Source of the DNA: an uncultured Nitrososphaerota archaeon
GTDB lineage: Archaea > Thermoproteota > Nitrososphaeria > Nitrososphaerales > Gagatemarchaeaceae
Length of the DNA: 64,000 nt
NCBI GenBank assembly: GCA_963703285.1
Contig: OY969807.1
Location: 1,568,001-1,632,000, forward strand
Direction of reading: 5' to 3'
The translations under genes were made by a program, and so were the position numbers. Below the pieces are notes generated by a model. That model made no database searches. It saw only the letters and a list, made by a program, of their open reading frames with translations, and was not told the DNA's origin. Position 1 is the first letter of the stretch. The number at the start of each line of letters is the position of its first letter. Positions 1 through 64,000 of this stretch are shown piece by piece.

Positions 1-10
1 CAACTTCTAT

Positions 11-250
11 CTAACTGGAGTGCAGGTCCTCGATCATCTCGTCGGCGTTCTTGAAGTGCTTCACCCTTCCCTCTTTCGCCTCCTTCAATGATTGATCTAC
101 TCTTGCGCGAAATCCAGGGTCGAGAATCTCGAACGTCTGCTCTGATATCACCTTGTCGCTGGCGCCGTGCGCGATTCCGTCGCGAATCATCGCTAGCAAA
201 TGGTCCAGCGTTTCCCTATCAATGACGTATCTTTGTTCGGTTCTCGCCAT
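11..250 (-). CDS. Small putative antitoxin; partner toxin probably left of the window
   Basis: 79 aa; C-terminus 'SLKEAKEGRVKHFKNADEMIEDL' resembles RelB/YefM-type antitoxin tails; TA-rich context. Confidence 0.55.
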   Translation of the reverse strand: MARTEQRYVIDRETLDHLLAMIRDGIAHGASDKVISEQTFEILDPGFRARVDQSLKEAKEGRVKHFKNADEMIEDLHSS

Positions 251-291
251 TTCTCTGTCGCTTAATCACGCTGTCTGTCTAAATAAGCGTG

Positions 292-367
292 AGGGTTCAT
301 TGCGCCTCCGCCGGGGCATTTCATCCACACGTTGGGCAATAGTAAGCCTACCGGGCTGAACACGTCG
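292..367 (-). repeat. Repeat R1, extends furthest into a diverged copy of the 23S 3' end
   Basis: agggttcattgcgcctccgccggggcatttcatccacacgttgggcaatagtaagcctaccgggctgaacacgtcg versus native 23811-23885. Confidence 0.95.
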
Positions 368-470
368 TCCGAAATGCTTCCCAGTGTCCACATCACCCTC
401 TCCTTCCGGGAGGGTAGGCATAGTCCGAAAGGGTTAAAATGGTCTGAGCACCCAAAATGGGTGAACCTAA

Positions 471-740
471 ATGGGTGCCCAAGTCAAGGTCCTCCAGAAA
501 GGAAAGGTTACGATTCCATCAGAGATGAGGGAAGCGCTCGGCGTGGATGAAGGGGATTACGTGACAATGGAAATGGTAGATAGTCACCTTGTAATCTCTT
601 CGCCTAGGACAATACCGAATCCCACGGAAGCAATAAGCAGGCTGGTATCAGATGTCGCAGCGAAGGAGCCTCTGGACAGGGAAGCAACGAAGGCCGGGGC
701 GGTCAGGATGAAGAGGAAGCTCCAGAGGGGCTCGAAGTGA
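471..740 (+). CDS. vapB: AbrB/MazE/SpoVT-family antitoxin (VapB)
   Basis: KGKVTIPSEMREALGVDEGD motif; 4-nt overlap with the PIN toxin. Confidence 0.9.
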   Translation: MGAQVKVLQKGKVTIPSEMREALGVDEGDYVTMEMVDSHLVISSPRTIPNPTEAISRLVSDVAAKEPLDREATKAGAVRMKRKLQRGSK

Positions 741-1135
741 AGTTCGTCGATTCCAACGTCTTCCTGTACACCCTGATTGGGAGTCCAAAAGCTGACTACG
801 AGACCTCGAGAAACATACTCAAGAGGATTGAAGAAGGCGAGGAAGCCACGACAAGTTTGGCGGTCCTGCAAGAAGTGGTAGATTGGCTCGAGTACAACGG
901 TAGAAAGAGGGAGGTCGAAGTCTTCCTTACGGCGGTCAACTCATACGCAAAGATGCGGAAGGTGAGCAACAGGTGGAGGGACTATCCGAAAGCCTCGGCC
1001 GAGGCCGGAAAAGCGGCCATTGACTTCGTGGACGCGTTATCTCTTGCCGTAATGAGAAGAGAGGGGATCAACGAGGTCTACTCCAACGACAAGGACTTCG
1101 ATAGGATTGCGGGCATAAAGAGAGTATTCGAATAG
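737..1135 (+). CDS. vapC: PIN-domain toxin VapC
   Basis: FVDSNVF...E...DFVDA...YSNDKDFD PIN motifs. Confidence 0.92.
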   Translation: MKFVDSNVFLYTLIGSPKADYETSRNILKRIEEGEEATTSLAVLQEVVDWLEYNGRKREVEVFLTAVNSYAKMRKVSNRWRDYPKASAEAGKAAIDFVDALSLAVMRREGINEVYSNDKDFDRIAGIKRVFE

Positions 1136-1140
1136 AGTTC

Positions 1141-1173
1141 GCCATGCTAGGGTTCATTGCGCCTCTGCCGGGG
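1141..1173 (-). repeat. Repeat R2
   Basis: gccatgctagggttcattgcgcctctgccgggg, immediately after the vapC stop. Confidence 0.92.
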
Positions 1174-1248
1174 GTAGTCCCACTGATGATTTCACAATTC
1201 TACATTCTATCACAGTGTGACTTAAATACATGATGATATGCTAATCTT

Positions 1249-1497
1249 GTGAGCAGAATGTCTGAAAAGCAGGTATTCAGAACCAAGGTATCCCAGGGCT
1301 ACCAAGTGGCTGTACCCGCAAAACTTCGGAAGAAGTACGGGATAGGCGTCGGCGACGAGATAGTGTGGACGTTGGACGATGGACAGGTCAGGACGAGCTT
1401 CAGGAAGAAACCGGGTCTTGAGAATATCGTCTCCCTCGGTCGCGGCGGAGGGAATGCTGTCGAGACCAAAAGGCGAGCTCAGAGGGGGGAACTTTGA
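1249..1497 (+). CDS. vapB: AbrB-family antitoxin (VapB)
   Basis: KVSQGYQVAVPAKLRKKYGIGVGD; TATA-like cttaaata at ~1221. Confidence 0.9.
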   Translation: MSRMSEKQVFRTKVSQGYQVAVPAKLRKKYGIGVGDEIVWTLDDGQVRTSFRKKPGLENIVSLGRGGGNAVETKRRAQRGEL

Positions 1498-1886
1498 TTT
1501 TTCTCGACTCGTCCTTCATCATCGCCCTCGCTGACGAAGGCGACCAGTACCACGATGACGCCGTTAGGGTCTTCTCAAAGCTGGATAACCACAGAGTCAT
1601 CTCCGAGCTTGTGATAGCCGAGAGTGTCTCGGCCGTGGGATCTCGGTTGGGAGTGAAAGCTGGACGGATGGTTTTCGAGAACCTCCTGTATGATTCATCG
1701 ACCAAGACGCACTTCGGCAACAGGAGGCTGTATGAGCGGGCGATGACGATATTTGCCAAGTATGGTGGTCGGCTCTCTTTCGCTGATTCCGTCTCGGTGC
1801 GTCTCATGTATGATCAGAAAATCAGGGAGATAGTCTCCTTCGATAGCGACTTTGATAGCGTCGAGGATGTCGCTCGGATTACATGA
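1494..1886 (+). CDS. vapC: PIN-domain toxin VapC
   Basis: IFLDSSFIIAL...E...LSFADS...SFDSDFD. Confidence 0.92.
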   Translation: MIFLDSSFIIALADEGDQYHDDAVRVFSKLDNHRVISELVIAESVSAVGSRLGVKAGRMVFENLLYDSSTKTHFGNRRLYERAMTIFAKYGGRLSFADSVSVRLMYDQKIREIVSFDSDFDSVEDVARIT

Positions 1887-1916
1887 TCCAAGCCCTTCGT
1901 TTCTGATTACGCAGAA

Positions 1917-1951
1917 GGACTCGTTGCGCCTCCGCCGTGGGCATTTCATCC
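1917..1951 (-). repeat. Repeat R3
   Basis: ggactcgttgcgcctccgccgtgggcatttcatcc. Confidence 0.88.
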
Positions 1952-2038
1952 GAACATCAGGTTGTAGGAAGCAGAAACTCTGGGTCGACTTTGAACGAAC
2001 GATAGGTTAAAAGCAATCTGGACTCATCCGGTCATGAG

Positions 2039-2224
2039 ATGAAGGCCGACAACGCCGAACTGAAACAAGAGATACACCAGATGAAGCGGAGGATATCTTC
2101 TCTGGAGAAGGCGTTTGATTCGATGCTGACCGCTGATGATTCCAGGGCGATTGAGGAGGCCCATCATGACCTCGCTCAGGGTCAGACTGTAGACCTCTCG
2201 CAAGTAAAGAAGAAGCATTCTTGA
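2039..2224 (+). CDS. Putative antitoxin of a RelE pair
   Basis: 61 aa coiled-coil-like with acidic tail; overlaps the relE start by 4 nt. Confidence 0.75.
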   Translation: MKADNAELKQEIHQMKRRISSLEKAFDSMLTADDSRAIEEAHHDLAQGQTVDLSQVKKKHS

Positions 2225-2481
2225 AATTCGACGTCAAGCTCTCCAAAAGGTCTCACAAAGAGCTGCTCTCGCTCGACCCCGCAACAAAAGCGAGGATAAT
2301 CCAGCGTCTTGAAGAGCTACAGGACGATCCCTTTCCCCACGGAGTGGTGAAACTCCAAGGAAGGGTCGATACCTACAGGATAAGAGTTGGTGACTACAGA
2401 GTCCTATACGAAGTCCTGAGGAAAGAAGCGCTGGTGCTCGTCGAGAAGATTGACCACCGCAGCGGTGTCTACGGTCCCTAA
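2221..2481 (+). CDS. relE: RelE/ParE-family toxin
   Basis: KLQG...YRIRVGDYRVLY...IDHRSGVY. Confidence 0.92.
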   Translation: MKFDVKLSKRSHKELLSLDPATKARIIQRLEELQDDPFPHGVVKLQGRVDTYRIRVGDYRVLYEVLRKEALVLVEKIDHRSGVYGP

Positions 2482-2529
2482 ACTCTCGAGCGCCTGGACC
2501 TTTCCTAACGGCCGTTGGTGAAACATCTT

Positions 2530-2589
2530 GCCGTGGATGGGGTTCATTGCGCCTCCGCCGGGGCATTTCATCCACACGTTGGGCTCTAG
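2530..2589 (-). repeat. Repeat R4
   Basis: gccgtggatggggttcattgcgcctccgccggggcatttcatccacacgttgggctctag. Confidence 0.95.
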
Positions 2590-2610
2590 GTGCTAATCGT
2601 CCAGTTCGCG

Positions 2611-3558
2611 CTAGGTGCTCTTTCTCATCCATGCCAGTGTTTCTCGAATTCCGTCCTCGTAGCTCCTCGTTGGATAGTTGGTGCCGAAAAAGCTGTTAAA
2701 CTTGCTCCCGTCTAGAATGAGAGGCTCCTCCGTCAGGTACTGCATCTCCGCGAATTCCCTGGCCAGGCCGTTGAACAAGCCCGCAAGCCGTACAAATGTT
2801 CGGCTCGTTCCGGTCATCTTCGGCTCGAATCCAGCTTGCTTGTATACCAAGTTAATCCAATCGCGAACCCGAATCGGCTCCGGTCCCGGGACGTTGAACT
2901 CTTGGCCGAAGGCATCCGGTCGTTCCGAGGCTGTTACCATAGCCTTCGCCGCGTCGGAGATGAAGATGAACTCGTGCATCGCGTCGAGTTTGCCGAACCA
3001 GCGGGCCGTCTTGTTCATGAGTGCCGACCGGAATATCCCGTCTGCAACGGAGGCTGAATTCGGACCGTAGTAATCCGGAAAACGCACGATCACGCATGGC
3101 ACCTCACCGTCTCGAGAACGCTGCATGAAGGTCTCTTCCAGCGCAAGGCGTATCCGTCCCTTCCTGGAGCATGGATTCCTCGAATGGTCCTCGCGTACCT
3201 TCCCTTCTGGAGCATGACCGAAGATGTACACGTTGCCTGGGAACACCATTCTTGTCTTCGCCTTGCGCGCGGCGTCGATTATCCTACCGTGAACCTGGGG
3301 CAGTCGGGACCACTGTTGATATGGCAGGTTGATGCAATTGTAGAATAGCTCGACGCCATCGAATGCCTTCTGAAGTGTTTGAGGGTCCTCGACAGAACCT
3401 TCGATTAACTCCACCTTGTCCGGACTGGCGAAGACCTTGCCTGACTTCGCACGATTTCGAACCAGCGCTCGAACCGGTTTTCCCGCCGAAGTCAGCTCGT
3501 TGACAATCGCGCTGCCGAGCGATCCAGTCGAGCCTAACACGAGGTACAATGCGGTCAC
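2611..3558 (-). CDS. NAD-dependent epimerase/dehydratase (SDR/NmrA-like)
   Basis: VLGSTGSLG Rossmann motif, RFPDYYGP. Confidence 0.88.
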   Translation of the reverse strand: MTALYLVLGSTGSLGSAIVNELTSAGKPVRALVRNRAKSGKVFASPDKVELIEGSVEDPQTLQKAFDGVELFYNCINLPYQQWSRLPQVHGRIIDAARKAKTRMVFPGNVYIFGHAPEGKVREDHSRNPCSRKGRIRLALEETFMQRSRDGEVPCVIVRFPDYYGPNSASVADGIFRSALMNKTARWFGKLDAMHEFIFISDAAKAMVTASERPDAFGQEFNVPGPEPIRVRDWINLVYKQAGFEPKMTGTSRTFVRLAGLFNGLAREFAEMQYLTEEPLILDGSKFNSFFGTNYPTRSYEDGIRETLAWMRKST

Positions 3559-3714
3559 TAGGCAGCAATCTATCTGATATTAACAATCCCGTGCCCCAAA
3601 CGCGATGAAAAGGACTCGGCCTCTCAGGTAGCCGTAGCCCTCGTCTCCCCGAGCCCTGTATGGTGCTAGAGCCTCCAGCCATTCTTTTCTAAAACAATGG
3701 AAGGGATATGTTTT

Positions 3715-3744
3715 GCCACACGTGGGTCATTGCGCCTCCGCCGG
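3715..3744 (-). repeat. Repeat R5
   Basis: gccacacgtgggtcattgcgcctccgccgg. Confidence 0.88.
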
Positions 3745-3871
3745 TGACGGTTGAATGTTTCAGGAAGACAGTAAGCTGAGGCCGTCTTTTTGGCCAAGTG
3801 AAGGGTGATGAGTGCGGGAGGAACCGATTCCCCTCGATTGGTTCTTATATTCCTCTGGCACATATTTTTGA

Positions 3872-4033
3872 ATGAGCTTGAAAGCGTCCGAACAAGAATA
3901 CAGGGAGTCACTGGCTTATCTCAGGGCGAAGCTCTCTGAGCCCGATGTCGAGGTCGAGCACTGGCTGAACAATATAGTCGACGGATGGATCGCTAACCGG
4001 AGAGCCACGAAGGCAAAGAAGCGGCATGGCTAG
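3872..4033 (+). CDS. Small hypothetical protein (53 aa; below the ORF-track cutoff)
   Basis: Hand translation MSLKASEQEYRESLAYLRAKLSEPDVEVEHWLNNIVDGWIANRRATKAKKRHG; TATA-like cttatat ~25 nt upstream. Confidence 0.5.
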   Translation: MSLKASEQEYRESLAYLRAKLSEPDVEVEHWLNNIVDGWIANRRATKAKKRHG

Positions 4034-4202
4034 CTCAGAGGACAGAGAGGAAGTCTGTAAGCTCCTCACGAGACTTGAACCAATAATGCTGAGGAGAGTA
4101 GTGACGGCTTCGCGGCTCTCTCCCGAAACCCTGCCCGAGGAAATCCTGCTCCTGGAAAGTGTGACAGTTCTGCGCAGGGAACTCTGCGACGTGCGCGGTT
4201 GA
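4026..4202 (+). CDS. Small hypothetical protein (58 aa; below the ORF-track cutoff)
   Basis: Hand translation MASSEDREEVCKLLTRLEPIMLRRVVTASRLSPETLPEEILLLESVTVLRRELCDVRG; 8-nt overlap with the previous ORF. Confidence 0.5.
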   Translation: MASSEDREEVCKLLTRLEPIMLRRVVTASRLSPETLPEEILLLESVTVLRRELCDVRG

Positions 4203-4260
4203 CGACTGAGCAGCACGACCAACTCGCCAAAGGTAAGCCGACGTCGTTTTCGCGACGGAT

Positions 4261-4285
4261 GGGGTTCATTGCGCCTCCGCCGGGG
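4261..4285 (-). repeat. Repeat R6
   Basis: ggggttcattgcgcctccgccgggg. Confidence 0.92.
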
Positions 4286-4314
4286 GAATATCACCGATTC
4301 ATCTGTCGAGTGCC

Positions 4315-4920
4315 CTACTCTTTGACAGGTTTGTAATACAGGAGCAGATTACCCGACTTGAACCGGCGCGTTCTTACGAGCTCAAGATTCAGCTTCCCCT
4401 TCATCCCTTGCAGTATAGTGGACCCTGCACCCAAGGCAACTGGAGTGATCATGAATCTGAACTCGTCAATCAGGCCTGCCTCGGCAAACGAGACGGCAAG
4501 TCCAGACCCGCCTACCCCGATGTCTCCACCTGGACGTTCCTTCAGGCTCCGTATGTCGGCAGGGTCAAACTTGCGTACGAGCTTCACTCTTCTCCAGTTC
4601 CTGGTCTCCGATACCTCGTCGAGCGTCCTCGAGAAGACAATCTTCTCGGTGTTGTTCATGAAGTAGGCCACTTCTTGGTTTTCTTTCGACGTGAGGGGGT
4701 CGTCGGCCACGTTTGGCCAGTAGGCCTCCATTAACTGGTATACCCTGCGCCCCCAAAGGAAGAGGTCCGTCTCCTTCAGCTGCTCTATCGCGAACTTGTT
4801 GAATTCATCGTCGACCTTGTGCCAGGATAGGTCGTGTTTGGGGCCTTCGAAGTAGCCGTCGATGCTCAGCGACATGAACAGGTATAGGTTCCTTGTCTTT
4901 CGGAGTCGGGCCTTGGACAT
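4315..4920 (-). CDS. Dihydrofolate reductase-like / RibD C-terminal domain protein
   Basis: SLSIDGYFEGP, LWGRRVY, GGSGLA...GLIDEFRFMITPVALGAG. Confidence 0.9.
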   Translation of the reverse strand: MSKARLRKTRNLYLFMSLSIDGYFEGPKHDLSWHKVDDEFNKFAIEQLKETDLFLWGRRVYQLMEAYWPNVADDPLTSKENQEVAYFMNNTEKIVFSRTLDEVSETRNWRRVKLVRKFDPADIRSLKERPGGDIGVGGSGLAVSFAEAGLIDEFRFMITPVALGAGSTILQGMKGKLNLELVRTRRFKSGNLLLYYKPVKE

Positions 4921-5107
4921 GTCTCAAGAGTCGGACCTACGCCAGATAAGCTAGAGGTCAGCCAATAGGTACATGGGAGTTCGTTGGCCTCTTTCCTGTG
5001 GGAGTTCTTCCGAGCTAGTACGAACAAACGGGTTCCATCTCTGTTTCTTGCTGCTCGGAGAGCGATGTCTTCTCATTTCCAAAGTGGTTCCTTGTTTGAT
5101 GTTTTTC

Positions 5108-5139
5108 GCCATGCGCAAAGGGTTCATTGCGCCTCCGCC
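5108..5139 (-). repeat. Repeat R7
   Basis: gccatgcgcaaagggttcattgcgcctccgcc. Confidence 0.92.
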
Positions 5140-5285
5140 AGTGAATCTCGGTGTAGGGTAAGCGTGTGGTCGTTTGGACTGGAAAGTTCCTCTCTGTGCC
5201 GACTAGATTGCTTCGATTCTGGTTATTATCGGATCTGTGCACGTTCAGTTACTAATCTTCTGAAGAGAATCCGGCTCTTGGGCGT

Positions 5286-6581
5286 CTACATGGAAAGACC
5301 TAATCGTTCTGGGTTCGACCTTCTTTGGTAGATTTCGTCGACTTCTCTACGTGTTGCTCGGCGAGACGTTCCGGTGCTTCTTACATAGATTCCTTGCTCT
5401 GATACATAGGGCTTATTCTGGCCCTCTGGAACCCTGACAACAAACACTTGCTGTCCTCTAATCTCGGCCGTTGTTGAGGTCCAAATGATGGAAGGATCAC
5501 AGTTCTTCGATAGAGCGTTTGTGATGCTATTCTTCACTTCCTCGGGATTCCCCTTGAACCCAGGAATTTCGGCTTGATCGGATACTCCTATGAAAATCAT
5601 TCCACCTTTCGAATTCGCAAAGGCAATGGCAGCGCGCAATACTGAATCTTTGTCATAGATTTCTTTGAACTCGACAGTGTCACTCTCTCCCCTTCTGACA
5701 ATTGCCTCCAGATTCTCGAGTTCGTTCGCTATGACGACGCCTGGAGGGATGTAAGCATACCTAAGATCCGCTTGACGTGCGTCAATTCGTTTCCCAGAAT
5801 CATCAATGATGTATATGTTCATGGTAGAAACTTCGTCTGGTGAGGTATAGCTAATCTCTGAGGATTTGGGCTCAATTGTGTCGGAATACGATGGCTTCCT
5901 GTTTGCGTTCGTGGAAGCAAACTGCGCGTATACGCCATTCTTTTGAGTCTGTTCTAATGACACCCTTATCGTTCTGCCGTCTATCACGATACGACTTATC
6001 CTTGCACGATAATCAGGAAGAAGTAGTTCGATTCTCCGATCATTTGTTCCTGACATTGTGTATTCGAAATGCGCAGATACCGCCTCGTCTAAGTTTTGAT
6101 GCGGAGGAAGACCTGGTTTGAGGAAAGGGCCGTCAAAAAAGCTTCCAACGTTGGTGCCGACGAAGTCGTAGTGATTGGATGGCCAATCAAGGGATCCGAA
6201 CCCCCAGCCACTCTTACTGCTAACAAAGTAGTCCTGCCTGTTCTGAATTCCAAATGGCGCGACGTACTCAAAGCCTCCTGCTTTGAAAGTCGAGTTAATC
6301 ATCAAGTCTTCAAGCAATGGCTTCAGATTTTCTGGATTTTCATAGAACTCGGCGAGTACAAGGTCTCCGTAATCTTGTTTGTTAACGGCGCGTTCGAGTG
6401 ACCCTGATTGGATAAATGACACTCTTGCAAATCTCAGTGCCATTGTATTCGTCATTCTATCTCGACATGCAGCGAGTTTAATCTGCATCTTTCCATAGAA
6501 CGATTTTCGTGCGTCGAGATCCCTCAGAATTCTGTCACGATAGTCGAGTTCCTCTCGACTCAGTTCTTTCATTTGCGACAT
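5286..6581 (-). CDS. Protein with a C-terminal Schlafen/AlbA_2 domain
   Basis: GESDTVEFKE...AFANSKGGMIFIGVSD...YVR. Confidence 0.85.
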   Translation of the reverse strand: MSQMKELSREELDYRDRILRDLDARKSFYGKMQIKLAACRDRMTNTMALRFARVSFIQSGSLERAVNKQDYGDLVLAEFYENPENLKPLLEDLMINSTFKAGGFEYVAPFGIQNRQDYFVSSKSGWGFGSLDWPSNHYDFVGTNVGSFFDGPFLKPGLPPHQNLDEAVSAHFEYTMSGTNDRRIELLLPDYRARISRIVIDGRTIRVSLEQTQKNGVYAQFASTNANRKPSYSDTIEPKSSEISYTSPDEVSTMNIYIIDDSGKRIDARQADLRYAYIPPGVVIANELENLEAIVRRGESDTVEFKEIYDKDSVLRAAIAFANSKGGMIFIGVSDQAEIPGFKGNPEEVKNSITNALSKNCDPSIIWTSTTAEIRGQQVFVVRVPEGQNKPYVSEQGIYVRSTGTSRRATRREVDEIYQRRSNPERLGLSM

Positions 6582-6700
6582 TAGTTGTGATGGTTGCTTC
6601 CTGCTTTCTTAAGAGTTGTTGGTTGATGGTTGCATATCGTCACCCAGAATCAAGTTGCAGACGTCAAGCTAGTCGCCTGAATTCGATAAAGGGACGTTAC

Positions 6701-6732
6701 GCCATGTAGGGGTTCATTGCGCCTCCGCCGGG
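6701..6732 (-). repeat. Repeat R8
   Basis: gccatgtaggggttcattgcgcctccgccggg. Confidence 0.93.
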
Positions 6733-6738
6733 CTCGAA

Positions 6739-7467
6739 TCAGCGTTTCGCCTTTTCGATTATCGCGATGTAGTAAGAGTCTTTTCCGTCTAGGAACTCTC
6801 TGACGCGCCATCCTGTCCCACGCAGAAGTCGTTTCACCTCTTCTCTTGACGCCAGCAGATAGTCGAACCATTCGGTCTTGTATTGTCTGTACCTGATCCG
6901 GATTCTGAGCTGGCCTGGTAGCCGTCCCCTTCTCCTGTTTTGTTGCTGGTAAACCTGATGAATGCCGCTTTTTGGTCTGGATGGATCATTTGCATCTGCG
7001 ATGATAATCCCGTCCTTGGAGAGGAGGGGATACCACTTCTTCAGCAGCCGCCTTCCCTTCTCAATCGACCCCAGTAGGCCCAGCACGTTCCCCATCATGA
7101 GGAACGTATCGAAGGAGTCGGGCTTGAAACGTAGATTCTCCATGTTTCCGACGATGGCATTCCTCAACCCTCGTTTCTCACACACCTCGATGGCCAGAGG
7201 AGACCTGTCGATTCCAATTACGTCGTACCCTTTGCTCTGAAGATACAACGCATGCTTCCCTACGCCGCAACCAACGTCGAGTATCCTGCCCTTGACGTGG
7301 CTAATCGCCTGTTTGTGCAGGTCGGCCCAGTCCTTGTACTCGAGAAAGAAACTTCCAGCGTCCCTTATGTCCAGCAACCCGTCGTCGCGCTCGATCGCGT
7401 AGTAGGCTTTCCCGGTCTGGAACTGGTCCGACATCGCGCGTCCGTGCGCATCTTCGTCGGGGTTCAA
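6739..7467 (-). CDS. Class I SAM-dependent methyltransferase
   Basis: ILDVGCGVG motif I. Confidence 0.9.
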   Translation of the reverse strand: MNPDEDAHGRAMSDQFQTGKAYYAIERDDGLLDIRDAGSFFLEYKDWADLHKQAISHVKGRILDVGCGVGKHALYLQSKGYDVIGIDRSPLAIEVCEKRGLRNAIVGNMENLRFKPDSFDTFLMMGNVLGLLGSIEKGRRLLKKWYPLLSKDGIIIADANDPSRPKSGIHQVYQQQNRRRGRLPGQLRIRIRYRQYKTEWFDYLLASREEVKRLLRGTGWRVREFLDGKDSYYIAIIEKAKR

Positions 7468-7549
7468 CGTGCGTTACTATGTGCAACCTAGGGCTATAAG
7501 ATACGTATTCTCCATCCTGTCTTGCGAATTCATCAAGAGCATCCAGGCT

Positions 7550-7638
7550 TTCTTAATCTTAGATGCCGAAAGAAAGGCATGCCATGTATAGGGTTCATTG
7601 CGCCTCCACTGGGGCATTTCATCCACACGTTCGGCTAT
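7550..7638 (-). repeat. Repeat R9 with extended distal flank
   Basis: ttcttaatcttagatgccgaaagaaaggcatgccatgtatagggttcattgcgcctccactggggcatttcatccacacgttcggctat. Confidence 0.95.
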
Positions 7639-7711
7639 GAGTTTCGGCGACATTGCTCGGTAGATAGGATAGGAGGGGTTATCGGCGCTGCGAACATCTG
7701 GTTGCAGGGAC

Positions 7712-8143
7712 TCAGAGGGGCAAGCTTTCTTGGATGGCGCCAAGATATTTTTCGTTTATCATGTATAGTTCGTTGTTCCAGTCCACATAATGTAGCGGCT
7801 CTTTTCCAAGAGCTTTGTACCGCTTGCTGAGCGATGAAAGAGGACCACCCAGCTGTTGATTACTCAGCCCAAGTTCCTGCTTTACCTCGGCTATCGGTGC
7901 TGTCCTGCCCCTTCGTATGATGGATATGAAGAAACGCCTTCCGACGTCGTTCGTGTTTGAAAGGAAATTCTGAATCTCTTGGGTGGTCCATTCCGACGGA
8001 GTTCCACCCTGAACGGAAGTTGGAGGCGTGACCTCAGCACAGAGCAGAAATGCAGCTGATCCATAGAATTTTCGAATCTTGTTAGTAAGGTCTTGCAAGT
8101 CTTGATACTGGAACCGCACTTCTTGTAGATTATCTGTAGACAT
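7712..8143 (-). CDS. Hypothetical protein with a C-terminal winged-HTH-like region
   Basis: 143 aa; 'IAEVKQELGLSNQQLGGPLSSLSKR'; AT-rich promoter region upstream. Confidence 0.6.
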   Translation of the reverse strand: MSTDNLQEVRFQYQDLQDLTNKIRKFYGSAAFLLCAEVTPPTSVQGGTPSEWTTQEIQNFLSNTNDVGRRFFISIIRRGRTAPIAEVKQELGLSNQQLGGPLSSLSKRYKALGKEPLHYVDWNNELYMINEKYLGAIQESLPL

Positions 8144-8259
8144 TATTATTCATCTCACGTATTATCTATTATATCTATAAGTATTAAAAGATTGCTTAGA
8201 GGTTACTGCAGGTAACTATTGATAACTGTTACATATGTGAGATGTTTGCTTGCGTTTTG

Positions 8260-8796
8260 CTACTGTCTTTCGAACAGCTGAGATGTCTTTAGTTCAGGGT
8301 GAAACCAGAAATATGAGAATCGTTCGTCTGTCGGCATTGTAGTATATCCCATTATCAGCAGGAATTCGTGATTCAGCATGCCCTTCTTGGTAAGAGATAG
8401 TCTAGATTCGAGCTTCTCCTTGATCTTATCGTGTTGTTTCTTCGGTGGATAACATATGAGCACGCGCAAGTAAGCTGCAGATGCGAGAAGCTTAGGTACC
8501 TCCTCATCCCAGATTCCCTGCCAGCCGTTTTCGTGTTCTACGGTCAACACCGGTTCTTCGTCTTGGTCATAGAAGGTCAGATCTATCCGTCGAAGCTCCC
8601 GATCGGGAGTTAGCTGGAACTTCTTGGATACCTTTAGGAGCACTTTGTACAGATTTTCGGTCCATATGCTGGCCCTTATGGTGTCATCCGACTCGGCACC
8701 GCGCCATCTGTGATGCTGCCATGTTGATTTGAAGGCCTTGGCGAACGAATAGCCGTCTAGCTTCTTCAACGAGATATTCTCTCCGGGCTCTTGCAA
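8260..8796 (-). CDS. Hypothetical protein, possible PD-(D/E)xK nuclease fold
   Basis: RELRRIDLTF...VEHEN resembles a restriction-endonuclease-like core. Confidence 0.55.
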   Translation of the reverse strand: MQEPGENISLKKLDGYSFAKAFKSTWQHHRWRGAESDDTIRASIWTENLYKVLLKVSKKFQLTPDRELRRIDLTFYDQDEEPVLTVEHENGWQGIWDEEVPKLLASAAYLRVLICYPPKKQHDKIKEKLESRLSLTKKGMLNHEFLLIMGYTTMPTDERFSYFWFHPELKTSQLFERQ

Positions 8797-8864
8797 TATT
8801 AAATTCTTTGAGATTGGCGAAGACCTGTCACCCGTTCAATTAAGTGTGGGGTATCAGTTCACAT

Positions 8865-8902
8865 TAGGGATCATTGCGCCTCCGCCGGGGCATTTCATCC
8901 AC
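8865..8902 (-). repeat. Repeat R10
   Basis: tagggatcattgcgcctccgccggggcatttcatccac. Confidence 0.93.
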
Positions 8903-8936
8903 GTTATCCCATATTTGGGAACGGCTTGATACGGAG

Positions 8937-9908
8937 TTACGGCCTGTTTCGGAATGTAATTTCGTCTTCGACTTTGAAGAGTTTGGCTTCTTCCTTGTCG
9001 ACAATCCCAGCAGTGGTCCCGATTAGCTCCGGGGACTTCTCAACAGTTCCAATAATGATAGATGTTGATTCACACTTCGGACATTTTATATCAATCGAGA
9101 AGATTGTGGTCATTGGAATCTTGTGCTCGTTCGTTTTGTAATCACACTTCTTGCAAGTCAATGGTACAATCACGTTCTCCGGATCAAGGCGTGATTTCAC
9201 CAATGAAGATTGCATAACTTGGTCGTCGAGCATGATACTATTGTCATAAAACATGTCTTCTATCTTGTGTTTTAGGTAGGCTCCTACTATGATTTTCTCG
9301 CGCTCTGGTAGCGACATGAATGCTTCGCTAGTGGATGACAAGACCATACTGCGCCGTTGAGGATACTGAAATGCTTGGATTCTCCCCAGCAAACCAGCCA
9401 TCACAAAGAAGAACCAATACGGAGCCTCGCCACCAGCCGCATACAGCGTGCTGAGCGGAGTTCCAACTGTATCAAGAAGTTCGCTGATGTGGCGAGCACG
9501 TACCATGTTAAGATAAACGGACTTGGAGAATTTGGTAATTGGACTATCAGGTTCCTCGACCGCGAATGCCTTCTCTAATATTCGCTCGTAATCGACACCG
9601 GCCTTCAGGCCTTCAGTTGATGTTACTACGAGAGCAAGGAATGTACCTTCTGCCGATAATTCATACTCAATTCTCACTTGATGATCGTCAACTTGAATCT
9701 TGTCATGTGTCACAAGTCCCTCTTTCACGCACCTATCAAGATATGTCAGAGCGGTGGGTTCCTTGATGGCCGCCTTTCTTGCAATTGCGCGCCTAGTAAG
9801 TGGGGTGTTTTCCCTCAGCATGGTTAGAAGCAGTTTTCTGTATCCCTTGGCCTGTATCGTGTAGGCTGATTCTCCTCTCCTGACTTTCTCAAAGATAGGT
9901 ATGGTCAT
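8937..9908 (-). CDS. N-terminal wHTH protein with a C-terminal Zn ribbon
   Basis: LTRRAIARKAAIKEPTALTYLDRCVKEGLV; CKKC...CPKC. Confidence 0.7.
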   Translation of the reverse strand: MTIPIFEKVRRGESAYTIQAKGYRKLLLTMLRENTPLTRRAIARKAAIKEPTALTYLDRCVKEGLVTHDKIQVDDHQVRIEYELSAEGTFLALVVTSTEGLKAGVDYERILEKAFAVEEPDSPITKFSKSVYLNMVRARHISELLDTVGTPLSTLYAAGGEAPYWFFFVMAGLLGRIQAFQYPQRRSMVLSSTSEAFMSLPEREKIIVGAYLKHKIEDMFYDNSIMLDDQVMQSSLVKSRLDPENVIVPLTCKKCDYKTNEHKIPMTTIFSIDIKCPKCESTSIIIGTVEKSPELIGTTAGIVDKEEAKLFKVEDEITFRNRP

Positions 9909-9964
9909 CTACGTTTTCGAGATTTGTTATAGAGAACTCTATTATATCAAAAGCGCGCTACGAA

Positions 9965-10007
9965 TTCTGACCGGGTCAGAAATCGGCTACAGTTCCTGAC
10001 CATGTCA
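9965..10007. promoter_or_regulatory. Pair of TGAC-N3-GTCA palindromes, putative operator
   Basis: ttctgaccgggtcagaa and ctgaccatgtca upstream of the wHTH gene. Confidence 0.4.
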
Positions 10008-10195
10008 TTTTAGGCTTCGCACTCTTCTTTTACTCGCCATGAACACTGTAGAGAACTGAGGACGAGGAACGGGATGGCGTTGCGCTACCATGGTAGTGCA
10101 TCCTGATGAAGTGCGAGTGAGGGGCATGATGTCTCCCGCCCTCTTCTCATAACTCCAGACCGCATGGACTTGGGTTACAAGATCTAGGTCCCTTG

Positions 10196-10242
10196 TAGTG
10201 GTTGATTGCGCCTCCGCCGGGGCATTTCATCCACACGTTTGG
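10196..10242 (-). repeat. Repeat R11
   Basis: tagtggttgattgcgcctccgccggggcatttcatccacacgtttgg. Confidence 0.93.
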
Positions 10243-10356
10243 TCACAGGTGAGGTCTTGAGACTGTACGTTGATAGTCAGACGCGAGTCAATAACAATGC
10301 GACTAGGACTTTACTTGGGTAAACCCTTAAATTGCGCCCTTTACCCTGGTAAACAC

Positions 10357-11106
10357 ATGGAACCCAAGGTGGATGGTTCGCACGCAACTCTTGAGGTTGT
10401 TGGGAATCATTGGCTCATTGATGGATCTCACCAGCTAGACTGTAACGTAATAGCAACTGCCTATCCTCCAAGGCTCAAGGGGTCCAGTTGCGAGGTCAAG
10501 TCCCTCTTCGTCGGAGTTACGCAAGAGAAGCCAGTAAAGGACTTCTTCCAATCGCTCAAGAATTGCGACCTAGTAATGACTGCGCCTAGTGATATTGGTC
10601 TCTATGCAGTAATCGAGTGCAAAGGAAGTCATTCTCTTGAATACCGCGCAAGCCGTTTTCAAGGTCGAATTGGTATGTCCGCGAATCCGAGAAACAAGAA
10701 ATTGCGACTCACAGTCGACTCGCCATTCAACTTGAATGCAAGTTGGTTCGTCGACCTATTTGAGGGTCTATCGGAAATGAAAATGGAGAAGGGACTGGCG
10801 CTGCAAAAGACAAAGATACCGCTCTCGGATTTCATAGAATTTGAGTCTCACCTAGAAGAGCTCGACGAGAAAGATGGACTGATAGCAAAAGAACTTTTGA
10901 AATCTGGATTCTATTCAGTGCCGAGACCTGAGGGATTAACTCTGGAATCTCTTGGGGAGAAAGTGAAACTAAGTAAGCCGGCTCTCATAACGCGAATCCG
11001 TAGATTGGAGTCGCTTGGAATCAAGAAGCTTCTTGTCTCTGAAGAGATTACAGAAGAAGACCAGGAAGCAGCATATTCCGCTTTCCAGGCCGCGCTCGAT
11101 AAGTAG
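10357..11106 (+). CDS. Regulator with a C-terminal Bat/HTH_10-like domain
   Basis: GFYSVPR...TLESLGEKVKLSKPALITRIRRLE; start uncertain (ORF open from 10270). Confidence 0.7.
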   Translation: MEPKVDGSHATLEVVGNHWLIDGSHQLDCNVIATAYPPRLKGSSCEVKSLFVGVTQEKPVKDFFQSLKNCDLVMTAPSDIGLYAVIECKGSHSLEYRASRFQGRIGMSANPRNKKLRLTVDSPFNLNASWFVDLFEGLSEMKMEKGLALQKTKIPLSDFIEFESHLEELDEKDGLIAKELLKSGFYSVPRPEGLTLESLGEKVKLSKPALITRIRRLESLGIKKLLVSEEITEEDQEAAYSAFQAALDK

Positions 11107-11517
11107 TTAGGGAAGCTCTTTGTCAATAGCGGCTCTGTCGAGTGCAAGAACTCCTATGTAGAAGAGGAGATTGCACTTCGCAGTTACAGTCCAAGTGCCC
11201 TGAGGAATGCTCTTGCAAAGCCCCAGAGAAATGAGTAGCTCCTGAAACCCACCGCCAGGCATAGCTTGGTCATTAATCTCATCGTAAGCCCACTTCATCT
11301 CCGGGATTTCAACGATTTCGTCGACAATCTTCCAAATCTGGCGGAATGACGATTCTTTTTCACATTTCTTCCTTAGAGAGCCATCTCTAGAAATGAAAGC
11401 TCGCTTGAGGCGATCGTGTGCGACAAGCTTGCAAAGGCCAGTCTTCTGTTCTATGTAGTCAATAATCGAATCGATTTTCGTCCCCCTAAGGCTTCTATAT
11501 TTGGTAGGCACACACAT
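11107..11517 (-). CDS. Hypothetical protein
   Basis: 136-aa ORF abutting the upstream membrane gene. Confidence 0.5.
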   Translation of the reverse strand: MCVPTKYRSLRGTKIDSIIDYIEQKTGLCKLVAHDRLKRAFISRDGSLRKKCEKESSFRQIWKIVDEIVEIPEMKWAYDEINDQAMPGGGFQELLISLGLCKSIPQGTWTVTAKCNLLFYIGVLALDRAAIDKELP

Positions 11518-11518
11518 C

Positions 11519-11896
11519 TCACTTCGACTCTCCTGTCCTACGAGCCAAATGTGAAGACTTCGAACGGATTTCTACAGAAAGCATGATTACAGAGACAATA
11601 AGCGCGAAGAGCACCAGTTCTATGATGGCCAGAAAAACGGCAATAATGTTTCCGAATTCGGTAACAGGATTGACTTGTGAGACATCTGCTCCTGTACTCT
11701 GCTTGAGACTGAACATTAATGCGTCAATCCAGCTATTGACATCCGCATTGTGCCCAACTTCTGCTACGTAGAACAAATATCCGAGTATAGGTATGCAAGC
11801 AACGAGCAGGACAATCAAAACTCCCAACCATTTCCGCAGGCTCTCTAGACTCTCAACTTCGACCTCCAAATCTCGTTGGGGGTTCAGGTCTGACAA
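11519..11896 (-). CDS. Two-TM pore-loop ion-channel-like protein (Ion_trans_2-like)
   Basis: TM1 - SWIDALMFSLKQSTGADVSQVNPVTEFGNII - TM2, KcsA-like spacing. Confidence 0.6.
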   Translation of the reverse strand: MSDLNPQRDLEVEVESLESLRKWLGVLIVLLVACIPILGYLFYVAEVGHNADVNSWIDALMFSLKQSTGADVSQVNPVTEFGNIIAVFLAIIELVLFALIVSVIMLSVEIRSKSSHLARRTGESK

Positions 11897-12017
11897 TCAA
11901 TTTCACTCGAGGTGGGAGTAGTGAATAGGATTAGAAATAAGGTTTCAATACGCACTATTCAGCTTATCGTGTAACCTTGCTTGCTCGTCATAGTCGTCGT
12001 TCCTGAACGATGTGTTG

Positions 12018-12033
12018 AGGTTCACTGCGCCTC
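12018..12033 (-). repeat. Repeat R12 (short, degenerate)
   Basis: aggttcactgcgcctc. Confidence 0.6.
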
Positions 12034-12266
12034 GGACGAGCAGTTTTCCGAGAAATGGAGGCGTTTAGATACACCGACAACATTTCTCTCCGATGTCTGA
12101 ACTTCGGAAATCGGCTAACTTCTAGTGCATCAAGCACAACCGGTTCTTCTGGGGCGTCGAGGAGTGCCCGTACTGCGACCCATCTCCAGCCGTTAGCAAG
12201 GAGAAATGACGTTCAAGCGACCTCCAGCGGAAGTCGCCAGATCATCGACTCAGAACCTACAGCCGA

Positions 12267-12341
12267 TTCTTGATTTAAGATGCCGAAAGAAAGGCATGCC
12301 ATGCATAAGGGTTCATTGCGCCTCCGCCGGGCATTTCATCC
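12267..12341 (-). repeat. Repeat R13 with extended distal flank shared with R9
   Basis: ttcttgatttaagatgccgaaagaaaggcatgccatgcataagggttcattgcgcctccgccgggcatttcatcc. Confidence 0.95.
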
Positions 12342-12408
12342 GGATGTTAGGCCCTAGGTGCGAGAAAGCGTTATTAGCAAGATTCGGTGTCTACGCAACG
12401 GGAATTGC

Positions 12409-12624
12409 ATGGCTGCCGTCCAAAGGGAATACGACTGGCTTGTGGAACATCATAAAGAGGCTGAGAAGCATGCTGGTCGATGGATAGCCATACTAGATGG
12501 AACGATTGTCGCAGACGGTAAGAGTTTTCGGGAGGCTCACAGGAAGGCGACGAGGGAGCATCCCAATGGCGTCCCCTTGGTGTTGTACGTGCCCAAGAAG
12601 AACGAAGAACTTCTGATTCTTTGA
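12409..12624 (+). CDS. DUF5678-like small protein
   Basis: HAGRWIAILDGTIVADGKSFREA; overlaps the downstream protease. Confidence 0.75.
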   Translation: MAAVQREYDWLVEHHKEAEKHAGRWIAILDGTIVADGKSFREAHRKATREHPNGVPLVLYVPKKNEELLIL

Positions 12625-13016
12625 CAAGATACGAGTTCAGGTACGCGCCGTTCAGGGGTTCCGTCTTCCCCATCATCCCCTTGCAGCTGAGAACGGCTGA
12701 TGGGGGGTGGCTTGCGACGACTGCATTGCTGGATTCAGGCGCAAGCATCAGCCTCTTCGACGGAGCGGTCGCGCGGGGTCTGGGAATCAAGGTCAGTGGT
12801 GGAAAGAAGGTAAGCCCGACGGGAATCGGTGGACCAATAACCGCATACGTTCAACGAATCATGCTCAAGATAGGTGATGGAGAATTCGAGGCAGCGATTG
12901 CCTTCACGGAAAGACGAAGGTTACCAATCAACTTGCTCGGAAGGGCCTATGTGTTTGACCGGTTCGTTGTCACATTCGACGAGAAAAGGATGAGGACGGT
13001 TCTGGAGACTGAATAG
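12621..13016 (+). CDS. Retropepsin-like aspartyl protease
   Basis: ALLDSGAS and NLLGR motifs. Confidence 0.85.
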   Translation: MTRYEFRYAPFRGSVFPIIPLQLRTADGGWLATTALLDSGASISLFDGAVARGLGIKVSGGKKVSPTGIGGPITAYVQRIMLKIGDGEFEAAIAFTERRRLPINLLGRAYVFDRFVVTFDEKRMRTVLETE

Positions 13017-13024
13017 AACCCTTC

Positions 13025-13051
13025 GCCATGTATAGGGTTCATTGCGCCTCC
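13025..13051 (-). repeat. Repeat R14
   Basis: gccatgtatagggttcattgcgcctcc, 9 nt after the stop. Confidence 0.93.
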
Positions 13052-13269
13052 CGTAGCTCAATAGAATCGAACTAACTTCTCTCTTTGACGATGTACCTCT
13101 TCGAGGTCGCGCCCAGCAGAGGTTTCCTACACGCCTCGGCACAGAAGCTAGGGGAAGCTTATTCTAATCTGCAACTTACGACGAGCACCAAGAGAGGAGG
13201 CGTGCTGCTGCAGAAGTAGCCCCGCGTCGCCCGCAGTACATGGAAGAAATGGCGAGAGGCGAGCGGCAG

Positions 13270-14406
13270 CTAGCGAATCCTCACACCGGAGTCTCCGGTC
13301 GTTCCAGACAGGGACTCTATTTGGGCCATGAATTCTTTGATTCTCTTCATGAGAAGCGCAAACACAATGAGGGCCGGTTCAGCAAGTGGAGCCAACAATT
13401 CAACGATCCACACAATGATTGACTTCAGAGCAGCCCATAGGATAGAGAGGCTTCCAATTGCTGACTCCAGCATTCCATTGAGCCTCTCGATGACTCTTGA
13501 CAATGTTTCAGTGGCAGAATTCCGAATCTTCTCGCTGAAGGTGAGCGCCAACAAGATAGAAACAACTGATAAGCCCAGAAGGAGCCACGCCCACTCAGGA
13601 ACCTTCTCGAGTTCTTCGGCTGAACCTGATGCAAATGCAACAAGAAAGCCCGCGATGGCTTCCATAATCTCCATGATAGCCTGAATGACAGCTACGACAA
13701 CGAATTTCGCCACGTCGAAGAGAGCCTTGGAAGATCCACCGATCAGAATTAACGACATGGAACCGGATTCATAGGTAAGCACTAGCTGTGCGGTGTCCTT
13801 GAGTTGGAATCTCCTAGTATTAGGTAGGTTCCCGAAGGCACGGATGTCGCCGCTAACTACAGCATCAGCCCCTTTCTCTATGGCCAATGCCAAGAATGGT
13901 ACATCCTCCGGTGCTTTGGGAGACAAGAGCATCCTGGCTTGGTCTATTGCCGTGACCGTTGTAGCCGAGGCTTTGTTGAGCTTAGCGATGAGTTCCTTCG
14001 CGTGACTTTTGGCGATGTCCAAGGAGCATCCCGCAGGAAGATCATGCCGAATATTCCGGTCTACCTCTACTTCGAGTTCAGGAGGGGCGAAAACTTCGAT
14101 GTAAGGCGAAGATAGGAGATGGGCAGTCGATGAGGGCTTGCCTTTCCCAACGCGAAAAGCGTCCTTCACTATGATATTGGAGTCAACAACCAGCGTTACT
14201 TTTCTCAAATCCCCGACGATGTCAGGGAGGAACTTCATCAGGCCATTTCTTATTGCTGAATGAACCTCAGGATTAAGGCGCCGGATTGTCGAGTCGAGCA
14301 ATTCCCCATATTGAGATTCATACTCCGAGAATTCGTCCCAGTTTTCGTCTGCGAAGTTCCCGAGGAGCTTCGCCATTCTGTTGGAAGTTGCGAGTCCCTT
14401 CGTCAC
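13270..14406 (-). CDS. PIN-domain protein with a C-terminal hydrophobic/TM helical region
   Basis: VVDSNII...E...EDVPFLALA...VSGD followed by several hydrophobic helices. Confidence 0.75.
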   Translation of the reverse strand: MTKGLATSNRMAKLLGNFADENWDEFSEYESQYGELLDSTIRRLNPEVHSAIRNGLMKFLPDIVGDLRKVTLVVDSNIIVKDAFRVGKGKPSSTAHLLSSPYIEVFAPPELEVEVDRNIRHDLPAGCSLDIAKSHAKELIAKLNKASATTVTAIDQARMLLSPKAPEDVPFLALAIEKGADAVVSGDIRAFGNLPNTRRFQLKDTAQLVLTYESGSMSLILIGGSSKALFDVAKFVVVAVIQAIMEIMEAIAGFLVAFASGSAEELEKVPEWAWLLLGLSVVSILLALTFSEKIRNSATETLSRVIERLNGMLESAIGSLSILWAALKSIIVWIVELLAPLAEPALIVFALLMKRIKEFMAQIESLSGTTGDSGVRIR

Positions 14407-14442
14407 GTCAACATCAGGAAGGATTGAAGAAGGGTTCTATTT

Positions 14443-14631
14443 CTATATGTCAAGCCGACGCTCCAGTCTCTTCTCGGGTTCTGATTCCCGTGGACCGGTC
14501 CGTCTTCGCCCCCTGATATGGCTAGGCAAAAGAGGTCGGGGAAAGCGAGATGCCGCCAAATGTTTAATGAATGCTTCTAGGTCATTCCATGCTTCCCTTT
14601 CAGCCTTGTCAAACGGATGCTCTTGGTCCAT
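14443..14631 (-). CDS. Small hypothetical protein upstream of the PIN-TM gene
   Basis: 62-aa ORF, same strand and same cassette. Confidence 0.4.
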   Translation of the reverse strand: MDQEHPFDKAEREAWNDLEAFIKHLAASRFPRPLLPSHIRGRRRTGPRESEPEKRLERRLDI

Positions 14632-14711
14632 TTCAGATAGTAGATATCCGGGGGTCTTCTTAAGGCAGTCAACCTCAACGTTTCCTCGATTGATTGTAAG
14701 GGATGGCTTTG

Positions 14712-14737
14712 GCCATGCATAGGGCTCATTGCGCCTC
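14712..14737 (-). repeat. Repeat R15
   Basis: gccatgcatagggctcattgcgcctc. Confidence 0.9.
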
Positions 14738-14772
14738 GGAGTAGAAACCTTAAGGAGATTGAGTGTCTGCAG

Positions 14773-15639
14773 ATGTGGTTAATGTTCACTGAGCTCCTGG
14801 ACAATGAATTCTTCGAAGCGGGAAGCCTTGTGACCAAATGGCCGTCGGAGTGTATTTGGGTTGAAGAAAACTATGAAGTGCAGGTTTCGCCGGGGATAAT
14901 CGAGGACGCTGAAAGGAAGAAGATTAGCAACCTAGTAGTAAGCAGCGATGACAAACCGGTAGGTTTCGTTCCAGTTCATGTCGTCAAACAAACATTAGTA
15001 TTGAAGGAGAAGTCAGTCAAGAAGGGAATCCCGTGGATTCAATCCGACTTGAAGCTGATTCCTCTGGTCAAGATCCTCAGTGATAAGGGAGCGCGAGGTT
15101 CTCCTCTGTTTTTCGTGCGAGACAATTCGCTTAGAACAATTGGGATATTGAACTACTCTGACCTGAACAGGAAGAGTGTGTATCTTTACAGCTACACAAT
15201 GTTACTCTTTCTCGAACATTGGATAAGGGACACAATCAGAAGGAAGAAGTGTTCGATGGACGAAAGTCTAAATTTCGTCTGTATTGAAGAACTGTTGAAG
15301 CTGTCAGGCCGCGGTAACATACACAAAACGCGATACGAAGAGATTGTTTCAAGAGTCCAGACTAGAGGTCAACACCATCTGGTGGCCTGTGATTTGAAAG
15401 ATTTATGCTACATCCTCCAAAAGGACCCTGTTCTCGGTGGTGCGAAACGTGAATTGACCCCCGTCACGATTGATTTCGCTAGTACCTTCTTAAGAAATCG
15501 AATAGCACATCCGAATAATCTGATCATTCCGAATTGCAATGCAGATAGGAATCTGGCGGATTTGCTAGAATTCTTTCTTGAAATGCGACATTTCATTCGT
15601 AGGCATGATTTTAACGACAAGACTCGAATATACAGTTAG
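14773..15639 (+). CDS. Hypothetical protein, CBS-like N-terminus and possible HEPN-like RxxxxH at the C-terminus
   Basis: IGILNYSDLNR; LRNRIAHP. Confidence 0.6.
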   Translation: MWLMFTELLDNEFFEAGSLVTKWPSECIWVEENYEVQVSPGIIEDAERKKISNLVVSSDDKPVGFVPVHVVKQTLVLKEKSVKKGIPWIQSDLKLIPLVKILSDKGARGSPLFFVRDNSLRTIGILNYSDLNRKSVYLYSYTMLLFLEHWIRDTIRRKKCSMDESLNFVCIEELLKLSGRGNIHKTRYEEIVSRVQTRGQHHLVACDLKDLCYILQKDPVLGGAKRELTPVTIDFASTFLRNRIAHPNNLIIPNCNADRNLADLLEFFLEMRHFIRRHDFNDKTRIYS

Positions 15640-15675
15640 CAAAGGATTACGGTTCGATTACACTAAGAAAAAGAT

Positions 15676-15729
15676 GGTATGCCATGCATAGCGTTCATTG
15701 CGCCTCCGCCGGGGCATTTCATCCATATG
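15676..15729 (-). repeat. Repeat R16
   Basis: ggtatgccatgcatagcgttcattgcgcctccgccggggcatttcatccatatg. Confidence 0.94.
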
Positions 15730-15734
15730 TCGAG

Positions 15735-16550
15735 TCAATTCTGCTGGCTGTGGAGGAGAAGTGCAGCCCCTATAATCAATAGTAAGACCATCAGGGCTGC
15801 CAGATCGAAATAGCTCTGGATGAAGAATGCACCCACGAATGGAGTGCTGCTTACGATGCCGAAGTAAATCAGCGTCGGAAGGCTAACCAGCACCAAAATA
15901 ATTCCAAGTGCTAGTTCTCCTACATTACTCCCCGGTTGCTCTACATGGGTGGTTGGTTTGCGGTTCTGGTAGGTCTGCGAGCCTGAGCTCTCGACCGTTC
16001 GCTGTCCTGTCGGTTTCGAGACTGAAGAATTGACTGCGTCGTATCCTTTTTCAGTTAGTCCAGCATTCTCTGTGATGTATCCCCTTTCGCATAACTGACC
16101 TAACTTGACCGAGACGACTTTGACATCCACACCCGTTGTCCTCGATAGCTCTTTCTTGTTTTTGGTGTACCTCAGAGTTCGGAGAAGATGCAGATCGAGT
16201 GATGAGAGCGGCATTGGTGTTTCGTCTTTGCCTTCCCCGGTTTCTGCCGTAGAGACTCCGCCTGTCGGTTCATTCTTTCCCGTCTGCATCGGTGCTGGAG
16301 ACTCTCCGGCTGGTTCCGCCTTTACGCTGAGTTGTGGTGGCGAAGGCATACCGCGCCTTACTGACGCCAAGATGATTGATGAAAGACCGAACGCTAGGAA
16401 AATGACTCCGACAGCCTCGAGACCGATGTTAGTCTTGGATGCGACAGAGGACAACGAATTAACGGATTGGCGGGAATAGCCTTCCGCTGACAGCAGAATC
16501 GCTCCGAATACAACGAGAAATGCGCCCGTATAAGCGAGGATTCGCTTCAT
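15735..16550 (-). CDS. Four-TM membrane protein with a central wHTH domain
   Basis: Two N-terminal and two C-terminal hydrophobic helices; KELSRTTGVDVKVVSVKLGQLCERGYI...LTEKG. Confidence 0.7.
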   Translation of the reverse strand: MKRILAYTGAFLVVFGAILLSAEGYSRQSVNSLSSVASKTNIGLEAVGVIFLAFGLSSIILASVRRGMPSPPQLSVKAEPAGESPAPMQTGKNEPTGGVSTAETGEGKDETPMPLSSLDLHLLRTLRYTKNKKELSRTTGVDVKVVSVKLGQLCERGYITENAGLTEKGYDAVNSSVSKPTGQRTVESSGSQTYQNRKPTTHVEQPGSNVGELALGIILVLVSLPTLIYFGIVSSTPFVGAFFIQSYFDLAALMVLLLIIGAALLLHSQQN

Positions 16551-16660
16551 GTTCCCGACTTGGTATTCCGCTCTCTATTATTTACGATACTCGAAGTGCG
16601 AAACCTCCCGAATCGGTTATGCTGTAGAGCTTCCTTAATCAGAACGTTATGTCAAAAAAT

Positions 16661-16688
16661 GGCATGCTATGTATAGGGTTCATTGCGC
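16661..16688 (-). repeat. Repeat R17 (distal half only, ends at the GCGC helix)
   Basis: ggcatgctatgtatagggttcattgcgc. Confidence 0.88.
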
Positions 16689-16750
16689 TGGAATGGTTGA
16701 GAAATTTGACATGATGCTCCTTAAGTCTTAATTCGAATCTGTCGCGAGTC

Positions 16751-17278
16751 GTGCCAGACAAAAAACAGGGCGAACCGGAAGATCGACTGACCGAAGCACG
16801 ATTAGGTCTTCTAAGCACCTACTCTTCACAGGCTACTACTCATGGCACATACGTCATTAGTTCAGTCGTCGTTCTTCTTACTTGGTTGCAGTTCTCGGGA
16901 ACTCTCGGATGGATTCGAGATGGCGTAGCTTCGCTAATTTTCACCGGGATCGTATACTCATTAATGAGAACTGTCTATTGGGGGACTCTTTCTACCAGCG
17001 TCATAAACTTGGGGGAATTCATCAGTAATGGAGAGATAGACTTCTCAAAGCTTGAGAAGCAGGACTATCTCGACGATAATGCCAAAGGTAAAATTGCCCG
17101 AGCTAAGGCAAGTGATGACCTCCTCCTGAGAGCTCATATACTGTCGGGTCCTACGTTTACCCAGAAGAAAGGGATTTCAATTGGAAGCTTCTTGCTGTTA
17201 ACACATAAGAAGAGGCCTTTTCTATATGCCGTCCTTATCTCCAGTTTCATCGTTTCTTTTGGCATCCTTTACTTCTGA
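16751..17278 (+). CDS. Hypothetical membrane protein
   Basis: 175 aa with about three hydrophobic segments. Confidence 0.65.
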   Translation: MPDKKQGEPEDRLTEARLGLLSTYSSQATTHGTYVISSVVVLLTWLQFSGTLGWIRDGVASLIFTGIVYSLMRTVYWGTLSTSVINLGEFISNGEIDFSKLEKQDYLDDNAKGKIARAKASDDLLLRAHILSGPTFTQKKGISIGSFLLLTHKKRPFLYAVLISSFIVSFGILYF

Positions 17279-17302
17279 CCCGGAGAATGAGCGTGGGTCG
17301 AA

Positions 17303-17356
17303 AGGGTTTCATTGCGCCTCCGCCGGGGCAATTTCATCAACACGTTGGGCTATAGT
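17303..17356 (-). repeat. Repeat R18
   Basis: agggtttcattgcgcctccgccggggcaatttcatcaacacgttgggctatagt. Confidence 0.94.
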
Positions 17357-17382
17357 CAGAGAGTCCTCTAGCACCCCGAGGA

Positions 17383-18135
17383 TTACACCCTCAGGTTCCT
17401 ACTCCATTTCTGGGGCTTCCTGTGGACGCAGATGTATGGACTTCCCGTTGATTCAGAATCCTTCAATTCGAATCCCGCATCGACCATAACATGGTTGAAG
17501 ATCCAGGGCGCCCAGATGTGAACCTCGACCTTGAACTTCGTATTGTCGTCCAAGTTCACGTGCAGCCTGCCTAGCGTCCCTTTCTCTCCATCGTATTTTG
17601 TGTGTACGGAGAGGATGTCTTTGTCGCCTGCTGGTTCATAGAGTACTTGCCGATAGAGTCCCGAGACCATCATGGATACGGTGTCGTTCAGCTCCGTGAT
17701 CATCACACCCCCAGGCCTAAGCACCCTGAAGGCCTGCTTCGCCGCCAGACTCATGTCTTCAATAGAGAAATGACCGACAGCTCCGAGGAAGACCACGACG
17801 TCGAAGGTGTCTCTCTTAAGCTCGAGCTTTCCTCTTGCGTCGCCTACCAGAAGCTTCGCTTTCGACGCCAGTTCCTCCGCTCGTTTTCTTGCTTCGAGGA
17901 TCATCCTCTCCTGAACGTCGACTCCGGTCATCGCGTACCCCTTCTTCTCAAGGGCGAAGAGAAAGAGACCGGCACCGCAGGCAAGGTCGAGAACACTTGA
18001 GCCCTTGCGAGGCAGGTGCTTCACGATTCTTGGAATCGAACGGTTGAGCCTTGCCTTTGCGGGGGCCGATTCTGCTATGTAAGGCGCCGTGTATAGTTCA
18101 TAGTACTTGGCGACCCCTTCGGGGAGTGGCTCCAT
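17383..18135 (-). CDS. Class I SAM-dependent methyltransferase
   Basis: VLDLACGAG; LRPGG. Confidence 0.9.
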   Translation of the reverse strand: MEPLPEGVAKYYELYTAPYIAESAPAKARLNRSIPRIVKHLPRKGSSVLDLACGAGLFLFALEKKGYAMTGVDVQERMILEARKRAEELASKAKLLVGDARGKLELKRDTFDVVVFLGAVGHFSIEDMSLAAKQAFRVLRPGGVMITELNDTVSMMVSGLYRQVLYEPAGDKDILSVHTKYDGEKGTLGRLHVNLDDNTKFKVEVHIWAPWIFNHVMVDAGFELKDSESTGSPYICVHRKPQKWSRNLRV

Positions 18136-18254
18136 CGACGCCGTTGTTCCTTGGTCCAGGATTTATCCATTCAGCTTTGCTAGCCCAGGAAGTGAATGGA
18201 AAGATTGAACGTTGGAACTGAGGAGGAACGTTCTGCCTTCTCCGAGGTGGTTTT

Positions 18255-18285
18255 GCCATACATAAGGGTTCATTGCGCCTCCGCC
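18255..18285 (-). repeat. Repeat R19
   Basis: gccatacataagggttcattgcgcctccgcc. Confidence 0.92.
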
Positions 18286-18422
18286 TAGGGATTTTCGTTT
18301 ACACGTTGTGTACGATTGTAGGTCTCGAACTGCCCCGAGATGCCGACGCGCCTCCGAGATGCTCAATGCGACTTGAGTAACTCGAGCGCGTGTTAATATC
18401 CTTGTTCACGCACACGTCCTCC

Positions 18423-19391
18423 ATGAAGTTGTCTCGATCAGAGTCCCTTGTCATGAGAGCGATTCTAACCTCCGGGGACGATGGCATGTCAAATAAGGAG
18501 ATTGCAATAGCGCTGACCGGAGCGCTGTCCCCTCAGGGACTCGCGAACGCGCTCAAGGCGCTTCAGACCAAGGGCTTGGTCTACAGGGACATCGCACCAG
18601 GGAAGAAAATCAGCGGAGCGCACGCGTCGTACAGGTCGACGGCTGCCTCGTTCGAACCAGCGTTCGTCAACAATGCAGCCGAATTCATGCTTTCCAAAGA
18701 AGCGGCGATGATTCACTTGCCCATAGCTACATCACCGCCCGTGACCGCTAATTGCCTCTTTCCAAGCGCCGCGCTGATCAGCGAAACCAAGGAACCTTTC
18801 AGGACTCTCGGCGACGACGCAGATCTTGGGAGGAGGCTCCGTGACGTGGCCAATCGGGTCACTTCGGCTTGGTTGGACTACCGGATGGGGAGCTACGGCG
18901 CGCATTCTCTGAGGATAGTCACGGAGTACGAGGACGCGCTTGCGACCTATCTCAGGCTCTTTGAGTGCAAACTGCAGCGGTGGGTGCCGCAGACCGCCAG
19001 GGAACCTCCTCCCCGCGGCCCTTACTCCTTCGTCGACCCGCTCGACATGGTCGAACACGCGCACAGCATCGATTGGCCACTGAAGAAGTACCATATCACG
19101 GAGGAGGAACTGGAGCAGCGTCACGCGCTTTTCCCCCATGCAGGCGATGAGCTGGACCGGTTGAGCGTGAAAGAGCTGCGGAAGCTGAAGGCCGTCGTCT
19201 ATAACCGGAGAAAGAAACGGATCTATGAGGAATACCTGAAGGCGCTGGTGCCTCCCAAGACCCTCCTGCTCCTAGACTTCGGACTATCCAGCGCGTCCCT
19301 GAGAGAGCACCTCGGCAGCCGGTTCGTGGTAGTCAACTCGTTTGGGCAGGAGGGCGGTGCCGGAGACGCCAAGATTGAATCAGAGGCCTGA
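18423..19391 (+). CDS. N-terminal wHTH protein
   Basis: MSNKEIAIAL...LSPQGLANALKALQTKGLVYR. Confidence 0.7.
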   Translation: MKLSRSESLVMRAILTSGDDGMSNKEIAIALTGALSPQGLANALKALQTKGLVYRDIAPGKKISGAHASYRSTAASFEPAFVNNAAEFMLSKEAAMIHLPIATSPPVTANCLFPSAALISETKEPFRTLGDDADLGRRLRDVANRVTSAWLDYRMGSYGAHSLRIVTEYEDALATYLRLFECKLQRWVPQTAREPPPRGPYSFVDPLDMVEHAHSIDWPLKKYHITEEELEQRHALFPHAGDELDRLSVKELRKLKAVVYNRRKKRIYEEYLKALVPPKTLLLLDFGLSSASLREHLGSRFVVVNSFGQEGGAGDAKIESEA

Positions 19392-21318
19392 TTCCCGGCT
19401 GAACAGCCTCGCGTTCAACTGGCTGGACGGCCGAAGGAAGAGGAGGGAAGAGGAAGAACGCCGCCGGATGGACGCGCAGTTCCGAAGGGAGGAGAAAGAA
19501 AGAGAAGAAGAGACAAGGAAGGAGTTGGAGGAGAGGGCCAAGTTCGGCCGCTCGATAGTCGTCTTGAACGTTGTCGAGAGGTACCATCGTAACCCGGAGG
19601 TCTCTCCCTACTGCATCAGGCAGACGGGCTTCGACGACTACAGGAACAGACAGGAAGAATGCAGGCTGGTCCCTTCCAGATACATCAAGAGCAAGTCGAA
19701 CCAGAACGTCCTGATCTCCGGCGCCAGCGGGGCCGGCAAGTCCGTCCTGGCGTGCTACCTGCTCTCCTGTTTCGAAGAATCGCCGAAGCTGATCATCTCG
19801 TTCAAGGCCAGCGACGAGTACCTGAACGCAGGCTATCCCGTGGCCGACGCCTCGAAGGTCGTGCCGAACCCGTTCGAGGACGTCAACGCCTTCATCACAG
19901 CCTTCGCGATCACCTTCCCGCTCGATGTCATCGGGGTGACGGCTTCCCAAGTCCCGGCTTTGATCTTCAACATCGCCAGGGATTGCGAAAGCTGGAAGGA
20001 CTTCGTGGAGCGGCTCGAGGCGCGCATCAACGGGACGAGAGACAAGGTCCAGCTGACCGCGCTCAGGTTCATCGACGAGCACGTTCGCCTGCTGGTCTGC
20101 GATTCACAGAGAGACAGCGACTCGTTGCTCGCCTCCATCGTTCATGGAGGAAAATCAATCCACTTCGACTTCTCCAAGCTCAACGACAATGCCAAGATCT
20201 TCTACGCCGAGCTCCTTCTCCGGCAGTGCTGGGCGCGTCTGCACGACGGCAGCGGAGACAGCAAGTGGACCATCCTGTGCGTCGATGAGGTTCACCGGCT
20301 CCTGCGCGGAACCTTCCAGCGATACCACTCCATCATACACGAGATATCCCGCGAGGTCAGGAACCTGGGAGCGCTCTTGACGCTGGAACAGAACTACACA
20401 GACGCCCAGGACGACGTCAGGAACCAGTTTGCGACGCAGTTCGTCTTCGAAACGACGTCGAAATCCGACCTTGACGCGCTGAACGCCATCGACCCTATCC
20501 TCGGCTGGGCCGCTCCCCGGCTCGGTCCACAGAACTTCTTCGACGCCAAGGAGCCCAATCCCGCCGAGCTGTGGATGTACCACCTGTTTGCGAAGGTGGC
20601 CAAAATCGAAGGCGACAAGCTGACCTGGGTCCCCGAGCCCAGGAAGCCGGTGAGGTACGTCACCGACGAAGACCAGGTCGTCGACAGGCTGATCGTGACA
20701 CGGCTCGTCCGGAGATACCTGGAGAAGGATGTGCTCTACGTGAGCCAGTTCGCAAGGCTCCTCATGGACCGTTATAGGCTGGGAGAGGACGAGGCGAAGC
20801 TCCTGATCAACGATGCCCTACGTCCTCTGAGAGATGGAGGCGAGGTCAGGCGGATGGAATTCGAGCGGGAAGACGGACAGTCGCTCGTCCTGTACTACCA
20901 GCTGCCCGAAGGTACTGCAGGGGCGAGCGTCCTGCACGACTTCCTGACTTCGCACCTCAGACACTACCTGGAAGGCCGGGGCGAAAGAATCGTGAAGGTC
21001 GCCGAGATAGGTGACCTGGCCGCCGACATCGAGACCGAGAGCGCTCTGTACGAGGTCGAGACGGGCCTGAAGAAGGGGAACGTTCGGGGCCTCAGGGAGG
21101 CGGTGAGCAAGGCCGAGAAGCCGGTGTTCATCGTGCTTCCGAACTCTGACATCGCTCAAAGGTATGCGGGCCTGATCAGAACAGACAAGGTCGTCAGGGT
21201 CGTCACTATGGCGAACCTGCCGAAGGCCCTCGAAGCGCCTCTTCTTCCTCCCGTTCCCGCCGGTCCGGTGAACTCGTCGGAAGAGAAAGAAGGAGGAAAA
21301 GGAGCCAGTTCGATTTGA
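19342..21318 (+). CDS. HerA/VirB4/FtsK-like P-loop ATPase with C-terminal wHTH and PD-(D/E)xK-like domain
   Basis: Walker A GASGAGKS, Walker B LCVDEVHR, QNY...RNQF, ADIET...EVETGLK; start uncertain. Confidence 0.85.
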   Translation: MGRRAVPETPRLNQRPDSRLNSLAFNWLDGRRKRREEEERRRMDAQFRREEKEREEETRKELEERAKFGRSIVVLNVVERYHRNPEVSPYCIRQTGFDDYRNRQEECRLVPSRYIKSKSNQNVLISGASGAGKSVLACYLLSCFEESPKLIISFKASDEYLNAGYPVADASKVVPNPFEDVNAFITAFAITFPLDVIGVTASQVPALIFNIARDCESWKDFVERLEARINGTRDKVQLTALRFIDEHVRLLVCDSQRDSDSLLASIVHGGKSIHFDFSKLNDNAKIFYAELLLRQCWARLHDGSGDSKWTILCVDEVHRLLRGTFQRYHSIIHEISREVRNLGALLTLEQNYTDAQDDVRNQFATQFVFETTSKSDLDALNAIDPILGWAAPRLGPQNFFDAKEPNPAELWMYHLFAKVAKIEGDKLTWVPEPRKPVRYVTDEDQVVDRLIVTRLVRRYLEKDVLYVSQFARLLMDRYRLGEDEAKLLINDALRPLRDGGEVRRMEFEREDGQSLVLYYQLPEGTAGASVLHDFLTSHLRHYLEGRGERIVKVAEIGDLAADIETESALYEVETGLKKGNVRGLREAVSKAEKPVFIVLPNSDIAQRYAGLIRTDKVVRVVTMANLPKALEAPLLPPVPAGPVNSSEEKEGGKGASSI

Positions 21319-21704
21319 GGTGCAAGTGGTGCGGTGCTGATGACATCTCCCCGGGACACACCTGCGCTGGCATGCCTCCGGACATCAAGCACGAGTTGAC
21401 AGACTACGCAGGTGGTGTGACCTCGGCTGCAGGCGCTTCTGGCCTGTATTACGTCATGATGGAGCCCACTCGCAATTTCGCCGGACCGTTCGTAAGGCTC
21501 ATTCTTGCGAAGGCAGGCGAGACGCTCGTCAACGACCAGATCATAGACCGGCAAGAGATTAGGATCAGCGAGGGCGGCTGGGGCCATCTGAATTCAAAAT
21601 ACGGCGATCTCGGCAGGTTGGAATACTTCGATGACCCGGACGAAGCGCAGGCGAGGCATTCGATGTACCTGAAGCAAGTTACGGTGTACGCAAGAAGAAG
21701 GTGA
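21315..21704 (+). CDS. Hypothetical protein with an N-terminal CxxC...HxC
   Basis: 4-nt overlap with the ATPase stop. Confidence 0.6.
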   Translation: MRCKWCGADDISPGHTCAGMPPDIKHELTDYAGGVTSAAGASGLYYVMMEPTRNFAGPFVRLILAKAGETLVNDQIIDRQEIRISEGGWGHLNSKYGDLGRLEYFDDPDEAQARHSMYLKQVTVYARRR

Positions 21705-21774
21705 TGATGCTTCGGGGGCGCGGTCTTCCCCCGCCAACCTTCTCCTCCAGGCCCGAGATTCCTTCGCTAACTAA

Positions 21775-21921
21775 CTAGTCGAGCTTTCCTTCCTTCAGCT
21801 TCTGCAAGGCATATTCAATCGCGTGCGTCCTGTTTGCGAATCTCTTCTTCTCGACTTCGGCGTCAATCCACTTCAGAAGGTCCGGGTCAATTGACATGCT
21901 CGTCTTGACTTTCTTCGTCAT
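21775..21921 (-). CDS. Ribbon-helix-helix (CopG-like) regulator
   Basis: MTKKVKTSMSIDPDLLKWID...NRTHAIEYAL. Confidence 0.85.
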   Translation of the reverse strand: MTKKVKTSMSIDPDLLKWIDAEVEKKRFANRTHAIEYALQKLKEGKLD

Positions 21922-22094
21922 AACTACCCTAACATACTCTAAAATACCACAAAACATTTAAGGTGTTATACCCCATAGTAGGTCAGAGAGGTATATTGCG
22001 GTATGGCGGATGGCTATCAATCGGCCGTGTCCGAATCGACCCCTCGAGGCTCGGACATCCAGCGGGCATACTGCCTTCCGGAGCGAGACCTTCT

Positions 22095-22613
22095 ATGACC
22101 ATCTTCGTCGACATCGAGACGACCGGCCTCAATCCGTATCACTCGAAGCTCATCACCGCTCAACTGATGGATGGCCGGAATGTCTACATCTGGAAGGAGT
22201 GGGAGATCGGCGAAGGCCCCGCGATAAAGGGACTCCTCGAGCACCTGAGGACAAAGCCCCGGAACCTCGAGGTGGTCGGTTACAACGTGCTCGCATTCGA
22301 CCTCCCTTTCATCGTCGGGAGGCTCGCTCTGGCGAACGAGATGGGAGAGAGCGTCCACCAGCTTCTGCACAGCAGGAAGTGGCTCGACCTTTACCACCTC
22401 TTGGGCGGCGACTGGCGGAGCATGGACTACTGGATCGCCAGGCACGGAATCAAACGGACCTGTCCCTACACCGGAAAGGACGTCCCCTCTCTTTACGATC
22501 AGCGAAGGTACTCCGATATTGTAGCGCACGCAGAGGAGGACCTCTTCCTCTGCGAAAGAGTGTTTGCCGGGCCGTTCGTACGCCAGTTGATGGAAGTGCA
22601 AGGGCGGTCCTGA
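22095..22613 (+). CDS. RNase H-like (DEDD/RNase_H_2) 3'-5' exonuclease
   Basis: FVDIETTG, GYNVLAFDLPFI, WLDLY, HAEED. Confidence 0.85.
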   Translation: MTIFVDIETTGLNPYHSKLITAQLMDGRNVYIWKEWEIGEGPAIKGLLEHLRTKPRNLEVVGYNVLAFDLPFIVGRLALANEMGESVHQLLHSRKWLDLYHLLGGDWRSMDYWIARHGIKRTCPYTGKDVPSLYDQRRYSDIVAHAEEDLFLCERVFAGPFVRQLMEVQGRS

Positions 22614-22616
22614 CAT

Positions 22617-23747
22617 TTGGCCGTAGTGACGCGCGTAATCAAGTTCAACCGTACTTCCGTACTGTACGTGCCCAAGCGAATCATCCCGGAACACGAGAGA
22701 TCCGACGTGCTCGAGGTGGAGATATGCAGGATTGGGAGCGACGGGGCCCCTGAGGGACGGTCTCACCTGCTCTACTGTCTGCACAATCCGGAGTCCAGGA
22801 GAGCCTTCCTCAGCCTCTTCCAGTTGAGGCCGAAGCCCGGAGAACCCTTCGCGATCCTTGGCGTGCGAAGATACGGTTTGGAAGAGTTCGCCAATGACTA
22901 CAACAAAGTGAGGCCGATGTCCCTTCACAATACCCGTCTTCTCCTCGTGGATGCTCGACTGGTCATGAGGGTCGGGGACGCTGAAGTTACCATCCCGCAT
23001 GAACTGAAGTCCAATAGAGGGCATGTCCTACTGCTCGGCAGATTCGGAGAGCACGGTCGCCAGTTCAAGATAACGAAGTGTCTTGCGGGCTTCAAGGTCT
23101 GTCTAATGCCGAGGCACAGCCCTGTCGCTTCGATGAAGGACGAGTCTGGAGGGATAGTGATACGCTATCGAGACCGCCGCATTCCCGAAGACGGTCACAG
23201 GACGGTAATTGAGATCGAAGGGGCCAAACCACTCATGGATTCGAAGCATCCCATCAGTAGCCCTTCGCTGATGGACGGGATGAGAATCGTTTCCAAGCCA
23301 ATGACATTCGAAGGAGTCTACACCTTGAGGAGTTCTCAAAGGTTGGAGCGGTTCGTCCGGAACAAACTGTCGTCTGCCAGGGGTTTCGCACAGTACTCGC
23401 ACCAAAGGGGTACGATCGCCGAGGGAATCATCAACAGTGTTCTGGCAAGAATTGGGTGCCACGAAGTTGTCGACCATCCTCACGGGAGCGGTTGGGGCGG
23501 TCAGATCTCAGAGAAGAAGGGTCCCGATAGTCTCAGATTCACGATAGTCAATCACGCCCTTGCATATTTCGAATTCAAGTGGTGGTCCAACGCGTTATTG
23601 GCAGTAAGTGATTCTCGAATTCAAGTCCGAGCGTATCGTTGTAGATTCCCGAGCTATGGAGAAACTTTGGTTGGAGCCGCATATGCTGCGGTACTGGACT
23701 GGGAAACAGGAAAGTTGAATGCGCGGCTAATAATCAAGCGAGCATAG
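22617..23747 (+). CDS. Hypothetical protein with a C-terminal PD-(D/E)xK-like motif
   Basis: GTIAE...GPDSLRF...YFEFK. Confidence 0.6.
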   Translation: MAVVTRVIKFNRTSVLYVPKRIIPEHERSDVLEVEICRIGSDGAPEGRSHLLYCLHNPESRRAFLSLFQLRPKPGEPFAILGVRRYGLEEFANDYNKVRPMSLHNTRLLLVDARLVMRVGDAEVTIPHELKSNRGHVLLLGRFGEHGRQFKITKCLAGFKVCLMPRHSPVASMKDESGGIVIRYRDRRIPEDGHRTVIEIEGAKPLMDSKHPISSPSLMDGMRIVSKPMTFEGVYTLRSSQRLERFVRNKLSSARGFAQYSHQRGTIAEGIINSVLARIGCHEVVDHPHGSGWGGQISEKKGPDSLRFTIVNHALAYFEFKWWSNALLAVSDSRIQVRAYRCRFPSYGETLVGAAYAAVLDWETGKLNARLIIKRA

Positions 23748-23801
23748 TAGAAGAGTAGAGAGTCCAATCTTTCTTGGTTAGAGATGCGGAAGAAATGTTG
23801 A

Positions 23802-23860
23802 GCCATGTATAGGGTTCATTGCGCCTCCGCCGGGGCATTTCATCCACACGTTGGGCTATA
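23802..23860 (-). other. Native 3' strand of the pre-23S processing stem (BHB), the template of repeats R1-R19
   Basis: RNA sense CCCCGGCGGAG-GCGC-AAU-GAACCCUAUACAUGGC pairs with the 5' strand at 28880-28926. Confidence 0.9.
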
Positions 23861-24169
23861 GTAATTGGACGGGCTGAACACGTCGACCTTGCGGTCTTCG
23901 TGCGTACACCCCCAATACTTCAACGGAGTCTTCTACTCCCGCCCTTCTCAGCGTGCCCCTCTAGCCTTGCGGCCGGAAGGGTGTAGCTGATAGAACACTC
24001 TTCTTGGGAGTGGCTTCCTGCTTAGATGCTTTCAGCAGTTATCCACAACAGCTTAGCTGCCCGGCGGTGCCCTTTCGGACAACCGGTACGCCAGAGGCTG
24101 CGCGCCGCTGTTCCTCTCGTACTGAGCAGCGCTTCCCCGCAGTGTTCTTCCGCTTCCATCAGGTAGAGG

Positions 24170-24223
<54 letters not shown>

Positions 24224-24277
24224 GCAGCCCCACCCTTGGCCCCTGCTGCAGGACCAGGATGGGAAGAGCCGACATCG

Positions 24278-25154
24278 CAATCTTATCCGAAATTTCTTTC
24301 GGGATCAGACTATGTCTTCACCCTCCCGCACTTTCGAAGGAGGGGTTGGCGTATGATGGCTGACAGCGCACGTTGTCGCGGCGCGTCGGAACGCGCCTCG
24401 TGAACCTGCTTTGGGCCGGTTCTTGCGCTTAAATAACCAGTCTGCGCCCCTTCCCGGCATGTCAGACGGAAATCCGCCTTCATTCTTCCGGTCGTGGGAA
24501 CGCATGTGGGAGGTGCTGTCCTTCATCACCCTCCTGCTGGGAATCCTGGTCTTTCTGATAGCGCCCTTCGGGGGCGTTACCCAGACCGACGGCACGTATC
24601 TCCTGGCCATCAGCGTCGTCAGCGTCCTGCAGGCCATTTACTTTGACCGCAAGGCGCTCGAAACCGAGGCCAGGCAGGCCGAGGGACACCCAGCCAGCTA
24701 GTCATTTCGCCAAGCCATCTCATCACGCACATCTCTGCGCGCTCAGTCGTTACGGGGTCATATGGGAAGATCGATTCTACCCGTGACAGAAATACCGCAA
24801 CCAAAATCCACACCGGCCCGCCCTACGGCAGGACGGCATCTCGTCTGGTTGCGCCCGCTTGCATCCGCCGCCGGAACTTGCGCTCCGGAGCGTTTGCTGC
24901 CGGAGGATGTGTTCTCATTCGAACCCTTTCCTGTATTGTCCATCTTGGAAGAAGTGCCCTCAGTGGAGCGAACTCTTGGCTGTTTTGTTGCTTTAGCTAG
25001 AAGCAACCAATTGCTCGCTTACTTTTACCCATAGACTTCCCACGGCGTTGCCCTCTTCCGTTTCTTCAGTGTTCCCCGGAAGGAGGGGTTCGCCGTTATA
25101 AGCCAATGCTTCAAATCGCGTTACCGTGATTTTGCCCCGAGACCCGAAGGTCCA
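24278..25154 (-). ncRNA. Group I intron at L2500 (E. coli numbering)
   Basis: Interrupts TTTGGTACCT|CGATGTCGGC after U and ends in G; P/Q-like AACGGCGAACCC and AACGCCGTGGGAAG, R-like GTAACGACTG, S-like AAGACATAGTCT. Confidence 0.9.
24459..24701 (+). CDS. Small two-TM membrane protein antisense within the L2500 intron
   Basis: MSDGNPPSFFRSWERMWEVLSFITLLLGILVFLIAPF...YLLAISVVSVLQAIYF; TATA-like cttaaata ~25 nt upstream; GC3-rich codons. Confidence 0.65.
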   Translation: MSDGNPPSFFRSWERMWEVLSFITLLLGILVFLIAPFGGVTQTDGTYLLAISVVSVLQAIYFDRKALETEARQAEGHPAS

Positions 25155-25716
25155 AGGTACCAAACCGCGGGGTCGATTGGAGCTCTCGCCCGCGACGAGC
25201 CTGTTACCCCTGGGGTAACTTTTCTGTCACATCCAGCCCCCAACAGTGGGGACATGAATGATCGCTAGGCCACACTTTCGTGGCAGAGAACTCTGCGTTT
25301 AAGTTCCCTGTCAGGCCGGCTTTTCGCCTTGCCGTCAACGATGGAGTTCTGACCCATCTGAGCCGACCTTTGGGCCCCCTCGATATCTTTTCAAGGGGGT
25401 GCCGCCCCAGCCGAACTGCCCACCTGCCGGTGTCCTCCCGTAGGAGTTAGCGATACAGTCGCGAGGGACGGGTGTTACATTGTCGACTCCACCTGAGCCG
25501 GAGCCCAGGCTTCGAAGTCTGCCCGTTACACTCTGCAACCGCAACCGAATCGCAGCAACAAGCTGCAGTAAAGCTCCACAGGGACTTCTCTCCCCGATGG
25601 AAGTTGCTGGACTGTTCGTCCAGCTTACGTAGGTTCGCCGGGTCGTAGATAGGGACAGCGGGGCCCTCGTTGGTCCATTCATGCACGTCGGAACTCACCC
25701 GACAAGGCATTTGGCT

Positions 25717-26123
25717 CACTCTGTTACTTCCTCCGTAGACCTCGATCGCTCGAGGCGGGCTCCCCGTTAAGGAAGCCTCCTTGCATCGCTGCAAGGGTCG
25801 GACTATATCTTGATCGCTGCGAAGGCGATCTCTGGCGTATAGTCTCTGAGGATTCTAGATTCTTTTGTTTGGGATGTCCTTCGGAACTCAAGGAGTTACT
25901 TTGAGCTGAACAAGGCTGTTTGCTGTGTCGAGAAGGCAGTTCCGACTGACAACTGCCGTTCCCGTTGAAGGACGGTGTGTAGGCCGTCCGATTTGCTTGT
26001 CGAATCTAGGCTTTCCTGCTGATTGTCTGCGGCCATCGCATTTTCAGTCCCTTGCGGGACTAGCGTGGCATGCTCAGACTTTCCAGCATACAGCCAGATT
26101 TTGTTAAGGCAACGTTAGTGGTC
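25717..26123 (-). ncRNA. Group I intron at L1931, no intact ORF
   Basis: Interrupts CTTAAGGT|AGCCAAAT and ends in G; R TCAGAGACTA and S AAGATATAGTCC. Confidence 0.92.
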
Positions 26124-26255
26124 ACCTTAAGAGAGTCAGAGTTACTCCCGGCGTTTACAGGCCCTTAGCCCAGTTGAACCCAGGTTTTAGGTACCTGCAC
26201 TGGCCAGGATTCATAAACTGTACACACCCTTTCGGGCTTGCAGTTTACTGTGTTT

Positions 26256-26900
26256 TTTAACTCAGCCGGTGCCTCCTCTAGCCAGATTATCGGTTCCTCA
26301 CCTTCTTCCTCTTTAGCTTGACTGACGGAATTGCTTTGATGAATCTGCGGAGCGAATCGCGTCTGTATATCTGAAGACCATGGATCGTGCTGTACTTGTA
26401 GATGTGCGAGTATGTTACTCCTAGGAATTCCAGCCTTTGCTGGATCGCTTCCAGGAGAGCTTTGTTTCCGTTGTAGATTACGACTCGGTCGGTCACCGTC
26501 CCTTCGGCGTCCATGACGCCTGCGATGAAGCTTCGGGCCTCATCGTCTGACAGTTCCCCGACGTACGTCGTGATGTGTTCGAACTTTGTCCGAAGGTCTA
26601 GGTACAGTTCCTTGGAGTAAACCAGGGCTCTGTACTTCCAGACCTTGTCGGATTTTGCGTAGTATCGATACGAGTACACCTTGTACCCGAGTTGCTGGAG
26701 TCTTGGAATGGTGTGTTCGATGATTTCCTTGTTGCGCTCTGTCTGGTCTACCCAGACGGCGTACGCTCCGTCTTTGCGCTTCGACGTCGAACCATCCCCG
26801 AATAGTATTCCTACCAGGTATGGGTCGACGCGCATCTTGTCTGACTAGTTGTGGTCTGTATTTCAGGACCGCTATCTCTTGGCCGGAGGCCCGTGCTGAT
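26256..26900 (-). mobile_element. Archaeal BHB-type rRNA intron near L1784
   Basis: Canonical BHB: UGUU-UAAU-AAA-UCAGC / GCUGA-GUUA-AAA-AACA; excision restores TGTTTAATAAAAACACAG. Confidence 0.92.
26287..26835 (-). CDS. LAGLIDADG homing endonuclease (two motifs)
   Basis: YLVGILFGDGS and FIAGVMDAEGT. Confidence 0.92.
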   Translation of the reverse strand: MRVDPYLVGILFGDGSTSKRKDGAYAVWVDQTERNKEIIEHTIPRLQQLGYKVYSYRYYAKSDKVWKYRALVYSKELYLDLRTKFEHITTYVGELSDDEARSFIAGVMDAEGTVTDRVVIYNGNKALLEAIQQRLEFLGVTYSHIYKYSTIHGLQIYRRDSLRRFIKAIPSVKLKRKKVRNR

Positions 26901-28879
26901 TTATTAAACAGTCGGGACCCCCTCGTTATTGCAACCTGCGATCCCAGTTCAACACTAAGAACGCAGGCACCACTTTTCGCTAACTTACGTGGCTAATTTG
27001 CCGAGTTCCCTTACCTACAGTTCCCCGACACGCCTTAGGCTTCTCACCTAGGATCACTGGTGTCGGATCTAGGTACGAGCTTCAGTATCCCTATCCTCCT
27101 ATGTTTTCACTGTCTCCGGGAATGGGCCTAACGATCCCAACGGACCGCTATTCTCCCCTCGGAGGAGTTCTCGTCATTACGACACTCCCTCCCCCTTGGA
27201 TGATTAAACAGAGCGAATAACTCTGTAAGGCTCGTCTCGAAGCATCATAGGTGATGTTTTCTTGCGAATTTTCGGAATACCGAAGGCTGCGGAATATTAA
27301 CCGCATTCCCTCATTCGACCAATACTGTTGAGTTTGGTCTTAGGATCGGCTAACTCCTGGCTGATGACGCATTGCCAGGAAAACCGTGTCCTTTCGGCGG
27401 TCAGGATTCTCACCCGACTACGCTGCTACTACTACCGGGATCTGCACTGGAGGTCGGTCCACTGGATCTCACGACCCAGCTTCTACCCAACCACCACGCC
27501 CATCTACCACATACCACCCACAAGGTGGCAGTCCAGAGTATCGGTACTTGGCTTTAGCCCCGTCCATTTTCGGGGCCCTCAACCTCGGCAGGTGAGCTGT
27601 TACGCTTTCTTTGAAGGGTAGCTGCTTCTAAGCTTACCTCCCTGCTGTTTTAGGTCAAAGACTCCCTTTTGCTTGACACTTAGCCAAAATTTGGGGACCT
27701 TAACTCTAGTCTGGGTTAACCCCCTCTCGGTTATGAGGCTTACCCCACATAAACCCGCCTCCCCGCGTCTACTGCGTTGACACATTCGGAGTTCAAGAAG
27801 AAAGTGGACCCTTTCGGATCCTTGTTTTCTCGTTGGTGCTCTACAGCGTCAACTACATCGGCGGAGACAGGACTGGGATCCGCTTCGATGGGAACTAGCA
27901 ATCACCGAACTAGATAGGCTTTTGGCCCCTTGGCCAGAATCAGGGGACTAAATTGCACGTTAAGACCCTTGCAGTCCTCGACCAGGCTTTCGCCCGGCTT
28001 CAACTTGTTCTGGCCACGATCGATCGGTTTCTAGTCTAATCCGCCATGACTTAAAGGCCCTTTCAGACCTCCTGCCAGGCCCCTTGCGGGGTTACGCAGA
28101 ATCGCTTTCGCTTCGCCTCCGGGCTTTGAACCCTTAGGCTCGCCATGACAAATAACTCCCCGGCCCGTGTTTCTAGACGGAACTCAGGACACTGAGGCAC
28201 TTAACCCACGTTGAGGACCCTTGCAGGTTATCTCGGCGGGCCGAAGCCCACGTTGAACCCCTGTTCGGGTGGTCTCGCTGCGGAATCATACCTCTTTCAT
28301 GCCCTGAACGTCTGTAGCTGGATGGTTTCAGGCTCTTTGCACACCCCTTTCGGGGTACTTTTCAGCTTTCCCTCGCGGTACTAGTGCTCTATCGGTCTTG
28401 GTTTGTGTTTAGTCTTGGGGGCTGCTTTCCCCCGTCTTCCCTAGCCACTGCCAAAGCCCGTTACTCTGCCTTTCGCACGACCTCGTCGTCGAACAGCCTA
28501 CAGGACTATCACCTGATATTGTCTGCCTTTCCAGGCAAGTTCGGCCGCACGACTTCAGGGTCGCATATGCTAAGGCGAACCCCACATCTCCCGGCCCTTT
28601 CGGGCAAGGATTCGGTTTGGACTCTCCCGCGTTGGGTCGCCCCTACTGACGGGATCTCAGTTGATTTCTCTTCCTCCTGGTACTCAGATGTTTCCTTCCC
28701 CAGGGTTTGCGTTCCTTGCGGAACGGAAGGATGCCTTGCGGCAGTCCTCCCAGATTGGAATCCATTCGGGAATCTCCGGATCGAAGGATGCTTGCGCCTC
28801 CCCGGAGCTTATCGCAGCTTACCGCGCCCTTCTTCGCCATACCAAGCCAAGCCATTCACCATACAGCGTCGTTGTGTCG

Positions 28880-28926
28880 GATGATTAACATCCCCGGCGG
28901 ATGCTTGCGCGAACCCTATGCATGGC
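28880..28926 (-). other. 5' strand of the pre-23S processing stem (BHB)
   Basis: RNA GCCAUGCAUAGGGUUC-GCGC-AAG-CAUCCGCCGGGG, complementary to 23802-23835. Confidence 0.9.
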
Positions 28927-29075
28927 AACATCGCAGGGGCGCCCGCGTAGGCCCGTCCTTGCCCTGCTAGCCCTTCCTATCGCACTCATCGTGCGACAGT
29001 GCATCTTTACGTCTGACGTCTGGCTTCGCTCTTCACTCCATTGCAGTGCGTATCCAAGCTCCCGATCGTTGTACT

Positions 29076-30574
<1,499 letters not shown>

Positions 30575-30767
30575 CGATTTATCGGGAGTTGGATACGCAT
30601 TACTGCGGAGTTAAAGCAAAGCCAATGTCAGATCTAACTATTCGTTAGATCTCCACTTTTTGTGCGCGCATCTGGAGGCCGTGCATATCATAGACCTGGG
30701 CTCTGCCCTTAACTCAACGCAGGCGCCGCCAAGCTATGCGCAAATCTCCCGGAGGTTTCAGGTCGGG

Positions 30768-30782
30768 ATATAAACGTTCCCG
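30768..30782 (-). promoter_or_regulatory. Putative rRNA operon promoter (TATA box)
   Basis: GGAACGTTTATAT on the minus strand ~200 nt upstream of 16S. Confidence 0.55.
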
Positions 30783-30872
30783 GAATCGCGGCTCAAAACC
30801 GGGCCTTTGGCCGAAGCCGGAAGCCGGGGTTTTCATCGGCGAAAATCCGATGCCGACCCGTTTTCGGAGGGC

Positions 30873-31433
30873 CTAGCTTCTGTGCCACCAGAGGGCGAGC
30901 GCGGCGACGGCGACGCCGAGGACCAAGATTGCCGCTCCGGGAAGGAGATACCCGACGGAGAGAGGGAGGAAGGAGACCGCTACAATCGCGACGCCCAGGT
31001 AGGTCACCCTTTCCCAGTTGCTGATGGATAAGACGTCGGACTTCAGCTCCTTCCTGTATCTGCCGAGAAGTATCAACAGCGCGGAGGCGGCGACGATCGA
31101 GACGACGACGAAGTAGGTCAGGTCGGAGTGGTAGTTCCCGAGAGTGAGCAGGAGGCCGCTCTCGTCTCCCACGAGCCCCCCACCGAGGCCGAAGACGACG
31201 GCGTAGGCCCGCCTGAAGCGCGGGTCGTCACGCGCAATACCCAGCCACCCAGAGACGACAATCATCGCGAGCCCGTACCAGAAGTGATGGAAGTGGATGC
31301 CGCCCGTGACGACGACGGTGCTCGGGAAGAGTGTCGTGAACGCGCGGGCGGTGAGGAAGGCTACTACGAAGGACAAGAGGGCGAGGAAGGCGAGTCCGTG
31401 AGGAGTGCTGGTCCGGTCGCGGTCTCCGGGCAT
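30873..31433 (-). CDS. Multi-pass membrane protein
   Basis: GGIHFHHFWYG and GLVGDE motifs; about six TM segments. Confidence 0.8.
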   Translation of the reverse strand: MPGDRDRTSTPHGLAFLALLSFVVAFLTARAFTTLFPSTVVVTGGIHFHHFWYGLAMIVVSGWLGIARDDPRFRRAYAVVFGLGGGLVGDESGLLLTLGNYHSDLTYFVVVSIVAASALLILLGRYRKELKSDVLSISNWERVTYLGVAIVAVSFLPLSVGYLLPGAAILVLGVAVAALALWWHRS

Positions 31434-31496
31434 CAAACCGTGTGCATCTCGGGCGCTATTAGAGCGTTGAAGGTCCATCCAACGGGACGGAGGCGG

Positions 31497-32285
31497 CTAG
31501 GCTCGAGCGTCCGGAGCGTCCTTGGGCACGACCCACTCCTCAAAGTCGAAAATCCGGCGGAAGCCCATCCTGTGGTAGATGGGGAAGCCAAGGGGGCTGG
31601 CTTGGAGGGAGACGGTGTCAGACCCATTGGTGATGCCGTCGCGCACGGCCGCCCAGGTCACGGCCTCGCCGTAGCCGCGCCCGCTAGCCCTGGGCAGGGT
31701 GCTCACGCCGAGGATTACGGTCACGCCGTCGGAGGAGTAGGACACGGAGGTAGCAACGGCCCTCCCCGAGGCCCAGCCGAGGTGGCAGGTGAATCCGCCA
31801 GGCTCCAAGCTCCTCCTGTTCGCCATGAACCTGAAGAGGTTGCGCCGGCCCTCCCCGAACCCGAGCCAGCTGGTACGGGCCCAGGTCCGCAAACCGTCGA
31901 CGGTCTCCACCGTGCGGACCTCCAGGCCCTTCGGAGGAGGCGGTATGGATACCTCCGCTGGGTTCAGGACCATCTCGGGGACGGCCCGGCGCGCCGATAT
32001 CCTGACCCGCTTCGTCGTTGGGCCGAAGAGGCCTGCCAGGCTGGGAGGTACCACGAAACACCACTCGGTCCCGATCTCGCGGAAGAAGCCCTGGACACGC
32101 CGCAGCACATTGGATTCGACCCCTTCTCCGCCTCCTAGAAAGGCCAGATTGAAGCCAGATGACCTGGAGGGGTGGCGGACGCAGGTGACGCCGGGGAAAC
32201 CCTCCACCCTCTCGCCGCACGCCCTCGAGTAGATGGCGAACGCGTCCCTGAGGTTCGCGGCGATGGCTGAATCCGGAGCTGTCAT
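31497..32285 (-). CDS. GNAT-family N-acetyltransferase
   Basis: VSTLPRASGRGYG...LQASPLGFPIYHRMGF. Confidence 0.85.
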   Translation of the reverse strand: MTAPDSAIAANLRDAFAIYSRACGERVEGFPGVTCVRHPSRSSGFNLAFLGGGEGVESNVLRRVQGFFREIGTEWCFVVPPSLAGLFGPTTKRVRISARRAVPEMVLNPAEVSIPPPPKGLEVRTVETVDGLRTWARTSWLGFGEGRRNLFRFMANRRSLEPGGFTCHLGWASGRAVATSVSYSSDGVTVILGVSTLPRASGRGYGEAVTWAAVRDGITNGSDTVSLQASPLGFPIYHRMGFRRIFDFEEWVVPKDAPDARA

Positions 32286-32304
32286 GTCGCACGTTCCCCC
32301 GGTT

Positions 32305-32865
32305 TCAAAGCGCGTAGGCATCCCTGTTCAGCCAGGGGATGAGCGCCATGCTGACGCACTGCTCGGTCATCTGGATTCTGGACACCCTGCCCTTGGAGAC
32401 GTGGTAGACGATGCCCTCCTCCTCGCTTATCCTCTCGGCGCCCGTCAGCTCGTGAGAGTACCTGTCGAGTTCCAGTCCCTCCTTCTGCATCCTCTCGACG
32501 AACCTCTCGGGGATGAGGAAACCGCATGAGAAGCCCGTCCCGGAGCGGCCCTCGTTGTCCACTATGACCGCGGCCTGCACGTTGATGTGCTGGTGGGGAG
32601 CGATGGAGATTATCCCGGCCTCCGCGCCCACGCCGAATGAGGCCGCCGTGTGGGAGAGGGCGAATTCGGCTCTCTTCGAGGCTCCGGCGAGTATCTGTTC
32701 GATGCCGACGGGCTGGGACGCGACGACGGACGACGTGTCGACCTCGACGAACCTGCACCCCTGGAAGAAGAAAGGGAAGACGTTCCTCACGCCCCTGGTC
32801 TTCGCCGGGTTGAGGGAGCCTATGGCGACGAGCGGGTACTCGGGCGGAGGGGGGCTTCCTGGCAC
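32305..32865 (-). CDS. yjjX: Inosine/xanthosine triphosphatase (YjjX/DUF84)
   Basis: GSLNPAK, SQP, GAEAG, SR motifs in the C-terminal part of the 507-aa ORF; GTG start after a TATA box. Confidence 0.8.
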   Translation of the reverse strand: MPGSPPPPEYPLVAIGSLNPAKTRGVRNVFPFFFQGCRFVEVDTSSVVASQPVGIEQILAGASKRAEFALSHTAASFGVGAEAGIISIAPHQHINVQAAVIVDNEGRSGTGFSCGFLIPERFVERMQKEGLELDRYSHELTGAERISEEEGIVYHVSKGRVSRIQMTEQCVSMALIPWLNRDAYAL

Positions 32866-32906
32866 GGGCAGGGTTGCGGCCGGCGTTTTATAGCTCTGAG
32901 TGCTCC

Positions 32907-35820
<2,914 letters not shown>

Positions 35821-35897
35821 AAACAGTCGAAGTTCGACTCGTCAAGTGGCGTAATAAGAATATGGTATATAGAGTAGTGGACAATAAGCACCACGAT

Positions 35898-36929
35898 ATG
35901 AGCGAACTAAGGAAGCTTCAGAGCGTCGGATACTCAACGCTTTCCGTCTCGATCCCGGCCGACTACGTGGATGATCTCAAGCTTCGTAAGGGTGATAGCG
36001 TTCTGGTCAGAGAGGAGGCAGACGGGTCGCTCAGGCTCATCCCCACGGCGAGGAACCTCAAGTCGGTGAAGGCCTCGATCAAGTCGGAACAGGTCGAGAA
36101 CGACGAACTGCTCTCCAAGCTGATTATCAGCTGCTACATGCTAGGCTACGACTCGATAGAGCTCTCCTCAAAGGACCGAATCGGGGCGACGCGACTGGGC
36201 CGCGCCAGCAGGACCATGAGGGACCTGCGGGGGCTTGAGATAGTGGAATCCTCCGAGAACAAGCTGCTGGCCCAGAGCTTCATGGACCCGACGAAGTTTC
36301 CGGTCGACTCGCTCATCAAACGACTCCAGCTGCTGGTCTCAAGAAGCCTCAAGGACTCGATCGACGCACTGCGGGGCGGAAGTCCTGGAATCCTCAACGA
36401 GATGAGAAGAATCCAGCAGGAGATAGACGAGCTCTATTGGCTCATAGTTCGACAGCTCCTCGTTGCGCTCAGCAACAGGGACATTTCGAACAAGATAGGG
36501 CTGGAGAGTCCCCTCCACACCTCAGGAGACAGGGTCTCCGCGAAGACGATAGAGGAGATAGGAAGGATAATTCTCGAAGTGACCGAGGAGATTATCGCCT
36601 TCAAGGAGACGGGCACGAAGGTCGAGAAGAGCGTCCTCGACAGCATCGAGAGCCTCGCCCACAAGGCCCAGGACTCGTTCGACGTCACGATGGAGAGCCT
36701 CCTCACGCCCGACGCCAAGACCATCGAGAAGGCCATGAGGACAATCGACGAATCGCTTCAGCTCGAGAAGAAGGTCATGCTCGAGCTCTTCGAGTTCGGG
36801 AATCCTAGCATCAGGAGGATAATCTCGGGTTTTGGACAGCTCGCGCGCTATTGCAGCATAATCGTCGAGATAGCGCTCAACAGGCTCCTCAGGAAGACGA
36901 GCCGAATCTGTGTGATAACGAGTCAGTGA
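35898..36929 (+). CDS. phoU: AbrB-PhoU phosphate uptake regulator
   Basis: N-terminal RKLQSVGYSTLSVSIP plus PhoU repeats. Confidence 0.88.
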   Translation: MSELRKLQSVGYSTLSVSIPADYVDDLKLRKGDSVLVREEADGSLRLIPTARNLKSVKASIKSEQVENDELLSKLIISCYMLGYDSIELSSKDRIGATRLGRASRTMRDLRGLEIVESSENKLLAQSFMDPTKFPVDSLIKRLQLLVSRSLKDSIDALRGGSPGILNEMRRIQQEIDELYWLIVRQLLVALSNRDISNKIGLESPLHTSGDRVSAKTIEEIGRIILEVTEEIIAFKETGTKVEKSVLDSIESLAHKAQDSFDVTMESLLTPDAKTIEKAMRTIDESLQLEKKVMLELFEFGNPSIRRIISGFGQLARYCSIIVEIALNRLLRKTSRICVITSQ

Positions 36930-36999
36930 TGGCGCCTGCTGGTGATTGGGCGGATTCAGAAACCCTTTTGAAAGCTGCGCGAATGGTCGGGACAAGAGC

Positions 37000-37121
37000 G
37001 CCGGGGTAACGAAGCCTGGCCAACCGTGCGGGACCGCGGTCACCCGACTCAAGATCTGGCCACGCCGCCGTGGGACATCCCGTCCCTTAGGGGTTCGTGG
37101 GTTCAAATCCCACCCCCGGCA
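37000..37121 (+). tRNA. tRNA-Leu(CAA) with two introns
   Basis: GCCGGGG/CCCCGGC acceptor stem, CTCAAGA anticodon loop, long variable arm, inserts on both sides of the anticodon. Confidence 0.85.
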
Positions 37122-37204
37122 CTCAACGTACGCCCATCGTAAGCGAAGGCACACCCTGGGAGCGTACAATCATTATAAGAGATGCAAGCATCGCTTGCGC
37201 GGCC

Positions 37205-38107
37205 TTGCCGAGAAGTCGTAGGAGAACGAAGACCAGCGCCTTCGGCTCCCCTGGAAGGATAAGCCACGAGTCGGCGGCCTTCTACGGCGGCAGGCTATAC
37301 GAAGGCGTGCAGAAGGAAGAATCCGTGAAGTACACGGAGAGACAAATCCCGAAGAAGTTCCTAGACAGAATCATCTGCAGGTCGAGCGAGAAGATGGAGG
37401 AGCTCCCAGACAGCAGCGTCCACTTGATGGTCACCTCGCCGCCCTACAACGTCGGGAAGGAATACGACAGGAACCTCACGATGCCCGAATATCTCGAGTT
37501 CCTCCAGAGAGTGTGGGCGGAGACGTTGAGGGTCCTGGTCCCCGGAGGGAGGTGCTGCATCAACATCGCCAACCTCGGACGCAGGCCGTACATCCCGCTC
37601 CATTCGTTCATAATCAGGGATATGACGAAGCTCGGGTTCCTCATGCGGGGCGAGGTGATATGGGCCAAGGACTCGAGCAGCAGCCCGTCGACCGCCTGGG
37701 GTAGCTGGTTGTCAGCCACCAATCCCACGTTGAGGGACACCCACGAGTACGTCCTGGTCTTCTCGAAATCGACGTTCGCGAGGGATGCGAGGGGAAAGAG
37801 GAGCACGATCACGCGCGACGAGTTCCTGGAGTTCACCAAGAGCGTCTGGAGGTTCGACGCCGAGCGCGCTAAAGGAGTCGGGCATCCTGCTCCCTTCCCG
37901 GTTGAGTTGCCGTACCGCTGCATCCAATTGTATACGTTCGAGGGCGATGTCGTCCTCGACCCGTTCATCGGGTCGGGCCAGACCGCAATCGCCGCCATCA
38001 AGTCCCGGCGGCACTTCGTAGGGTACGAGCTGGACCAAGACTACACCCGTCTCAGCGAGCAGAGGATCGCCCAGTTCACGGGGCGCGCGCTGGTCGGCGG
38101 AGACTAG
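37205..38107 (+). CDS. Orphan N4-C/N6-A DNA methyltransferase (beta class)
   Basis: TSPPY before DPFIGSGQT; HPAPFP; start uncertain. Confidence 0.9.
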   Translation: MPRSRRRTKTSAFGSPGRISHESAAFYGGRLYEGVQKEESVKYTERQIPKKFLDRIICRSSEKMEELPDSSVHLMVTSPPYNVGKEYDRNLTMPEYLEFLQRVWAETLRVLVPGGRCCINIANLGRRPYIPLHSFIIRDMTKLGFLMRGEVIWAKDSSSSPSTAWGSWLSATNPTLRDTHEYVLVFSKSTFARDARGKRSTITRDEFLEFTKSVWRFDAERAKGVGHPAPFPVELPYRCIQLYTFEGDVVLDPFIGSGQTAIAAIKSRRHFVGYELDQDYTRLSEQRIAQFTGRALVGGD

Positions 38108-38418
38108 TACTCTGACGCCACGAGCGGCTTGGCGATGACTTCGCTCAGAAACTTCTCGAGGTCTAGGACCGTCCCGAAATCCTTGGCAAGGAGCCGCTTG
38201 TCCGGGAGGTTCTCCTTGCCAGCGCGCTTCATGCTGCAGAGGATGGACGTGAAACCCTGCGCTGACCTTGTGACGAAGACGAAGCATTTCTTCCCCTTGT
38301 ACTTCCCGATGATTCGTACACCCGCGTCGAGGTCTATGATGTCCAGCTCGCGGATGAGCCCCGGGAACGAGCCAATCTTCTTCTCGTAGAGCAACGAGCC
38401 TACCACCGATTGACTCAC
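38104..38418 (-). CDS. Hypothetical protein
   Basis: 104-aa ORF divergent from cysS, host-like codons. Confidence 0.6.
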   Translation of the reverse strand: MSQSVVGSLLYEKKIGSFPGLIRELDIIDLDAGVRIIGKYKGKKCFVFVTRSAQGFTSILCSMKRAGKENLPDKRLLAKDFGTVLDLEKFLSEVIAKPLVASEY

Positions 38419-38459
38419 ATTTATACTTCAAAAAGCTAAGATAGAGTAAGGAAACTCCC

Positions 38460-39692
38460 GTGGCGAGCAGCTTCAAGATGCAACCCGACCTCAAGTTATA
38501 CAACACGATGACCATGCAGAAGGAATCCTTCCAGCCCAGGGTGCCGGGGAAGGTCTCGATGTTCGTGTGCGGGCCGACGGTACAGGCGGATATCCACGTC
38601 GGGCACGCCAGGACCTACACGTTCTACGACGTCGTCGCCAGATATCTTTCGCATCTGGGATTCGAGGTCAACTTCCTGATGAACGTCACCGACATCGACG
38701 ACAGGATTACCAGCGCGGCCAAACAGGAAGGCATGGACCCGGTGAGGTTGGCAGAGAAGTACACCAAAGCATTCCTCGAAGACACGGACAGCCTCAAAAT
38801 CTACACCGTCACAAAGTATGAGAGGGTCTCGAACTACGTGCAGGAGACCCTCAACCAGATATCCGCCCTGATAAGAGATGGCAACGCGTACGTCGTCGAC
38901 GGGACCGTGTTCTTCAACGCGAAGGCCTTCCCGGACTATGGAAGGCTCTCGCACGTGACCACCAACGAGCTCTCGCTGAGGCCGCTGGAACTCTCGGTCA
39001 AGAAGAAGAACCTGCTCGACTTCGCCCTGTGGCGTCCCGTTGTCCTGGTAGAAGGCAGGTGGGACAGCCCCTGGGGGAGGGGGTCGCCCGGTTGGCACAT
39101 ACAGGACACCGCGGTGACACTCACGAACTTCGGGCCCCAGTACGACATCCACGGAGGGGCGCGCGATCTGATCTATCCGCACCATGAGGCGGAGATAGCA
39201 CAGGGAGAGTCCCTCACGAAGATCAAGCCTATGGTCAAGTACTGGGTGCACACCGGGCTCGTGAACTTCGAGGGAAGCAAGATGTCGAAGTCGGTTGGCA
39301 ACGTCCTGACCGTCCGTGACATCCTCAAGGAGTATGGGCCCGACACGCTTAGGATGTACCTGCTCTCTCACCACTACAGGGAAGACATGGAATTCGAGGA
39401 GAAGGAGCTGAAGAAGGCTCACGCAATCTACCTGTCGATGAGGGACAAGTCGAGGATTATGGAGGAGAGGAGGGCGACCAAAGCCCGCAGGCGCGATTCA
39501 GGGAAGGTCCTGGGCCAGTTCTACGCCCTGCTCAACGACGACTTCGACACTCCCCAGGCGATGGCGTTCATGAAGAAGCTTGTCGAGGACGGAGCCTCAG
39601 AGAAGGACCAGAACCAGGTCGAGCTGTACTACGAGGCCCTGAGGATCACCTCGAACATCCTCGGCGTGAACTTCTTTGGCAGGCTCCAGTGA
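38460..39692 (+). CDS. cysS: Cysteine--tRNA ligase
   Basis: CGPTV, HVGH, PGWHI, HHEAE, KMSKS. Confidence 0.95.
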   Translation: MASSFKMQPDLKLYNTMTMQKESFQPRVPGKVSMFVCGPTVQADIHVGHARTYTFYDVVARYLSHLGFEVNFLMNVTDIDDRITSAAKQEGMDPVRLAEKYTKAFLEDTDSLKIYTVTKYERVSNYVQETLNQISALIRDGNAYVVDGTVFFNAKAFPDYGRLSHVTTNELSLRPLELSVKKKNLLDFALWRPVVLVEGRWDSPWGRGSPGWHIQDTAVTLTNFGPQYDIHGGARDLIYPHHEAEIAQGESLTKIKPMVKYWVHTGLVNFEGSKMSKSVGNVLTVRDILKEYGPDTLRMYLLSHHYREDMEFEEKELKKAHAIYLSMRDKSRIMEERRATKARRRDSGKVLGQFYALLNDDFDTPQAMAFMKKLVEDGASEKDQNQVELYYEALRITSNILGVNFFGRLQ

Positions 39693-40449
39693 GAAATCGT
39701 ACGAAACAAACGAGGTGTCGTGGTGGTCCAACTGGGCCGAGGTAAGGTGGTTGGACGAGAACGCCTACCTGCTCTTCTCGCAGAAGTTTGGGGAGTATTT
39801 CTTCAACCGAGGAGGTTTCCTGCAGACAACCCCCGGGTCTAGGTCGTCAATAGAGCCGATGGAGAGGGAGTTCGCGGCCCGGAAGCGCAGGCCACACCTC
39901 TTCCTTCGGAGCGACCGCCTGGACTCGAAGCTGCTGCAGACGCTGGAAGACAGAAGCTACCGGATAGCCGACCAGATGGCCGTCATGGAGATGGGTGAGC
40001 CGTCATTCAGGGTCAACCCCAATCTGAAGGTGGCGCAGGTAACGGAGAGCGAGCTGGAAGCTTGGTCGGAAGTCTACCTGGACTCCTTCTATGGGAACCT
40101 GGGCCACATCCGGACGGTCGTTCCCATAGTCAGAGGCCTCGCGAAGGTGAAGGAGGCGAGCCTTCTCCTCGGAAAGATCGGGGGAAAGCCGGCGGGCGTT
40201 CTGGCGCTCTACAGGACGGGGAAGGTCTGTGGGGTATATTGTGTCGGGACCCATCGTGACTGGAGGAGGAGGAACGTAGCCAGCACCATGCTCGAGTCCT
40301 GCTACAGGCTGGCGGAGGGGGAGGGGAGGAGGGTAGTCTTGCAGACGAAACTCTCCGACTCCGTGGAAGGACTCTACCTGAAGCTCGGGTTCAAGAGGGC
40401 CTACCTCAAGGAACTATTCGTCAAAGACGTTGAGAGGGTGTCGAAGTGA
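39676..40449 (+). CDS. GNAT-family acetyltransferase
   Basis: VGTHRDWRRRNVA...LYLKLGF. Confidence 0.85.
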   Translation: MAGSSEKSYETNEVSWWSNWAEVRWLDENAYLLFSQKFGEYFFNRGGFLQTTPGSRSSIEPMEREFAARKRRPHLFLRSDRLDSKLLQTLEDRSYRIADQMAVMEMGEPSFRVNPNLKVAQVTESELEAWSEVYLDSFYGNLGHIRTVVPIVRGLAKVKEASLLLGKIGGKPAGVLALYRTGKVCGVYCVGTHRDWRRRNVASTMLESCYRLAEGEGRRVVLQTKLSDSVEGLYLKLGFKRAYLKELFVKDVERVSK

Positions 40450-40973
40450 CCAGAAAGCAAGGTGAGGGAAAGAGGTCTTCTGGCCACAGCATCAACAGGA
40501 TGGCGAAGACGGGCTCGTTATCCTTCGTGGAGGTCTTCCTGGGCTTCGAGACCGTCGAGGCGGTCAGGTCGATATTCAGTGACCGCACCGAGGAGATTCT
40601 GGCGGACCTCAGGGTCGACGTTCTCCCGCGGTCGGGATATCTCAGGGTCGATGATGAGACCGGCAACATCGTCGTCAGCTCCGAGTACCTCAAGACCGGT
40701 GATGAGAGATACCTGTACCTCGACGTCATTCACGAGCTCGTCCACATCAAGCAGTTCATGCAGGGCAAGGAGCTCTTCGACAGGAGATACAGCTATGTCG
40801 ACAGACCGACGGAGATAGAGGCGTATGGCGCGGCCGTAAGGGAGGCCAAGAGGATTGGGATGAAGAGGGAGGAGATCCTGGATTACCTGAAGGTGGAGTG
40901 GATCACAGATGAGGAATTCGAGAGGTTGCTGCTGTCGGTGGGGATGCAGACGGAGCCGAGACCGAATCCGTAG
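40446..40973 (+). CDS. Hypothetical zincin-like protein
   Basis: IHELVH motif plus downstream E.EAY. Confidence 0.7.
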   Translation: MTRKQGEGKRSSGHSINRMAKTGSLSFVEVFLGFETVEAVRSIFSDRTEEILADLRVDVLPRSGYLRVDDETGNIVVSSEYLKTGDERYLYLDVIHELVHIKQFMQGKELFDRRYSYVDRPTEIEAYGAAVREAKRIGMKREEILDYLKVEWITDEEFERLLLSVGMQTEPRPNP

Positions 40974-41024
40974 CGGGTACGGCAGTCAACCTTATACCGA
41001 TGCCGTCGGGGAACCGCAGTTCTC

Positions 41025-41345
41025 ATGAGCAGGGTGAAGGTTATCGACGTGGTCTATGCCAACTGGTGTCCTCATTGCGTTCCGACCACCGTGGAACCGA
41101 TGAAGGCGGCCGGGCAGCATCTTGGCGTGCCCGTTAGGCTGCTGGACATAGACACGGCTGACGTCGCGAAGGCCGATGAGCTGGTCAAGAAGTACGGGGA
41201 TTGGTCGCCGGATTACATCATCCCGCAGGTCTTCTTGGAGCTGGATGATGGAGCGGTCAAGCACGTCTTGACGGGTCATCCAGGAGGGATAGCTCTCACC
41301 AGGAAGGATGCGGAGAACCTCCTGAAGAGCCTCTCGGGCAGCTAG
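41025..41345 (+). CDS. Thioredoxin-like protein
   Basis: WCPHC motif. Confidence 0.85.
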   Translation: MSRVKVIDVVYANWCPHCVPTTVEPMKAAGQHLGVPVRLLDIDTADVAKADELVKKYGDWSPDYIIPQVFLELDDGAVKHVLTGHPGGIALTRKDAENLLKSLSGS

Positions 41346-41418
41346 CCGAAGTCTCCGGGATGTCTCGGGGTCATCTTAATTATCCAAGCCGGGGAAAACT
41401 TGGACAAAGGAATCGGGG

Positions 41419-42789
41419 ATGCACATAGAGAACGCCTCCGAACTGGTCGAGAACGGCGAGAGGCCGGCCGAGAGGCTTGCAAGGCGGCTCGCCCTAGAGG
41501 CGACCGAAGCCGCCCTGGTGGCGGTGGAACCGGAGCGACTGGTCACATCCAAGGTCAAGATCGTGAGCGGTCAGCTCGCAGTCGGGGGAGAGAGGTTCGA
41601 CCTATCCAAGTTCAGGCGAGTCCTGGTCATGGGAGGCGGAAAAGCGGGCGGTCCGATGGCCCGGACTCTGGAGTCTCTGCTCGGAGACAGACTCACGGCC
41701 GGTCTAGTCAACGTGCCGGACTCGGAGTCCAGCGGCAAAAACCGCTCGGGTAGAATCAAGCTGCACCGGGCCACCCACCCGCTGCCCAGCAAGGCTGGTC
41801 TCGACGGAGTCGAGCGGATGCTCGAAATGGTGGGAACTCCCGCCAAGGACGACCTCGTAATCTGCCTGATATCCGGGGGAGGGTCGTCGCTCCTCCCGAT
41901 GCCCAGAGAGGGAATCTCGCTTGCCGACAAGATGGAGGTGACTCGGGACCTTCAGCTGGCCGGCGCCACTATACAGGAGCTCAACATAGTCAGGAAGCAC
42001 CTGTCCGGCCTCAAGGGAGGGTGGCTCGCGGAGAAGCTCCATCCTGCGGCCGTCCTGTCGCTGGTGATTTCGGATGTGGTCGGAGACCCGCTGGACTCGA
42101 TAGCCTCGGGTCCGCTCTACCCCGACCCATCCACGTTCGACGACGCGGTCCGTGTCCTGAAGAAGTACGGGTTGTGGGACGCGGCGCCCAGCGCCGTGGT
42201 GAACCTCCTGAAGAGGGGCGCCGGGGGCAAGCTTCCGGAGACACCGAAACCAGGTTCTGGAAGCTTCAAGAAGGTCACGAACGTGATAATAGGCAGCAAC
42301 GAGGACGCCAGCAACGCCGCCGTACGCTACCTCAGATCGAAAGGCCAGAGGCCGACCCTGCTGACGACCAGCCTGGAGGGGGAAGCGCGGTTCGCTGGTA
42401 TGTTCATGGGCTCGGTGCTCCTGTATGCGAACAGGCGGCCGAGGCCCTCGAGTTACGTGTTGGGAGGAGAGACGACCGTGACGGTCCGGGGCAAGGGCAG
42501 GGGTGGAAGGAACCAAGAGTTCGCTCTCGGTGCGGCCATGAAAATGGATGGAAATCACGGGGTTGCGCTGGTCGCTCTCGGTACCGATGGTCTGGACGGC
42601 TCGACCGAGGCAGCCGGGGCGGTGATAGACGGCCACACGATCAGCAGGGGGACAGCCCTCGGCCTCTCCTCCGATGATATCCTGCTCGAAAACGACAGCT
42701 TCAGGTTCTTCGGAGCGCTCGGCGACCTCGTAATGACCGGACCTACCGGGACCAACGTCAACGATATCGCCGTCGCGTCGGTTGCCTAG
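41419..42789 (+). CDS. gck: Glycerate 2-kinase (MOFRL family)
   Basis: GGGKAG, ISGGGSSL, GGETTV, GGRNQE, TGTNVND. Confidence 0.93.
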   Translation: MHIENASELVENGERPAERLARRLALEATEAALVAVEPERLVTSKVKIVSGQLAVGGERFDLSKFRRVLVMGGGKAGGPMARTLESLLGDRLTAGLVNVPDSESSGKNRSGRIKLHRATHPLPSKAGLDGVERMLEMVGTPAKDDLVICLISGGGSSLLPMPREGISLADKMEVTRDLQLAGATIQELNIVRKHLSGLKGGWLAEKLHPAAVLSLVISDVVGDPLDSIASGPLYPDPSTFDDAVRVLKKYGLWDAAPSAVVNLLKRGAGGKLPETPKPGSGSFKKVTNVIIGSNEDASNAAVRYLRSKGQRPTLLTTSLEGEARFAGMFMGSVLLYANRRPRPSSYVLGGETTVTVRGKGRGGRNQEFALGAAMKMDGNHGVALVALGTDGLDGSTEAAGAVIDGHTISRGTALGLSSDDILLENDSFRFFGALGDLVMTGPTGTNVNDIAVASVA

Positions 42790-43448
42790 TACACGGTCGT
42801 GCCTACCGGGTCCCCGTTGATAGCGGAGAGCACGTTCTCCGGGTTGCCGCCGTTAACCACCACGAGCTTGATCCTGTGCTTCACTATCCTCTCGACCGCC
42901 ACTGGGTCGACTATGCTGTGGATTCCCGGAGTGTACTTGACGCCGAGAATCGCCTCCAGCATCGGATAGGAGACTCTGGGGAGCAGCTGGGCTCTCTTGT
43001 GCACACGGGGGTCTGCTGTGTAGATTCCCTCTTGGTTTGATGCCTTGATCATCATGTCCGACCGCCACGCCTCGGCGACAAGCGTGGCCACCGTATCGGT
43101 TGTGATTCCCGGCCTCAAGCCTCCCATCGCGACGACGCCATCCTTGGTCACCTTTGAGACGGCTGTCTCTATCGCGACGGGCACGTCGGGAACACCGAGC
43201 TTCATCCCGACGAGCTTCGCGTTCAACCTCGATGCCTGTATGGCGACCAGATCCTGTTCCTGGGTGCCGAGCCCCGATTGCTTCGCGGCCTCGATGTACT
43301 GCCTGGCGACGGATCCTCCTCCGACGATGATGACGACCTTGTGTCTCTCCTTCAGGACCCTTTCGACTACAGCAGCGTAGCTCGAGATAACCCCACCGTC
43401 CGGCGGCGAACCCAGTATCGAGCCGCCAATCCTCAGGACTATTTTCAA
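42786..43448 (-). CDS. pyrH: UMP kinase
   Basis: IGGS, VGGG..AR, PGITTD, GIYTADP. Confidence 0.92.
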   Translation of the reverse strand: MKIVLRIGGSILGSPPDGGVISSYAAVVERVLKERHKVVIIVGGGSVARQYIEAAKQSGLGTQEQDLVAIQASRLNAKLVGMKLGVPDVPVAIETAVSKVTKDGVVAMGGLRPGITTDTVATLVAEAWRSDMMIKASNQEGIYTADPRVHKRAQLLPRVSYPMLEAILGVKYTPGIHSIVDPVAVERIVKHRIKLVVVNGGNPENVLSAINGDPVGTTVY

Positions 43449-43588
43449 TCCGGCGTCACGAGCGAGGCCTTCGGTTATTTAGTGATATGTTTTATAAAGC
43501 ACCGGCAAGCGGAACTCGTCGTCCGTGTTAGGCGCCTGCTTCGTCCTGGATGCTCGTTCTCTGAGCTGACTTAGGGGTAATCATATTC

Positions 43589-46354
43589 TTGCTTAGCAAA
43601 GCTGACTCTGTCAGATTATACAAGATTAGAAAGGCCATCTCCGAGCTCTCGAGCAAGGAGGGGAGGGGGACAGAACTCGTCTCCCTCTACATACCTCCGA
43701 AGAAGCCAATCCATGAGGTCATCGCGTACCTGAGGAACGAGTGGGGGACGGCGGGGAACATAAAATCGGATACGACAAGAAACCACGTTCAGGACGCGCT
43801 GACGAAGACGATGCAGCGCCTGAAGCTGTACAGGGAGACGCCGGAGACGGGGCTCGTGATATTCGCGGGGGCCCTCCCGACGAACGGACCGGGGAGCGAG
43901 GTGATACGGTTGAACGAGATCATTCCACCGAAACCCGTGAACACGTTTCTGTATACCTGCGTGGCACCTGAAACCAAGGTGCTGATGGGCGATGGAAATC
44001 AGAGGACGATAGGGGCGCTTAAGAGTTCTTGGACCAAGGAGAGGGTGATGTCTTGGAATGGCGAGAAGCGGGAACTGCAGGGAAACGCCATCAAAGAGTA
44101 CCTGAGCATCCCTGTGGGAGGAAGGAGGACCTACAGGCTGACTATCGAGAGCGGGCGAAGCATTGTAGCGACCATGGACCACCCGTTCCAGACGACCAAG
44201 GGTTGGGTCAGGCTCGAGAAGCTGAGGAGGGGAGACCTTGTGTGCATCTTCCCAGTAGCCGACATCGAGCCTCCCACACGGTTCAACGAGGACCGTCCGA
44301 GGAAGGTGCTCTTCGATGAAGAGTCCGTTCTGAGGGTTCCCTATCCACCAAGGAACGCCGGACTTGCCATCAAGAGGCTGAAGAAACAGGGATTGCTGCC
44401 GCTACATTCGGACGATTCAAGGCTCCCGACCATTGCAAGGATTCTCGGGCACCTGTTCAGCGACGGTTCGTTCTATCTGACGTCCGAGGATCGGCGATCC
44501 GGCACATACCGCTCCTATACTTTTGACTTCTGTGTCGGGACCATGTCAGACGAACGAGAGCTCCGCGAGGATTTCGCGAAGTTGGGCAGGAAGCTTCCGA
44601 AGGGCTTCGAAACAGTCCACGAAATGAATGTGGATGGAAGAGCGTACATCACCCGCACGAGGCACGTGAAGCTCTGGGACGCTGGTCTGGCCGCGCTGTT
44701 CAGCGCGCTAGGGGCGCCGACAGGTGACAAGGTGAAGAACGGCACACAAATTCCATCTTGGCTGCTTGAGAGCTCTGTGGACGTTCAGCGCGAGTTCCTC
44801 GCCGCGTACTTCGGAGGCGATGGAACGATTCCGAGGATAATCGGGCGCAGCGTCGTCAGTCAGTCGAGCGCAGGTTTCCACCGGATAGTACAAGTAGCCG
44901 ATTCGGGCCAGACGTTCGCGGATCAACTCAAGCTCCTCTTCTCAAATCTCGGAGTCCGCACCGATCCGGTAGAGCGCAAGCCGGGATATGTGCGGAAAGA
45001 TGGTCACGCGACCTTGGAGTTCCGAATTAGATTCAAGATGTCAGAAGAGAACATCTTGAGACTGTGTCATGGCATCGGGGTAAGGTACTGTTCAAGGAAG
45101 GCTCTCAGCACAGGTATGACTGGGGAGTACCTGCGAATCAAGTCACGGTTGCGCAGCGGGAACGAACAGAAGGCTCAAAGGGCAAGGGCCATGAGGAAGG
45201 AGGGCCTCCAGATTAGGCAGGTCGGTGAGCTCCTAGCTTCTCCCCAGACAACGGTGACGAACTGGTTTCAAGGAACCACTCGGCGTCAGCTGGTCAAATC
45301 AAGTCAGCTGCCAACTTTCAAGGAGTGGTCCAACGTCGCGAGGACCGGTTTGCAAGAGCCTCTAGTCTGGGAGAGCATCGTCTCAATCGAGGAAGAGGCC
45401 GTCCCCGACGTCAGGGACCTGACCGTAGACAGCGACGATCATAGTTTCTTCGCAAACGGCTTCCTTGTCCACAACTGTGACGATCACTTCCACGTCGAAT
45501 TCCTAAAGGACATGCTGAAGGCCGAAAAGGTCTATGGCATCCTCTCGATCGACTCGAACGAGGCCGGCATAGGAATCCTGTCCGGCGATAGGCTGGACGT
45601 GGAGGACCTCATGACGTCTGGAATATCGGGGAAGACGAGGAAGGGAGGGCAGAGCGCGCGAAGGTACGAACGGGGCCGGGAGATGGAGCTCACGTACTTC
45701 TTCAATCGAGTCGCTGAGCACGTCACCCGCATCTTCATCACCGACCGCAGCGTGAGTGGTGTCATCGTCGGAGGCCCGGGGCCGACGAAGGAGAACTTCC
45801 TGAAGGGAGGGTACCTCGACTACAGGCTGCAGAAGAACATCGTGGAGATTGTCGATACCTCCTACTCGGGAAGAGAGGGGATACGCGAAATCGCCGAGAA
45901 GGCAGCGGACAAGCTCCAGGACGTGCGGTACATAGAAGAGAGGAAGCTCGTCCAGAAGTTCCTCGCAGAGATAAACAGGCCCAACGGAGTGGCCGTCTAT
46001 GGTCTTCCCAAGATAATCGACGCCCTGAACCGGGGCAACATGGACACCATGCTGATCTCGGACGACATCAACATCACCAGAGTCCAGATGACGTGCAAGA
46101 ACTGCGGGACGGTGAAGGAGAAAATCGTGGAGAACCAGAAGAAGATACAGACGATGCAGGAGATGCTCAGCGAGCCCTGCTCAAAGTGCGGCGCCCTGAA
46201 CTACGAGGTGGACGAGTCGGACGTCGTCGACTTGCTGGAGGAGAAGGCCATCCAGGTTGGCGCCAAGGTCGAGATGATATCCTCCGGGACAGAGGAGGGG
46301 GCGATGCTGAAGTCCTTCGGCGGGGCCGCCGGCTTCCTGAGGTACAGGATGTGA
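43589..46354 (+). CDS. prf1: Peptide chain release factor aRF1 with intein
   Basis: NIKS, YxC(intein)xxxF and GGQ motifs; 921 aa minus the 506-aa intein gives 415 aa. Confidence 0.95.
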   Translation: MLSKADSVRLYKIRKAISELSSKEGRGTELVSLYIPPKKPIHEVIAYLRNEWGTAGNIKSDTTRNHVQDALTKTMQRLKLYRETPETGLVIFAGALPTNGPGSEVIRLNEIIPPKPVNTFLYTCVAPETKVLMGDGNQRTIGALKSSWTKERVMSWNGEKRELQGNAIKEYLSIPVGGRRTYRLTIESGRSIVATMDHPFQTTKGWVRLEKLRRGDLVCIFPVADIEPPTRFNEDRPRKVLFDEESVLRVPYPPRNAGLAIKRLKKQGLLPLHSDDSRLPTIARILGHLFSDGSFYLTSEDRRSGTYRSYTFDFCVGTMSDERELREDFAKLGRKLPKGFETVHEMNVDGRAYITRTRHVKLWDAGLAALFSALGAPTGDKVKNGTQIPSWLLESSVDVQREFLAAYFGGDGTIPRIIGRSVVSQSSAGFHRIVQVADSGQTFADQLKLLFSNLGVRTDPVERKPGYVRKDGHATLEFRIRFKMSEENILRLCHGIGVRYCSRKALSTGMTGEYLRIKSRLRSGNEQKAQRARAMRKEGLQIRQVGELLASPQTTVTNWFQGTTRRQLVKSSQLPTFKEWSNVARTGLQEPLVWESIVSIEEEAVPDVRDLTVDSDDHSFFANGFLVHNCDDHFHVEFLKDMLKAEKVYGILSIDSNEAGIGILSGDRLDVEDLMTSGISGKTRKGGQSARRYERGREMELTYFFNRVAEHVTRIFITDRSVSGVIVGGPGPTKENFLKGGYLDYRLQKNIVEIVDTSYSGREGIREIAEKAADKLQDVRYIEERKLVQKFLAEINRPNGVAVYGLPKIIDALNRGNMDTMLISDDINITRVQMTCKNCGTVKEKIVENQKKIQTMQEMLSEPCSKCGALNYEVDESDVVDLLEEKAIQVGAKVEMISSGTEEGAMLKSFGGAAGFLRYRM
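43958..45475 (+). mobile_element. Intein with LAGLIDADG endonuclease in aRF1
   Basis: Starts CVAPET, block B TMDHPF, LGHLFSDGS and FLAAYFGGDG, ends FANGFLVHN followed by Cys+1. Confidence 0.95.
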
Positions 46355-46442
46355 CCGCCCGAAGGCGGCGGGGACCTCCGGTCACCGACTACGCTATTCT
46401 TCAACTATAAGTAGAGCGACCCGAACAAACTGGCGAACTTGC

Positions 46443-47657
46443 ATGATTCGGATTGGAATTATCGGCAAGACCAACGCGGGGAAGACCACGCTCTTCAACT
46501 CGATGACGCTGCAGTCAGCCGAGGTATCGAACTACCCCTTCACGACCAAGTCTCCGAACACTGGCATCGCCCAGGTGGTGACGCTCTGCGTCCACAAGGA
46601 GTTCGGGGTGCAGGACAATCCGAAGAACTCGAGGTGTGAGGAAGGATGGAGGTTCATCCCCATCGAGGTGACCGACCTTCCAGGCCTCATCAAGGGGGCG
46701 TACCTCGGGAAGGGGCTCGGTAACCAGTTCCTCTCTGTGGCCGCGCAGTCAGACGCCCTGCTCCATGTGGTGGACGCATCTGGCAGCGTCGACAAGGAGG
46801 GGAGGGTCACCGAGACCGGCATCGGCGACCCGATTGCGGACCTGGCCGACGTCGAGCTGGAACTCGTCCTCTGGTACACCAAGATGTTCTCCAGCAACCT
46901 GGGGAAGATTGGCAAGGCCGCGAAGCTGCCTGGAGGGGACATCAGCACGGCCGTCGCCGAAGTCATGAGGGGGATAGGCGTGAGGAAGGAGCACGTAAAC
47001 CACGCCCTGAAGGAGGCGCTCTTGGAGGGGAAGGATGTGGAGAGCTGGAAGGAGAAGGAGACCCAGAACTTCTGCTGGATCCTCCGGGACGTCTCGAAGC
47101 CCACCCTCATAATCGCGAACAAGATGGACCTGCCGAACGCCGCTGAGAATTTCAAGAAGCTGAGGGAGCACTACAAGGACCTGATAGTGGTCCCGACAAG
47201 CGGAGAGGCCGAGCTTTCCCTGAGACGGGCCGAGTCGAAGGGATACATCAAGTACGTACCCGGCGAGGAGAGGTTCGACGTCATCAAGCCGCAGGAGCTT
47301 ACGGGCGCCCAGCAGACCGCCCTCGCCTACATCAGGAGGAAGGTCTTCGGCGAGTACCTGAGGACAGGGGTCCAGTTCGCTCTGAACATCACGATATTCA
47401 AGCTGCTGAAGATGAACGCCGTCTACCCGGTCGCCGACCCGGAGAAGTTGACCGACAAGGGTGGGAACGTCCTGCCCGACGTGTACCTCCTCCCGGCGGG
47501 GTCCACCCTCGACGACCTTGCGAGGACCGTGCACTCCGACCTGCACAAGGGCCTCCTCTACGCCATCGACGTCAGGACGGGCATCCATCTTCCGACCGAC
47601 TACGCTCTGAGGGACAGAGACGTGCTCTCGATTGTCTCCACGGCTAGACGGGGTTAG
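46443..47657 (+). CDS. ychF: YchF/Obg-family translation-associated GTPase
   Basis: GKTNAGKT, YPFTT, DLPGL, NKMD, C-terminal TGS domain. Confidence 0.92.
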   Translation: MIRIGIIGKTNAGKTTLFNSMTLQSAEVSNYPFTTKSPNTGIAQVVTLCVHKEFGVQDNPKNSRCEEGWRFIPIEVTDLPGLIKGAYLGKGLGNQFLSVAAQSDALLHVVDASGSVDKEGRVTETGIGDPIADLADVELELVLWYTKMFSSNLGKIGKAAKLPGGDISTAVAEVMRGIGVRKEHVNHALKEALLEGKDVESWKEKETQNFCWILRDVSKPTLIIANKMDLPNAAENFKKLREHYKDLIVVPTSGEAELSLRRAESKGYIKYVPGEERFDVIKPQELTGAQQTALAYIRRKVFGEYLRTGVQFALNITIFKLLKMNAVYPVADPEKLTDKGGNVLPDVYLLPAGSTLDDLARTVHSDLHKGLLYAIDVRTGIHLPTDYALRDRDVLSIVSTARRG

Positions 47658-47751
47658 GAAGTCCTCCTCGGGCGTGCCAACCTCATCGAAAGGACGGGTT
47701 GGCCACCCTTTCTTCCGTTTCCAAGGTCATGAAATGATTAATAATCATCGG

Positions 47752-48537
47752 ATGAGGGCGCCACTTCGGCGGGTGAGAGGGCCTCCGCCCGTTCCGCCAC
47801 AGACAAACCCCGGAGTTGGAGGAGAGAAAACGCAAAGGCACGAGAACGAGCTGCCGATAGCCGAGATATTCCTCAGCGTGCAGGGTGAAGGGGTCCACGC
47901 AGGGACTCCCAGCGTCTTCCTGCGGACGTACTTCTGCAACCTGACGTGCACCTGGTGCGACACCAAGTACACCTGGCAGAACCAGGACGCGTCGGAATCC
48001 GGCGTCGATTACCAGCCGATGGCCGCCGATGCCGTCTTCGAGAAGGTCATGAGTTACGACCGCGGGCATCTCGTCGTGACGGGAGGCGAGCCGCTGCTTC
48101 ATCAGAAAACCCTCCTTCCGGTCTTGTCCGCCCTGAAGAAGGCGGGTGTATACATCGAGGTCGAGACCAACGGTACGCTCCGGCCGGGCGCGGAGATCTT
48201 GCAGGTCGTGGACTGCTTCAATGTATCTCCGAAGACCTCGAACAGCCTCGTCGATGCGAGGTTGAGGATCCGTCGCGGACCCCTGGAGGCATTCGTTCGC
48301 TCCGGGAAGGCTTGGTTCAAGTTCGTTATCGCCAACTCGCACGACATCGACGAAGTGGAAGAATTGATATCCGCGCATGGACTCCCTCGCGGCCGAGTGA
48401 TCCTCATGCCCGAGGGAGTAGACTCTGACGCTCTTCTGATCAAGAGCAGGTGGCTGGTGGATGTCTGCAAGGAAAGGCGGTTCCGTTTCACGCCACGGCT
48501 CCAGATACTTCTCTTTGGCAACAAGAGGGGCACCTGA
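47752..48537 (+). CDS. queE: 7-carboxy-7-deazaguanine synthase (radical SAM)
   Basis: SVQGEG, CNLTCTWCDT, TGGEP, ETNGT; start uncertain. Confidence 0.9.
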   Translation: MRAPLRRVRGPPPVPPQTNPGVGGEKTQRHENELPIAEIFLSVQGEGVHAGTPSVFLRTYFCNLTCTWCDTKYTWQNQDASESGVDYQPMAADAVFEKVMSYDRGHLVVTGGEPLLHQKTLLPVLSALKKAGVYIEVETNGTLRPGAEILQVVDCFNVSPKTSNSLVDARLRIRRGPLEAFVRSGKAWFKFVIANSHDIDEVEELISAHGLPRGRVILMPEGVDSDALLIKSRWLVDVCKERRFRFTPRLQILLFGNKRGT

Positions 48538-49367
48538 TGCAAACCAGCGCTCGGCCGGCAGTCGTCCTGACCTCAGGCGGAGCCGATTCGGTCACAACGG
48601 CGTACTACGTGAAGCACAGGCTCAAGGCGCCGAAGATCATCCTGGTCTTCGCCGACTACAAGCAGCGCACCTACGACTACGAGGAGTTCTGCATCAAGGC
48701 GGTAGGAAAGGAACTCGGAGCCCCTGTGAAACTGATAGACCTGCGGTGGCTGGGCGATCTTAGTACGAGCGTCCTGACGAAACCCGGGATGGCAATCGCC
48801 GAGACGAAGGAGGAAGACCTCTGGAACGCCAGGAAGGCTGAGGAGCGCATATTGAGATGGTGGGATGTGGTCCGCAACCTGGAACTGGTCACGGTCGGCT
48901 TGGCCCACGCGGAGTCCATGGACCTCCATCAGTACCTTTCTTCCGGCCAGCGTGAAATCTGGGATGTCTACATCGGAATCAGGAGGGAGACGCCGGTGGC
49001 TATGAAGGACAACACTCCAGAGTTCCTGGAGCTCATGGACAAGGTAGCCCAGCAGTCAACTCACTTCGGCGGTTATCACGTGATGGCTCCTCTCATAACC
49101 TACGACAAAGACATGGTCGTGAAGCTGGGTGCAGAGCTCGGCGTCCCGTGGAAGTACACCTACAGCTGCTATTCCGGGTACGGGTTCAGTACGGTAGACG
49201 GGGAGAAGCTACCGGTCCACTGCGGAATCTGTTCCAATGACAAGAGACGGGCCCTCGCTTTCAAGGTGGCGGGCATTTACGATCCCAGCCTCTATGCGGT
49301 GCCTCCGATCGCCGATGTCCAGTACGAGCTGAACGATAAGGTCTACACGCAGAAGCGAATGAGTTAG
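48537..49367 (+). CDS. queC: 7-cyano-7-deazaguanine synthase
   Basis: SGGADS PP-loop, TYSCY...CGIC; coupled to queE. Confidence 0.85.
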   Translation: MQTSARPAVVLTSGGADSVTTAYYVKHRLKAPKIILVFADYKQRTYDYEEFCIKAVGKELGAPVKLIDLRWLGDLSTSVLTKPGMAIAETKEEDLWNARKAEERILRWWDVVRNLELVTVGLAHAESMDLHQYLSSGQREIWDVYIGIRRETPVAMKDNTPEFLELMDKVAQQSTHFGGYHVMAPLITYDKDMVVKLGAELGVPWKYTYSCYSGYGFSTVDGEKLPVHCGICSNDKRRALAFKVAGIYDPSLYAVPPIADVQYELNDKVYTQKRMS

Positions 49368-49446
49368 GTCCAGGCAGATTCCCTAATCGAGTAGGTGTGC
49401 CGGAGGGAGTCGATGCCTCCCGAAGGACATGACGTTCGCTGCTTAA

Positions 49447-51819
49447 TTGCTAAATACCCCTCGAATCGAGATTTTGAAGACTTTGGAAACCCCGGCCACC
49501 CCCAAGCTCGAGGCCAAGAGCTGGAATCCGGGTCTGGAGGAAGCGACGAGGGTCCTCTGGGAATCCGAGGCAGGCTTTGAGTTCCAGCCAGGCGACACGA
49601 AGAGGCGCGTCTTCGTGATAGACACTCCACCTCCGTACCCATCCGGCAGGCCATGGCATCCCGGGGCGCTCACCCAGTATTCACAGATAGACATGGTGGC
49701 GCGCTCGGCGAGGATGAGGGGCTACAACGTCCTCTACCCCGTCGGCATCGACAGAAACGGGCTGCCTGTCGAGATAGCTACCGAGCGGAAGTACAGAATC
49801 CAGCTCAGGAAGACTCCCCGCGCCGAGTTCATCGAGCTCTGCGAGCACGTGCTCGACGACATTGAGGCCTACATGGTCGAGCTACTCAAGAGGCTTGGAA
49901 TCTCGGGTGACTTCAAGAACAAGTACCGGACCGACTCGGAAGAGTACCGAACGATCACCCAGTGGTCGTTCATAGATTTGTGGAACAAGGGGCTGGTCCA
50001 CATAGCGAACAGGCCGAACAACTACTGCACAGACTGCGGGACGACGATCGCCGACGCGGAGATCGAATACGAGGAGCTCCCGACCTACCTCGTGACGAAC
50101 AGGTTCGAGGTGAAGGGTGGTGGAGGGATTCCAGTCGCCACGACGAGACCAGAGCTGCTGGAGGCTTGTCAGATTATCTTGGTTCATCCGGACGACGATA
50201 GGTACAGGGAGCTGGTTGGCAAGACGGCGATTACCCCTATCTTCGGCAACGAGGTCACGATAGCGACTCACAAGAGCGTGGACATGTCGTTTGGGACGGG
50301 CGCCGTCATGATCTGCAGCTACGGGGACTATCACGACGTTCAGATCATCAGGGAGCTGAAGCTACACGAAGTCGTAGCCATAGACACAGACGGCAAGATG
50401 ACCGCGGCGGCTGGCAAGTACACCGGGATGGCGGTAAAGGACGCGCGCTCGCAGATCATCCTGGATCTCCAGCAGAGCAAAGCAGCCACGAAGATCGAAC
50501 AGATACAGCACCGGACGCCGCTGTGCGAAAGGAGCCACACCCCCGTCGAGATCATACCCATGCAGGAGTTCTATCTCAAGCAGCTCGATTTCGTTCCGAA
50601 GCTCAGGGAGCTCGCTGACGCGATGAGGTTCTACCCCGACATGCACAGGCAGATACTTCTGAACTGGATAAACTCGCTCACAACAGACTACCCAATCTCG
50701 AGGAGGAGGTACTACGCGACAGAGATTCCGATTTGGTACTGCAGCAGGTGCAACGAACCGCACCTGCCCGAGCCTGGGAAGTACTACAGGCCGTGGAGGG
50801 ACCCCGCGCCCTTCCCGAGCTGCAAGAAGTGCGGGAACGAGAAGTTCGTCGGGGAGACGAAGACCTTCGACACCTGGATGGACTCGAGCATCTCCGCTCT
50901 CTTCATCACGAAGTGGATGAGGGACCAGCCCTTCCACAGCGCCACCTATCCGACCACAATCCGGACCCAGGGCAAGGACATCGTCAGGACGTGGCTCTAC
51001 TACTCGCTGCTGAGGTGCTATCTTCTCACAGGTGAGGCTCCCTTTGGGTCGGCGTGGGTGGGCGGACTGGGGCAAGACGCACAGGGACGGGCGATGAGGA
51101 AGAGCCTGGGCAACTTCGTCGACCCTGAGTCCCTCCTGCAGAAGTATGGGAGCGACACCTTCAGGTTCTGGGGGGCCGCCGAGGCCAACCAGGGCTATGA
51201 CTTCAGGCTGAGCGAGGACAGGGTGGCCGGCGCGGGCAAGTTCCTGACCAAGCTCTGGAACACGGCGCGCTACATAGGATTGTTCCCGGAACCCGAGTCT
51301 GCGACCCTCATGGAGTCGGACAAGTGGATTCTCGCCGAGCTCGACAGGCTCGTGGAGGACTGCAACAGGGGATATGAGGAGTTCAATGTGTTCGTGCCCG
51401 CCACGAAGATCAGGGAGTTCATGTGGAACGTCTTCACGGCCCACTACCTCGAAATGACGAAGGCACGGGCCTATGGGGACTCGGGGAACCGGGAAGAACG
51501 CGAGGCGGCGTGCTATACGCTCCACCGGGTAATGAGGTCCCTTCTGCTCCTGCTGGCCCCGATAACGCCTCATATCACGGACTACATATGGAGGAGGCTG
51601 TACGGGACGGGGTCAATCCACAATGAGCTGTTCCCGAAGGCGGGAGACCATCGCGTCCCGGATGGGGTGACCGAAAGTCTTGTGGGTTTCAATGTGCAGG
51701 TCTGGAAGTCGAAGAAAGACAGGGGCCTGGCGCTCAAGGAATCGATCCACGTGGAGGTTCCGAAGGAGCTTCAGCCCTACGCATCAGACCTCGTCAGGAT
51801 GCATCACATTACTGCGTAA
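49447..51819 (+). CDS. valS: Valine--tRNA ligase
   Basis: DTPPPY, GTGAVM, ISRRR, DTWMDSS, MRKS. Confidence 0.93.
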   Translation: MLNTPRIEILKTLETPATPKLEAKSWNPGLEEATRVLWESEAGFEFQPGDTKRRVFVIDTPPPYPSGRPWHPGALTQYSQIDMVARSARMRGYNVLYPVGIDRNGLPVEIATERKYRIQLRKTPRAEFIELCEHVLDDIEAYMVELLKRLGISGDFKNKYRTDSEEYRTITQWSFIDLWNKGLVHIANRPNNYCTDCGTTIADAEIEYEELPTYLVTNRFEVKGGGGIPVATTRPELLEACQIILVHPDDDRYRELVGKTAITPIFGNEVTIATHKSVDMSFGTGAVMICSYGDYHDVQIIRELKLHEVVAIDTDGKMTAAAGKYTGMAVKDARSQIILDLQQSKAATKIEQIQHRTPLCERSHTPVEIIPMQEFYLKQLDFVPKLRELADAMRFYPDMHRQILLNWINSLTTDYPISRRRYYATEIPIWYCSRCNEPHLPEPGKYYRPWRDPAPFPSCKKCGNEKFVGETKTFDTWMDSSISALFITKWMRDQPFHSATYPTTIRTQGKDIVRTWLYYSLLRCYLLTGEAPFGSAWVGGLGQDAQGRAMRKSLGNFVDPESLLQKYGSDTFRFWGAAEANQGYDFRLSEDRVAGAGKFLTKLWNTARYIGLFPEPESATLMESDKWILAELDRLVEDCNRGYEEFNVFVPATKIREFMWNVFTAHYLEMTKARAYGDSGNREEREAACYTLHRVMRSLLLLLAPITPHITDYIWRRLYGTGSIHNELFPKAGDHRVPDGVTESLVGFNVQVWKSKKDRGLALKESIHVEVPKELQPYASDLVRMHHITA

Positions 51820-52630
51820 TCACTCGAACTTCCTTGAGAGCGAGTCGTAGTCGGCTTGCGAGATTCTCACGTCGACAGAGTCGCGCGTTCTCTTCGACGT
51901 GGGACACCCTCCCCGCCTTGGGTATCGTGACCACCGGTTCCCTGTACGTCACCCAGTTCAGCATAAGCTGTGCAGGTGTCATCTCGTATTTCGCGAGCAT
52001 GTCCTTGGGGATCCTTCCGATGGGCATGTTACCCGTGTCGAGGGGGCTATATGCGATCAAGGTAATCCTCTCCTTGTCGCAGAACGGAAGCAGGTCGGCC
52101 TCGATGGAGCGCGATGTGATGCTGTACCTCACCTGGTTCGAGACAAGCTCGCTTCTGGGAAGCGCCTCCTGCGCCTGAGTCGTCTGCTCGACCGAGAAGT
52201 TGCTCACGCCGACGTATCTGGTCTTCCCGGTCTCGACCAGCTCCTCCATCGCCCGCATCGTCTCCCCTATGGGGATGCGGGGGTTGGGCCAGTGCAGCTG
52301 GTACAGATCGACGAACTTTACCCCCAGCCTCTGTATGCTCGTCTCGCAAGACCTTATGACGTCGTCGTAGGCGAAGTTCTCGGGAGCGACCTTGGTGGCG
52401 AGGAAGACCTCGTCTCTGTATTCTCTTATCGCGTCTCCCACGAGGCTCTCGGACCTTCCATGACCATAGACCTCCGCCGTGTCGATGAACGTCAGCCCGA
52501 GCTCAATCCCCTTCTGGATAGCCTTGATCTCCTCCCGGCGCTGCTCTCCGCTCGAGTTTCCGATGGCCCAGGTGCCCATCCCGACGACGGGAATCTTCTC
52601 CCCTGACCTTCCAAGCTGCCTGAATTCCAA
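51809..52630 (-). CDS. Aldo/keto reductase (probable frameshift near the C-terminus)
   Basis: IDTAEVYG, LYQLHWP, GVSNFS, AYSPL, IPK. Confidence 0.9.
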   Translation of the reverse strand: MEFRQLGRSGEKIPVVGMGTWAIGNSSGEQRREEIKAIQKGIELGLTFIDTAEVYGHGRSESLVGDAIREYRDEVFLATKVAPENFAYDDVIRSCETSIQRLGVKFVDLYQLHWPNPRIPIGETMRAMEELVETGKTRYVGVSNFSVEQTTQAQEALPRSELVSNQVRYSITSRSIEADLLPFCDKERITLIAYSPLDTGNMPIGRIPKDMLAKYEMTPAQLMLNWVTYREPVVTIPKAGRVSHVEENARLCRRENLASRLRLALKEVRVITQ

Positions 52631-52738
52631 CCTGTGACGGGAGTAAGCACTCTTGTTTTAGTCTATCTGATATGCGACGATTGCTATGGACGCGCCGGCA
52701 AAGGTTAAAAGAATTGGGAATAGTTGAAGGCGGGAAGA

Positions 52739-53536
52739 ATGCCAATCCTGGAAAGCCCCACAGAGGAGGCGAAGAGGATTATCGAAGTCGCGCAGCAGAA
52801 AAAGATAATCCTGAGGCTTTTCGGCGGCGTCTCCTTCTATTTTCGCTGCCCCTCGGCGAAGCACAGGGCCCTCCAGAGGAACTACGTAGACATCGACTTC
52901 ATGGGGCGCGCCAAACAATCCAAGGAGATTAAGCAGCTCTTCGATGAGCTCGGGTATGTGCCCAGAGACAGGTTCAACGCGATGCAGGGCTATAGGAGGC
53001 TGATCTTCAATGACATCGAGCACCAGAGGCGCGTCGACATATTCTTGGACGTCTTCGAGATGTGTCACAAGTTCAACTTCAAGGACAGGCTCGACATCGA
53101 CCAGCAGACCATCCCCCTCGCCGACATGATGGCGACCAAGCTCCAAATCGTCGAGATAAACCAGAAGGACCTGAAGGATATCGTTAGCATGTTCCTGGAC
53201 CATGACGTAGGGAGCGAGGATGCGCCCGACGTGATCAATGGGGCATACCTTGCAAAGCTCTGTTCCGACGACTGGGGAATCTACAAGACCTTCGTGACGA
53301 ACCTCGACCGCATCCTCGGCATGCTGAACGACTTCGGGCTGGAGGACGGCGAGAAGAAAATCGTCGGAGACCGGGTAGCCAGGCTGAAGAAGATGATCGA
53401 GGACGCTCCCAAGAGCTTCAGGTGGAAGATGAGGGCGAGGGTCGGCGAGAAGGTGCAGTGGTACGAGCTTCCCGAAGCCGACAAGGAGGTGGTCGACTCC
53501 CGCGTGGGGACGGGAACCGAGCCGCCCGCCACGTGA
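52739..53536 (+). CDS. Conserved nucleotidyltransferase-like protein
   Basis: LFGGVSF...YVDIDF motif. Confidence 0.7.
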   Translation: MPILESPTEEAKRIIEVAQQKKIILRLFGGVSFYFRCPSAKHRALQRNYVDIDFMGRAKQSKEIKQLFDELGYVPRDRFNAMQGYRRLIFNDIEHQRRVDIFLDVFEMCHKFNFKDRLDIDQQTIPLADMMATKLQIVEINQKDLKDIVSMFLDHDVGSEDAPDVINGAYLAKLCSDDWGIYKTFVTNLDRILGMLNDFGLEDGEKKIVGDRVARLKKMIEDAPKSFRWKMRARVGEKVQWYELPEADKEVVDSRVGTGTEPPAT

Positions 53537-53568
53537 AGTTTAAAACCGCCTCGAAGGATGTCTCGACA

Positions 53569-54522
53569 TTGGCAAAGACGAGGCTCTTCTTTGTTACGGA
53601 CGTCCATGGTTCGGATAGGTGCTTCCGCAAATTCATCAACGCCGGGAAGTTCTACAACGCCGGCGTCCTGGTGCTCGGCGGCGACATAACGGGGAAGATG
53701 ATCGTCCCCATCGTCAAGCAGCCGGATGGGACCAGCAAGGCCGAGTTCGGTGGGACGGAGTACGACCTCAAATCGCAGGATCAGGTGAACGAGACGGTTA
53801 AGACCATTCGGGACTCCGGGTTCTATCCGTACTTGACCGAGCCCAAGGAGGTGGATGAGCTTACGGCGAAGCCTGAGCTCGTAAAGGACTTGTTCAAGAA
53901 GCTCATGAAGGAGAGCATTGACGGCTGGATGAAGCTGGCGGAGGAGAGGTTGAAGGGGACCGGGATCAAGTGTTACGTCTCGCCCGGCAACGACGACTTC
54001 TTCGAGATCGACCAGGCGCTCGACGCCGCGACGTACGTGATCAATCCAGAGGAGAAGACGTTGTACATAGACGACGAGCACGAGATGATAACTTTGGGAT
54101 ACGCCAACCACACCCCCTGGAACAGCCCCAGGGAAGTGGACGAGGACGTGCTTCAGCAGAAGATCGACAGGATGGTAGCTCAGGTCAAGAACATGAAGAC
54201 GACCTTGTTCAACCTGCACGTCCCCCCGATCAACACCGTAATCGACCAGGCACCAAAGCTCGACGAGAACCTGAAGCCGGTCATCTCTGGAGGAAACATG
54301 GTCATGACATCAGCCGGGAGCACCGCCGTGAGGGCAAGCATCGAGAAGTACCAGCCTCTCGCTGGGATACATGGCCACATCCACGAATCGAGGGGGATGG
54401 TGAAGATCGGACAGACGATGTGCTTCAACCCTGGCAGCGAGTACAACTCTGGCATCCTCAAGGGGTTGCTCTGCGACGTCGACAAGGACAAGGTCAAGTC
54501 ATACATGCTGACGTCTGGGTGA
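53569..54522 (+). CDS. Calcineurin-like metallophosphoesterase
   Basis: DVHG, GGDITG, PGNDD, HGHIHES. Confidence 0.9.
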   Translation: MAKTRLFFVTDVHGSDRCFRKFINAGKFYNAGVLVLGGDITGKMIVPIVKQPDGTSKAEFGGTEYDLKSQDQVNETVKTIRDSGFYPYLTEPKEVDELTAKPELVKDLFKKLMKESIDGWMKLAEERLKGTGIKCYVSPGNDDFFEIDQALDAATYVINPEEKTLYIDDEHEMITLGYANHTPWNSPREVDEDVLQQKIDRMVAQVKNMKTTLFNLHVPPINTVIDQAPKLDENLKPVISGGNMVMTSAGSTAVRASIEKYQPLAGIHGHIHESRGMVKIGQTMCFNPGSEYNSGILKGLLCDVDKDKVKSYMLTSG

Positions 54523-54600
54523 AGACGAGCTACGAAGGCTTTAGACGCGTGGCTTGGCCTATGGTTGGACAGTCGCCAATCTAACTGAAAGAGAGTGAAG

Positions 54601-54720
54601 AGCCACGGGAGGGATTCCCCACCGCTATGCAACCTTCTCGTTACGTTGCATCTCGTGATTTTTGGGCCCTCGACCACCTGCTTACAAGGCAGGTGCTCTA
54701 CCAGGCTGAGCTACCGTGGC
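54601..54720 (-). tRNA. tRNA-Thr(TGT) with a T-loop intron
   Basis: GCCACGG acceptor stem, CTTGTAA anticodon loop, ~46-nt insert in the T-loop. Confidence 0.85.
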
Positions 54721-55139
54721 GCGCTCTCATACTGCTCAAAATTGTCCTTATCTTCTTTGTCCCTCGAACGGGCCATCAGGTCTAACGCCAACATCTTGAT
54801 GAAGGTACCGAACTCCTCGTCGTGCATCTCCACCTGATCGACGAACTGAGCGTCCTTTGCCATCTCGTAGGCTAACAGGTGGTAGCATGTGAGGTCCCTT
54901 CCTCCGAGGACCCTGAAGAAGAAGTGCCTGCAGGAGCAGAAGGGTTTGTCCGGGTCGATGAACTCGTCGCCGCTCCGGCCGACCACGGTCAGCAAGACCC
55001 TGCCGCTGGGGAGGAAGAGTTGCTTCTTGACGCATCCGTCGCTGACGGCCTCCGCGGCCCTCCTCAGGTGGGTCTGGTGATTGGAGAGGTGGACGAAGCG
55101 GGAGGCGAGCTCGTCCGCGCTTGGTCTTGACGTCGCCAT
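54711..55139 (-). CDS. SWIM zinc-finger protein
   Basis: FCSC...CYH. Confidence 0.8.
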   Translation of the reverse strand: MATSRPSADELASRFVHLSNHQTHLRRAAEAVSDGCVKKQLFLPSGRVLLTVVGRSGDEFIDPDKPFCSCRHFFFRVLGGRDLTCYHLLAYEMAKDAQFVDQVEMHDEEFGTFIKMLALDLMARSRDKEDKDNFEQYESAPR

Positions 55140-55144
55140 CTCCC

Positions 55145-56233
55145 TCAGCCCAAGAACTCGGCGAGGGAGCTCTGTTCCCTCGATTCTTCGAAGTCCCCGA
55201 CCCTGACACCCACTCGCCTCAGCTCGCCCGTCTCCCCGACGAGAGAGGCCAGTAGTTCAGACGCCGCCAGGTTCAAAGTCGAAGATTCGCTGGTTGGCGT
55301 CTCCAAGGTCTTCGTGCGGGTCCTGATGGACAGGTCCCTCAATATGCCGATGACCGAGACGGACCTGAAGAACAGTCCGTTCTCGACCACCCTCCTGTGA
55401 ACGTCTCCGAGCGCGGGTGCGAGTTGTGAGAGAATCTCTCCCGTGTCGCGCGAGTCCCTCTTGAGCGTGATTATCCTGCTAATCTGTGTCGCAGGGCCTC
55501 TCTCACGCACGGGTTCCTCATCCTCACCGTTGCTGGCGTTGTGAAGGTAGACTCCCAGCTTGTTCCCGAAGACGTCGCCCAGCTCGGACGCTTGCTTTCT
55601 TGCGAGGTCTCCAATCGTCACCACCCCGATCTCCCGCAGCGATTTTGCCGTCTTGGCGCCTATCCCATAGAGCTTGTTGACGGGCATCGGCTCCATGAAG
55701 CTCCTCAGCTCGCCGGGTGTGACTACGGTAAGTCCGTCGGGTTTCTTGAAGTCGGAGGCGAGCTTGGCGACGACTTTGTTGGGTGCGACCCCCACAGAAC
55801 AGGTCAGCTTCTCGCGCTGCAGCATCTGGAGTTTTATTCCGGAAGCTATCTCGGCGCCTGCCTCGAAACTGCCGCCGGACCTCCTCGTGATGTCGAAGAA
55901 AGCCTCGTCTATACCTGTCTGCTCCATCACGTCCACGTTCTCTCGCAGAATCTCCATCACCCTCACAGAGTAGGATTCGTACTTCTCACGATTCATAGGT
56001 ATAAACGCAGCTTCGATCCCTGCTAGGTGCTTCTTGGCGAGCGCGATGGGGATTCCCGAATGGATTCCCAGCTCTCTCGCCTTGTAGTTGGCGGTGCTTA
56101 CGACCCCGCTGTCATCCGTGCGGCCGGAGTAGACACAGACCAGCACCGGCATGTTCCTCAGAGAACCGTTCTCGAGCTCCTCGACCTGCGCGTAGAAGTA
56201 ATCCATGTCGAGATGGCCCACCAATCGGGACAA
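55145..56233 (-). CDS. dinB: Y-family DNA polymerase IV (Dpo4/DinB)
   Basis: DMDYFYAQVE, ANYKAR, IDEAF, KPDG. Confidence 0.95.
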   Translation of the reverse strand: MSRLVGHLDMDYFYAQVEELENGSLRNMPVLVCVYSGRTDDSGVVSTANYKARELGIHSGIPIALAKKHLAGIEAAFIPMNREKYESYSVRVMEILRENVDVMEQTGIDEAFFDITRRSGGSFEAGAEIASGIKLQMLQREKLTCSVGVAPNKVVAKLASDFKKPDGLTVVTPGELRSFMEPMPVNKLYGIGAKTAKSLREIGVVTIGDLARKQASELGDVFGNKLGVYLHNASNGEDEEPVRERGPATQISRIITLKRDSRDTGEILSQLAPALGDVHRRVVENGLFFRSVSVIGILRDLSIRTRTKTLETPTSESSTLNLAASELLASLVGETGELRRVGVRVGDFEESREQSSLAEFLG

Positions 56234-56279
56234 ACCTCGGCAAGTGCCTCCGCGTTCGATTTAAGGGTGTTATGTTTGA

Positions 56280-56403
56280 TGGGGTCGGCCGGATTTGAAC
56301 CGGCGCTCTCAAGCGGTCCCGAGACAGACTGCGGACAATCTGTCTCTTCCCGAGGCATCTTCCGATTCCGTTTGAAGCCTGGACCAGACTAGCCGACGAC
56401 CCC
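56280..56403 (-). tRNA. tRNA-Pro(CGG) with two introns
   Basis: GGGGTCG acceptor stem, CTCGGG anticodon loop, inserts in the anticodon stem and at 37/38. Confidence 0.82.
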
Positions 56404-56510
56404 AGCAGGCAGACCTCTGCCGAAGCTTGTATCTCAATCTTTGGTTGGTCAGACCGCTCTCACTCGTGACTACGTAGGCGTTATAAGCAAGGGGCTTTAC
56501 GGTCGGGCCC

Positions 56511-56813
56511 ATGCCGGAAGGTACGAAGATGGTAATCGTCGGCCAATCCAAACCACTCCTCAACTACGTCACGGCGTGCATAACCATGTTCAACGGAGGC
56601 GCTGAGCATGTGGTACTCCGCTCCAGGGGCGAGGCCATAAACATGGCAGTGGACGTCACACAGCTTCTCAGGAAGAGATTCTTCAGCCAGGTGCAGATCT
56701 CCAAGATCCAAATCGACGGCGAGAACGTCGTCGCGAGGGATGGCAGACAGCTCAATCTTCCGGTCCTAGAAATCGAGTTGTCGATGCCAAAGGCACGAAC
56801 GACGACCGCCTGA
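56511..56813 (+). CDS. alba: Alba-family DNA/RNA-binding protein
   Basis: KPLLNYV...RGEAINMAVDV. Confidence 0.9.
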   Translation: MPEGTKMVIVGQSKPLLNYVTACITMFNGGAEHVVLRSRGEAINMAVDVTQLLRKRFFSQVQISKIQIDGENVVARDGRQLNLPVLEIELSMPKARTTTA

Positions 56814-56887
56814 CCCCTCCTCTTGGCCGAATGAGCGGTTACGCGTAGGGCGACCGTCCTTGCCATCAAGAGAGCCCTCTCGCGAGA

Positions 56888-58087
56888 TTGACGCCTCAAT
56901 GGGAGATGACACTAACGTACGACTTTGATTCGCTTCTCGACGAGATTCTGAGGAGCAGGCCCGAGCTAACGCGGGATCAGATACTCGAGAAAATCCAGGA
57001 GAAGAAGCGGGACGTTGGGGCCGGATTCCTGACCGACCAAGGTGCGCTCTTCTTGATAGCGGGGGAGCTTGGTGTCCAGCTGAGGCAGATGACCTCGACG
57101 GATTTGACACTGAAGGACATCTACGTGGGGGCTAACGACATCACGATTGTCGCCAGGGTCTTGGCCGTCTATCCCGTGAGCGAATACACCAAGAAGGACG
57201 GCGGCGTTGGGAGGTACAGGAGGCTCGGCCTCTTTGACAGGAACAATGTGGGGAGGCTCACAATCTGGGACGACAACCAGGACGCCATCAAACTCGAAGG
57301 GATAACCGTAGACACGCCGGTAAGGATATCCAACGCCTATGTGAGGGCCGGACTGGACGGAAAACCGAACCTGAATCTGGGTAAGAGGGGCAAGATTGAG
57401 GTCCTCGATGATGAGAGCTTGGTATCGCGGCTGGTGCCTCTCTCGAAACTGGTAAAGAGGGTTGACGAGGTTGAGGATGATGATCAGAGCGTTGCTGCGG
57501 TCGGTGGTACTGTCTACTCTGCGAGCAGATTCTCCAGCTTCACCAGGAGCGATGGTTCGGGTGGATCACTGACGCAGTTTGAACTCACCGGTGAAGAGGG
57601 GAAGGGAAGAATCAGGGTGGTGGTGTGGAATCCCGTCTCAATTGAGGCCAAGGCCGGTCAGAGCGTCATGGTTACCAACCTGAGGGTGCGGAAGAGCACG
57701 AACGGCGAGCGAGAACTTCACGGGGACAGCGGGAGCATTGTACGGGCCCTCGGTTCAGAACCCGAATCTAGCCGAACGCTCGTCAAGGTGAACCGGGTGA
57801 AGGACCTGGCCGGACGCGTCAACCTAGAGGTGATGGCGCTCTCGAAGGCGAGTACGCACGATGCGTCTATGAGTGACGGCTCGAGCGTGAAGAAGGCGGA
57901 GATGATTATTGGGGACGATACGGGCGAGATAACTCTCGTCGGCTGGAGGGATTCGGCCGATAGGCTGGTCGAAATCGAGGTGGGTCAGAAGATTAGAGTT
58001 CTGGGTGTTACTAGGCAGGTCTCGAAGATGGGTATGGTCATCCTAGAGTTGGAAGATGCGTCTCTGATTGAGAAGGTTCTAGGCTAG
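56888..58087 (+). CDS. rpa: Replication protein A (multi-OB-fold ssDNA-binding protein)
   Basis: GALFLIAGELGV N-terminus; three OB folds (GDDTGEI...W). Confidence 0.85.
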   Translation: MTPQWEMTLTYDFDSLLDEILRSRPELTRDQILEKIQEKKRDVGAGFLTDQGALFLIAGELGVQLRQMTSTDLTLKDIYVGANDITIVARVLAVYPVSEYTKKDGGVGRYRRLGLFDRNNVGRLTIWDDNQDAIKLEGITVDTPVRISNAYVRAGLDGKPNLNLGKRGKIEVLDDESLVSRLVPLSKLVKRVDEVEDDDQSVAAVGGTVYSASRFSSFTRSDGSGGSLTQFELTGEEGKGRIRVVVWNPVSIEAKAGQSVMVTNLRVRKSTNGERELHGDSGSIVRALGSEPESSRTLVKVNRVKDLAGRVNLEVMALSKASTHDASMSDGSSVKKAEMIIGDDTGEITLVGWRDSADRLVEIEVGQKIRVLGVTRQVSKMGMVILELEDASLIEKVLG

Positions 58088-58224
58088 CTCTGGTTCTGAC
58101 TCTTCGGCCTTCTCAAGACTTCGTACTCGTAAACGAAGATTACAATCAGCGCAACGACGAAGAGTGCGATCATGATACCGTCGATGAAGTTGTAGTAACT
58201 GGTAGCGTCGAGAGTCGGTATCAT
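58084..58224 (-). CDS. Small single-TM protein (46 aa)
   Basis: Hand translation MIPTLDATSYYNFIDGIMIALFVVALIVIFVYEYEVLRRPKSQNQS. Confidence 0.45.
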   Translation of the reverse strand: MIPTLDATSYYNFIDGIMIALFVVALIVIFVYEYEVLRRPKSQNQS

Positions 58225-58357
58225 CGCTGATTTTGCGGTCGAGATTAGTATGGTATAAGTTTTCTGAATGCAAGGGAGGTTGTGGCTGAACGCAACTGCG
58301 TCGACTGCCGAGATTCCTTTTGCAGTAATTGCACGGAATCAGGATTGAGAAAGTGAG

Positions 58358-58489
58358 TGCCGGGGGCGGGATTCTCGCGTTCCGCATTTCGAGCCCGCGA
58401 CCTCCGGATTTCGCATCCGAGCTTGGGATTATGAGTTTCGCCCACCTGAGGCGTGCCCGGCGCAATGAGCCAAGCTATGCTACCCCGGC
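58358..58489 (-). tRNA. tRNA-Met(CAT), elongator type, with three introns
   Basis: GCCGGGG acceptor stem, CTCATAA loop after removing inserts in the anticodon stem, at 37/38 and in the T-loop. Confidence 0.82.
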
Positions 58490-58658
58490 ACGCACGCAAA
58501 CAAAATGAGAGGTGATTTAAGTTGCACTGCGCTTGCGTGCGCTTAGGCCCCGAGGGAGGGCAGGGCGGCCACCGCCGATGCGATGTGTGGTCGCGGTTCT
58601 CGCATGACAAGACTACCAAACACTAAAGAATCTCATTTTGCGGTGCCATGGCACCTAC

Positions 58659-58745
58659 GCCTCGGTAGCTCAGCCTGGTAGAGCACTGCCTTGGTAAGGA
58701 AATCCAGAGAGGCAGGGGTCCCGGGATCAAATCCCGGCCGAGGCT
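58659..58745 (+). tRNA. tRNA-Thr(GGT) with a canonical 37/38 intron
   Basis: GCCTCGG acceptor stem, CTTGGTA[13 nt]A. Confidence 0.9.
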
Positions 58746-58811
58746 CCTAATCATCCCAGCTGCTTTCTCTCCCGAACGCTTTTAGTGAACGGGCGCTCCA
58801 CCTGTGTCGGA

Positions 58812-59198
58812 ATGAACAAGAAGGAACTCGCGTTTCTCAAGAAGCGGGAGCTCTGCAGGATGGCGACTGTATCGAGCGACGGCATGCCGCACGTAATCCC
58901 CGTGATGTATGCCATGGATGGGGAGAAGGTCATCGTCGCCATTGATTACCACACAAAGAAGCTCAAGAACCTGAAGGAGAATCCCAAGGTCTCGCTCGTA
59001 GTTGATGATTACGAACCAAACAGGGCGGTCTTCATCCAGGGGACGTCTACAATCCTTGAAAGGGGTCCAGAGTATCTCCGCCTCCTCAACCTCCTCTTCA
59101 AGAGGTTCGAAGTATACCGGAAGAACCCGTGGGGTGAAGGGGAATCACCAATTCTCACGATAACGCCCCTCAAGGTCGTCAGCTGGGGGTTGCGTTAG
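58812..59198 (+). CDS. Pyridoxamine 5'-phosphate oxidase-like FMN/F420-binding protein
   Basis: MATVSSDGMPHVIPV, KLKNLKENPKVSLVVD. Confidence 0.88.
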   Translation: MNKKELAFLKKRELCRMATVSSDGMPHVIPVMYAMDGEKVIVAIDYHTKKLKNLKENPKVSLVVDDYEPNRAVFIQGTSTILERGPEYLRLLNLLFKRFEVYRKNPWGEGESPILTITPLKVVSWGLR

Positions 59199-59268
59199 CC
59201 GACCGAGTTTGGGCCGAAACAAAGAATCGGATTGCTTTAAAACGGGTTTCTCGGGCAAAGGCTCGTCT

Positions 59269-59353
59269 GCGGGGGTCGCCCAGCCTGGTCAACGGCGCGA
59301 GGCTCAGGACCTCGTCCCTTAGGGGTTCGTGGGTTCGAATCCCACCCCCCGCA
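59269..59353 (+). tRNA. tRNA-Leu(CAG); probable integration site
   Basis: GCGGGGG acceptor stem, CTCAGGA loop, long variable arm. Confidence 0.95.
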
Positions 59354-59362
59354 CCTTATGCC

Positions 59363-60601
59363 ATGAGTCAGAATCTCCGACCGTTAAATGCAGGTCTCCT
59401 CCAATACGGCATGAAGGACGCAATCAGGGAAGTTTACGATTACGAGGGGCACCTCTCAAACGCGGAGAAGCGCCTGGACGAGTCGGAATCAGTTTGCAAC
59501 GAAGACAAGGAGACGATCAGGAGATTTGTCCAGCATCTCAGGGCGCAGGGCGTATCGACAGGAAGGCTCGCCAAGTATACCTACCATCTGAAGAACGCAA
59601 TCGAGCGCCTCGGAACGAGCGTCAAGCTAGCCAAGCGGCCAGACATCGAGCGACTAGTCTCATGGTTGCAACACGACTCGGGCTATACTCCGCACACGGT
59701 CTCAGATTACCTCTTCGCGATAAAGAGGTTCTTCAAGTTCGCCAGATACGGGAACGTGGACAGAGAGACGCCCTATCCAGAGGAAGTAAGGTGGATTAGG
59801 ACGGCGATGAAGGCGAACGAGAGAAAGGAACCTCTTTTCTTCACTAGCGAGGAAATCGAGACCATGATCAAGGCGGCGATCAGTCTAAGGGACAAGGCGA
59901 TGCTGGCTGTCGGATATGAGGCAGGGCTTCGCGCCACAGAACTGCTCACCCTGAACGTCGGAAGCTTGGTCTTTGACGACAGGGGCGCTAGGCTGCACAT
60001 CGAGAGGGGGAAGACGGGAAGCAGGGTAGTCAGACTGATAACATCGGTGAGTCTGCTCGCTCGATACCTAGAGGTTCACCCTCTCAGGAAAGAGCCATCT
60101 TCTCCTCTTTGGCTTACGGAGAGCACCAACTACATGAACCATCGGTTGAGCTGGATCAGGTGGAATCGCTGCTTGAAGCAGGTAGCGCAGCGCGCTGGAG
60201 TGAAGAAGAGGGTCTTCAACCATATGCTGAGGCATGGTTCTGCTACGAGAAACGCCAAGTTCCTCACAGACTCGGAACTCAAGCTGATGTATGGGTGGTC
60301 GATGAGCAGCAAGATGCCCGCTGTATACGTTCATCTCTCTGGTAGAGACTTAGACGACAAACTTACCGCGATCTATACTGGCGAGAGAATAGAACCTATC
60401 AAGCCAGACTTTGCACCAGTGATCTGTCCTCGCTGCAACGAGAAGGCTTCGAGAGGTATGGTGTTCTGTCCGAAGTGTGCCACCCCTCTCGACCCAAGGG
60501 AAAGGAGCAAGATGACTGTGGAGGATGAGGGCGCGAAGAACGAGTTGAGGGAACTCAGGAAGCTCGTCGAGAAGTATCTAGCTGGCCCTCAAGCCTCTTG
60601 A
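59363..60601 (+). CDS. Tyrosine recombinase/integrase with a C-terminal Zn ribbon
   Basis: GLRATE, GKTG, HMLRH, YGW, Y(VHL); CPRC...CPKC. Confidence 0.93.
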   Translation: MSQNLRPLNAGLLQYGMKDAIREVYDYEGHLSNAEKRLDESESVCNEDKETIRRFVQHLRAQGVSTGRLAKYTYHLKNAIERLGTSVKLAKRPDIERLVSWLQHDSGYTPHTVSDYLFAIKRFFKFARYGNVDRETPYPEEVRWIRTAMKANERKEPLFFTSEEIETMIKAAISLRDKAMLAVGYEAGLRATELLTLNVGSLVFDDRGARLHIERGKTGSRVVRLITSVSLLARYLEVHPLRKEPSSPLWLTESTNYMNHRLSWIRWNRCLKQVAQRAGVKKRVFNHMLRHGSATRNAKFLTDSELKLMYGWSMSSKMPAVYVHLSGRDLDDKLTAIYTGERIEPIKPDFAPVICPRCNEKASRGMVFCPKCATPLDPRERSKMTVEDEGAKNELRELRKLVEKYLAGPQAS

Positions 60602-60713
60602 TTATGGCAAGAATCTGCTCCATGTCTTCCCTTCTTACGAGCACGAACTCATCTTTTGAGACGGTCTTCGATTGACTCATGCCAGACTTGGCGATGGCAG
60701 CTTAAAACACAGG

Positions 60714-61634
60714 CTATGAGTTGCCTACCCCTAGAGCCTGCGCTACCTTCTTCCTGAGGCCGTCCACCTCGCTGCTCGACTGCTCCAGCGCGCGTCTTAT
60801 CTTCTCGCGTTCTTCCTTAGCCCGCTCCTCCGACTCCCGCCATGCGCCCCAGTCGATCTCTTCCTCAACTGCGTCCCTGACCCACTGTGCTAGCGCGTTC
60901 GGTGGAACGGCGTCGAGCTCCCAGCACTCGTCCCCATACTTTGCGGTGTACTCTCGGGCTCTCGAATCTGCTTTCTTGGTCGGGTTCGGCGGGAGCGCCA
61001 ATTCTCTTACCTGCTCGATTCCGAGGGCTATCCTTTTTACGACTAGTCCCCCGTTGTTGGTGCCAGAGTATCCGTCGAGCCTCGAACTCAAATCTCTCGA
61101 CATGTCGAGCCCGCTCGGGTCGTGGTCTCCGAAGTGCAGGATGACTATGTTCTTGCGCCGCGGGAACCTTTCCAGTGCCTCCATGACCTTGGTATAGCTG
61201 CTGTATCCCCGTGAAGGGAAAACCACGATTCGGTATTGCTTTACCGCCCTCTCGAAGAGGGTGCTGAGGGCGTCCTTCTCGACCCAGACCTCGACGTGGC
61301 TGGGCTGGCTTTCCCAGTATGACTTGTCGTAGTATCGCTCGTTAAGCTCCCGAAAGAGCCAGTCTACATATCCCTCTGGAGAGTCGAAAACGTTCTTCTC
61401 TCCTCCCAGTATGCTCCTCGCCCTGTCTTCGATTCTCCTCCAGTCCACCTCCTTCCTTTCCCTCGCCTTCGTGAGAATCTTGTCGAACGTCTTGTAGTTG
61501 GTCGCGGTGTTCGGAAAGAGTTGATAGGGCGGTGAGATGAGACGGTAGTAGACCTGCCTTACCGTCAGGCGGTAGGCGTATTCTCCGAGGATGTGTTTTG
61601 TCGCCTCGACGACTTCTGCGTATCTCATACCCAT
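60714..61634 (-). CDS. TOPRIM-domain protein (Topo VI-A/Spo11/DUF2399-like)
   Basis: TVRQVYY, EVWVEKDAL, SRGY, GDHDPSG, WELDA. Confidence 0.8.
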   Translation of the reverse strand: MGMRYAEVVEATKHILGEYAYRLTVRQVYYRLISPPYQLFPNTATNYKTFDKILTKARERKEVDWRRIEDRARSILGGEKNVFDSPEGYVDWLFRELNERYYDKSYWESQPSHVEVWVEKDALSTLFERAVKQYRIVVFPSRGYSSYTKVMEALERFPRRKNIVILHFGDHDPSGLDMSRDLSSRLDGYSGTNNGGLVVKRIALGIEQVRELALPPNPTKKADSRAREYTAKYGDECWELDAVPPNALAQWVRDAVEEEIDWGAWRESEERAKEEREKIRRALEQSSSEVDGLRKKVAQALGVGNS

Positions 61635-61752
61635 ACAGGATGAATGAGTATTTAACGGGAGCCGAGTCATGCAGGTCAAGTCCCCCAATCGTCACTGCTT
61701 TTTGCTCACCACTCTGCTCCTTGCGTTATAAGCAACGGCCTGCTCGGAGGGC

Positions 61753-63681
61753 ATGAACGTCTCAACATTCACGAAGAAGACCAAGCACGAGATTATCGGC
61801 TTCCTGATCCTGATAGCCTCCCTGCTGGTCTACAGCCGCAAGCCCGCGCTGATTCTCGTCGCTTTCGTTCCCATCGCTCTGGCCGCGCTCCTGATTATGA
61901 GAACGAGAATACTGAAGAAGTTCGCCCGAACCCCGATCAGGCAGGTTCCCTTCGCCGACCTCCTGGAGCCCATCACAGAATACAGACAATCCTCTTCGGG
62001 TAGAAGCGGTCCCGAGATAGTCAGATACGGGAGGCGTGAGATACCTCTCGTCAGACGGATAGACCACTGCTACGTGAACTTTGGCGAATACATCGGGCGA
62101 AAAGGGAACCCTTCCGTGATGGTCTGCGGACGCTCCGGCATGGGCAAGAGCGAGCTGATGAACGTCCTCTTGCTCTCCGCGAAGGAACCGAAGACAGTCT
62201 TCTCATTCAAGTCGAACGATACCTACCTTCGCATGCCGTACCAGGTGATAGATGTCTCCAAGCACATTCCTGACCCATTCCAGGATGCGGATGCGTTCTC
62301 GATAGCCTTCACCTTGGCCTTTCCAGCGAACGTGAGGGGCATCACCTTCTCACAGGTGAGGGCGATTGTCAAGAGTGCGGCACGCGAAAGCAAGAACTGG
62401 GTAGAGTTCAAGGACAACCTCAAGCGCACGGAGAGGAAGGCCACGGACATACAGAAGGAGGCGCTGGCGCTGATAGAGGCTCAGATTGGTGGTCTAGTCA
62501 TCGGGGAGGGTTCCTTTAGCATAGACCTTGCCACGGATACCGTTCTAGATTTCTCTCATCTGGACGAGAGCGCGAAGACGTTCTACGCCGAAATTGCTCT
62601 GAGGCAGATATGGAGTTCGCTGACTGACAGACTTGGCGCCCAAGAGAAGAGAAGGACGCTCATCGTGATAGACGAGGTTCACAGACTCACCCAGCTCTAT
62701 GAGACGGAAGCGAGGACGATAGTTGATACTCTCATGCGGCAGGTCAGACAGTTCGGCGCCCTCTACACGGCCACCCAGAACTACTCGGACATACCGGACG
62801 CACTCAGGAACCAGTTTGCGACGCAGCTTACCTTCAACACCACATCAGAGAGGGATTTGGAGGCGATACGCAAGATAGACTCCGCTTACGTCTGGATAGT
62901 GAAGGAACTTCGCCCGCATCAGTTCATGGACCTCACTTTTCGGGTGGGGAACGGCGGCATAGTCCCAATCTTCAGGGCGGACAGGGTTGAGCTTCCAGAG
63001 CGGCAGACGCAGTATGACAAGCCCGCCAACGTCGCCCTCATCCAGCAGAAGACCATAGACGCCATTGACTATGAGAGCGAGATACTGGCCATACTGAGGA
63101 AGGAACCGCTACACCAGACGGGGATAGACCGCGCCCTCGGCATCGAGAGGGAGGACAGCAGGAGACTAGTCGTGAAGAAGGAGCTGAAGAAGCTGCTCGA
63201 CGGAGACGAGATAGGGCGCATTCGATATCTCGACTCGACCGGAAAGGGGAAGGTTCTGTATTACCTCAGGGACCCGAACCTCTCGCCCATCCACGACTAC
63301 ATGCAGAGGGATGCGGTGAGCATACTCACGGCTAGCGGCGTGCGGGTATCGAGGATGAACGCCACTGGTGACGGGTCAGTTCCAGACATCGAGACGCCAG
63401 AATTTGACATAGAGATAGAGACGGGATTGAAGCACTCAGGAGCAGACTTGCAGGAACGACTCTCCAAGAGCACTAAGAGGGTGATCATCCTGGCACCAAA
63501 CTACGAGGAAGCGGGACGGTATTCGCGCTACGCCTCGGAGAGAGTCAAGGTAGCAACAATGCCCGAGCTGAAGGAAGCTATTGGAGCAGGAGCAGGAGCA
63601 AACGAGAGCCAAGCCGAGCCCCCTCACGCCCCCCTGAAGGAGGGAGGGGAGCCGACCCGTAGGGTCGGGGAGGGAACGTAA
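61753..63681 (+). CDS. Membrane-anchored HerA/VirB4-like ATPase with a C-terminal PD-(D/E)xK-like domain; paralog of 19342..21318
   Basis: Two N-terminal TMs, GRSGMGKS, VIDEVHR, QNYSD..RNQFATQ, PDIET...EIETGLK. Confidence 0.85.
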   Translation: MNVSTFTKKTKHEIIGFLILIASLLVYSRKPALILVAFVPIALAALLIMRTRILKKFARTPIRQVPFADLLEPITEYRQSSSGRSGPEIVRYGRREIPLVRRIDHCYVNFGEYIGRKGNPSVMVCGRSGMGKSELMNVLLLSAKEPKTVFSFKSNDTYLRMPYQVIDVSKHIPDPFQDADAFSIAFTLAFPANVRGITFSQVRAIVKSAARESKNWVEFKDNLKRTERKATDIQKEALALIEAQIGGLVIGEGSFSIDLATDTVLDFSHLDESAKTFYAEIALRQIWSSLTDRLGAQEKRRTLIVIDEVHRLTQLYETEARTIVDTLMRQVRQFGALYTATQNYSDIPDALRNQFATQLTFNTTSERDLEAIRKIDSAYVWIVKELRPHQFMDLTFRVGNGGIVPIFRADRVELPERQTQYDKPANVALIQQKTIDAIDYESEILAILRKEPLHQTGIDRALGIEREDSRRLVVKKELKKLLDGDEIGRIRYLDSTGKGKVLYYLRDPNLSPIHDYMQRDAVSILTASGVRVSRMNATGDGSVPDIETPEFDIEIETGLKHSGADLQERLSKSTKRVIILAPNYEEAGRYSRYASERVKVATMPELKEAIGAGAGANESQAEPPHAPLKEGGEPTRRVGEGT

Positions 63682-63690
63682 GTGCCCTCA

Positions 63691-63842
63691 CCGCTTCGAT
63701 AGTAGAGGGCTCACGGAGCCCGACGTTAGGAGGGCGAACCCCGCAGCTTTAGCGGAGGGTCGAACGAGCGGAGGCGGAAGAGGGGGCAGGGGGTGAATTC
63801 CGCCGTAGCGAGCGAGAGTGAGAACTCTACTATCGAGAGCGG
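63691..63842. repeat. Long imperfect inverted repeat enclosing G-rich hairpins
   Basis: ccgcttcgatagtagag ... ctctactatcgagagcgg. Confidence 0.6.
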
Positions 63843-64000
63843 CTCAGGATCTGTAATCAGAGCTCAATCGGCATTTGGACTTCAGATAAACTGCCATTTG
63901 CTTAAAAGTGGTCACTAATAATCCAAAACTGAATGGCAAGTGATACAGGTGAAGATACTTGGTTGACCGCTAGAGAAATCATAATTGGAGTCGGATTTCT

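What the first reader, a model, noticed from the sequence alone, without database searches (positions are those of the whole stretch)
24420..24701. Group I intron in 23S carries an antisense membrane-protein gene instead of a homing endonuclease
Seen: between the R and S (P7) elements of the L2500 intron lies an 80-codon ORF on the strand opposite the rRNA. It has two clear hydrophobic helices, GC3-rich codons and a TATA-like box ~25 nt upstream. Established: group I intron ORFs are nearly always homing endonucleases or maturases. Inference: a passenger gene transcribed against the rRNA operon.
Basis: partly seen in the sequence, partly recalled or inferred. Interest (0 to 1): 0.7.

Follow-up and report, generated by a model that had tools for sequence, protein, structure and literature searches.

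The report
Antisense membrane-protein gene inside rRNA intron
A self-splicing-type intron in an archaeon's 23S rRNA gene carries, on the opposite strand, a small conserved membrane-protein gene with its own promoter where such introns normally carry a DNA-cutting enzyme gene; what the protein does is not known.

Summary
An 877-nt group I intron (window 24278-25154, minus strand) interrupts the single 23S rRNA gene at the site called L2500. On the plus strand it holds an 80-codon ORF (24459-24701).

The ORF is a real gene:
- Relatives occur in the same intron arm in two other genomes and eight metagenome contigs. A close copy (one metagenome locus, seen on two contigs) and a distant one (G060) stand free among ordinary genes.
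- Tree-based omega is 0.155, and the LRT against omega=1 gives p about 4e-43.
- Codon-position differences are 0.26/0.17/0.41.
- GC1/2/3 matches the host's long ORFs.
- A GCGCTTAAATAA box sits 30 nt before the ATG in 12 of 12 loci. That is the host's usual TATA position and implies a leaderless mRNA.

The protein is a predicted two-helix membrane hairpin with both ends inside. It matches no Pfam, PHROG, NCBIfam or PADLOC family. It is not a homing endonuclease.

The gene lies in the P7.2 peripheral arm and is optional. All 12 assessable genomes of the genus have the intron, but only 2 have the gene.

Transcription, splicing and function were not shown. My best mechanistic guess, at low confidence, is expression inversely gated by rRNA and intron antisense RNA.

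The parts
24278..25154 (-). Group I intron (IA-like, with P7.1/P7.2) in the 23S rRNA gene at the site called L2500; 877 nt
   Evidence: Exon anchors and terminal G. Alignment with 7 relatives. Consensus fold of 10 ORF-less relatives with 45 compensatory pairs. Partial RF00028 hit.
24459..24701 (+). CDS of the 80-aa two-TM protein (P0002), antisense to the rRNA
   Evidence: Homologs. Selection. Topology.
24423..24435 (+). BRE/TATA-like promoter element TTGCGC-TTAAATA; TATA at -30..-24 from the ATG, implying a leaderless mRNA
   Evidence: Conserved at the same distance in 12 of 12 loci, including the free-standing copy. Matches the genome-wide CGCTTAAATA boxes that peak 30-35 nt before long-ORF ATGs.
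24402..24422 (.). Hairpin C (GAACCTGC...GCCGGTTC) just upstream of the promoter; present in most ORF-bearing introns
   Evidence: Stem sequences differ between loci but stay complementary, by eye in the upstream sequences and the tails. Folded.
24378..24399 (-). Hairpin B of the P7.2 arm, shared by ORF-bearing and ORF-less introns
   Evidence: columns 575-583/590-598, with compensatory changes. Also.
24713..24719 (-). 5' strand of the basal P7.2 helix (RNA GAUGGCU); closes the arm that holds the gene
   Evidence: columns 552-558/645-651 (compensatory at 555/648 and 558/645). fold.
24355..24361 (-). 3' strand of the basal P7.2 helix (RNA AGCCAUC)
   Evidence: Same evidence as the 5' strand.
24743..24753 (-). 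R-like element / P7 5' strand (RNA GUAACGACUGA)
   Evidence: Found by regex in all 19 complete introns examined. Resembles the RF00028 consensus around P7 (alignment of the other intron); that comparison is by eye.
24288..24344 (-). P8, J8/7, P7 3' strand (S) and P9
   Evidence: RF00028 partial hit, model positions 160-251.
24346..24350 (-). P3 3' strand (RNA GCCAA)
   Evidence: columns 656-660 pair with 60-64. The U-A to C-G double change is seen in 4 versus 6 of 10 sequences.
25102..25106 (-). P3 5' strand (RNA UUGGC)
   Evidence: columns 60-64.

Best explanation
The stretch is a genuine, independently transcribed protein-coding gene of a previously undescribed small family. It is nested on the antisense strand in the P7.2 peripheral arm of an L2500 group I intron of the archaeon's only 23S rRNA gene.

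Shown here:
- The frame, the start codon and an archaeal BRE/TATA box 30 nt upstream are conserved.
- The gene evolves under purifying selection.
- It has host-like codon composition.
- It is optional cargo: the intron is present in every assessable genome of the genus, the gene in only some.
- The same promoter+CDS cassette also occurs outside rRNA.

Inferred:
- The mRNA is leaderless.
- The product is an N-in/C-in two-helix membrane hairpin, and it is not an endonuclease or maturase.
- The gene faces the cell's busiest transcription unit, and its whole mRNA, including the 5' AUG, is complementary to the pre-rRNA and excised intron. Its expression should therefore be inversely coupled to rRNA synthesis, through transcriptional interference plus antisense masking.

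The 0.75 confidence applies to the first three claims: real gene, own promoter, membrane hairpin cargo. For the antisense-gating step I give about 0.4. For a membrane-perturbing (toxin- or holin-like) activity I give about 0.25.
For: Homologs:
- G009 carries one in the same intron arm (33% identity, E 2e-8).
- G241, of a sister genus, carries one inside its 23S intron.
- 11 metagenome proteins are 57-71% identical.
- 8 of 10 metagenome loci are colinear with this intron.
- The whole-library profile search found only 8 representative clusters.

Free-standing copies:
- L020/L021 sit between GNAT, DUF3052 and SDR genes, with no Rfam hit. Their flanks are unrelated to the intron (231 of 1000 shuffles score as high).
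- L036 in G060 is a distant copy (hhalign probability 96%, E 3.4e-9; no rRNA in the locus).

Selection:
- NG86 omega is below 1 in 66 of 66 pairs (0.09-0.79).
- ML omega is 0.155, with 2dlnL = 189.6 against omega=1 (10 sequences, 71 codons).
- Differences by codon position are 0.26/0.17/0.41.
- Only the +1 frame is open in 12 of 12 loci.

Composition: GC1/2/3 is 0.60/0.44/0.80 against a host mean of 0.61/0.46/0.79.

Promoter:
- GCGCTTAAATAA lies at -30 in 12 of 12 loci.
- Host TTWAWA boxes peak at -35..-26 before long-ORF ATGs (28 and 15 per 5-nt bin, against 0-12 elsewhere). Many of them read CGCTTAAATA.

Topology: two hydrophobic segments, with K/R only in the tails. AF2 gives a helical hairpin.

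Placement: the P7.2 arm is supported by covariation, and the arm folds closed around the insert.
Against: - There is no direct evidence of the antisense transcript, the protein or splicing. The only read-laying run returned nothing.
- The gene is missing from 10 of the 12 introns of the genus, so neither the intron nor the host needs it.
- The loci were found by protein similarity, so an open frame is partly by construction. Decayed copies could have been missed, although no match contained stops.
- Many NG86 pairs have saturated dS.
- The AF2 model has only moderate confidence (pLDDT 68.7).
- No family or fold match gives a function.
- No clear oligo-T terminator follows the stop codon (only TTT).
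Confidence: 0.75

Rival explanations
1. Type-I-toxin-antitoxin-like or addiction module. The small membrane protein is toxic, and the abundant pre-rRNA or excised intron RNA is its cis-antisense antitoxin. The protein is made only when rRNA synthesis collapses or the intron RNA disappears, which enforces dormancy or penalises loss of the element.
For: - The geometry is fixed by the sequence: the mRNA is fully complementary to the intron RNA, including the leaderless 5' AUG.
- The product is a small hydrophobic protein with charged tails.
- The gene is optional, is interspersed on the intron tree and occurs both in introns and free-standing, as selfish cargo would.
Against: - Toxicity was not tested.
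- At 80 aa with two TM helices, the protein is larger than most type I toxins (recalled).
- Free-standing copies (L021, L036) have no known antisense partner.
- The intron is fixed in 12 of 12 genomes although 10 lack the gene, so it is not needed for intron retention.
- There are no PADLOC, Pfam or PHROG toxin hits.
Confidence: 0.22
2. Ordinary host accessory gene that happens to reside in the intron, a captured host gene comparable to rps3 in fungal mitochondrial LSU introns. It would be a small membrane protein with a cellular role unrelated to the intron, and the intron arm would simply be a tolerated landing place.
For: - Host-like codon composition and a host-consensus promoter.
- Free-standing relatives in the same archaeal family.
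- Purifying selection.
Against: - It is odd for a useful gene to sit head-on inside the rRNA operon.
- It is present in only 3 of the 97 searched genomes of the family as an intron copy, plus 1 free-standing copy. The gene is therefore far from housekeeping.
- Nearly all known copies are intron-borne.
Confidence: 0.3
3. Not a gene. The ORF is an accidental open frame opposite a structured peripheral RNA domain, or a decayed endonuclease gene, and is conserved only at the RNA level.
For: - The RNA-sense insert folds well (z = -4.2).
- The ORF is short, has no family hit, and is absent from most related introns.
Against: - Third-position-biased divergence and omega 0.155.
- Conserved ATG and TATA spacing.
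- Homologs outside any rRNA or intron.
- No endonuclease similarity in any frame.
- The five other frames carry stops in most loci.
Confidence: 0.04

Closest known systems
Archaeal IA3 group I introns at LSU/2500 (IA3.2, IA3.3 of Nawrocki, Jones & Eddy 2018, PMC6125680; main text and Table 1 read)
   Same: Same domain of life, same host gene and same insertion site as named in that table, and similar length (799 and 819 nt against 877 nt). An IA architecture with helices between P7 and P3' fits.
   Different: That paper reports only LAGLIDADG hits, in 21 of 39 introns, and mentions no antisense or non-endonuclease ORF. Subtype membership was not tested with the GISSD models.
Didymium iridis S956-2 nuclear rDNA group I intron with antisense I-DirII gene (PMC3679873 and PMC3073962, passages read)
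   Same: A protein gene lies on the strand opposite the rRNA and ribozyme, inside a peripheral part of a group I intron, and is expressed from its own promoter.
   Different: That gene is a homing endonuclease in a eukaryote, with a Pol II promoter, a spliceosomal intron and a poly(A) tail. Here the gene encodes a two-TM membrane protein in an archaeon, with a BRE/TATA box and an inferred leaderless mRNA.
Non-endonuclease cargo in organellar group I introns: rps3 in the fungal mitochondrial LSU intron, and host genes inside the cnidarian nad5 intron (recalled; only the reference list of PMC3073962 was seen)
   Same: Group I introns can house genes that have nothing to do with mobility or splicing.
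   Different: As I recall them, those are sense-strand organellar housekeeping genes. This one is antisense, optional, of unknown function and carries its own promoter.
[quoted passage not shown]
   Same: A small hydrophobic membrane protein whose mRNA is overlapped by a cis-encoded antisense RNA.
   Different: Here the antisense RNA would be an rRNA-intron transcript, not a dedicated sRNA. The protein is longer, with two TM helices. Toxicity and RNA-RNA control are untested.
Class II phage holins
   Same: About 70-95 aa, two TM helices, predicted N-in/C-in, charged C-terminal tail (the definition is recalled).
   Different: HMM hits to holin families are all below significance: Pfam Phage_holin_2_3 at E 0.0034 for the G009 protein only, and PHROG holins at E >= 0.1. 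There are no viral relatives and no lysis-gene neighbours.

Membership tests
Group I intron | Insertion at a conserved rRNA site, with a U at the end of the 5' exon paired to G in P1 | tested here: met
   The 5' exon ends GGTACCU. The U.G pair at columns 8/27 occurs in 10 of 10 ORF-less relatives, and the window has the same sequence. The E. coli number 2500 is recalled, not computed. LSU/2500 is a listed group I site in PMC6125680, Table 1.
Group I intron | Terminal guanosine (omega-G) at the 3' end | tested here: met
   All 19 distinct complete introns extracted end in ...GATTG or ...GGTTG before CGATGTCGG.
Group I intron | Conserved core: P3/P7 pseudoknot, P4-P6 domain, P8, J8/7 | tested here: met
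   P3 is supported by compensatory changes (columns 61/659: 6 C-G, 4 U-A). Long-range helix 131-144/500-512, P8 and P9 are also found. J8/7-P7'-P9 is matched by RF00028. P7 itself is invariant, so it is only consistent, not proven by covariation.
Group I intron | Reaches the Rfam RF00028 gathering score (50 bits) | tested here: not met
   26.8 bits in the window and 24-31 bits in six relatives. PMC6125680 states that RF00028 gave no significant archaeal hits after overlapping hits were resolved (lowest E-value kept), and that subtype models were needed. The other intron in this gene does reach 54.6 bits.
Group I intron | Self-splicing with exogenous G; the spliced junction present in RNA | not testable with these tools
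   Read-laying returned nothing. Indirect evidence only: this part of the 23S gene is single-copy, and no uninterrupted junction exists in 23 genomes of the genus, so the intron must be removed.
Subgroup IA / IA3 | Extra helices P7.1 and P7.2 between P7 and P3' | tested here: met
   Two helical elements lie between R and the P3 3' strand: a P7.1 hairpin read by eye and a P7.2 arm supported by covariation. The definition is recalled. The GISSD IA3 covariance model was not available, so subtype assignment is not tested.
Homing endonuclease / maturase (LAGLIDADG, GIY-YIG, HNH, His-Cys) | Sequence match to an endonuclease family | tested here: not met
   There is no Pfam hit at E <= 0.01 for the ORF or for 11 other intron ORFs. 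As a positive control, the 182-aa ORF at 26287-26835 elsewhere in the same gene hits LAGLIDADG_3 at E 6.9e-12.
Type I toxin-antitoxin | Small hydrophobic membrane protein overlapped by a cis-antisense RNA | tested here: inconclusive
   Hydrophobic two-TM protein. Complementarity to the intron RNA follows from the gene's position. Existence and interaction of the two RNAs is not shown.
Type I toxin-antitoxin | Toxicity on overexpression, neutralised by the RNA | not testable with these tools
   Needs expression experiments.
Holin (class II) | Match to a holin family and linkage to lysis genes or viruses | tested here: not met
   Only sub-threshold hits. No relative in viral contigs. The neighbours are rRNA or intron, or GNAT/SDR genes.

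The most novel reading that the evidence does not exclude
The rRNA intron is the antitoxin. This would be a type-I-like toxin-antitoxin arrangement in Archaea, in which the cell's own pre-rRNA or excised group I intron RNA silences a leaderless mRNA for a membrane-active two-TM protein. The rate of rRNA synthesis then becomes the switch for its production, and the promoter+CDS cassette moves between introns and chromosomal sites as selfish cargo.
Probability: 0.2. Interest if true: 0.85.

Novelty: new variant of a known kind. Interest (0 to 1): 0.65.

Why it matters
Group I intron cargo is almost always a homing endonuclease or maturase. In archaea the only cargo reported in the paper I read (PMC6125680) is LAGLIDADG.

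This case shows a different cargo class. It is a promoter-bearing, antisense gene for a small membrane protein, under purifying selection, that is gained, lost or exchanged independently of the intron core.

It adds a new small-protein family. It also offers a natural system for asking how a gene is expressed head-on inside the most heavily transcribed operon of a cell. And it raises a testable idea: an rRNA-linked RNA could gate a membrane protein in the manner of type I toxin-antitoxin pairs.

My five literature searches found no description of such a gene. The held library is incomplete, and paper supplements were closed.

Tried and rejected
- Read-laying on the window was attempted three times. 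There is therefore no evidence on splicing or antisense RNA.
They are not used as evidence.
- The dimer prediction gave no verdict.
- The PDB fold search gave 0 matches at E <= 0.001. A two-helix hairpin is uninformative for this kind of search.
- The ESM Atlas best score was 0.88, below the useful level.
- Pfam, PHROGs, NCBIfam and PADLOC gave only sub-threshold hits typical of hydrophobic helices: holin families, SLATT at E 0.08-0.09, SecE and ArnE. I rejected these as family assignments.
- The genome contigs pattern scan found no relative, and neither did the viral-contig scan.
- A DNA search with the 351-nt ORF stretch in the genus found only chance-level hits (best E 0.006).
- No terminal inverted or flanking direct repeats bound the cassette, so a transposon-like insertion is not supported.
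- Similarity between the flanks of the free-standing copy and the intron is not significant, so an intron remnant there is rejected.
- Two weak family-search hits are treated as chance: G214 at E 0.0065, and G011 at E 0.0085 inside a 502-aa frame.
- One Rfam call on ten loci failed internally. It was replaced by blastn and smaller Rfam calls.
- No AMO or MCR-alpha gene was found in the genome. The AMO control rang nowhere, so that result is uninformative. The host's taxon was left unnamed.

Full report
**What is at the coordinates**

The window carries an archaeal rRNA operon on the minus strand. Rfam places SSU at 29077-30574 and LSU starting at 28884. Rfam's LSU alignment stops at 24999, but the 23S gene continues beyond that. 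The stretch 23990-24277 is 94-98% identical to the 23S 3' part in relatives with a near-full-length match, and it occurs once in this genome.

Between ...GGTTTGGTACCT and CGATGTCGGCTC... lies an 877-nt intervening sequence, window 24278-25154 on the minus strand. By my recollection of E. coli numbering, the 5' exon ends at U2500. LSU/2500 is a listed group I site, and two archaeal IA3 introns are reported there (PMC6125680, Table 1, read).

On the plus strand an ORF runs from ATG 24459 to the stop at 24701 (80 aa). TTAAATA lies at 24429-24435.

**Is it a group I intron?**

RF00028 matches only the 3' part, 24288-24344 (P8, J8/7, P7', P9). The score is 26.8 bits, E 7e-4, below the gathering score of 50. 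Six related introns score 24-31 bits. PMC6125680 states that RF00028 gave no significant archaeal hits after overlapping hits were resolved (lowest E-value kept), and that subtype models were needed.

The structural evidence is better. I folded 10 ORF-less relatives of this intron together, which gave 151 pairs, 45 of them with compensatory changes. The fold shows:
- P1 with the U.G pair at the splice site (10 of 10 sequences);
- a GNRA-capped P2;
- P3 (columns 60-68/652-660, with U-A in 4 and C-G in 6 at 61/659);
- a long helix, 131-144/500-512, closing the P4-P6 region;
- P8 and P9.

All 19 complete introns end in G. Between the R-like element and the P3 3' strand lie two extra elements. One is a P7.1 hairpin. 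The other is a long P7.2 arm made of a basal helix (552-558/645-651), helix A (566-574/609-617) and hairpin B (575-583/590-598). That is the IA architecture as I recall it. Subtype models were not available, so IA3 membership is not tested.

**Distribution of the intron**

In the genus, 12 of 23 genomes (G000 included) have this part of the 23S gene assembled. All 12 carry the intron. None of the 23 has an uninterrupted junction. With a single 23S gene, the intron must be removed from the rRNA. That is an inference; splicing was not observed.

**The ORF arm**

In 10 of the 12 genus introns, the region corresponding to window ~24362-24710 is only about 70-125 nt long and forms helix A plus flanking pieces. 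The 351-nt stretch of the window has no DNA-level relative in the other 22 genomes (best E 0.006).

G009 has an insert at the same place. On the antisense strand it encodes a 74-aa protein that is 33% identical to the window's (E 2e-8).

In ORF-bearing introns the cassette sits between the basal P7.2 helix (RNA GAUGGCU/AGCCAUC, window 24713-24719 and 24355-24361) and hairpin B. Helix A is missing. Most have an extra hairpin C just upstream of the promoter. The whole arm still folds closed in a single-sequence fold.

**Is it a gene?**

- The 5.8-billion-protein search found 11 relatives, 57-71% identical, on contigs of 515-1793 nt.
- A profile search of 1.84 billion representatives found only 8 clusters, so the family is small.
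- Genome searches found it in 3 of 401 genomes of the order: G000, G009 and G241. G241's copy is also antisense inside its 23S gene, with a group I hit.
- Of 10 metagenome loci, 8 (L022-L029) are colinear with this intron and its exons at 75-84% identity.
- The alignment shows a conserved N-terminal NPPSFYWSFERFWE motif and an invariant LQAIY..RK at the end of helix 2.

Selection analysis used 12 sequences. L020 was dropped because it is identical to L021 over the ORF.
- NG86 omega is below 1 in 66 of 66 pairs, ranging 0.09-0.79. Many pairs have saturated dS.
- Mean pairwise differences by codon position are 0.26/0.17/0.41.
- A codon-model fit on the 10 closer sequences (L018 and L019 left out, 71 gap-free codons) gives omega 0.155. 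lnL is -1486.4 against -1581.2 with omega fixed at 1, so 2dlnL = 189.6 and p is about 4e-43.
- Only the +1 frame is open in all 12 loci. The others are open in 0-5. Because the loci were found by protein similarity, this is partly by construction, but no match contained stops.
- GC1/2/3 of the ORF is 0.60/0.44/0.80. The mean of the host's 844 long ORFs is 0.61/0.46/0.79.

**Promoter**

All 12 loci have (G)CGCTTAAATA(A) or a close variant, with the TATA starting 30-33 nt before the ATG. This includes the divergent G009 and G241 copies and the free-standing copy.

In this 60.6% GC genome TTAAATA occurs only 97 times on both strands. Upstream of 2314 long ORFs, TTWAWA peaks in the bins -35..-31 (28) and -30..-26 (15), against 0-12 elsewhere. 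TTAAAT peaks at exactly -30. Many of these host promoters read CGCTTAAATA.

The ORF therefore carries the host's consensus BRE/TATA at the distance typical of leaderless mRNAs. A TATA box about 26 nt from the start site is recalled general archaeal knowledge. Transcription itself is not shown.

**Copies outside introns**

L020 and L021 are overlapping contigs of one locus. They hold a 60%-identical copy with the same promoter. It lies between a GNAT acetyltransferase, a DUF3052 protein, an unknown 186-aa ORF and an SDR gene. Neither locus has an Rfam hit. The flanks beyond the promoter and stop are not similar to the intron (231 and 724 of 1000 shuffles score as high).

G060, of a sister genus, has a distant 75-aa relative (hhalign probability 96%, E 3.4e-9). 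It has a CGCTTAATAA box at -33 and no rRNA nearby.

On the ORF tree the window's copy is sister to the free-standing L021 copy (97/96). On the intron-core tree the window's intron is sister to L024 (100/99).

On the core tree, 19 introns were used. L023 and L025 were dropped because the contig ends cut them, and L020/L021 have no intron. ORF-bearing (9) and ORF-less (10) introns are interspersed. The tree needs 5 changes, at least 3 of them forced by well-supported branches, and the label is not more clustered than shuffles (69-94 of 500 shuffles are as low). The cassette is thus gained, lost or exchanged independently of the intron core.

**The protein**

It has two hydrophobic segments, roughly residues 16-43 and 45-63. 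All K/R residues are in the N- and C-terminal tails and none is in the short acidic loop. By the positive-inside rule this predicts N-in/C-in.

AF2 with a 24-sequence alignment gives a helical hairpin, H8-38 and H42-75, at mean pLDDT 68.7.

No family matches. The best Pfam hit is E 0.11 for the window protein and E 0.0034, below cutoff, to a holin family for the G009 protein. PHROGs, NCBIfam, PADLOC, the Atlas and the PDB fold search gave nothing usable. There are no viral relatives. Eleven other ORFs in the intron have no Pfam hit either, so the intron has no recognisable endonuclease.

**How it most likely works**

Shown: this is a conserved coding cassette (promoter plus CDS) lodged antisense in a peripheral, structurally tolerant arm of the ribozyme.

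Inferred:
- Transcription starts at or next to the ATG, giving a leaderless mRNA.
- The product inserts into the membrane.
- Transcription runs head-on into the single rRNA operon, and the entire mRNA is complementary to the pre-rRNA and excised intron. Expression should therefore be low while rRNA synthesis is high and rise when it stops.

Whether the protein perturbs membranes (type-I-toxin-like or holin-like) or has an ordinary accessory role cannot be decided here. I give about 0.22 to the toxin/antitoxin reading and 0.3 to plain captured cargo. Because 10 of the 12 genus introns persist without it, it is not needed to keep the intron.

**Comparison with what is known**

Antisense genes with their own promoter in rDNA group I introns are known from Didymium (I-DirII), but that gene is a homing endonuclease in a eukaryote (PMC3679873 and PMC3073962, passages read). 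Non-endonuclease cargo is known from organelles, for example rps3 and the cnidarian nad5 intron (recalled).

Archaeal group I introns, including IA3 at LSU/2500, were described in 2018 with only LAGLIDADG cargo (PMC6125680, main text read; supplements closed). My five searches found no report of an antisense membrane-protein gene in a group I intron. I rate this a new variant of a known kind.

Noticed in passing
window 25779-26154 (-): A second group I intron lies in the same 23S gene, with a full-length RF00028 hit (54.6 bits). Relatives carry it too, at 82-88% identity over window 26257-25995.
   Followed up: partly
window 26258-26899 (-), ORF 26287-26835: A 642-nt insertion in the 23S gene carries a sense-strand 182-aa LAGLIDADG_3 ORF (E 6.9e-12). 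It directly abuts the intron above and is absent at that place from 5 relatives (L002, L005-L008). So the same rRNA gene holds a classical endonuclease-bearing element alongside the antisense-gene intron.
   Followed up: partly
window 24999-28884: Rfam's LSU alignment forces model positions up to 2987 to end at 24999, inside the L2500 intron. The true 3' exon is 24277 down to about 23990 or beyond. Automatic annotation of this gene would be wrong at the 3' end.
   Followed up: partly
L008 (G011), 3' exon, between ...GGGTTTAG and ACCGTCGTGAG...: This relative alone has an extra insert of about 100 nt in the 23S 3' exon. It may be a small bulge-helix-bulge-type intron. I did not analyse it.
   Followed up: no
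L003 (G004) 2162-3073 and L004 (G009), equivalent to window ~25347: Two relatives carry a further insertion of about 900 nt in the 23S gene, upstream of the L2500 intron, which the window lacks.
   Followed up: no
L019 (G241) 1379-2620: The sister-genus version of the L2500 intron is 1242 nt long. Its R element lies at position 743 instead of about 400, so it has additional insertions in the 5' half.
   Followed up: no
window 58659-58745 (+): A tRNA hit spans 87 nt for a 71-position model (55 bits). It may contain an intron or a long variable arm.
   Followed up: no
G000 whole genome: Many long ORFs have a CGCTTAAATA box 30-35 nt before the first ATG. This suggests widespread leaderless transcripts and a strong BRE-TATA consensus in this 60.6% GC archaeon.
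   Followed up: partly
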